A stretch of 28,407 nt of DNA, taken from the NCBI GenBank assembly GCA_013314795.1, contig JABUEZ010000001.1:1-28407 (forward strand). Reading direction: 5' to 3'. Source of the stretch: Candidatus Profundicultor aquiphilus (lineage in GTDB: Bacteria > Atribacterota > Atribacteria > Atribacterales > Caldatribacteriaceae). This document shows positions 1-28,407 of this stretch, piece after piece (position 1 is the first letter of the stretch; the number at the start of each line of letters is the position of its first letter). The notes beneath the pieces were generated by a model. The model searched no databases. It saw nothing but the letters and a program-made list of their open reading frames with translations, and had not been told where the DNA came from. The position numbers were made by a program, and so were the translations under genes.

Positions 1-274
1 TGGTCCCATAATAATAGGCCTTTATCATCACCGCCGAGGCCACTCCACAATTTCTGGTATTGCTCCAGTCTCCAGGAGGAACCTGAGGCAAAAAGGGAAC
101 ATCGAGGAGAATACGAGTGCCAGAATTCTCGACAAAACGAGCAGATACCCCACTCTCCAGATCAGGGCTGGAAAGATCAGGATTGGAAGGTAGTACCCCA
201 AGCTGCGGCGCGCAACCAGCAAGAAGCACGACTGCAAACCCTACCACTACCACGAGACTGGACCACTTCTTCAT
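1..274 (-). CDS. Predicted lipoprotein with a C39-like (Peptidase_C39_2) cysteine peptidase domain; partial, runs off the left edge
   Basis: Manual translation from ATG at 274 (SD AAGGGGG upstream): MKKWSSLVVVVGFAVVLLAGC (lipobox LAGC) APQLG...ILLDVPFLPQVPPGDWSNTRNCGVASAVMIKAYYYGT. The LxVP..Q......CG.AS..M...YY pattern is typical of the start of C39-like domains. No stop before the edge, so not in the ORF track. Confidence 0.8.
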   Translation of the reverse strand, partial: MKKWSSLVVVVGFAVVLLAGCAPQLGVLPSNPDLSSPDLESGVSARFVENSGTRILLDVPFLPQVPPGDWSNTRNCGVASAVMIKAYYYGT

Positions 275-332
275 CACGACACCCCCTTCTTTCCGAAGAG
301 GGGGAGGGGCGTTCTTCCACAAGTCCAAAAAA

Positions 333-428
333 ATAAGGAACTTGGCAGCCCGGCCACCATGGCTTTTCGCTTTAGGTCCGTGGCTTTGTGCCCTCCCCTT
401 TCGGAGAGTTTACCCTTTCATTTCCTAC
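333..428 (-). promoter_or_regulatory. Cyclic di-GMP-I (GEMM) riboswitch aptamer
   Basis: Minus strand reads AGGAAAUGAAAG-GGUAAA-CUCUCC-GAAA-GGGGAG-GGCAC-AAAGCCACGGACCUAAAGCGAAAAGCCAUGGUGGCCGGGCUGCC-AAGUUCCUU. It has the GNRA-capped P2, AAAGCC...GGCUGCC P3, CCUAA/AUGG receptor, and P1 AGGAA/UUCCU. It lies in the 5' UTR of the lipoprotein gene. Confidence 0.9.
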
Positions 429-434
429 CTATAA

Positions 435-461
435 TTATCGACCGAGAAGGCAAAAACTTTA
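435..461 (-). promoter_or_regulatory. Sigma28 (FliA/SigD)-type promoter
   Basis: TAAAGTTT (461-454), 11-nt spacer, GTCGATAA (442-435). Consensus is TAAAGTTT-N11-GCCGATAA, so one mismatch. The predicted start (~428) coincides with the 5' end of the riboswitch. Confidence 0.7.
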
Positions 462-498
462 GGGGGCAGAAAGAAAAAATCCTGTAAAATTTTAAAAA

Positions 499-2052
499 TT
501 ACCTGAAAAAGAATCCGGTATGAAACTGCTGATTTTTCCCTTCTTTCATTTTCTCATAGATCTTTGCAAACTCACACTCTGTTTCCTCAAACGCCTTGAG
601 AATGGCGGGATCAAAATGAGAGGGCATGGTCCGCCCATCTCCCTGAAGGATGATCCGGCAAGCCGTTTCATGATCAAACGCAGGTTTATAGGGCCTTGCA
701 CTTCTCAGGGCATCATACTGGTCTACAATGTTGACAATTCTGGCCTCAAGGGGTATTTCCTCACCCTTCAACCCTTTGGGATATCCACTCCCATCCCATC
801 GTTCATGGTGAAAGAGAGCAATGTTCCGTGCCATCTTCAACTTGGCATGCTCGCCAATAATCACTGCCCCATAGATGGTGTGCTGTTTGACCTTTTCCCA
901 CTCCTCCGGAGTTAATTTTTCGGGCTTCCGGAGGATCTCTGGAGAAAGATGAATCTTTCCCACGTCGTGCAAAGCCGCCTGCAGTCGAATCCCGTTAATG
1001 AACCTTTCCTCCATTCCCAGCCACCTGGCGATAAGGGCACTGTATTCACCGACCCGCAAAATATGATTCCCCACATCCTCGTCATGGACCTCTGCCACCC
1101 GGGCCAGAGCAAAAACGGTATATACAAAAGCTTCCTCCGTTTCTCTCATCTGTCCTGCGAGAGATTGAAAAAAGAGACACTGCATTACCAGATGATCAAG
1201 AACCGACGCATCGTACTCCGAAACTGGCCTTCCATAGTTCAACGCCACCACCACCAGGTGGTGGCTGAAATAGCCCACCATATTGGAAATCTTAATGTCA
1301 TAAAGACTCAAACGTCCGCGCAGGGCCACGACAAGGGGGTCTTCTTCCATATCCTGGTTATAGAAAAGAATCCTGGTTTCGGAAGGCAAGATAGGTAAAC
1401 ACCCAAGGTTAACAGGATTTCTCTCCACCTTATCAAAGGCAAAATAGTATTGATGCCACTGGCAGGCTCCTTTCTGGTCAGGAATACCAAGGAAGAGGAG
1501 CTCCGGTTTTTCTCGATCTTTCGCGTTTTTGCGCAATATCTGGCTCACCAGAATGCGGTCCACATCTCCAATGAAATCAAACTCCACCGGTTTAAACGTC
1601 CGGATCAAGTTCTTGCCAAAAGATGTAAGGTGCATAATACCGGCATAGGCAGAATTGAGCTGGTCATTTAGAGCCTTGACACGCAAAAGCATCCTGATTC
1701 TCGCCAGCACCTCAGCTTTATCAAAAGGTTTGGAGAGGAAATCCTCCGCCCCAGCCTCAATGGCCCTGATACGCTCTTCTTTGGCCGTAAGAGAGGTAAT
1801 CATCACCACAGGGATGTTCCGCAAAGATTTATCCTCTTTAATCTTTTGACACACTTCAAAACCATCCATCTCAGGCATCATGACATCAAGAAGCACGGCG
1901 TCAAAATGCTCTTTATTGAGCCGGAACAGTGCTTCTCTACCACTTTCAACCTTCACAACCTCATATCCCTGTGGCACCAACAACACCTCAAGCAAAACAA
2001 GATTCGAAGGTTCATCATCCACGCAGAGAATCCTGGGTTTACCGCTCATCAT
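499..2052 (-). CDS. Response regulator: REC, GAF-like middle region and HD-GYP c-di-GMP phosphodiesterase (RpfG-like)
   Basis: REC motifs ILCVDDE, LLDVMMP, FLSKP. HD-GYP motifs [43 protein letters not shown]. The middle region ends [24 protein letters not shown], resembling a GAF C-terminus. Confidence 0.93.
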
Positions 2053-2057
2053 CCCCC

Positions 2058-2429
2058 TTAGCTCCTTTCCCCCATGATTTTTCTGACGAGCTCCATCAAT
2101 TCCCTCGTATGGATTGGTTTGGCCAAATAACCGTCCACCCCGGCACGCACAATCTCTTCCTGCTCGCTTCTCATAGCAAAAGAAGTAACAGCGATAATTT
2201 TAATTCCCCGGGTAGAAGGATTATCCTTGAGAACTTTGATAGTGGTCAGGCCATTCATAACCGGCATCTGGATGTCCATGAGGATGAGATCCGGTTTCCA
2301 TGCTGCAGCCATTCGTATTCCTTCTTCACCGTTTGGAGCTTCAGCAACCTCATACTGGAAAAAGGCTAGAAGATCGTGCAATAATTTCCTGCTATCACTA
2401 TCGTCATCAACGATGAGAATTTTATTCAT
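2058..2429 (-). CDS. Single-domain response regulator (DivK/CheY-like)
   Basis: [34 protein letters not shown]; 123 aa. Confidence 0.93.
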
Positions 2430-2853
2430 TCCGCCCTCCTCCTCAACAGTCCTTCAAGAGTAGAGAGAAAGACATTCTGAGAAAACTTACCCTTTTCAAG
2501 GATTGCATCCACTTTTTGTAAAAGTCCAGTCTTTTTTCTATAGACAACTCCATGGCGGTCAGAACAACGACCGGGATGCGGGAAAATTCCTCTACAGTTT
2601 TAAGCAACTCGATCACCTCGAAACCACTCATATCAGACATCATGAGATCAAGCACCAGAAGATCTGGAGTACTTTCTCCAATCATCCTCAATCCCTCTCT
2701 TCCCGAAGAAGCAACTCGAACCTTATATCCCCTTTCCCCGCAACGCTCCTTCTATGATTTCCCTCTCCAGTTGGTCATCTTCAATAACCAGAATTTTTCG
2801 GTCTCCCGGAACACTAAAAGCTTCCTCACTCTTCCCCGAAGGAGCAGCCCCCC
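2426..2853 (-). pseudogene. Frameshifted REC domain; probably the C-terminal receiver of a hybrid histidine kinase
   Basis: Three frames rejoin into [73 protein letters not shown]...[48 protein letters not shown]. This needs one base fewer at C6 2848-2853, one fewer at C4 2729-2732, and one more at T6 2532-2537. The restored TGA overlaps the next ATG (ATGA at 2426-2429). Confidence 0.8.
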
Positions 2854-5093
2854 ACCGCAGAAGTTCTTTTCACCGGAAGAGTAAATGTAAAGCAACTCCC
2901 TTTACCGTACTCGCTCTCTACCCAGATTTTTCCTCCGTGGAGCTCTACAAGGCGCTTGGTGAGCGCAAGACCCAGCCCAGCACCTTCGTGCTTCTTAGTA
3001 TAGGGAGATTCAAGCTGAGTAAATTCTTGGAAGAGCTTAGGAATGTCCTCCGATTTGATACCCATTCCGGTATCCTTAACACTGATTTCCAGAAAGTCAT
3101 CGCTTGCCCGCCTGGCTATTACCTCTACTGAACCACCTTCCGGAGTAAATTTCACGCCATTACTCAGCAGATTAAAGAGTATCTGTTTGAGCTTTCGTTC
3201 ATCAGCCTCGACTTCGATGTCAGCCTCAGGGAAAATGGTCAACTCCATTTTTATACGGTGCTTCATGGCTTTCTCTCGCAGTAACGATACCGAGGATTCA
3301 AGCACTTCTTTGAGCCGGAATTTCTCCAGATTCAATTCCATTTTGCCAGATTCAATTTTGGAAAGGTCCAGAATATCGTTGATAAGATCCAGAAGATGCT
3401 GGGAACTTTTGTGGACAATTTCCACATATTCCCTTTGTTTTTCATTCAGTTCCCCGTAAAGGCCGTCTCTCAGGATTTCAGTAAACCCAATGATGGCATT
3501 GAGAGGAGTCCGCAGTTCATGGCTCATGTTGGACAGAAAGTCCGATTTGGCCCTGGAAGCCTCACTCAATCTTAAATTTACTTCGTGTAGAGCTCTCTCG
3601 CGCTCCTCCAATTCCCAGTTCATGGTTTTCAGTTCCTCGTTCATGGCCCGGAGTTCCTGATTGAGCCGTAACAGGTCTTCAGATAGCTCTTTCTGCGACA
3701 GGCTGGCCTTCAGTTCTTGAATGCCTATGACCATTTGATACGTCATTCTTCCGATCATTTCTCGTAATTCTTCTTCATCAAATCCCCGGACTGAACCCAA
3801 CTCCAGCGCCCCCATTACGTTTTCTCGATAGAAAAGGGGAATGGCCACCACCTCCCGGGGGAAAATCGTTCTTGAAACCATATTCACCGAGAGGGATATT
3901 TCCGATGGGATATCCTGAAACCGTACCATCCTCCGGTGCCGAATACACTCATAAATTATTCTGTCTGGTTCAAGTGGTTTTTCAACCCCAAAGGAAGCCA
4001 CCGCCTCTATCTCCTCTCCTTCCACAAGATACATCACGCCCAAATCCATGTATCCGCACCGGTTTAGATACGATAACACCTCAACACCCAGATCCTCCAT
4101 GCACTCAAAACTTTTGTTGAAAATAGCCAGAAAACCAGCGTATATTCTTTCTGCTTTTTCTTTCCGTTGTAAAGCTTCAGCAAGCACCGTCCTCCGGTAA
4201 GCAAAAAACCCATTGAGCAGGACCATGCACATAATAAAAATAAATATGCTGTCCCGAAGAGGCCGCACTGACGCAAGGATAGCCCTCAGAGGTCGCTGAA
4301 CGACGACTCCCAGCCCCAGTGTTTCCAGCAAACCATAAACAACCACCACCTTTTCTCTCCTCAAAGGGTCATACACTATCTCTCTCTTTACTTCGCCTTC
4401 CTTAAGGCCGATAATCGCGGGAAATTCCTCACCAAATACTCCCCCAGAGTGATAAACCACACCTCCCTTTTTATCGGTGATCACAATCATTTCCTCTGGG
4501 AAAACTTTTATCTTCGCTACCATCTCTTCAAGGTAACCCTCTGGATACACCATGAGCAAAACAGCCACATTATCTCCTTCAGCAGATTTCAGGGGGGTCA
4601 GTATAAGTATGGCAGGAGCTTCACCCGGCATCAGAGCAAAAAAACCTGATAAAGGGGACCAGGTTTGCGCAAATTGCCGAAACCAGACCTGGTGAGATAC
4701 ATCGCTTCCCGGAAGTACTCTCCCTTCAGGATATTGGGCCAGGACATTCCCTTCTGGGGACAGAACCATAGCAGACTCCATTACCCCTGAAACGGTCACC
4801 AGATTTTCTAAATGCCCGGTAACCTCTTCCCAATTTTTTTCCATCAAGGAAACCCTCAAAGAAGGACGGGCAACATACGATTCTCCAAGCTTCAGGGCTT
4901 CTTCAAATCGCCCCGAAAAAGATTCGACCATAGCCTGAAGACGATCTTCCTCTTTCTGGAATGCATCCTTTTCCAATATGCCTGTGAAAAGAAACTGAAC
5001 ATACAGGAGAAACAGCAAAAAGGGAAGGACACCGAAGAACACTTCTTTGAGGGCAATCCAGGGAAAGATCGCTTTTCTCTTCGTAAAGCTCAC
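2826..5093 (-). CDS. Membrane sensor histidine kinase (TM, Cache-like, TM, GAF, coiled coil, HisKA, HATPase_c)
   Basis: H box [18 protein letters not shown] box [16 protein letters not shown] boxes VKDTGMGI and GAGLGLAL, and [14 protein letters not shown]. Two hydrophobic segments flank an extracytoplasmic domain. Start moved from 5279 to GTG 5093, just after the cheR stop. Confidence 0.9.
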
Positions 5094-5095
5094 CT

Positions 5096-5929
5096 CTATC
5101 TCATTTTCTGAAAAACATTGCTCCGGGGAATCACTTCCCGATACTCCGTCACCACATCTTCGGGCAGAACTTCTGTTTCTCCCAGCACAAGATATCCTCT
5201 GGGGAAAAGAGAGCGCGACACAATCCGAAACACCCTTCCGGCTATCTCCCGCTTCAAATATATAATCACATTCCGGCACAGGACCAGACGATAACTCGAA
5301 AACAAACCTTCCCTGGGAATCGTACCATTCGTAATATCGTGATATACAAAATGCACCATTTTCCTGATCCCTTCTGAAAGCACATACTTTTCTCCCTTTT
5401 GCCGGAAGTACTGATCAAGGGACACTTTTTTAACTTCCTGCAGGGCTTTCCCTTCGTACTCGGCTTTTCTGGCCTTCTCCAGAGCATCCAGGTCTACGTC
5501 GGTAGCAACAATCAACGGCTCCAAAGTCGTGTTTTTCAGTATCAACTCCCTTAGAAGAATAGCGACCGAATATGGTTCTTCCCCCTCACCGCAACCAGTA
5601 CTCCACATCCTGACCTGTTCCCCTGTATGCCATCTGCAAAGCTCCAGTAAAACAATCTCTCCAACCACTACAAAGGTCAAGGATCCCCGGAAAAACTCGC
5701 TCACATTAAAATCAACCATTGAAGAAGGACATCTATTTCCTCAGAATGTTCTCGGAGATAATCAAGGTAGCACGAATAATCTTCCAAGTCCAAAGCCTTA
5801 AGGCGGATTTGTATCCCACGTAAAATGGTATCCTGACGGTAAAGAGTAAATTCAATACCTCTTTTTTTTCTTTAGATAGGAATAAAGGGAACCAAGGATT
5901 GCTTCCAGTTCGTCCTTCTCCAGAACCAT
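5096..5929 (-). pseudogene. cheR: CheR-type protein-glutamate methyltransferase with two frameshifts in the N-terminal part
   Basis: ORF 5096-5719 carries [45 protein letters not shown]. Upstream frames give MVLEKDELEAILGSLYSYLKKK/RGIEFTLYRQDTILRGIQIRLKALDLEDYSCYLDYLREHSEEIDVLLQWLI/FNVSEFFR, the missing CheR N-domain. Shifts are at T8 5862-5869 (one extra base) and A4 5708-5711 (one missing). Confidence 0.85.
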
Positions 5930-6082
5930 TATACCAGCTTCTCGTCTTCCAAGTTAGAGTCAAGTTACCGAAAAAATGACCAATCTTCTTGAGCGGTACA
6001 TCTTGAAAAAATCCTCGGGGAATAAACTCTCTCAAAATCCAGTTTTCATTACCGAAAACCATCATACAGGGGAGGGGAAAAA

Positions 6083-7147
6083 GTGCGGTGGGTTTTTGTC
6101 CTTTCAGGTTTGCTGTTTCTTGCCTTTTTCGTGGTTTTTCCCAGCTTCAGCGTCGAAGCCGCTACATACTGGCATTTTACCATTCAAGCCCAGGGAGATG
6201 ACGGTGAAGAAGAGTGGCTCTGGGTGACGTTGCGCGAGGTGCCCAAAAAAACCTACCACGCCCAGATTCACCAGAAGGTTCTGAGCCTGGGTGGAAAGGG
6301 ATTGAGTGGGGCTCGCCTCATCCAGGTTCGAGCTAAGGCCTGGCGTAAAGCCTATCGAACCGAGGAAAGTTTTCCTTGTGACACCTATCTTCCCAAATTC
6401 GGAAAACGCGTCAAATACTGGCAGGAAAGCTGGAGCAACTGGGTTTTTTGTCAGGGCCAGATTTTACCCCCAAGTGCTGAAGAAAAAGCTCTCCACTTTT
6501 CACCCTATTTTGAGCTCAGCCCTATGCGTGCTCATGACGTCCAGAAAATACTCAACCGGGAGAGGCGATTCCTCACCATCACAGAACTTCCAGGAGAGGA
6601 AGTGAAAGGAAGGTTTAACATCTATGCAATTGAGTACCTCGATCCGCTCATGCACTACGAGGATACCTGTCGTTCCAAAAAATGGGCAGAACACTATCGT
6701 CCAATTCTTCTACGCCTTGACCTTCACAGTGGATACCGGGAGATTGGACGGGGCTTTGCTACGGTCGAAGTCTTCGACCATCTGATTCTCACTTATTCTC
6801 TGTATCGTTCTCATTCTCCGGAACACCGTTTCTTCGGAAAAAGAATTGCTAATTTTGGCAGCATTCAGGAATTCTATATCAGCCAGGAACTGGCCTTTGA
6901 GGAAACACTGCTCGGTGAAGAAGAAACCGAAAGCGGTAATGAAACTATAGGTTTCCCTGAAGAAAATGCAGAAACTGAGATAGACGAAGAAATCATGGTC
7001 TTCACCGAAGAAGAAACCAGCGAAGAAGTGATGACGTTCACCCCGGAAGAAATCGATCTCTCAGAGGAAGAAGGTGTGGAAGTAATCTGGCGCAAAGGGG
7101 AAACCCCAGAAGATGTGATGGTCTTCACCGAAGAAGATACAAGATAA
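6083..7147 (+). CDS. Hypothetical secreted protein with an acidic, repeat-containing C-terminal tail
   Basis: GTG start with SD GGAGGGG; signal-peptide-like MRWVFVLSGLLFLAFFVVFPSFSVEA; Glu-rich tail. No family recognised. Confidence 0.75.
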   Translation: MRWVFVLSGLLFLAFFVVFPSFSVEAATYWHFTIQAQGDDGEEEWLWVTLREVPKKTYHAQIHQKVLSLGGKGLSGARLIQVRAKAWRKAYRTEESFPCDTYLPKFGKRVKYWQESWSNWVFCQGQILPPSAEEKALHFSPYFELSPMRAHDVQKILNRERRFLTITELPGEEVKGRFNIYAIEYLDPLMHYEDTCRSKKWAEHYRPILLRLDLHSGYREIGRGFATVEVFDHLILTYSLYRSHSPEHRFFGKRIANFGSIQEFYISQELAFEETLLGEEETESGNETIGFPEENAETEIDEEIMVFTEEETSEEVMTFTPEEIDLSEEEGVEVIWRKGETPEDVMVFTEEDTR

Positions 7148-7215
7148 AATTCCCTTTTCATGCGGCGCAATGAACTCGACCCCGAAATGATAGCACATTG
7201 TTACATTATTAACTA

Positions 7216-7248
7216 TTTACAAAATACTATCACTCTTTTATAGTATTT
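7216..7248 (+). promoter_or_regulatory. Sigma70-type promoter overlapped by an inverted repeat (candidate operator)
   Basis: TTTACA (7216-7221), 17 nt, TATAGT (7239-7244). Inverted repeat AAATACTAT (7222-7230), N9, ATAGTATTT (7240-7248). Confidence 0.55.
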
Positions 7249-7275
7249 CCATAACCCTTTTGGAGGAGGGATACC

Positions 7276-7773
7276 ATGAAACGCTTGACACCCAATTTAC
7301 CTCGGAAAATTTACGAGTTCCCCGACGGCCAGCTCCGATTGGTCAACTGGCGAGAAATACCACCCATGGAACTCGGCAACTGGGCCGGACTCCACGGTAA
7401 GATGGAAACCGAACTCATCGTATGCAAGGAAACTACCGGTTCCAAAATGGTGGTGGTGGGTCGTTCGGTTTTCTTTCCCGGAGCCTATCATGACCCCCAC
7501 TTTCATCTTTACGCCGAGGAAGTCCTGTACTGCCTCAGCGGCAAAGGTATTGCCGGAAGTGGGGATAAAGAGTACCTGCTCACCCCTGGTGACGTCCAGT
7601 TCGCCGCGGTGGGGGAAACACACTGGCTTCGAAATCCTTTCTCGGAACCCCTGGAATTCATCTGGATATATAGTGGTAACGGAGTGAACATGCCCAGTGA
7701 AAGCGGATACTGCACTTCGGACCTCTTCAAAGAAGCCGAAGAAATCATCAGGAAAAATCAGATTCCTGAATAA
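7276..7773 (+). CDS. Cupin domain protein
   Basis: Cupin motif 1 HDPHFHLYAEEVLYCLSGKG and motif 2 PGDVQFAAVGETHWLRN; strong SD GGAGG. Confidence 0.85.
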   Translation: MKRLTPNLPRKIYEFPDGQLRLVNWREIPPMELGNWAGLHGKMETELIVCKETTGSKMVVVGRSVFFPGAYHDPHFHLYAEEVLYCLSGKGIAGSGDKEYLLTPGDVQFAAVGETHWLRNPFSEPLEFIWIYSGNGVNMPSESGYCTSDLFKEAEEIIRKNQIPE

Positions 7774-7788
7774 TCGAGGAAGGATAAC

Positions 7789-8613
7789 ATGGAGAGTTTA
7801 GCACTGAAAGCCCAGAGCGTGCTTCGTCTTTTTTCTCTGGAGGGAAAGGTTGCCTTAGTAACCGGGGGCGGTAAAGGCCTTGGGGAAGCCATGGCCTACG
7901 CCCTTGCCGGGGCCGGGGCCCATGTAGCCGTCGCCGGGAAAACCTTTGCTAACGTAGAAAGAGTAGCTCGGGAGATCTCTGCCATGGGAAGGCATTCCCT
8001 GGCTATTGAAGTTGAAGTAAGGGACAAACAACAGGTAGAGAAAATGGTTGCTCAGGTGATGGAAGAATTTGGACGTCTTGACATCCTCATCAACAACGCC
8101 GGTTTTGCCGATGTAAAACCCATTACTGAATTCCCCCTGGAACTGTGGGAGTACATCATGGACGTTAATGCCAAAGGAACATTCCTCTGCTCTCAGGAAG
8201 CCGCCAAAGTGATGTTGAAGCAGAAAAAGGGGAAAATCATCAATATCTCTTCTCTGCAAGGTTCGGTGGGAAGACCCAAAGATCCTGCGTATGCCGCCAG
8301 CAAAGCGGCAGTCAATCTTATGACCATGTCCATGGCCTGTGAATGGGGAAAAGAGGGAATCTGTGTCAACGCCATTGCTCCCACCTGGTGCTGGACAGAC
8401 CTCACCGCCCCTCACCTGCAAAAGGAAAAATTCTATCAGGCATTGCAAAAAAGAATTCCCCAGGGACGAGCCGGCAATCGCGAGGACCTTTTCGGCATAG
8501 TGGTTTTTCTGGCTTCCGATGCTTCAGATTTCATAAACGGGGCCATCATTCCTGTGGACGGAGGAGCCATCGCCTGCGACGGTTTCCCCGAAGTTGAAGA
8601 CTCTGGAGAATAA
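7789..8613 (+). CDS. Short-chain dehydrogenase/reductase (gluconate 5-dehydrogenase/KduD-like)
   Basis: VALVTGGGKGLG, LDILINNAG, IINISS, catalytic YAASK, IPQGRAG...DL.GIVVFLASDASDFINGAIIPVDGG. Confidence 0.9.
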   Translation: MESLALKAQSVLRLFSLEGKVALVTGGGKGLGEAMAYALAGAGAHVAVAGKTFANVERVAREISAMGRHSLAIEVEVRDKQQVEKMVAQVMEEFGRLDILINNAGFADVKPITEFPLELWEYIMDVNAKGTFLCSQEAAKVMLKQKKGKIINISSLQGSVGRPKDPAYAASKAAVNLMTMSMACEWGKEGICVNAIAPTWCWTDLTAPHLQKEKFYQALQKRIPQGRAGNREDLFGIVVFLASDASDFINGAIIPVDGGAIACDGFPEVEDSGE

Positions 8614-8618
8614 CTCTT

Positions 8619-8646
8619 TTGCCCCAGGCTCAACCACCTGGGGCAA
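8619..8646. terminator. Hairpin between convergent genes
   Basis: TTGCCCCAGG, 8-nt loop, CCTGGGGCAA (10-bp stem). U-tracts are weak on both sides. Confidence 0.45.
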
Positions 8647-8658
8647 TTTCCAACCCCC

Positions 8659-9492
8659 TCATTCGCCGGCTGTGGTCAGGCGCATTCCTTCAATAAAGTA
8701 CCGCTGCAACAGCGCAAAAAGGAGAATAGTAGGAACAGACGCCATCAGTGCTCCGGCCATAAGGCTGGGAATGTCGGTTCCTGAACCAGCTCGAAAACCC
8801 TGGAGTTGTGCAAGACCCACCATGATTGGCCGAACACTGGCAGAGCGGGTGAGGACCATTCCAAACATGAGGTCGTTCCATATCCAGGTAAACTGGAAGA
8901 GAAAAAGAACCGCAACGGCCGACCTGGAAAGCGGAAGATATATTTTCCAATAGACCTTAAAATTGGAACACCCATCCAGCTTAGCTGCTTCCAGAACCTC
9001 TCCAGGTAAAGTCAAAAAATAGTTTCGAAAAATAAACGTGCAGAAAGGAATACAAATAGCAATATAAAAAAGGCTCATACCTAAAAAGGTGTCATAAAAA
9101 CCCGTGGAGATATACATCTTGAAAAGAGGAATAAGGTAAATCTGGAAGGGGAAAATGGTTCCACTCCAGATGACGAAAAACCAGCCGAAGGCTCCCTTCA
9201 CTTTCAATCTGGCAATACTGAAAGATGCCAGAGACGAAAGAAATATGGCCCCCCAGGCTCCCAAAAGACCGTAGATAAGACTATTGATAAAATATCTTCC
9301 CAGTTTGGCCTGATTCCAGGCTTTGATCAGGTTAGGGCCGAAAAAGTTCTGAGAAGGCAATTGCCAGAACCTCTGTATTCCAAACTCCTGATTGCTCTTG
9401 AAGGCCAAAAGCACAGTGGGCCAGATGGGAAGAATCCACAAAAACCCAAGCACAATCATTATGGTATAGATAATGAGACTCCTCACTTTCAT
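8659..9492 (-). CDS. Carbohydrate ABC transporter permease (MalG/UgpE-like)
   Basis: Multiple TM helices; EAA loop EVLEAAKLDGCSNFKVYWKIYLPL; FTWIWNDL. Confidence 0.92.
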   Translation of the reverse strand: MKVRSLIIYTIMIVLGFLWILPIWPTVLLAFKSNQEFGIQRFWQLPSQNFFGPNLIKAWNQAKLGRYFINSLIYGLLGAWGAIFLSSLASFSIARLKVKGAFGWFFVIWSGTIFPFQIYLIPLFKMYISTGFYDTFLGMSLFYIAICIPFCTFIFRNYFLTLPGEVLEAAKLDGCSNFKVYWKIYLPLSRSAVAVLFLFQFTWIWNDLMFGMVLTRSASVRPIMVGLAQLQGFRAGSGTDIPSLMAGALMASVPTILLFALLQRYFIEGMRLTTAGE

Positions 9493-9504
9493 AATCCTAT
9501 CTCC

Positions 9505-10368
9505 TCAATAATGAACCTCCCGCTTGGTTACCTCTCGAACGTATATCCAGGAAACAAAAAGAACCACCACCGAGAGAAAAATGGCAATGGCTGCCCCGTA
9601 GCCCATATGGAAAAGCACAAACGACTCCCGAAACATCGACACAGCCAAGGTTTCAGAAGAACGATATGGACCACCATCGGTCATTACATAGATGATATCA
9701 AAGATATTGAAAGAATTGATGAGGCTCATCGCCACCACCACGGTGGTAATGGTTCGAAGCATGGGAAAAACCACATAGCGAAACGTCTGCCACTCGGTGG
9801 CTCCGTCGATTTTGCAGGCTTCAACTGGTTCAGTAGGTATAGTCTGAAGGCCGATGAGGAAAATAACCATATTCATCCCCACCGTTTTCCAGGTCCAGGC
9901 CCAGATCATCGCATAGGTATTCAGGGGTACTTCAGACAGCCAGGAACGGCCTGGAAATCCCAAAAGACGCAACAGCGTATTAACCACTCCAAGATCCGGA
10001 GAGTACATCCACAGCCAGATGAGGCCGGTCGTTACCGCGGAAATGGTCAGGGGAATGTAAAAAAGAGACTTAAACAAATTGGCCAGCCGAATACGGTTGA
10101 CGAAATAAGCAACCAGAAGTCCCAGAAAAACAGAAAAAGCCAGAGTGAAGATAACCCAAATAACGGTATTCCTAAGCGAAGTCAGAAAGACATGATCCCG
10201 GACAAACTGAAAATAATTACCGAAACCGATAAATTTGGGAATACCCAAACCGTCCCACTTGGTAAAGCTCACGACCACGGTGTATCCAGCAGGGATCAAA
10301 AGAAAAATAACCACCATAGCCAGAGCCGGAAGAATAAAAAGATAACTGCTGAGTTTTTCTCCTACCAA
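9505..10368 (-). CDS. Carbohydrate ABC transporter permease (MalF/UgpA-like)
   Basis: YLFILPAL, FIGFGNY, EAA loop EPVEACKIDGATEWQTFRYVVFPML, MTDGGP, MGYGAAIA; TTG start. Confidence 0.92.
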   Translation of the reverse strand: MVGEKLSSYLFILPALAMVVIFLLIPAGYTVVVSFTKWDGLGIPKFIGFGNYFQFVRDHVFLTSLRNTVIWVIFTLAFSVFLGLLVAYFVNRIRLANLFKSLFYIPLTISAVTTGLIWLWMYSPDLGVVNTLLRLLGFPGRSWLSEVPLNTYAMIWAWTWKTVGMNMVIFLIGLQTIPTEPVEACKIDGATEWQTFRYVVFPMLRTITTVVVAMSLINSFNIFDIIYVMTDGGPYRSSETLAVSMFRESFVLFHMGYGAAIAIFLSVVVLFVSWIYVREVTKREVHY

Positions 10369-10388
10369 CTGTATGACCCCCCAGCATT

Positions 10389-10422
10389 AAAAAAAGGGGG
10401 CAAGTACTGCCCCCCTTTTTTT
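10389..10422 (-). terminator. Intercistronic terminator-like hairpin after the sugar-binding protein gene
   Basis: AAAAAAAGGGGGCA-agtac-TGCCCCCTTTTTTT, symmetric with A/T tracts on both sides. Confidence 0.7.
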
Positions 10423-11668
10423 AATGAGAACTCCAATACGTATCAGCAACTTTTTGCAAATCTTCCAGAATCTGGTCCATCTTCCCCGGGTTCAAAATAA
10501 ATTCTGCAAACTTATCGACCGCTTCCTCACAGATATCGGTGGGAGTGGCTTCCCAGAAGCGGTTAATCAAACGATAGTTTTCCTGCGCAACCTGCTTGAC
10601 CACGTTCTGCATGGGCACCGAGAGGAAATCCGTAGAAGTCTTCTTATTAGAAGGAACAAACCCCATGAGCTTACACCACTTGTACTGGGTCTCAGGACTC
10701 ATCCACCAGTCAGCAATCTGCAGCGCCTTTTCCTTGCCAGGGGCGTTTTTCCCCAGAAGCATGGGTGCCGCTTCATAAATAATTACCTTTCCCACCTTGG
10801 GGTCAATGGAAGGAAGGATAAACGCACCCACATCTTCCCCAACCTTAAGCCCCATCTGAATCAATTGACCCTCATACCAGTTTCCAATCAAAATCATGCC
10901 TGCTTTGCCCTGAGCCATAAGACGCGGGTAATCGGCAAAAATGTCTGTAGCAGGATCTGAAAAGTACCCCTTTTCAATCATTTCCTTCCACAGGGCGAAG
11001 ACCTTTTTGACCGGCTCGTCGGTGTACTTTGCTTTACCCACCATCAGGTCAATGTACACATCGGGATTGGTCCGAATCATAAGGTCTTCAAAATAAATGA
11101 AGGTGGGCCATCTTCCCTGAACAGTACTTCCCAGAGGAACAACCCCATTGGCCTTCAGGACGTCGCAAATTTTGATAAACTCTTCCCAGGTTTTGGGTTC
11201 CTCCAGCCCAAATTTTTTGAACACCGGAATACTGTAGTAGACAACCCAGTACGCAAGTTTGGTGGGCACACCGTAAACCTTTCCGTCAAACTCGAACGCG
11301 TCCCTGAACGCCGGGTCGTACTCATCCTTATGTTTTTCCCACAGAGCCGTCACGTCTTCCACAAGTCCGGTATCCACCAGGGGTTTCATGCGAAAATCCG
11401 ACCACCAGGTGAAGAGTTCCGGCGCCTTACCGGTAGGTAAAGCCGTCCTTACCGCAGACATGAATACATCCGTAGTGGGAAAAGGGGTCGGGGTAAACTC
11501 AATTCCCAGTTCCTCAGCACAGATTTTGGCCATTTCGGTAAACGGTGTCTGCCAGTCGGGTGCGCCCCCCTTATCGTGCATCAGAACAATTTCCTGTGCC
11601 CAGAGTTGAAACTGCAAAGCAAAAACGCCCAGAGTAACCACAACCACAAGCCACCAGAGTTTTTTCAC
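10421..11668 (-). CDS. Extracellular solute-binding protein, family 1 (carbohydrate ABC transporter)
   Basis: Start reassigned to GTG 11668 (SD GGGAGGGA). Signal peptide MKKLWWLVVVVTLGVFALQFQLWA; DGKVYGVP, YSIPVFKKFGLEEPKTWEEF, GKAGMILIGNW. Upstream of two permeases; no ATPase in the cluster. Confidence 0.92.
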   Translation of the reverse strand: MKKLWWLVVVVTLGVFALQFQLWAQEIVLMHDKGGAPDWQTPFTEMAKICAEELGIEFTPTPFPTTDVFMSAVRTALPTGKAPELFTWWSDFRMKPLVDTGLVEDVTALWEKHKDEYDPAFRDAFEFDGKVYGVPTKLAYWVVYYSIPVFKKFGLEEPKTWEEFIKICDVLKANGVVPLGSTVQGRWPTFIYFEDLMIRTNPDVYIDLMVGKAKYTDEPVKKVFALWKEMIEKGYFSDPATDIFADYPRLMAQGKAGMILIGNWYEGQLIQMGLKVGEDVGAFILPSIDPKVGKVIIYEAAPMLLGKNAPGKEKALQIADWWMSPETQYKWCKLMGFVPSNKKTSTDFLSVPMQNVVKQVAQENYRLINRFWEATPTDICEEAVDKFAEFILNPGKMDQILEDLQKVADTYWSSH

Positions 11669-11882
11669 GAAAATCCCTCCCAAAACAGATTTTTGGAAAA
11701 GTAACTACATCAATTATAAGATAAGGAAACCAATAAAATACAGTTTTTTCATTTTCTATTCTTCTCCAAAAGGAGATTTTGTGGTTTCTCTGTGACATTT
11801 CCCTTGAAGCCGGTGCCATTTTACAGTATGGTAGAGTTTTTACCAGGGAAAAGCGCAAAAAGGACCCACCATCTATGGCTAT

Positions 11883-11911
11883 TTGACTTTCTCTCTCCCT
11901 TCCCTTACAAT
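11883..11911 (+). promoter_or_regulatory. Sigma70-type promoter of the ior operon
   Basis: TTGACT (11883-11888), 17 nt, TACAAT (11906-11911), followed by SD CAGGAGG and TTG at 11942. Confidence 0.7.
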
Positions 11912-11941
11912 CCAGAAAAAACCTGCAGGAGGTTACCATCT

Positions 11942-13681
11942 TTGGAGAGAGAAAAAACCCAAAGAAAGATCATGCTTGGTAATGAAGCTTTTGCCCGGGG
12001 TGCTTATGAAGGTGGAGTAGAGGTTGCTGCCGGTTACCCCGGCACACCGAGTACCGAGATTCTTGAATTCCTCAGCAAGTATTCCACCGTTCATTCCCGA
12101 TGGTGTCCAAATGAGAAGGTTGCTTTTGAAGTTGCTGCTGGAGCTGCCATCGGAGGAAGAAGGGGCCTGGCGACCATGAAACATGTGGGATTAAACGTTG
12201 CCAGCGACGCCCTGATGACTCTGGCCTATACCGGGGTTAACGCCGGATTTGTTTGCATCGTAGCCGATGACCCGGGAATGCATTCTTCCCAAAATGAACA
12301 GGATTCTCGAAATTACGCCCTTTTCGCCAAGGTGCCCCATCTTGAACCGGCCAACAGTCAGGAAGCATTGACCTTTACCCGCCTGGCATTCACCATTTCA
12401 GAAGAATTCGATACCCCGGTGCTCATTCGTTCCACCACCCGGGTTTCACACAGTCGGGGTGTGGTGGAAGTCGGAGAACGAGAAACAGTTCCGGTACGAC
12501 CGTACCAAAAGTGTGCTCCAAAATTTGTGATGATTCCAGCTTTTGCCCGCGAACGACGAAAAGTTCTGGAAGAACGGATCAAGAAGCTCCAGCAATGGGT
12601 CGAAGAAACTCCCCTCAATCAAGCAGAACTTCGTGATTCGTCCCTGGGAATCGTCACGGGGGGAGTACTCTACGATTACCTCCGGGAGGTTGCCCCATCG
12701 GTTTCCATCTTCAAATTAGGGGTTGGATATCCGCTTCCGGTACAAAAAATCCGGGAATTTGCTCGTAAGGTAGAGCGACTCATTGTCCTTGAGGAACTCG
12801 ATCCCGTCTGGGAAAGAGAACTTAAGGCTCTGGGGATACCAGTTGAGGGACGAAGTGTGTTTCCCGGCATCGGTGAAATTACACCGGATATCATTATCGA
12901 ATGTCTATTTCCCGAAAAGAAAAAAGAATACGTGGAAGTGAAAGAATATCTTCCCCGCCCACCGGTTCTCTGCGCAGGTTGCCCGCATCGCGGTGTTTTT
13001 AAAGTTCTGAAAGACCTGAGTGCCACAGTTTGCGGTGATATCGGCTGCTACACTTTGGGGACCTTGCCACCTCTTTCCTCCATGGACACCTGTATCTGCA
13101 TGGGTGCTTCCATTTCCGTGGCCGAGGGCATCAAACTTGCTCATCCTGAGCTTCCAGTGGTGGCCGTTCTCGGCGATTCAACTTTCATCCACGCCGGCAT
13201 TCCACCACTTATTGACGCCGTATACAACAAAACTCCTATCCTGGTCCTTATCCTTGACAATGGTACCACGGCGATGACCGGCGGACAGGATCACCCCGCC
13301 ACCGGGAAAACCCTCTCCGGAGAAGATACTGTGCGTCTCGACTTTCTGGCTCTGGGACAGGCCATCGGGGTTCCCCGAGTCGAACGAGTTAACGCCTACC
13401 ACATCGAAAAATTACGCACGCTCCTTCAGGAAGCTCTCGCTGCCAAGCATCCTACCCTCCTCGTTGTCGAGGGATTGTGTCAGCTCAAAAAGAAACACCG
13501 CGGCACCCCCCTTGCTATACAGGATATGTTCTGTCTTCTCTGCGGCCTATGCGCCAGCACCGGCTGTCCAGCCATCGAAAAAGGCGATGTGATCCGTATT
13601 ACTTTCGAACGTTGTGCCGGATGCGGAATCTGCGCCGATCTTTGTCCTTTTGAAGCCATCGAGGAGGTGAAAACACCATGA
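11942..13681 (+). CDS. iorA: Indolepyruvate:ferredoxin oxidoreductase subunit alpha
   Basis: MLGNEAFARG, GYPGTPSTEI, MKHVGLNVASD, DDPGMHSSQNEQDSR, RPPVLCAGCPHR, GDIGCYTLG, GDSTFIHAG, LDNGTTAMTGGQDHP, and two C-terminal CxxCxxC ferredoxin motifs. Start moved to TTG 11942. Confidence 0.95.
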   Translation: MEREKTQRKIMLGNEAFARGAYEGGVEVAAGYPGTPSTEILEFLSKYSTVHSRWCPNEKVAFEVAAGAAIGGRRGLATMKHVGLNVASDALMTLAYTGVNAGFVCIVADDPGMHSSQNEQDSRNYALFAKVPHLEPANSQEALTFTRLAFTISEEFDTPVLIRSTTRVSHSRGVVEVGERETVPVRPYQKCAPKFVMIPAFARERRKVLEERIKKLQQWVEETPLNQAELRDSSLGIVTGGVLYDYLREVAPSVSIFKLGVGYPLPVQKIREFARKVERLIVLEELDPVWERELKALGIPVEGRSVFPGIGEITPDIIIECLFPEKKKEYVEVKEYLPRPPVLCAGCPHRGVFKVLKDLSATVCGDIGCYTLGTLPPLSSMDTCICMGASISVAEGIKLAHPELPVVAVLGDSTFIHAGIPPLIDAVYNKTPILVLILDNGTTAMTGGQDHPATGKTLSGEDTVRLDFLALGQAIGVPRVERVNAYHIEKLRTLLQEALAAKHPTLLVVEGLCQLKKKHRGTPLAIQDMFCLLCGLCASTGCPAIEKGDVIRITFERCAGCGICADLCPFEAIEEVKTP

Positions 13682-14256
13682 GGGGGAGTTTGATTCTCTG
13701 TGGGGTCGGAGGAATGGGAATTCTCAAAGCAAGCGAAATTATTGCTGAAGTTCTCCTTCAGAGCGGATTCCTGGTGCGACAGTCCGAAGTCCACGGTATG
13801 GCCCAGCGCGGCGGAAGTGTCGTCACCCATCTCCGTTTTGGGAATGAAGCATATGCTCCACTTCTTGCCAGGGGTGAAGCAGACTTCATGCTTGCCTTTG
13901 AAGAAATGGAAGCATTACGCTATCTTCCCTACCTCAAAAAAGGTGGCACGGTCCTTCTCAACACTGTCCGCATGTGTCCACCTGGAATCGAAATGAAACG
14001 ATACCCTCAAGCAACTGTCGACATACTCAAAACACATGGATTTACTGTGATTCCTCTCAATGCTACCGAAATCAGCCTCCAGATTGGTGACATTCGCACC
14101 ACGAATATTGTACTCCTGGGAGGATTTAGCACCATTTTCCCTATTAACGATCCCGATATCTGGAAAAAAGCCATCGAGAAGGCACTAGCCGGAAAAAACC
14201 TCCCCAAAAATTTCCTTGCTTTCGAGGAGGGCAGACGGTGCGTCGAGTCTCTGTAA
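13678..14256 (+). CDS. iorB: Indolepyruvate:ferredoxin oxidoreductase subunit beta
   Basis: CGVGGMGIL, SEVHGMAQRGGSVVTHLRFG, EEMEALRY, TNIVLLG; ATGA overlap with iorA. Confidence 0.95.
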   Translation: MRGSLILCGVGGMGILKASEIIAEVLLQSGFLVRQSEVHGMAQRGGSVVTHLRFGNEAYAPLLARGEADFMLAFEEMEALRYLPYLKKGGTVLLNTVRMCPPGIEMKRYPQATVDILKTHGFTVIPLNATEISLQIGDIRTTNIVLLGGFSTIFPINDPDIWKKAIEKALAGKNLPKNFLAFEEGRRCVESL

Positions 14257-15407
14257 TTCTTGCTGGGATTACCATCCTCATTTGCCTGGGAACAGTGTAC
14301 TCTTACAGCGTGTTTCGGGTGTCTTTTGAACAAACACTTGGTATCAATGCTGTCCAGAGTGGTCTCCCGTATATGCTTGCCCTCTTTTTTTACGCTTTTT
14401 TCATGCCTATCAGCGGTAGGTTTGCGAACCGCTTCCCCCCACACTGGATAAGTATCGCCGGGGGAAGTCTCATGAGTTTGGGATGGATTTTGGCAAGTGT
14501 TTCTCCTTCTCTCCTTTCACTGGTTCTTTTCTACGGCGTCCTGGGAGGAACCGGGGTGGGTATCGCTTATGGAATGCCGCTTATTGTAGCGACCCGCGCG
14601 TTCCCAGAAAAGCCTGGATTTGCCCTTGGCGCAACGGTGATTGGCTTCGGCCTTTCTCCTTTGATTACGGCACCACTTGTCCGATATCTTACCCACTCTC
14701 ACGGGCCATTTTTTGCTCTCCGAGTCATGGGAATTGCGTTCTGGATTACTACCGTTACGCTTTCCCTTTTCCTACGTTTCCAATCCCCATCGGTTGCCTC
14801 TCACAATCCACACTCCAGCCCAACCACAAGAGTCACTACCTTCAAGACCCAAAAATTCTGGCTGCTCTGGTTTTTCTTTTTCATCGGAACGTTTGTCGGA
14901 CTGACGACCATCGGCATGACAACATCCATCGCCCGAGAAATCGTTGGACTCACACATCAAACGGCTACCTTAAGCGTTTCCTTATTTGCCCTTTTCAACG
15001 GCCTGAGTCGACCTCTTTTCGGTTACCTTGTCGACCATTACCCTTTTCGAATCGTCGCATCTCTCTCGTACTTCCTCCTTTCTCTGGGTCTCCTGTTCTT
15101 TCTTCTTTTCCCAAACCAACCTCTTGTGTACTTTTTCAGCATAGCCCTCCTGTGGATGAACCTGGGAGCCTGGCTGGCAATAGCGCCATCGGCAACACTG
15201 CGCTTCTTTGGAGCAGAGACCTACGCCCAGAATTACGGTCTTCTTTTTACCGCTTACGGCGCTTCTGCACTGAGTGGAACATTTTTTTCGAGCCTTCTGC
15301 GCGACCTCACCGGAAGCTACATGACGATTTTTCTCGTTAATCTCTTGCTTGTATTATTGGGTTTTAGCTTCCTCTGGACTTTCCTGAAGGAGGGCCAACA
15401 CCCGTGA
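14238..15407 (+). CDS. MFS transporter, OFA (OxlT/monocarboxylate-like) family
   Basis: About 12 TMs; GTVYSYSVF, GTGVGIAYGMP, FPEKPGFALG...GFGLS, FNGLSRPLFGYLVD, NYGLLFTAYG. Confidence 0.88.
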   Translation: MRRVSVILAGITILICLGTVYSYSVFRVSFEQTLGINAVQSGLPYMLALFFYAFFMPISGRFANRFPPHWISIAGGSLMSLGWILASVSPSLLSLVLFYGVLGGTGVGIAYGMPLIVATRAFPEKPGFALGATVIGFGLSPLITAPLVRYLTHSHGPFFALRVMGIAFWITTVTLSLFLRFQSPSVASHNPHSSPTTRVTTFKTQKFWLLWFFFFIGTFVGLTTIGMTTSIAREIVGLTHQTATLSVSLFALFNGLSRPLFGYLVDHYPFRIVASLSYFLLSLGLLFFLLFPNQPLVYFFSIALLWMNLGAWLAIAPSATLRFFGAETYAQNYGLLFTAYGASALSGTFFSSLLRDLTGSYMTIFLVNLLLVLLGFSFLWTFLKEGQHP

Positions 15408-16609
15408 ATCCAGTACAAAAAGCCTGGACGGTAGTCATCGCTGGTTTTGGCGTCAATCTTACCTTAGGGTTTCTCTATTCCTGGGGAGTCATCGCCTCAG
15501 CACTCTCCGACCAACTGGGATGGAGCGCAATTCAAACCCAGATCCCGTACATGGTCGCATCGATCACGTTTGCCCTTTCCATGATTCCAGGGGGACGTAT
15601 TCAGGACCGCAAAGGCCCCAGCGTTCCACTCTGGCTTGCCAGCGCCCTGGCCGGAACGGGTTTTTTTCTGGCTTCCCGCTCTCTGAATGTTGCCGGATTA
15701 ACTCTTTTCTTCGGAATATTCTTCGGTCTGGCAATGGGTTTCGGGTATGCCGCTCCCACCCCCGCAGCAGTAAAATGGTTCCATCCTCAAAACCGGGGGC
15801 TTATTTCTGGAATTGTGGTTAGCGGCTACGGCCTGGCTCCCATCTACATTGCGCCCCTTTCCCATTTCCTGCTTTCCCACTACGGTATCGAGGGTACGTT
15901 TATTATCTTCAGCCTCCTTCTCACTGGTATTCTCTTCACATTGTCATTCCTGATTACCAACCCTCCACCAGCTTTCTCTCCAATAACTATTTCTTTTGGC
16001 CGAAAAGTTCCCCTGGCAACTGCCAGGGATTATTCCGTTACCGAAATGATCCATACCAGAACTTTCCTGAAACTGTGGGTTCTATTTTTTCTGGGCACCT
16101 TCTCGGGTCTTCTTGTCATCGGTCAGATGTCAAAGATTGCCCAGGAAGTGGCAGGCATCGAACAGGGATTTCTTTTGGTAATGGTTTATGCCCTGGCCAA
16201 TTTCCTGGGACGTCTGAGCTGGGGTTCTCTTTCTGACCGTATCGGGAGAACCAAATCACTCCTTTTCACCTTTGCCATCCAGGCCGGAATCTTTTTCGTT
16301 TTCGAACGAATGACCAATCCTGTTTTATTATTCCTTGCGAAATCCTGTGTTGGCTTTACTTTCGGAGGTATGTTGGCTCTATTTCCCGTCCTCTGCGCCG
16401 ATTCCTTTGGCCTCAAAAACTTAGGACTCAATTACGGCATCCTCTTCACAGCCTGGGGGGCAGGTGGTGTGATTGGTCCATTCATCGGAGGCCTTTCCCG
16501 AGATCTCACCGGTGGTCACACCTTAAGCTTTTTCATCTCCGGATGTGCCAGCGTTCTGGGAATCGTCCTGAGTGTTTTACTTCCATCAAAAACTCACCAA
16601 GTGAAATAA
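15404..16609 (+). CDS. MFS transporter, OFA family (second paralogue)
   Basis: GFLYSWGV, GGRIQDRKGP, GYAAPTPAAVKWF...RGLISGIVVSGYGL, NFLGRLSWGSLSDRIGR, FGLKNLGLNYGILFTAWG. Confidence 0.9.
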   Translation: MNPVQKAWTVVIAGFGVNLTLGFLYSWGVIASALSDQLGWSAIQTQIPYMVASITFALSMIPGGRIQDRKGPSVPLWLASALAGTGFFLASRSLNVAGLTLFFGIFFGLAMGFGYAAPTPAAVKWFHPQNRGLISGIVVSGYGLAPIYIAPLSHFLLSHYGIEGTFIIFSLLLTGILFTLSFLITNPPPAFSPITISFGRKVPLATARDYSVTEMIHTRTFLKLWVLFFLGTFSGLLVIGQMSKIAQEVAGIEQGFLLVMVYALANFLGRLSWGSLSDRIGRTKSLLFTFAIQAGIFFVFERMTNPVLLFLAKSCVGFTFGGMLALFPVLCADSFGLKNLGLNYGILFTAWGAGGVIGPFIGGLSRDLTGGHTLSFFISGCASVLGIVLSVLLPSKTHQVK

Positions 16610-16634
16610 CTTTTACCGGGGAGGTGAATAACCT

Positions 16635-18407
16635 ATGCCGATTTCTCGGGCAATCAAGCCAAACATGAAATGGATTTTCTTCCTATCCTTCTTTATTGGG
16701 ATGTGGTTTGTGTGGCAAGGCTTCGTGGTGGCATCCCCTCCCATTCGCGGGGTATGGATAGACACGAAAAGCATCCCCACAACCCGAGAAAGTATCACTG
16801 CCATAATCGAACGTCTCCAAGAAGCTCACTTCAATGCGATTTTTCTGGAATCGTTTTATAACGGCAAAACCGTTTATCCTTCTCAGTTCCTGGCGTCTTT
16901 GGGTCTTTCTCCCCAGATGGACATCTTCGCCCGGAGTGAGATTGATCCCCTACAAATTTTCCTTGAAGAAGCCCATAAGCGAGGAATGGAAATCCATGCC
17001 TGGATGCACATATTCTATATCAGTCGCAATGAACCGGGAGAACTCCTTACCCATTTTCCTCACTGGGCCGTGGTCAGTAAAGACGGAAAACCCGGTTACC
17101 AGAGCGGGACAAACTTTCTTTACTGGCTATGCCCCTTAGAAGAAGAGGTGCAGAATTTTTATCACAAGCTCCTGGAAGAACTGGCTGACCGGTATCCTCT
17201 CGATGGTATCCAGTTTGACTACTACCGTTTCCCCGAACCGACCCTTGCCGACACCTGTTACGCTGAAAAGCACCGCCGTGCCCTTCTGAAACAGTACGGC
17301 GTTGACCCAATAACCATCGATCCCCTCAAGGATGGAGATCTCAGCCAGGCCTGGATTCAATTCCGGGCAGATGGTTTGACCGAATTCACCCGTACCCTTA
17401 CCACAAACCTTAAAAAGAATCACCCCCAGATACGCCTTTCCTGTGCCGTGAAACCCCTGGGATTCCCTATAAAGCGGTATCCCGGATCGCTACAGGACTG
17501 GCCTCGCTGGGCTGAGGAAAATCTTTTCGATTTCCTTGTACCCATGACCTATAGTTCTCGCCCGGCAGAATTCGAGGGAATGCTTCTCTGGATAAGAACC
17601 TTCGCGCCTCATACGCCTCTCCTGGCCGGAATCTGGACCATGAATCTCAATACCTCCACCATTCTCGAAGAGATCGAACGAGCAAAACAGTATCCCTTAT
17701 CAGGGCTAGTATTCTTTGCCTATCCTTATCTTACCGACGAAATCATGAAAGCCCTATCACAGCGTGAACCATACGAACACGAAGCTCGAACCATCCCTTC
17801 AGTTTCTTTTTACCGGGAAAATGCTCGCACCATCAAAGCTTCCTTCACCCAGGAACCTATCGCCGTGGATGGAAAACTGGATGAACCCACCTGGCAGAAA
17901 ATTCTTTTCCAAAACCAGTTTACCCTCCTCAGCGGTGGCCCAAGCGAAAAGAAGACCGAAGTCGCCGTACAGTATGATGAAACCAAACTCTATTTCGCCA
18001 TTCGAATGGAAGATTTTCCAGAACGGCCGCTTCGCTTTGGGACAAGAGACGAACCGGTGTTCTACGAAGACTCAGCGGAAATTTATCTCGATCCCTTTGG
18101 CAACGAAGGCATTTTTTACCAGCTGGCCATAAATGGTAATGGAGGAATTTATGATTCCTTTTCCCTCACCGGACCTTCCTGGAACGGCAACTGGGAAATA
18201 GGCGTGGAACGCACCGGAAGTACCCTCACCATGGAAGTCGCCATCCCTTTTGCGGAACTTAAGGTGCAAAAACCAGAACCAGGGAGTACCTGGGGTATTA
18301 ACTTCTATCGAAATGAACCACAGGATGGACTGTTCAGTGCTTTCTCTCCTGTTCCAGGGGTATACCCTGCAGTGACACTCCTGGGAAAGCTGCGGTTCGA
18401 AAAATAG
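16635..18407 (+). CDS. GHL10 (DUF187) glycoside hydrolase-like protein with a C-terminal CBM9-like domain
   Basis: IRGVWID, DPLQIFLEEAHKRGMEIHAW, YPLDGIQFDYYRFP, QDWPRW...DFLVPMTY (GHL10). Then AVDGKLDEPTW, QYDETKLYFAIRMED, EDSAEIYLDP, LTMEVAIPFAEL, WGINFYR (CBM9-like). Hydrophobic N-terminus. Confidence 0.85.
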   Translation: MPISRAIKPNMKWIFFLSFFIGMWFVWQGFVVASPPIRGVWIDTKSIPTTRESITAIIERLQEAHFNAIFLESFYNGKTVYPSQFLASLGLSPQMDIFARSEIDPLQIFLEEAHKRGMEIHAWMHIFYISRNEPGELLTHFPHWAVVSKDGKPGYQSGTNFLYWLCPLEEEVQNFYHKLLEELADRYPLDGIQFDYYRFPEPTLADTCYAEKHRRALLKQYGVDPITIDPLKDGDLSQAWIQFRADGLTEFTRTLTTNLKKNHPQIRLSCAVKPLGFPIKRYPGSLQDWPRWAEENLFDFLVPMTYSSRPAEFEGMLLWIRTFAPHTPLLAGIWTMNLNTSTILEEIERAKQYPLSGLVFFAYPYLTDEIMKALSQREPYEHEARTIPSVSFYRENARTIKASFTQEPIAVDGKLDEPTWQKILFQNQFTLLSGGPSEKKTEVAVQYDETKLYFAIRMEDFPERPLRFGTRDEPVFYEDSAEIYLDPFGNEGIFYQLAINGNGGIYDSFSLTGPSWNGNWEIGVERTGSTLTMEVAIPFAELKVQKPEPGSTWGINFYRNEPQDGLFSAFSPVPGVYPAVTLLGKLRFEK

Positions 18408-18410
18408 CCC

Positions 18411-18463
18411 ATAAAACACCTATGGGGAGTTACCTTTAGCGGGAAGGTAACTCCCCATAGGTG
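18411..18463 (-). terminator. Intrinsic terminator with a perfect 20-bp stem
   Basis: CACCTATGGGGAGTTACCTT (18417-18436), 7-nt loop, AAGGTAACTCCCCATAGGTG (18444-18463). Followed by UUUUAU on the minus strand only. Confidence 0.75.
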
Positions 18464-18512
18464 CAAGGAGGGGATTTTCGTTATTCAGATGTGTCATTCA
18501 TTCAACTTCCGG
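18411..18512 (-). ncRNA. Candidate small regulatory RNA (~100 nt) with a CU-rich anti-SD segment
   Basis: Bounded by a consensus promoter (18546-18519) and the 20-bp terminator. No SD-led ORF inside. Contains ACGAAAAUCCCCUCCUU. No known family recognised. Confidence 0.55.
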
Positions 18513-18518
18513 AATTTA

Positions 18519-18546
18519 ATTATATAAGGGATCCATATTTTGTCAA
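18519..18546 (-). promoter_or_regulatory. Consensus sigma70 promoter with no downstream protein gene
   Basis: TTGACA (18546-18541), 16 nt, TATAAT (18524-18519), with an AT-rich UP-like tract at ~18558-18577. Confidence 0.75.
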
Positions 18547-18581
18547 TACCCCGATCAGAAATTTTTAAAAAATTTTGGAAA

Positions 18582-20489
18582 TCATTCTTCCATCTCTTCT
18601 CGAGCATCCCGGAGGAGTTTTTCAAGCTGTTCCACGGTAAGGTCGAGTTGAGTTTCATTATAGCAACTCGTCTCACCACCGCTACGAACAAAATTCCGGT
18701 AGTGAACCCGAAACACACCTGGAGCGACTTCCCGAGCGTTGTCGACCACTTCTACCCAGTAAACCTTATCATCGTAACCAAACACTTCTCGGGCACGAAC
18801 GGTTTCCTTCTCTGCCTGCCAGGCAAGGTATCGGGGATACAAATCACGGAAGGCGGAAACAATTTCTGGACCATCCCCACTCGGGGTTGTGGGTTCCTCT
18901 GGAGGCGTTGCAATTGTATCATCATCACGAGTTATATCCGATGGAGGCGGTAAATCTTTATCCAGACCTTCCGGCGATGATTCATCAATGTTACTCTCCC
19001 CCAGGAATGCAAGCATAGAACGAATGTTGGCTTCAATTTCACCCAGATTGATCGCTCCCTCAAAGGAGGACACCGGTACCACATCGCCACTCTGGAGGCG
19101 AACCAGAATTCGATAGGACACAAAAAACCGATCATTCTCTACCGGCGTCCCGGCATGGAGAATTTCAAAAGAGTAGGTATTTTGTGCCCCGTGGGATCGG
19201 TCCCAATTCTCGAGCTCTCTTGCTTTTCTTTCCAGATAACGGGAAAGAACCGTCCGATAACGAGAAAGAACTTCATCTTCCTGAGGCTTTTGATAGCCTG
19301 TGGAAAATCCCGAATCCTGAGACACGTCAGTATTTTCCATATCCTGGGACAAGTCAGAAATACCACTCCGTAGCTTTCCTTCCAAATACTGGATGGCTTC
19401 CTGAAAATCTTTGGGAGTTCCCTGGGTTTTATCTTCATTGACCAGAACCTTTTCTCCGGCCTCGTTGTATCCAAAGATTTTCCAGCTCACCTCATAGATA
19501 CCAGAAGCGATTTTCACCGCCTCACCCACCTCGGCAAAGAATGATTTCACTCCACCGGATCTGGCGATCTCAGCTTCGATATATTCCTTAAGGAGCTTGC
19601 GAAAGGAAGAAAAAAGTCGTGTTTCTTCTTCCGATACCGTTTCTGACCCAGGCGAAGGAATAGGGGTAGGAGCGGTAGTAAGTTCTACCGGAGAAGGGGA
19701 GGGTAAATTCTCCGGCTGTGGGGAAGGAGAAGGCGTTACCAGGCGGCGTTCAGCTTCCCGCTGCAGACGGGTAAGATCTGAAGCGACACCCTGCCAGAGC
19801 GCCGTAACAACAGCACTCTCTTCCTGGGCAAGAATTTCTCTTTGAAAACGGAGCTCCAGACTGCTCATCCAGAACCGATCGATCTGGGAACGGAGACGTT
19901 TTTCGAGTTTTTCTCCCAGAAGGTCTGCCTTGTACCCCTTTCGCTTGAGTAACTCCTGATACATCTTTTCCTGCACCAGGTAGTACCCACTCCATCCCAT
20001 AACGGCCGACTCAAAAGCCGTACTCTTTGACTCCTCACTCGTATCTCCCCGTTTCCAGTCGATAAGGCGCATTGAACGATAATTCCGGTAAATGGATTCC
20101 TCAAAACGGGGAATAACAACGTAATCCCGGACCACCTCGAGGCTCGTTTGATAGACTTTCACAGCGGTGAGAAAGGTCTGGAGGGGACCCGGAAGAAGCA
20201 CCGACTTCAGGTTATCGACAAAACGGTCGAAAAGCTCCAGCATCGCATCATTATCCTGAGCCGTAGCAAAAAGATGCACCACCTTCACGGCAAAGGTTAT
20301 TCGCTCTAAGTTATCAAAAAGAGACGGAGCTTCATCATAGATGAGCTCCAGAGTATCCTTGGTAAGGCCCGTCAGTCGAGATGCTTCCTCAATCACCTCA
20401 CCCCGCGAAACCTCATCCAGGGCAAATCCATGCGACGTTACGAGAAAGCAGAAAATAGAGAGCAGGACTATCGCGAGACTCTTTTTCAT
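18582..20489 (-). CDS. Hypothetical secreted protein: helical N-domain, Pro/Ser/Thr linker and three divergent ~90-aa repeats
   Basis: Signal peptide MKKSLAIVLLSIFCFLVTSHGFA; linker TPSPSPQPENLPSPSPVELTTAPTPIPSPG; own promoter and SD; 635 aa uninterrupted. Confidence 0.8.
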   Translation of the reverse strand: MKKSLAIVLLSIFCFLVTSHGFALDEVSRGEVIEEASRLTGLTKDTLELIYDEAPSLFDNLERITFAVKVVHLFATAQDNDAMLELFDRFVDNLKSVLLPGPLQTFLTAVKVYQTSLEVVRDYVVIPRFEESIYRNYRSMRLIDWKRGDTSEESKSTAFESAVMGWSGYYLVQEKMYQELLKRKGYKADLLGEKLEKRLRSQIDRFWMSSLELRFQREILAQEESAVVTALWQGVASDLTRLQREAERRLVTPSPSPQPENLPSPSPVELTTAPTPIPSPGSETVSEEETRLFSSFRKLLKEYIEAEIARSGGVKSFFAEVGEAVKIASGIYEVSWKIFGYNEAGEKVLVNEDKTQGTPKDFQEAIQYLEGKLRSGISDLSQDMENTDVSQDSGFSTGYQKPQEDEVLSRYRTVLSRYLERKARELENWDRSHGAQNTYSFEILHAGTPVENDRFFVSYRILVRLQSGDVVPVSSFEGAINLGEIEANIRSMLAFLGESNIDESSPEGLDKDLPPPSDITRDDDTIATPPEEPTTPSGDGPEIVSAFRDLYPRYLAWQAEKETVRAREVFGYDDKVYWVEVVDNAREVAPGVFRVHYRNFVRSGGETSCYNETQLDLTVEQLEKLLRDAREEMEE

Positions 20490-20513
20490 GGTGGGATTCC
20501 CCCTTTAGGGGGC

Positions 20514-20542
20514 ATTATCGCATCACCATCGGAGAATGTCAA
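20514..20542 (-). promoter_or_regulatory. Sigma70-type promoter of the 635-aa gene
   Basis: TTGACA (20542-20537), 17 nt, GATAAT (20519-20514), with a TGn extended -10. Confidence 0.7.
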
Positions 20543-20665
20543 TGAAATAGGCACTCAGAGCATTTCAAAAATCTCCTCTGTGTTCATTTCATGTTCAGGA
20601 TGAATCCGCCCATAAGGACCAGAAGTGAGCTTTCCTCAGGCCCATATAAACGATACAATATTCCC

Positions 20666-22021
20666 ATGATCCAGAGAGAACGCCTGAAAGAATTGAACAA
20701 CAAACCCCTTCAAGAGGGAAGCTATATCCTTTACTGGATGCAGGCAGCCCAAAGAGCAGAATGGAATCATGCTTTAGAGTATGCCATTCAAAAAGCCAAC
20801 GAACTTCAGAAACCCCTCCTGGTTCTTTTCAGCCTCACCGATCGATTTCCAGAAGCCAATGCCCGTCATTATCTCTTTCTCCTTGAAGGATTACAGGAAA
20901 CCCAGAGAAAACTTGCCCAGAGGGAAATAAGAATGGTTGTTTACCTCGGTGACCCGGTGGAAAACGTAGCGCAATTTTCTCAAAAAGCGACGTTTCTTGT
21001 CACCGACCGGGGGTATCTCCGCATTCAGAGAGAATGGCGAGAAAAAGTGGCACAACAGGTGAATTGCCCCTTCTGGCAGGTAGAAACAGAAGTCATTGTT
21101 CCGGTGGAAGTAGTTTCCCCACATGAAGAATACGGAGCGTACACCATCCGTCCCAAGTTGAAAAAACAACTCAACCGTTACCTGATCCCACTCCGAGAAG
21201 AGACGGTTCGCATTCCCTCCCTGTCTTTTCCAGCATTCCCCCATGAACTCGATCTCTCCGCCCCAGAGAAAATCCTCGAATATTTGGGCATCGATAAAAA
21301 CATTGCGCTCCTGCCCCACCTGGGTGGTACAGACCGTGCCAAAGCGAAACTAAAGGAATTTATTGCGCATCATCTATCCCGCTACCCTACCTCTCGAAAC
21401 GATCCCTCTCAGGATACACTCTCTGCTATGAGTCCATACCTTCACTTTGGGCAGATTTCTCCCCTTTTCATCACTCAGGAAATCATCGGTGCTCCTGTCC
21501 CAGAAGAAGTCAAGGAAACATATCTCGAAGAACTCATTGTCCGAAGAGAGTTGAGCATGAATTTTGTGTTTTATAACCCGCACTACGATTCCTTTCAAGG
21601 TCTTCCCTCCTGGGCCCAGGATACCTTACGAAAACACCGAAGAGACTCCCGAAAATACCACTATCACCTCGAAGACTTCGAAAATGCCAGGACCCACGAT
21701 GTGCTCTGGAACGCCGCACAGAAAGAACTGGTCAAAACGGGGAAAATCCACGGATACGTACGGATGTACTGGGGAAAGAAAGTTCTGGAATGGAGCAACG
21801 ACCCGGAAGAAGCCTTCCACACCCTCCTTTACCTTAATAATAAATATGCACTCGATGGACGAGATCCAAACAGTTTTGCCGGAATAGCCTGGTGCTTTGG
21901 GAAGCACGATCGGGCCTTTGGAGAACGTCCCATTTTTGGAAAAGTGCGCTACATGGGGAAGGGAAACGTGCGCAAAAAGTCCATTGAACGAGCGTACGTT
22001 GAACGCATAGAGAGGATGTGA
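20666..22021 (+). CDS. phrB: Class II CPD photolyase (deoxyribodipyrimidine photo-lyase)
   Basis: YILYWMQAAQRAEWNHAL, SAMSPYLHFGQIS, EELIVRRELSMNF, THDVLWNAAQ, GKIHGYVRMYWGKKVLEW, LDGRDPNSFAGIAWCFGKHDR, ERPIFGKVRYM. Likely start ATG 20666 (ORF track gives 20591). Confidence 0.93.
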   Translation: MIQRERLKELNNKPLQEGSYILYWMQAAQRAEWNHALEYAIQKANELQKPLLVLFSLTDRFPEANARHYLFLLEGLQETQRKLAQREIRMVVYLGDPVENVAQFSQKATFLVTDRGYLRIQREWREKVAQQVNCPFWQVETEVIVPVEVVSPHEEYGAYTIRPKLKKQLNRYLIPLREETVRIPSLSFPAFPHELDLSAPEKILEYLGIDKNIALLPHLGGTDRAKAKLKEFIAHHLSRYPTSRNDPSQDTLSAMSPYLHFGQISPLFITQEIIGAPVPEEVKETYLEELIVRRELSMNFVFYNPHYDSFQGLPSWAQDTLRKHRRDSRKYHYHLEDFENARTHDVLWNAAQKELVKTGKIHGYVRMYWGKKVLEWSNDPEEAFHTLLYLNNKYALDGRDPNSFAGIAWCFGKHDRAFGERPIFGKVRYMGKGNVRKKSIERAYVERIERM

Positions 22022-22998
22022 GACCCTTGAAGCCAAAGATTATCGTGAGCCGATGTCTGGGATTCGACCATTGCCGCTATGATGGCTCCATCATCCCCAG
22101 TCAGATTGTGGAAAAGCTCCAAGAGGAAGTGGAATGTATTCCCGTATGCCCAGAATTAGCCATAGGCCTGGGCGTGCCACGGCAACCGGTGAGGATCGTG
22201 TTCATCGACGGGGAACGACGGTTAATCCAGGATAAAAGTGGTGAGGACCTTACCCTGAGGATGTCTGCATTCATCAAATCCTTTTTTGAGGGAATCGATG
22301 TTCAGGGATTTATTCTGAAAGCCAAATCCCCCTCCTGTGGCGTCAGAGACGTAAAAATTTATACCCCTCAGGGCACAGTCTTTGCTCAGGGAAATGGTTT
22401 TTTCGCTCAGGAAGCGCTGACTCGACATCCTCATCTTCCCATAGAGACCGAAAAACGATTAGAAAATATCGCCATTTATGAACATTTTCTCCAGAAGGTT
22501 TTTACCCTCTATGAGTTTTCCCAGGTCAAAGCGAGCCAAAGCATGAAGAAGTTGGTCGATTTCCACACCCGCTACAAACTCTTTCTTCTGGCTCACCACC
22601 AACGAGAAACACAGCTACTGGGAAAAATCGTGGCCAATGCGGAGAAAAACGACTTCGTAACGGTGGCACGAGAGTACGAAATACACCTCCACCAGGCACT
22701 CAAAAGAGCCATGAATCGGAAACTCACCATCAACGTCCTTTACCATGCCCTAGGGTACTTCAAGGACAGGCTTACCTCGCGAGAGAAACAACTCTTCCTC
22801 CGGCTCCTGGAGCAGTTTCGTCAGGGAACAGTTCCTCTTGCTGCACTCACCGGCATTCTCCGATCCTGGATCGAACGTTTCGAAGAAGAATACCTGGCGA
22901 AACAAGCCTTCTTCACACCGTATCCGGAGGAACTTCAGCCCAAAATTGAAAAAGATAACCTTCCTCCGCGAAATTACTGGGACTGGGAAGAGTCCTGA
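22018..22998 (+). CDS. ybgA: DUF523 (TudS)-DUF1722 fusion, YbgA/RudS family thiouridine desulfidase
   Basis: SRCLGFDHCRYDG, VCPELAIGLGVPR, GFILKAKSPSCG (TudS cysteines), followed by LVDFHTRYKLFLLAH, NVLYHALGYFK, FFTPYPEEL (DUF1722). GTGA overlap with the photolyase. Confidence 0.88.
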   Translation: MRPLKPKIIVSRCLGFDHCRYDGSIIPSQIVEKLQEEVECIPVCPELAIGLGVPRQPVRIVFIDGERRLIQDKSGEDLTLRMSAFIKSFFEGIDVQGFILKAKSPSCGVRDVKIYTPQGTVFAQGNGFFAQEALTRHPHLPIETEKRLENIAIYEHFLQKVFTLYEFSQVKASQSMKKLVDFHTRYKLFLLAHHQRETQLLGKIVANAEKNDFVTVAREYEIHLHQALKRAMNRKLTINVLYHALGYFKDRLTSREKQLFLRLLEQFRQGTVPLAALTGILRSWIERFEEEYLAKQAFFTPYPEELQPKIEKDNLPPRNYWDWEES

Positions 22999-23018
22999 AA
23001 AAACCTTCCCAGTCCTTT

Positions 23019-23705
23019 TCAAACTCTTTCAAACTGGTCTTTCCCTACCCCACAGATGGGACAAACCCAGTTTTCGGGGAGTTTCTCAAAGGGCGTTCCA
23101 GGTTGAACACCTGAATCGGGGTCACCAAAACGTTCGTCATAGATGTAGCCACAGACTTTGCATCGATATCGCCCTGTCACTTCCACAGCTTTCCCTTGCT
23201 TTTCCTGGTAGGTTGCCGCGGTGCGGGGAACCTTACCTCCTTTGACATCACGGTAGTATCCGTACGTCATGGGAGTCAGTTTTGAGTCGATAAATTCCGT
23301 CTCCACCACTTCACCCAGGAAAAGCATGTGGGTTCCGGCATCAAGTTTGGCCACAACCCTTGCTTCCAGATAGGCCACCACGTGTTCTCGTAACACTGGA
23401 ACACCGGTTTTTCCCAGAAAATATTTTACCTGGGCAAACTTGTCGATATCTCGTCCGGTGCGAAAACCAAAGAGTCCAACAAGCTGTAGGGGCGCTTCTT
23501 TCTCGAGCACCGATACCGAAAAGAATCCACTTTTTTCAATGAGCGAGACGGTTAAGCTTTCCTTATTGACACTGGCCACAACCTGGGGAGGAAAGGCGGT
23601 GACCTGGACTAAAGCATTAATAATCAGACCGTTCATCTTGCCCTCGTATGACGATGCCACCACGTACATCCCGCAGTTTAACGCAAACAGAGCCTCCAGG
23701 TTCAC
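23019..23705 (-). CDS. hrb: High-molecular-weight rubredoxin (flavin reductase-like domain plus rubredoxin)
   Basis: [33 protein letters not shown], then [11 protein letters not shown]...[26 protein letters not shown]. Start GTG 23705 after SD GGAGGTGA. Confidence 0.88.
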
Positions 23706-23730
23706 CGAAATCACCTCCACCCTTTCCCAC

Positions 23731-25269
23731 TCACATATCGGCCAACTTCTTCATAACTCCTTTGGTGTTCTCATAAAGCTCCCGGAAAATGGCGTAGTAA
23801 CGGTCGTAAGCTTTTTTACGTTCCGCATCAACCTTAATCACCGGTCGGAAAGTTACCCATTCCTTGATCTGTTCCGGACGAGAGATAATTCCCGTTCCCA
23901 GTCCCACCAGGAAAGCATCTCCAAAGGGTGCTTCCACATCCTTGGAAAGGCGCTTCATGTCAAATCCGGTGATATCAGCAAAAATCTGTACCCAGAAAGA
24001 GGAACGTGCCACGCCACCCACAATCCAGCACTCCGGATTGAGCTTCATCCCGGCCTTGATAGCCTCTTCCATGTTATGGCGCAGGGCATAGGCAGCCGCT
24101 TCAAGCATTGCCTTATAAACGTGGGCCCTGGTGTGGTACAGCGAAAGTCCCAGAATGGTTCCCCGAGCATCGGGATCCCAGATCGGCGAGCGCTCACCCA
24201 TAAAGTAAGGAAGAACGATCAGGCCTTCACTTCCAGGAGGGATGTTCTGTGCCTGAAGTTCCAAAAGGGTATACGCCGGAATTTTCGTATTTTTCTCCAC
24301 TTCTTTTTCGTACATGCCAAATTGCTCCCGGAACCAGCGAGCCAACGCCCCGGAAGTGGCACTTCCTCCAAAGGTGTAGATAAGCTCCATATCATAGACC
24401 ACATAGGGGAAGCTGACCAGGAAAGGCGTTAAATACTGACCCTGATGCACCGTTCCCCAGCACATGGAAGTTCCAGCCATAGCCACATGTTCACCCATGC
24501 TCAAGACACCAGCGGCAAGCTGCGCTACCGGAGCATCTACGCCACCGGCAATAACCGGAGTCCCCTCCAGAAGTCCTGTTTTCTCGGCAAACTGTCGATT
24601 GATTCTTCCCACAATATCTGAGGACTTGAAAATGGTATCGGGAAGCATCCTTTTGGGAATCCCCAGGATATTACACATCTCATCCGACCAGGTTCGCTTC
24701 TTGATGTCAAAGACACCACCAATGTTACCCGCCGAAGAATAGTCAGTAGCCAGAACCCCGGTCAAACGATGCACCACGTAATCTTTCGGCGTGACAAACT
24801 GGTAAATCTTCTCCCAAACCTCCGGCTCGTTATTCCGGATCCACATCATCTTGGTGAACCCGTAATATGAATCCACATAATTGCCGGTAATACCAAAGAT
24901 GGTCTCAAGAGGCACGTTATCCTTTACCCATTGGGTTTCTTTCCGTGCCCGACGGTCCATCCAGATAAGACAGGGTCGCAGGGGTTTTAAGTCTTTATCG
25001 ACCGGTACCCCTGAACCACCATAAAGACCACTGATGGCAATTCCGGCAATGTCTTTGGGGTTCACCTTGGACTTTTCGATACACCGCGCTACAGTCTTAA
25101 CCACTGCTTCAAGCCACACATCTGGCCACTGTTCCGCCCAGGAAGGGCGAGGGGTAATTACGTCGTACTCCACAAATGCATCGGCAACAAATTCCCCCTT
25201 TTCGGTAACCATGACCGTTTTGGTTCCCTGCGTCCCAATATCTGTTCCCAAAAGGTACAAAGCTGCCAC
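23731..25269 (-). CDS. FGGY-family carbohydrate kinase (xylulokinase-like)
   Basis: [58 protein letters not shown]. Start could be TTG 25260. Confidence 0.92.
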
Positions 25270-25305
25270 CCCCTGTTCTCCAACTTTCTCTTATTGTATC
25301 ACGCT

Positions 25306-26625
25306 TTATCCATTGTGGTTGACATCGGGAAGCTTCTGCGTGAGATAGAGCTCATATGCCCCGAGATCCAGGAATCCATGACCACTGCAGTTAAAAACGA
25401 TGACCTTTTCTTCGCCACTCATGGTACACTTTTTGGCTTCTTCAATCACGGCCTTCACCGCATGAGCCGTTTCCGGTGCTACCACCAATCCCTCGGTTCG
25501 AGCGAACGTGACCGCAGCCTCAAAGACTTCGTTCTGTTTGTAAGCCTGAGCCTCCACCAACCCCAGAGCATAGAGAAGGCTCACGATAGGAGCCATGCCA
25601 TGGTAACGCAAGCCCCCAGCATGAATGGCAGGAGGAATAAAGTCGTGACCCAGAGTGTGCATCTTAAGAAGTGGAGTATTTTTGGCCACATCACCATAAT
25701 CGTATTCGTACCGCCCACGAAGGAGCGAAGAGCAGGCCGTGGGTTCTACGGCAATTGCCCGGAAGGTTTTCTCCCCTTTGAGTTTATCACGCATAAAGGG
25801 GAGTACCATACCGCCAAAGTTACTGCCACCACCCACACACCCAACCACAATATCTGGATATTTTTCTCCAGCTTTCTCTAACTGGAGCTTGGCTTCTTCG
25901 CCGATAACGGTCTGATGAAGGAGCACATGATTGAGTACACTACCCAGACTGTACTTGGAGTGGGGGGTAGTCACCGCATCTTCGATGGCTTCGCTGATGG
26001 CGATACCAAGGCTTCCCAAAGACTGTGGGTCCTTTGCCAGAATGTCTCGCCCTGCTTTGGTTCGGTCACTCGGACTGGGATATACCTCTGCTCCCCAGGT
26101 GTGCATGAGCACCCGTCGGTACGGTTTCTGCTCATAACTCACCCGCACCATATAGACCGTACACTCCAGACCAAAGAACTGGCAGGCCATAGCCAGGGCC
26201 GACCCCCACTGGCCAGCTCCAGTCTCGGTGGTCAATCTCTTCGTACCGTCTTTTTTGTTATAGTACGCCTGAGCCACGGCGGTATTGGGCTTGTGGCTTC
26301 CGGCAGGACTCGTACCCTCATACTTGTAATAGATACGAGCCGGTGTCTTGAGAAAGGCTTCCAGCTTTCGAGCCCGTACAAGAGGTGTGGGTCTCCACAA
26401 GCGATAAATATCAAGCACTTCTCCAGGAATGTCGATGTAACGGCTGGTGCTTACTTCCTGCTCGATAAGGCTTTTAGGAAAAATCGGTTCCAGGTCCTCC
26501 AGTTTCACCGGTTGCATGGTGGCAGGATGAAGGGGTGGATCAAGTGGTCGAGGCAAATCAGCAAGCACATTGTACCAGACTGTGGGCATTTCCTTTTCAC
26601 TCAAAATAATTCGACTTTCTTCCAT
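25306..26625 (-). CDS. trpB2: Tryptophan synthase beta chain, type 2 (TrpB2)
   Basis: [40 protein letters not shown] (PLP lysine), [47 protein letters not shown]. No trpA adjacent. Confidence 0.95.
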
Positions 26626-26642
26626 TTTTCTTTCCTCCTTTC

Positions 26643-27440
26643 TTATGAAGAGAGCAAGGCTCGATCATTCACAAACATCTTGTGTCTGCGAATGTTAAAC
26701 TGTTCCAGCAATTCCTGAATGGTCATTTTTTTTCTTTCTTCTCCTGCCACATCCAGAACCACTTCTCCTTCGTCCATCATCAGAGTGCGGTTGCCAAAAG
26801 AAAGAGCGTCCTGGAGATTGTGCGTCACCATGAGGGTCGTCAAGCGATTCTCATGCACCAGTTTGGTGGTAAGTTCCATAATAATTTCTCCGGTCTTGGG
26901 GTCGAGGTTGGCAGTATGTTCATCAAGGAGTAAAATTTTAGGTTGACTCAACGTCGCCATTAGAAGGGCCAGCGCCTGTCTCTGTCCTCCGGATAGAAGT
27001 CCTACCCGGTCCTTTAATCGCCTCTCAAGACCAAGACCAATTGCGGAAAGTTCTTTCCTGAATACCTCTCGCATACGTTCATTGAGCGCCATACGGATTC
27101 CTTTGCTTTTCCCCTTGAGGTAGGCAATGGCCAGGTTTTCCTCAATGGTCAATGAGGGAGCCGTTCCCTGAAAGGTGTTCTGGAAAACCCGCCCGAGATA
27201 TACCGCCCGCCGATGGGGAGGGAGATGCGTAACATCAACACCGTCAATCGCTATTTTCCCTTCATCGGGAAAGTATGTTCCACTGATTAAATTGAGCAGG
27301 GTCGTCTTCCCTGCCCCATTGCTTCCCACGATGGTTACAAACTCACCATCCTGAACTTCGAGGCTCAAATTTCGAATGGCCCAGCGTTCATCGGGAGAAT
27401 TACGGAAGAAAAACTTGTTGACCCTGTCAATTTTAAGCAT
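26643..27440 (-). CDS. ABC transporter ATP-binding subunit, putative Trp/Tyr transport family (COG1101-like)
   Basis: Walker [24 protein letters not shown], Walker [18 protein letters not shown]. Confidence 0.9.
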
Positions 27441-28339
27441 TACCCCGCCCTCCCCAATTTTTCCTTCAAAACCGGGAACGAAAGAATGAGGATAACCAGA
27501 ATCCCCGTAAAAAGCTTCAAATCGTAGGGCTTAAAGCCAATATTATACCCCCAGTTCAGTGCTATAGCCGTCGCCATTCGATAGACCACCGCACCCAGGA
27601 TGACCTGCAATGTCATCACAAAAATAGTCTTCCCTCGCAACAGCACTTCCCCCACAATAACCGAAGCAAGCCCCGAAATAACCATTCCAATGCCCATGTT
27701 GATATCAACAAAACCCTGGTACTGGGCAAACATTGCTCCCGACAGTGCCACCAGAGCGTTGGAAAGAGCAATCCCTACAAGTTTCATCCGGTTGGGATCG
27801 ATGCCCTGAGTTTCAACCAGTGTTTCATTGTCACCGGTCGCCCGGATGGAAAGACCAATCTCGGTTTGCAGAAAAAGATCAACGATAACCTTTAAAAAGG
27901 TAAGGAGAAGCAATAAGAAAATGAAACGAAGATAGACTTCAGGAATGGAAGGGAATGCATCGCGCAAAATCACAAAGATGGTCCGATGTCCCAGGTTTTC
28001 AGAAAGGGAAATATTGGGCCTTCCCATCACCCGGAGATTTACAGAATAAAGACAGATCATGGTAAGGATACCTGAAAGCAAGGCCGGAATCCGGGAAAAG
28101 GTATGCAAAATTCCAGTAAAAAGACCAGCCAGAGCTCCCAAAAGAAGCGCACACAACACGCCCACCAGGGGTCCATGTCCGCGATACATCATCAGGGCAA
28201 AGATAGCCGCACCCAGAGGATAACTTCCGTCAACGGTAAGATCCGGAAAATTGAGACAGCGAAATGTGATGAACACTCCTAAAGCCAGGATCCCAAAAAG
28301 TAAACCTTCTTGAGCACCGTAAAGAAAAAAGTCCCGAAT
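27440..28339 (-). CDS. ABC transporter permease, putative Trp/Tyr transport family (COG4120-like); probable ATT start
   Basis: FPDLTVDGSYPLGAA, LLSGILTMICLYSVNLRVMGRPNI, GLSIRATGDN, SNALVALSGA, QYQGFVDINMGIG. The first helix (GAQEGLLFGILALG) lies upstream of the GTG at 28276, and the SD points to ATT 28339. Confidence 0.88.
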   Translation of the reverse strand: MRDFFLYGAQEGLLFGILALGVFITFRCLNFPDLTVDGSYPLGAAIFALMMYRGHGPLVGVLCALLLGALAGLFTGILHTFSRIPALLSGILTMICLYSVNLRVMGRPNISLSENLGHRTIFVILRDAFPSIPEVYLRFIFLLLLLTFLKVIVDLFLQTEIGLSIRATGDNETLVETQGIDPNRMKLVGIALSNALVALSGAMFAQYQGFVDINMGIGMVISGLASVIVGEVLLRGKTIFVMTLQVILGAVVYRMATAIALNWGYNIGFKPYDLKLFTGILVILILSFPVLKEKLGRAG

Positions 28340-28362
28340 TTTTGCGACCTCCCTTTATACGG

Positions 28363-28385
28363 GGGGGGGAGACATCCTCCCCCCC
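28363..28385. terminator. G/C-rich hairpin upstream of the permease (probably intercistronic)
   Basis: GGGGGGGAG-acatc-CTCCCCCCC. The upstream gene is outside the window and presumed to be the binding protein. Confidence 0.45.
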
Positions 28386-28407
28386 TTCATTCTTTACAGA
28401 AAATTGA

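Follow-up and report, generated by a model that had tools for sequence, protein, structure and literature searches.

The locus described here raises the question of why the gene of a lipid-anchored peptidase should be preceded by both a flagellar-type promoter and a c-di-GMP riboswitch, and what these have to do with the HD-GYP phosphodiesterase gene directly upstream. It occupies one end of a 28,407-nt contig (C91; hereafter "the window", i.e., the whole stretch of DNA that was analyzed) from a metagenome-assembled genome (2.08 Mb, 313 contigs, 88.5% complete) of the genus Candidatus Profundicultor in the phylum Atribacterota, and the sequencing runs found to contain the sequence, all of them DNA and none RNA, come from subsurface, sludge, and hot-spring metagenomes. 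Members of this phylum are abundant in the subsurface and in hot springs and are almost uncultured, and their regulation is known from sequence alone. The promoter, the aptamer, the lipoprotein gene, and the HD-GYP gene all lie on the minus strand of the window. The reading that we favor, to which we assign a probability of about 0.65, is that a sigma-28 transcript carries a c-di-GMP OFF switch and that its product is a lipid-anchored Peptidase_C39_2 protein, made in the motile state as part of a surface regulon.

A predicted lipid-anchored C39_2 peptidase

The lipoprotein gene (2..274, minus strand) is truncated by the contig end at base 2, and the window thus holds only its 5′ part (91 codons). 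The start codon is an ATG at 274 (GTG at 277), and the encoded signal peptide, MKKWSSLVVVVGFAVVLLAGC, ends in a lipobox whose Cys codon lies at 214..212. Downstream of the signal peptide follows DVPFLPQVPPGDWSNTRNCG, with a candidate catalytic Cys (NCG) encoded at 49..47. A search for the missing 3′ part in the same assembly found no contig end overlapping the window start and no other match to PF13529.

The preliminary description had named a C39-like lipoprotein peptidase as the output of this locus, and the orthologues bear this out. The fragment in the window stays below the Pfam threshold for Peptidase_C39_2 (PF13529; 15.2–17.4 bits versus 24), with only profile positions 1–29 present, but full-length orthologues (212–222 aa, about 214) score 46–52 bits, including the orthologue from the same genus (46 bits), which is 92% identical to our fragment over the shared part. 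Among 13 sequences, the lipobox residues Gly19 and Cys20 are invariant and agree with the pattern [LVI][ASTVI][GAS]C, and in 12 full-length sequences Cys70 is invariant while His166 and Asp182 are each kept in at least 90%. The stretches conserved in the orthologues are the Gly-Cys of the lipobox, DVPFLPQVPPGDWxNTRNCG, KHAM (containing His166), and DPG (containing Asp182). Cys70, His166, and Asp182 form a candidate catalytic triad, the latter two being known from the orthologues only, as their positions fall beyond the contig end that cuts this gene. The product is accordingly described here as a predicted lipid-anchored, papain-fold cysteine peptidase of the Peptidase_C39_2 family.

Searches beyond the family level returned relatives of diverse kinds. 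An AlphaFold (AF2) model with a mean pLDDT of 76 was closest to 3ERV, PeiR (a pseudomurein endoisopeptidase), and the C39 domains of ComA/PCAT1, and the closest Swiss-Prot models were Rv1268c and YvpB, both uncharacterised. A PDB sequence search returned 3ERV only, NCBIfam gave no family match for the peptidase, and fold searches led to clan-CA peptidases, none of them pointing to a function. The Atlas neighbors include phage lysins in which C39_2 is fused to glucosaminidase or lysozyme domains, and because of these a cell-wall peptidase activity is a live option. Candidate roles are the release or processing of a surface protein, or the trimming of the cell wall.

Conservation of the promoter, aptamer, and peptidase gene

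Orthologues of the peptidase were recovered from 25 of 60 relatives, all within four families (f1–f4) of one order, and other families of the phylum yielded 0 to 1 weak matches. A pattern search of species-representative genomes likewise led to Atribacterota, with the same-genus genome being Candidatus Profundicultor thermophilus and further orthologues in genomes of Caldatribacterium and "Atrimonadaceae". Of 14 loci scanned with cmscan, 13 have a class-I aptamer immediately ahead of the orthologue, the exception being a 575-nt contig that is too short, and the same pair was found by coordinates in 10 more genomes. The aptamer therefore precedes the peptidase gene in at least 23 of the 25 related Atribacterota genomes, with the promoter motif conserved alongside, and four extra loci from public collections also carry an aptamer upstream of the orthologue. 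No aptamer accompanies the distant homologues of Kerfeldbacteria, Paceibacterota, and Myxococcales. The peptidase aptamer is the sole GEMM-I aptamer of two complete genomes (G017 and G020). This distribution points to the C39_2 lipoprotein as the core riboswitch target of the lineage.

The leader as a probable OFF switch

The aptamer, including its closing helix P1, spans 336..426 on the minus strand. It had been described as a full GEMM-I aptamer starting at the predicted transcript start, and a covariance-model search with the Rfam c-di-GMP-I family agrees: RF01051 matches at 424..341 (minus) over the full model (1–87) with 75.1 bits, against a gathering score of 35. Transcription is predicted to start at ~430..427, and the 5′ strand of P1 begins at 426, 9 nt past the −10 element. 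Helix P1, which RF01051 does not model and which was identified separately, consists of AGGAA (426..422) paired with UUCCU (340..336). Across 24 related leaders, compensatory changes occur at all 6 pairs, with variants such as AGGAA/UUCCU, GGAGA/UCUCC, GGGA/UCCC, and CAGAAA/UUUCUG; 82% of cells are paired, and none of 500 shuffles reaches the observed score. P1b with its GAAA tetraloop lies at 408..393.

Three elements follow the aptamer on the same strand. The first, read from the sequence, is a U tract, UAUUUUUUU (327..335), directly after P1, which we propose as a putative site of intrinsic termination; a U-rich run occurs at the same place in 8 of the 24 related leaders, belonging to at least two gene families. 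As a terminator stem, a P1 of 5 bp that closes a junction of 84 nt is unusual, and P1 with the U tract may represent a minimal terminator design. The second is a strand that we call the switch strand, ACGCCCCUCCCCCUCUUC (295..312), which has two alternative partners: the third element, the Shine-Dalgarno region AGAAGGGGGUG (280..290), sequestered in a predicted hairpin with 295..306, or the aptamer core (the 3′ strands of P1b/P1a).

Both pairings recur among the related leaders. The hairpin that masks the Shine-Dalgarno region is present in the minimum free energy (MFE) fold of the window leader, and a hairpin masking the ribosome-binding site (RBS) or start codon is predicted in all 16 leaders examined. 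The 5′ strand of this masker is complementary to the aptamer core, with duplex energies of −19 to −39 kcal/mol (z −2.2 to −5.7 versus shuffles), the window duplex having −27.9 kcal/mol (z −3.8). Support for the helix between switch strand and aptamer consists of these energies together with compensatory changes visible across leaders (GGGGAG/CCUC to GGAGAG/CUCU), indels in the platform hindering alignment. When the folded RNA ends before the RBS, the strand pairs with the aptamer in 11 of 11 scorable leaders, 5–16 kcal/mol better than if it were single-stranded (6 kcal/mol for the window prefix), and this pairing breaks P1b, P1a, or the junction.

The favored reading would then proceed as follows. 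RNA polymerase with sigma-28 (FliA) would initiate near 428 on the minus strand, and the initial ~90 nt of the RNA would fold into a canonical class-I c-di-GMP aptamer. With c-di-GMP bound, P1 would be locked and would present a stem directly before the U tract, resulting in premature termination, and the switch strand would remain available for masking the ribosome-binding site. In the ligand-free RNA, this strand would be captured by the aptamer core once transcribed, and the ribosome site would stay open. Since the masker is shared between the RBS and the aptamer, locking the aptamer should free the masker, and the leader is most likely an OFF switch. The peptidase would be made only if sigma-28 is active and c-di-GMP is low, which is the motile state; the double gating by sigma-28 and riboswitch that had been suggested for this locus is retained, with a predicted sign added to it.

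An unlikely alternative is that the leader is an ON switch or does not respond to the ligand at all, with the RBS hairpin and U tract acting constitutively and c-di-GMP either activating or inert. This would fit the full-length folds: the aptamer and the masking hairpin coexist without ligand in the MFE structure of the window leader, 6.9 kcal/mol better than a fold with a free Shine-Dalgarno region, and the OFF fold is favored without ligand at equilibrium by 1–14 kcal/mol in full leaders generally. There is also a precedent in Cdi-1-1 of Clostridioides difficile, a class-I riboswitch that is an ON switch. However, the sole strand that masks the RBS is also the competitor of the aptamer, so that a locked aptamer would release the masker, the position of P1 immediately before the U tract predicts OFF as well, and we found no anti-masker element that ligand binding could release. 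Equilibrium folds of full leaders alone reveal no switch, whereas folds ending before the RBS do; because equilibrium favors the OFF state even without ligand, the switching that we propose must be kinetic.

The HD-GYP neighbor

The HD-GYP gene does lie directly upstream, as the preliminary description had it. The block to which it belongs is encoded on the minus strand and begins with a sensor kinase gene (5279..2826), followed by a gene for a receiver protein (2429..2058) and, as the last gene, one for a 517-aa protein combining a response-regulator receiver with an HD-GYP phosphodiesterase (499..2052). This neighbor protein matches HD_5 and Response_reg in Pfam with 114.3 and 105.8 bits, respectively, and its HD, HHE, and GYP motifs are found at residues 362, 415, and 423. 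Between the end of its gene and the −35 element of the promoter, on the same strand, lie 37 nt.

The description had gone further and proposed a local circuit, in which the c-di-GMP read by this riboswitch would be set specifically by the kinase/receiver/HD-GYP system next to it, with the peptidase as the dedicated output of that system. The short distance and shared strand with no terminator between would suit such a circuit, as would the sign, given that a phosphodiesterase of this type would bring c-di-GMP down and relieve repression by an OFF switch. The other genome of the genus has the same adjacency. In that genome, though, the HD-GYP frame is broken into three pieces, and at 12 orthologous loci outside the genus no HD-GYP homologue was found within ~1.3–1.5 kb upstream, the upstream genes there being unrelated, yet the riboswitch and the promoter are kept. 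Adjacency to an HD-GYP gene as a conserved trait is rejected, as it does not extend beyond the genus. Moreover, because the genome encodes at least 11 HD_5 and at least 18 GGDEF domains, a single such adjacency is weak evidence. We thus did not retain the local circuit, which we consider quite unlikely.

A sigma-28-type promoter and the whereabouts of fliA

The promoter (435..461, minus strand) consists of a −35 element TAAAGTTT at 461..454, an 11-nt spacer, and a −10 element GTCGATAA at 442..435. Compared with the sigma-28 consensus TAAAGTTT-N11-GCCGATAA, it matches at 15 of 16 positions, i.e., with one mismatch and the correct N11 spacing, which corroborates its initial identification as a sigma-28 promoter. 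It is the sole site with two or fewer mismatches in the window, where 0.02 would be expected by chance, and the whole genome contains 6 sites with at most one mismatch and 11 with at most two (shuffles, 1–4). Three of the six best sites lie directly before GEMM-I aptamers (contigs C91, C209, and C290). Another, TAAAGTTT-N11-GCCGATTA, precedes a flagellin gene (C20:4237) as a promoter alone with no aptamer, and the remaining two stand before a TPR/glycosyltransferase gene upstream of the flagellin and before a small ORF. Looser matches were seen ahead of two chemoreceptor (MCP) operons (C206 and C248).

The motif is also conserved among relatives. CTAAAG-N15-CCGATA is found ahead of 10 of 12 aptamers in five relatives, with the other two retaining the −10 element, and in orthologous as well as paralogous leaders the sequence upstream of the aptamers is variable except for this motif. 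Its distance to the aptamer ranges from ~8 to 95 nt across leaders, whereas the spacing within it is constant.

Whether the genome encodes the matching sigma factor was less straightforward. Nothing in this assembly scores above the TIGR02479 cut-off, rpoD being the best hit, a tblastn search with FliA of the relatives returned rpoD only, and no fliA above the same cut-off was found in the other genome of the genus. The gene order in relatives is cheC, cheD, fliA, and a gene of ~475 aa; here, contig C18 opens with cheC–cheD, of which cheD is truncated, and C304 ends within the ~475-aa gene. Because the flanking genes sit at contig ends, fliA most plausibly falls in an assembly gap, and the other genome of the genus likewise lacks the gene downstream of fliA, which indicates that the region is unassembled there. 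Of the 31 genomes of the order, 29 have a FliA that passes the curated cut-off; none of the 27 genomes of families f5 and f7 does, and these two families have many GEMM-I aptamers but not the peptidase. The view that the genome has no sigma-28 was rejected on account of the flanking genes at contig ends: fliA is indeed missing from the assembly, but a gap would account for its absence.

It may still be asked if the promoter match is used, since the leader could instead owe its transcription to read-through out of the upstream operon or to an unrecognized promoter. Such a reading would draw on the missing fliA and on the lack of a terminator after the HD-GYP gene: no canonical terminator was found between that gene and the promoter, the single hit (359..343) falling within the aptamer, and read-through transcripts may also feed the leader. 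We nevertheless regard an unused promoter as very unlikely, given that the motif is kept across orthologues and paralogous leaders while the surrounding sequence varies, that the same motif stands ahead of flagellin and MCP genes, that the interval 1..700 yielded no sigma-70-like site, and that the genes flanking fliA in relatives are at the ends of C18 and C304. Initiation by sigma-28 is the reading that we carry forward.

Ligand class of the aptamer

By alignment, the equivalents of the ligand-contacting nucleotides are canonical, with AAGGGUAAAC containing G20, CACAAAGCC containing A47, and GCUGCC containing C92 (Vc2 numbering), and with a GAAA loop on P1b. The cGAMP-selective type, GEMM-Ib, carries A20, and the G20 retained here argues against that type. 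The least credible of the alternatives, for which we see hardly any room, is a c-di-GMP-I-GGC variant (RF03167) sensing a ligand other than c-di-GMP: cmscan with clan competition does name RF03167 (64.6 bits at 423..340, minus strand; gathering score 59), but RF01051 has the higher bit score, the 64.6 bits reflect overall similarity only, an orthologue whose 5′ half is the same aligns with RF01051 as an ordinary, canonical member, and the variant-defining G of the RF03167 model (consensus GACGCGAAgCc) faces an A in GGCACAAAGCC, on which ground, a G being required, the GGC reading was rejected. The "GGC" label is an artefact of clan competition by E-value, and the aptamer is judged from its alignment to be an ordinary RF01051 member, i.e., a canonical c-di-GMP-I aptamer. 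As a practical point, Rfam clan competition can mislabel canonical GEMM-I aptamers as the GGC variant.

Other riboswitch targets in the genome and lineage

The genome contains four strong GEMM-I aptamers, each after a sigma-28-type promoter. Two of them, on C209 and C290, precede paralogous lipoproteins with a CarboxypepD_reg domain, a Pro/Thr linker, and a C-terminal HELGHxxGFxGH, through which they look like zinc metalloproteases, and the aptamer on C187 precedes a dCache chemoreceptor, with a promoter whose −10 element is good and whose −35 element is weak. The same target genes were identified in five relatives. As the same module is placed on two metalloprotease-like lipoproteins and a chemoreceptor, the peptidase is probably part of a small surface regulon of the motile state.

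A broader generalization can be offered tentatively, and we put it somewhat short of even odds. In the flagellated Atribacterota order, nearly every c-di-GMP-I riboswitch might sit on a sigma-28 transcript and form an AND-NOT gate (sigma-28 on, c-di-GMP low) for lipid-anchored exoenzymes, namely the C39_2 peptidase, which is the sole target in some genomes, and metzincin-like lipoproteins, together with a chemoreceptor. This might constitute a dedicated "detach and swim" regulon for surface remodeling, and in a third of the leaders P1 might additionally serve as an intrinsic terminator stem. Such a regulon would give the lineage a compact rule, by which the flagellar sigma factor and low c-di-GMP jointly turn on a few lipid-anchored peptidases.

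Comparison with known systems

The aptamer shares with Vc2 and other GEMM-I members (RF01051) helix P1, P1a/P1b with the GAAA tetraloop, P2 and the receptor, the ligand-contact nucleotides (by alignment), and the location in a 5′ leader. It differs in its occurrence in Atribacterota, in the new downstream gene family, in the U tract that comes right after P1 in a third of the leaders, and in a platform that is predicted to compete with P1b/P1a and not with P1 alone.

For the promoter, the nearest parallels are sigma-D and sigma-28 regulons. The sigma-D regulon of Bacillus subtilis includes the autolysins LytC, LytD, and LytF. The FliA regulon of Bdellovibrio includes proteases (PMC3627812). 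As would be the case here, the flagellar sigma factor of these bacteria drives exported hydrolases along with flagellin and chemoreceptors, but their hydrolase genes have no riboswitch. The c-di-GMP riboswitch RNA of Bdellovibrio (merRNA) has no FliA promoter listed and no downstream gene (PMC3627812).

With regard to the peptidase, the stand-alone exported C39_2 proteins 3ERV (Bacillus anthracis), YvpB (B. subtilis), and Rv1268c (Mycobacterium tuberculosis) provide the nearest structures or models, although they share only ~17–20% identity with it, are functionally uncharacterised, and include none known to be under riboswitch control. A similar output logic is seen in the LapD/LapG system of Pseudomonas fluorescens, in which low c-di-GMP frees the activity of a periplasmic cysteine protease that remodels the surface (PMC3032545). 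LapG, however, is under post-translational control by a protein receptor and belongs to another peptidase family (PMC3032545), and no LapA-like substrate was identified here.

Searches of open-access papers and bioRxiv found no description of a c-di-GMP riboswitch paired with a sigma-28 promoter, of a C39-like output of such a riboswitch, or of c-di-GMP riboswitches in Atribacterota. The preliminary description had not recognized a C39-like peptidase as an output of this riboswitch class, which agrees with these searches for the family itself, but a secreted protease as output is already known. The class-I OFF riboswitch Cdi-1-12 of C. difficile represses the secreted protease ZmpI/PPEP-1 at high c-di-GMP (PMC6200980), so that the two systems would share class-I OFF logic on an exported protease that is produced when c-di-GMP is low and the cell motile (PMC6200980). 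They differ in that ZmpI belongs to the zinc metalloproteases and its adhesin substrates are known, whereas the product here is predicted to be a C39_2 cysteine peptidase lipoprotein, and in the sigma-28 type of the promoter described here. The type of switch is thus already known, and the additions made by this locus are the example itself, the C39_2 output, and the lineage, by which the outputs of c-di-GMP riboswitches would gain a cysteine peptidase family of uncharacterised function.

Other targets of the module and the sigma-28 factor

The combination of a sigma-28-type promoter and a GEMM-I (class-I c-di-GMP) aptamer also stood upstream of three further genes in the genome of the window (G000), namely a lipoprotein gene (C209:9269-10510; locus L002), its paralogue (C290:about 4900-6065; L001), and the gene of a dCache chemoreceptor (C187:6906-9060; L004). 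Both lipoproteins comprise a CarboxypepD_reg domain, a Pro/Thr linker, and a zinc-protease-like HELGHxxGFxGH C-terminus, for which Pfam returned no match.

The fliA gene of this genome seems to lie within a gap of the assembly; cheC-cheD terminate at the beginning of contig C18 (C18:1-1088; L061), and the gene that comes next after fliA in relatives is truncated by the end of contig C304 (C304:4776-5931; L062). Among the six best sigma-28 matches in G000 was the promoter of a small, 59-aa ORF with no assigned family (MKMKIRTNQ...; C221:7631 to about 7390; L058 493-726, minus strand), whose position in the regulon would suit a candidate FlgM-like anti-sigma factor.

Gene neighborhoods in relatives

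The region 3' of the peptidase gene lies past the contig end, outside the window. At other loci, a second lipoprotein gene with a weak CarboxypepD_reg-like match frequently comes next (L015, about 150-250; L016, about 2160-2200; L023, about 2075-2100), and in L023 it overlaps the peptidase stop codon. Three genera share a palindrome of the type AGGAAAATTTTCCTATAG between these two genes. In the same-genus genome G001, the orthologue of the receiver + HD-GYP gene (L015 1183-2460) is split into three separate reading frames, reflecting either gene decay or a string of sequencing errors. A CRISPR array (RF01315 repeats; L045 603-835) is located upstream of the riboswitch-peptidase unit of Ca. Caldatribacterium sp. 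SIUC1, at a distance of ~500 nt.

Distribution and labelling of the aptamers

No FliA was detected in Atribacterota families f5 and f7, whose genomes contain as many as 17 GEMM-I aptamers each, including several tandem pairs ~35 nt apart; example sites are G047:C231:378-588, G039:C61:10140-10351, G044:C5:45489-45700, and G054:C30:24326-24538.

With clan competition, Rfam cmscan labelled the aptamers of the window (340-424, minus strand), L015 (1024-1107), and L024 (827-910) as c-di-GMP-I-GGC (RF03167). We rejected this variant label, because these aptamers carry A rather than G at the GGC-diagnostic position and score higher bits with RF01051 than with RF03167. The RF03167 label is a pitfall for automatic annotation.

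Follow-up and report, generated by a model that had tools for sequence, protein, structure and literature searches.

The described systems closest to the locus analysed here are LhrC and the csRNAs, which are CU-rich multicopy small RNAs (sRNAs) that pair with ribosome-binding sites (PMC8079631, PMC3091779). The LhrC family of Listeria monocytogenes, consisting of LhrC1-5, Rli22 and Rli33-1, pairs with AG-rich ribosome-binding sites and does not need Hfq to do so; its known targets encode proteins that are exported or belong to the envelope, among them the binding protein OppA (PMC8079631). The streptococcal csRNAs carry an unpaired stretch complementary to the Shine-Dalgarno (SD) sequence and are thought to block translation initiation (PMC3091779).

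The present locus lies on the minus strand of a window of 28,407 nucleotides (the whole stretch of DNA that was analysed) from contig JABUEZ010000001.1 of Candidatus Profundicultor aquiphilus, a member of the Atribacterota. This phylum (OP9/JS1) is abundant in subsurface sediments, hot springs and anaerobic digesters, is almost uncultured, and is noted for an unusual organization of the cell envelope. A sequence-only reading of the window had proposed an unannotated sRNA with an anti-SD seed at this position. That proposal has been borne out, in that promoter, seed and covarying terminator are kept across an entire order, and the locus is very probably a real, novel sRNA gene of order-wide occurrence. 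The RNA family is new; its functional kind, that of the C-rich anti-SD sRNAs, is already known. The features of the trans-acting anti-SD class are present, namely a promoter and terminator of its own, no coding potential, conservation that is independent of genomic context, and an accessible seed.

The resemblance to LhrC lies in the multiple copies, the length of about 100 nt and a CU-rich, UCCC-containing single-stranded motif beside the terminator. In the new family this motif, UCCCCUCC, adjoins the terminator in all members, and a further UCCC or CCC in the terminator loop of many Atribacterota members recalls the third UCCC of LhrC. However, there is no sequence or covariance-model similarity between the two families, the phyla are unrelated, stem-loop A is absent here, and LhrC has three short UCCC motifs, placed in loop A, the single-stranded stretch and the terminator loop, where the new family has one invariant 13-nt seed that mimics 16S rRNA. 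Judged from its sequence, the promoter also looks constitutive and of the consensus type, whereas LhrC depends on the two-component system LisRK. The likeness to the csRNAs consists in the several paralogues per genome, each with a strong promoter and a terminator. The csRNAs differ in having two stem-loops that flank the seed, in place of the single terminator hairpin found here, and usually in an anti-AUG CAU, whereas no conserved CAU occurs near the present seed; they are also driven by CiaR, whereas the promoter here has a canonical TTGACA -35 box, and the locus has no Rfam match.

Two further comparisons had been drawn in the sequence-only reading. The analogy with RsaE/RoxS (RF01820, Bacillales) is apt as regards the C-rich seed, which in that RNA acts on G-rich SDs, independently of Hfq and within multi-target regulons. 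RsaE is homologous across Bacillales. Its C-rich regions lie in hairpin loops, whereas the main seed here is linear and single-stranded, and positions 18300-18700 gave no RsaE match at E = 10; a weak RsaJ line, which reached 14.8 bits where 100 are required, is noise. The analogy with GcvB, a trans-acting repressor of ABC binding-protein mRNAs at the start region, fails on mechanism. GcvB recognizes CA-rich enhancers, located upstream of the SD, by means of a GU-rich seed, whereas the seed here is C-rich. GcvB also needs Hfq, while Hfq (PF17209) was not found in any of the 41 Atribacterota genomes searched, four of them complete, in searches whose positive controls responded. Finally, GcvB adjoins, and is divergent from, gcvA, whereas the neighbours here are a 635-aa hypothetical gene and a GHL10 glycosidase gene.

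Promoter, seed and terminator of the minus-strand gene

The promoter of the sRNA gene consists of a -35 box, TTGACA, at 18546-18541 and a -10 box, TATAAT, 16 nt downstream at 18524-18519, both on the minus strand and both with the consensus letters, so that all 12 positions of TTGACA-N16-TATAAT (18546-18519) are matched. Perfect promoters of this type are over-represented in the genome: 17 TTGACA-N16-18-TATAAT sites were found against about 0.7 expected, roughly a 20-fold excess, and the others precede tRNAs, riboswitch-like leaders and genes. Both the excess and these positions argue that such sites are real promoters in this organism, and the promoter of the sRNA gene exceeds chance. The 17 sites also make up a useful set of strong promoters for an uncultured organism. 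Directly upstream of the -35 box is an AT-rich tract with A- and T-runs (18552-18581, minus strand), which begins just past the stop codon (18584-18582) of the 635-aa gene upstream. The same pattern of A-runs and T-runs ahead of the -35 box recurs in homologues from several families; the tract is UP-element-like in its letters and may function as an UP element. In Caldatribacterium, the promoters of four subtype A homologues (L009, L011, L013 and L018; subtypes are defined below) have their -35 box bracketed by an inverted repeat, CCCCACC ... GGTGGGG, which could be an operator; the window copy is without this repeat around its -35 box.

From the position of the -10 box, transcription is predicted to start at about 18512 (range 18516-18510) on the minus strand. 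About 50 nt of open sequence separate the -10 box from the terminator hairpin, ending in GAAAAUCCCCUCCUUGCA (18479-18462). The first part is a variable 5' region (18480-18516, minus strand) that differs in length and sequence among homologues; it opens with a conserved (C/U)GGA(A/G) motif, and the GGA start is found in most of them. This 5' motif (18506-18512 in the window, minus strand) is sometimes doubled in family members. Fold predictions for several homologues pair this SD-like 5' end with the anti-SD seed, and the motif could thus mask the seed within the same RNA, or it could be a GGA site of the CsrA type.

The terminator hairpin (18463-18417, minus strand) has a perfect 20-bp stem with 10 G-C pairs and a 7-nt loop (18443-18437), followed directly by the U-tail TTTTAT (18411-18416, minus strand). 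The RNA of about 100 nt has a predicted folding energy of -45.8 kcal/mol (z = -6.9 relative to shuffled sequences), with the 5' half largely open. The z-score, together with the covariation in homologues described below, places the hairpin beyond chance. These results uphold each of the gene signals first read from the letters: the perfect promoter, the perfect 20-bp terminator with a U-tract on the same strand, and the largely unstructured 5' half. The loop of the window copy contains a UCCC. Loops with UCCC or CCC occur in the window copy, in Caldatribacterium and in subtype A of Atribacter, though not in all members (columns 44-53 of alignment A2).

The promoter had also been said to point at no protein gene, and this is the case, as no plausible gene follows and the next gene is convergent. 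A coding reading of the plus strand was rejected: AAGGAGGGG is present there, but no ATG, GTG or TTG lies at a usable distance from it. The opposite strand of the homologues has an SD-like sequence, likewise with no start codon at a usable distance. A 12-codon ATG frame within the hairpin was also rejected, because the homologues have ATA there and the frame is not conserved. A repeat or mobile element was considered as well; BLAST of the locus against its own genome returned only the short core of a paralogue, with no dispersed repeat.

The seed, GAAAAU-CCCCUCCUU-GCA (18462-18479, minus strand), occupies invariant columns of alignments A1 and A2. Its 3' part, UCCCCUCCUUGCA (18474-18462), is invariant in the whole family, whereas GAAAAU is confined to subtype A. 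The seed is unpaired in the minimum free energy fold of the window copy, and its predicted probability of being unpaired has a median of 0.66 (range 0.29-0.99) among 42 homologues, in some of which it is partly self-paired in the prediction. In four complete relatives GGAUCACCUCCUU forms the end of the 16S rRNA, and a single base distinguishes CCCCUCCUU from the 16S tail CACCUCCUU. The perfect complement of the sRNA seed is AAGGAGGGG, and that of the ribosome tail is AAGGAGGUG. Because of this one-base difference, the seed would pair best with ribosome-binding sites of the AAGGAGGGG type.

Conservation, distribution and genomic setting

When positions 18380-18620 were compared by BLAST with 40 relatives, strong matches were found in four families, and the core of every match was the seed plus the hairpin. 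The homologues have a common architecture of AT-rich tract, promoter, variable 5' region, invariant UCCCCUCCUUGCA, hairpin and T-tail. Promoter, seed, hairpin and T-tail are present in all 42 distinct homologues that were parsed. The -35 box is TTGACA, TTGACT or TTGACG in every one of them, and the -10 box is TATAAT in 41 and TAAAAT in the other; the spacer is 16 nt long in most homologues and 17-18 nt in subtype C. Three subtypes can be told apart within the family. The seed is preceded by GAAAAU in subtype A, to which the window copy belongs, and by AAUCUUU in subtype B, while subtype C is marked by an additional upstream motif, CACCUCCU, with exactly the sequence of the 16S tail.

The hairpins of the homologues have 17-20 bp, with changes in the sequence of the stem. 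In a gap-free alignment of 32 distinct sequences, compensatory double changes occur at 14 of the 20 stem pairs. Across this alignment 97.3% of the stem cells are paired, compared with 77% in shuffles, none of which (0 of 500) reached the observed value, and with 36-50% when the partners are slid by 1-3 columns. G-U cells number 23 and A-C cells 7, as fits the minus strand, and the 8 nt after the stem hold on average 5.3 T on the sRNA strand and 0 on the other. The excess of G-U and the one-sided T-tail define the transcribed strand. Both the invariance of the seed and the covariation of the stem speak for the original proposal of an sRNA gene.

The order examined here holds Caldatribacterium, Atribacter and Atrimonadaceae-type lineages. 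Covariance model R1 finds matches in 28 of its 31 genomes (52-85 bits, 1-3 copies in each) and in none of 54 genomes from the three other Atribacterota families. A scan for exact occurrences of a 22-nt degenerate motif, with one genome per species and 185,579 species, returned 41 loci, 40 of them in Atribacterota (Caldatribacterium, Atribacter, Atrimonadaceae, Profundicultor and Sordicultor). The last locus, in Opitutia, lacks the hairpin and was set aside as a chance match. In metagenomes, all 62 motif loci have a full match to the covariance model, on contigs that are all genomic and at least 1 kb long, with none the size of the transcript. The search of Rfam that had been suggested for the locus assigned it to no known family. 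With Rfam 15 at gathering thresholds, the whole window gave only a c-di-GMP-I-GGC riboswitch aptamer at 340-423 on the minus strand (64.6 bits, above the gathering score). Positions 18300-18700, searched at E up to 10, gave sub-threshold noise (best 25.7 bits against a threshold of 139.7), and the paralogue loci gave only tRNAs. A full-text literature search for Atribacter* together with small RNA or sRNA found nothing relevant. The family is therefore a previously undescribed one, restricted to one order of the Atribacterota.

This conservation bears directly on the suggestion that no functional RNA is made and that a chance promoter-like site merely precedes the terminator of the 635-aa gene. 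The hairpin could indeed also terminate the upstream gene, a look-up of RNA runs for the window listed none, and at a homologous subtype A locus (in genome G024) the sRNA has zero contig depth in four metatranscriptome assemblies while its flanks have depths of 2-7, although standard libraries usually lose RNAs of about 100 nt and such holes in contigs prove nothing. However, four families keep the promoter, the seed and a covarying hairpin as a unit, and do so in different gene contexts, which makes this suggestion exceedingly improbable. About 300 nt downstream of the same G024 gene, a segment (L027:1035-1363) has a very high summed contig depth in the four metatranscriptomes. This segment is ORF-poor, contains short repeats, occurs in many variant contigs and has no Rfam match; it was rejected as an RNA gene, being repeat-like sequence common to other organisms.

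The neighbours of the window copy are a 635-aa hypothetical gene upstream (20489-18582, minus strand, with its TGA stop at 18584-18582), which had zero matches in a Pfam search, and a convergent gene for a GHL10-CBM9 glycosidase with a signal peptide (16635-18407, plus strand). In the family to which the window belongs, every subtype A gene converges tail-to-tail on a GHL10-CBM9 gene, an arrangement seen in four genera. The upstream gene varies by genus, being a PAS-GGDEF-HD-GYP protein gene in Caldatribacterium. The constant glycosidase neighbour raises the alternative of a cis-antisense or terminator-sharing element that acts at the 3' end of the convergent gene. The glycosidase stop codon (18407) is only 10 nt from the hairpin, and the plus-strand stem is without a direct U-tract, so that read-through from the glycosidase gene is plausible; a transcript reading past the hairpin would be a perfect complement of the sRNA, and the two transcripts might then control one another. 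Nevertheless, the convergent neighbour in other families is a dienelactone-hydrolase-type gene or something else, paralogues of the sRNA adjoin tRNA genes, and a shared terminator needs neither an invariant seed nor a strong dedicated promoter. A cis-antisense or terminator-sharing element is thus very unlikely, and the locus, with its varied surroundings, is an autonomous, free-standing gene.

The paralogue in the same genome illustrates this. It is a subtype C copy (locus L113) on the minus strand of contig C42, at about 1389-1530, and a tRNA gene with its own promoter lies directly after it. Its promoter is TTGACT-N16-TATAAT, the sequence of its terminator stem differs from that of the window copy, and it has two anti-SD motifs, CACCUCCUU, which equals the 16S tail, and CUUUCCCCUCCUU.

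Candidate targets of the seed

The sequence-only reading had gone further and assigned the sRNA a main target, the mRNA of a sugar-binding protein encoded 6.8 kb away. This gene has matches to Pfam SBP_bac_8 and SBP_bac_1, and its start region reads GGGAGGGAUUUUC-GUG (11666-11681, minus strand, with the GTG at 11668-11666). The RNA would on this account be a dedicated repressor of the GcvB type, with the AUUUUCGU extension beyond the SD complement marking the target. The pairing itself exists as described: ACGAAAAUCCCCUCCUU (18480-18464) pairs with GGGAGGGAUUUUCGU (11681-11667) through 11 Watson-Crick pairs, a bulged C, 3 more pairs and a G-U, and the duplex spans the SD together with the GT of the GTG start. 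Genes were called by a simple rule based on ORF and SD, which gave 2399, and 2376 start regions were scored by duplex energy; the 17-mer of the original proposal puts the binding-protein start in first place (-22.0 kcal/mol). The same-genus relative retains GGGAUUUUU at this start, where it has GGAGGGAUUUUU-AUG and so keeps the extended complementarity.

The top rank is biased, however, because the 17-mer was delimited after the fact by the match itself. The binding-protein start falls to rank 6 of 2376 with the unbiased 25-nt open stretch beside the hairpin, to 35 with the 18-nt family-invariant seed, and to 150 with the 9-nt core. When the anti-SD core was given shuffled 8-nt flanks, 49 of 60 trials yielded a duplex of -22.0 or better at some start in the genome, as did all 60 trials with random flanks; the match between seed and target is no better than chance. 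Apart from the sRNA gene and the binding-protein start, the genome has three copies of the 11-mer GGGAUUUUCGU, none of them at a gene start. Outside the genus, seed and target are not kept together either. Five more distant genomes, in which the start region of six gene copies was read, have only a plain SD and have lost the extension; the CG of the ACGAAAAU flank varies within the sRNA family; and although almost every genome of the order has the sRNA, the binding-protein gene turned up in just 10 of 40 relatives. Given the weak ranks, the flank trials, the lost extension and the patchy gene, the specific target claim is not supported, and a repressor dedicated to this one mRNA is rather unlikely. 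The binding-protein mRNA is a possible, though less than likely, member of a larger target set.

The wider search for targets gave a similar picture. Complements of the seed, sought as 15-mers and 13-mers in 29-41 genomes, occur almost only at the sRNA genes, and no perfect start site is conserved. The additional matches that were examined, at six places in two genomes (G003 and G005), were rejected as targets, since they lie inside coding sequence with no nearby start. A small CopraRNA-like ranking, of the kind that had been proposed as a check, compared the window's own genome (G000) with 800 kb each of G005 and G024. Candidates in the top 5% of G000 were also in the top 5% among reciprocal-best orthologues in 2 of 16 cases for G024 and 1 of 23 for G005, so that conservation of orthologous targets stands at the chance level. 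With no conserved single target, no one partner explains the invariant seed, and this is what would be expected either of a broad SD-directed regulator or of a decoy for a protein or for the ribosome.

The decoy alternative holds that the near-copy of the 16S tail titrates a factor that recognizes this tail or C-rich RNA, or that the RNA binds CsrA through its 5' GGA, with pairing to mRNA being incidental. A 13-nt motif that is invariant across the order and yet has no conserved single mRNA partner is consistent with this, as is the resemblance of the motif to CACCUCCUU, which subtype C carries in exact form as well; a CsrA gene is present, and most family members start with GGA. However, known CsrA sponges have many more GGA motifs than the one or two seen here, multi-target antisense sRNAs normally have invariant seeds too, and the partner is so far only a hypothetical factor. 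Pairing with mRNA is also favoured by the finding, described next, that seed-complementary SDs are enriched in one class of genes. A decoy is thus unlikely.

That enrichment concerns exported and membrane proteins. Among the 50 best seed-complementary starts of G000, half belong to genes with a signal peptide or membrane segment, against a background of 21.5% (p = 1e-5), while the best starts for a 16S-like control seed are 30% exported. The exported share was also compared between genes with a GGAGGG SD and those with GGAGG[ACT], and is 39.8 versus 26.0% in G000, 55.6 versus 26.5% in the first 800 kb of G024, and 37.8 versus 28.2% in the first 800 kb of G005. Over these three sRNA-bearing genomes the stratified odds ratio is 1.96 (p = 8e-7), as obtained with a crude gene caller and a hydropathy rule, with two of the genomes partial and with one small control. 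The control is 680 kb of G073, an Atribacterota genome that lacks the sRNA, in which GGAGGG starts are rare and show no enrichment for exported proteins (1 of 15, compared with 39 of 118). These counts suggest that GGAGGG-type sites favour exported-protein genes, which is a lead rather than a proof. The binding-protein gene, which encodes an exported protein and has a GGAGGG-type SD, fits this class-level lead, a point in favour of the dedicated-target model as well.

Proposed action of the RNA and its significance

The reading that we favour, with moderate confidence, is an Hfq-independent occlusion of G-rich SD sites on many mRNAs, in the manner of LhrC, the csRNAs and RsaE. An RNA of about 100 nt (18512-18411, minus strand) would be made from the consensus promoter of the sigma-70 type, helped by the AT-rich upstream element, and would end at the long intrinsic terminator, shared with the glycosidase gene that converges on it tail-to-tail. 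The working part of the RNA would be the single-stranded UCCCCUCCUUGCA immediately 5' of this terminator, which departs from the anti-SD tail of 16S rRNA at one base and should form a longer helix with AAGGAGGGG-type sites than the ribosome can. By binding such sites on many mRNAs without Hfq, the RNA would block the 30S subunit and presumably lower translation, and the subtype-specific flanks (GAAAAU in the window copy) may bias the choice among targets. Against this explanation, the anti-SD core pairs with a large share of starts, and specificity is not accounted for.

A bolder extension of multi-target occlusion, which we regard as doubtful, is a translational throttle on the whole secretome. 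In this case two or three paralogues of a ribosome-tail mimic would out-compete the 30S subunit at the GGAGGG(G) SDs of exported and membrane mRNAs, and a class of genes would be addressed through variants of the SD.

The annotation of the locus is corrected by these results, since an unannotated intergenic hairpin that would otherwise be read as a plain terminator is an sRNA element. The Atribacterota gain a well-defined and structurally supported sRNA family, for which a covariance model, a division into three subtypes and a clear seed are available, and this family provides an independent, deep-branching and Hfq-less case of the recurring C-rich anti-SD solution. Its interest rests on the phylum, on the mimicry of the 16S tail with a one-base switch, and on the possible link to the mRNAs of exported proteins. 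If the association of GGAGGG with exported proteins holds, single-base variants of the SD can define a post-transcriptional regulon.
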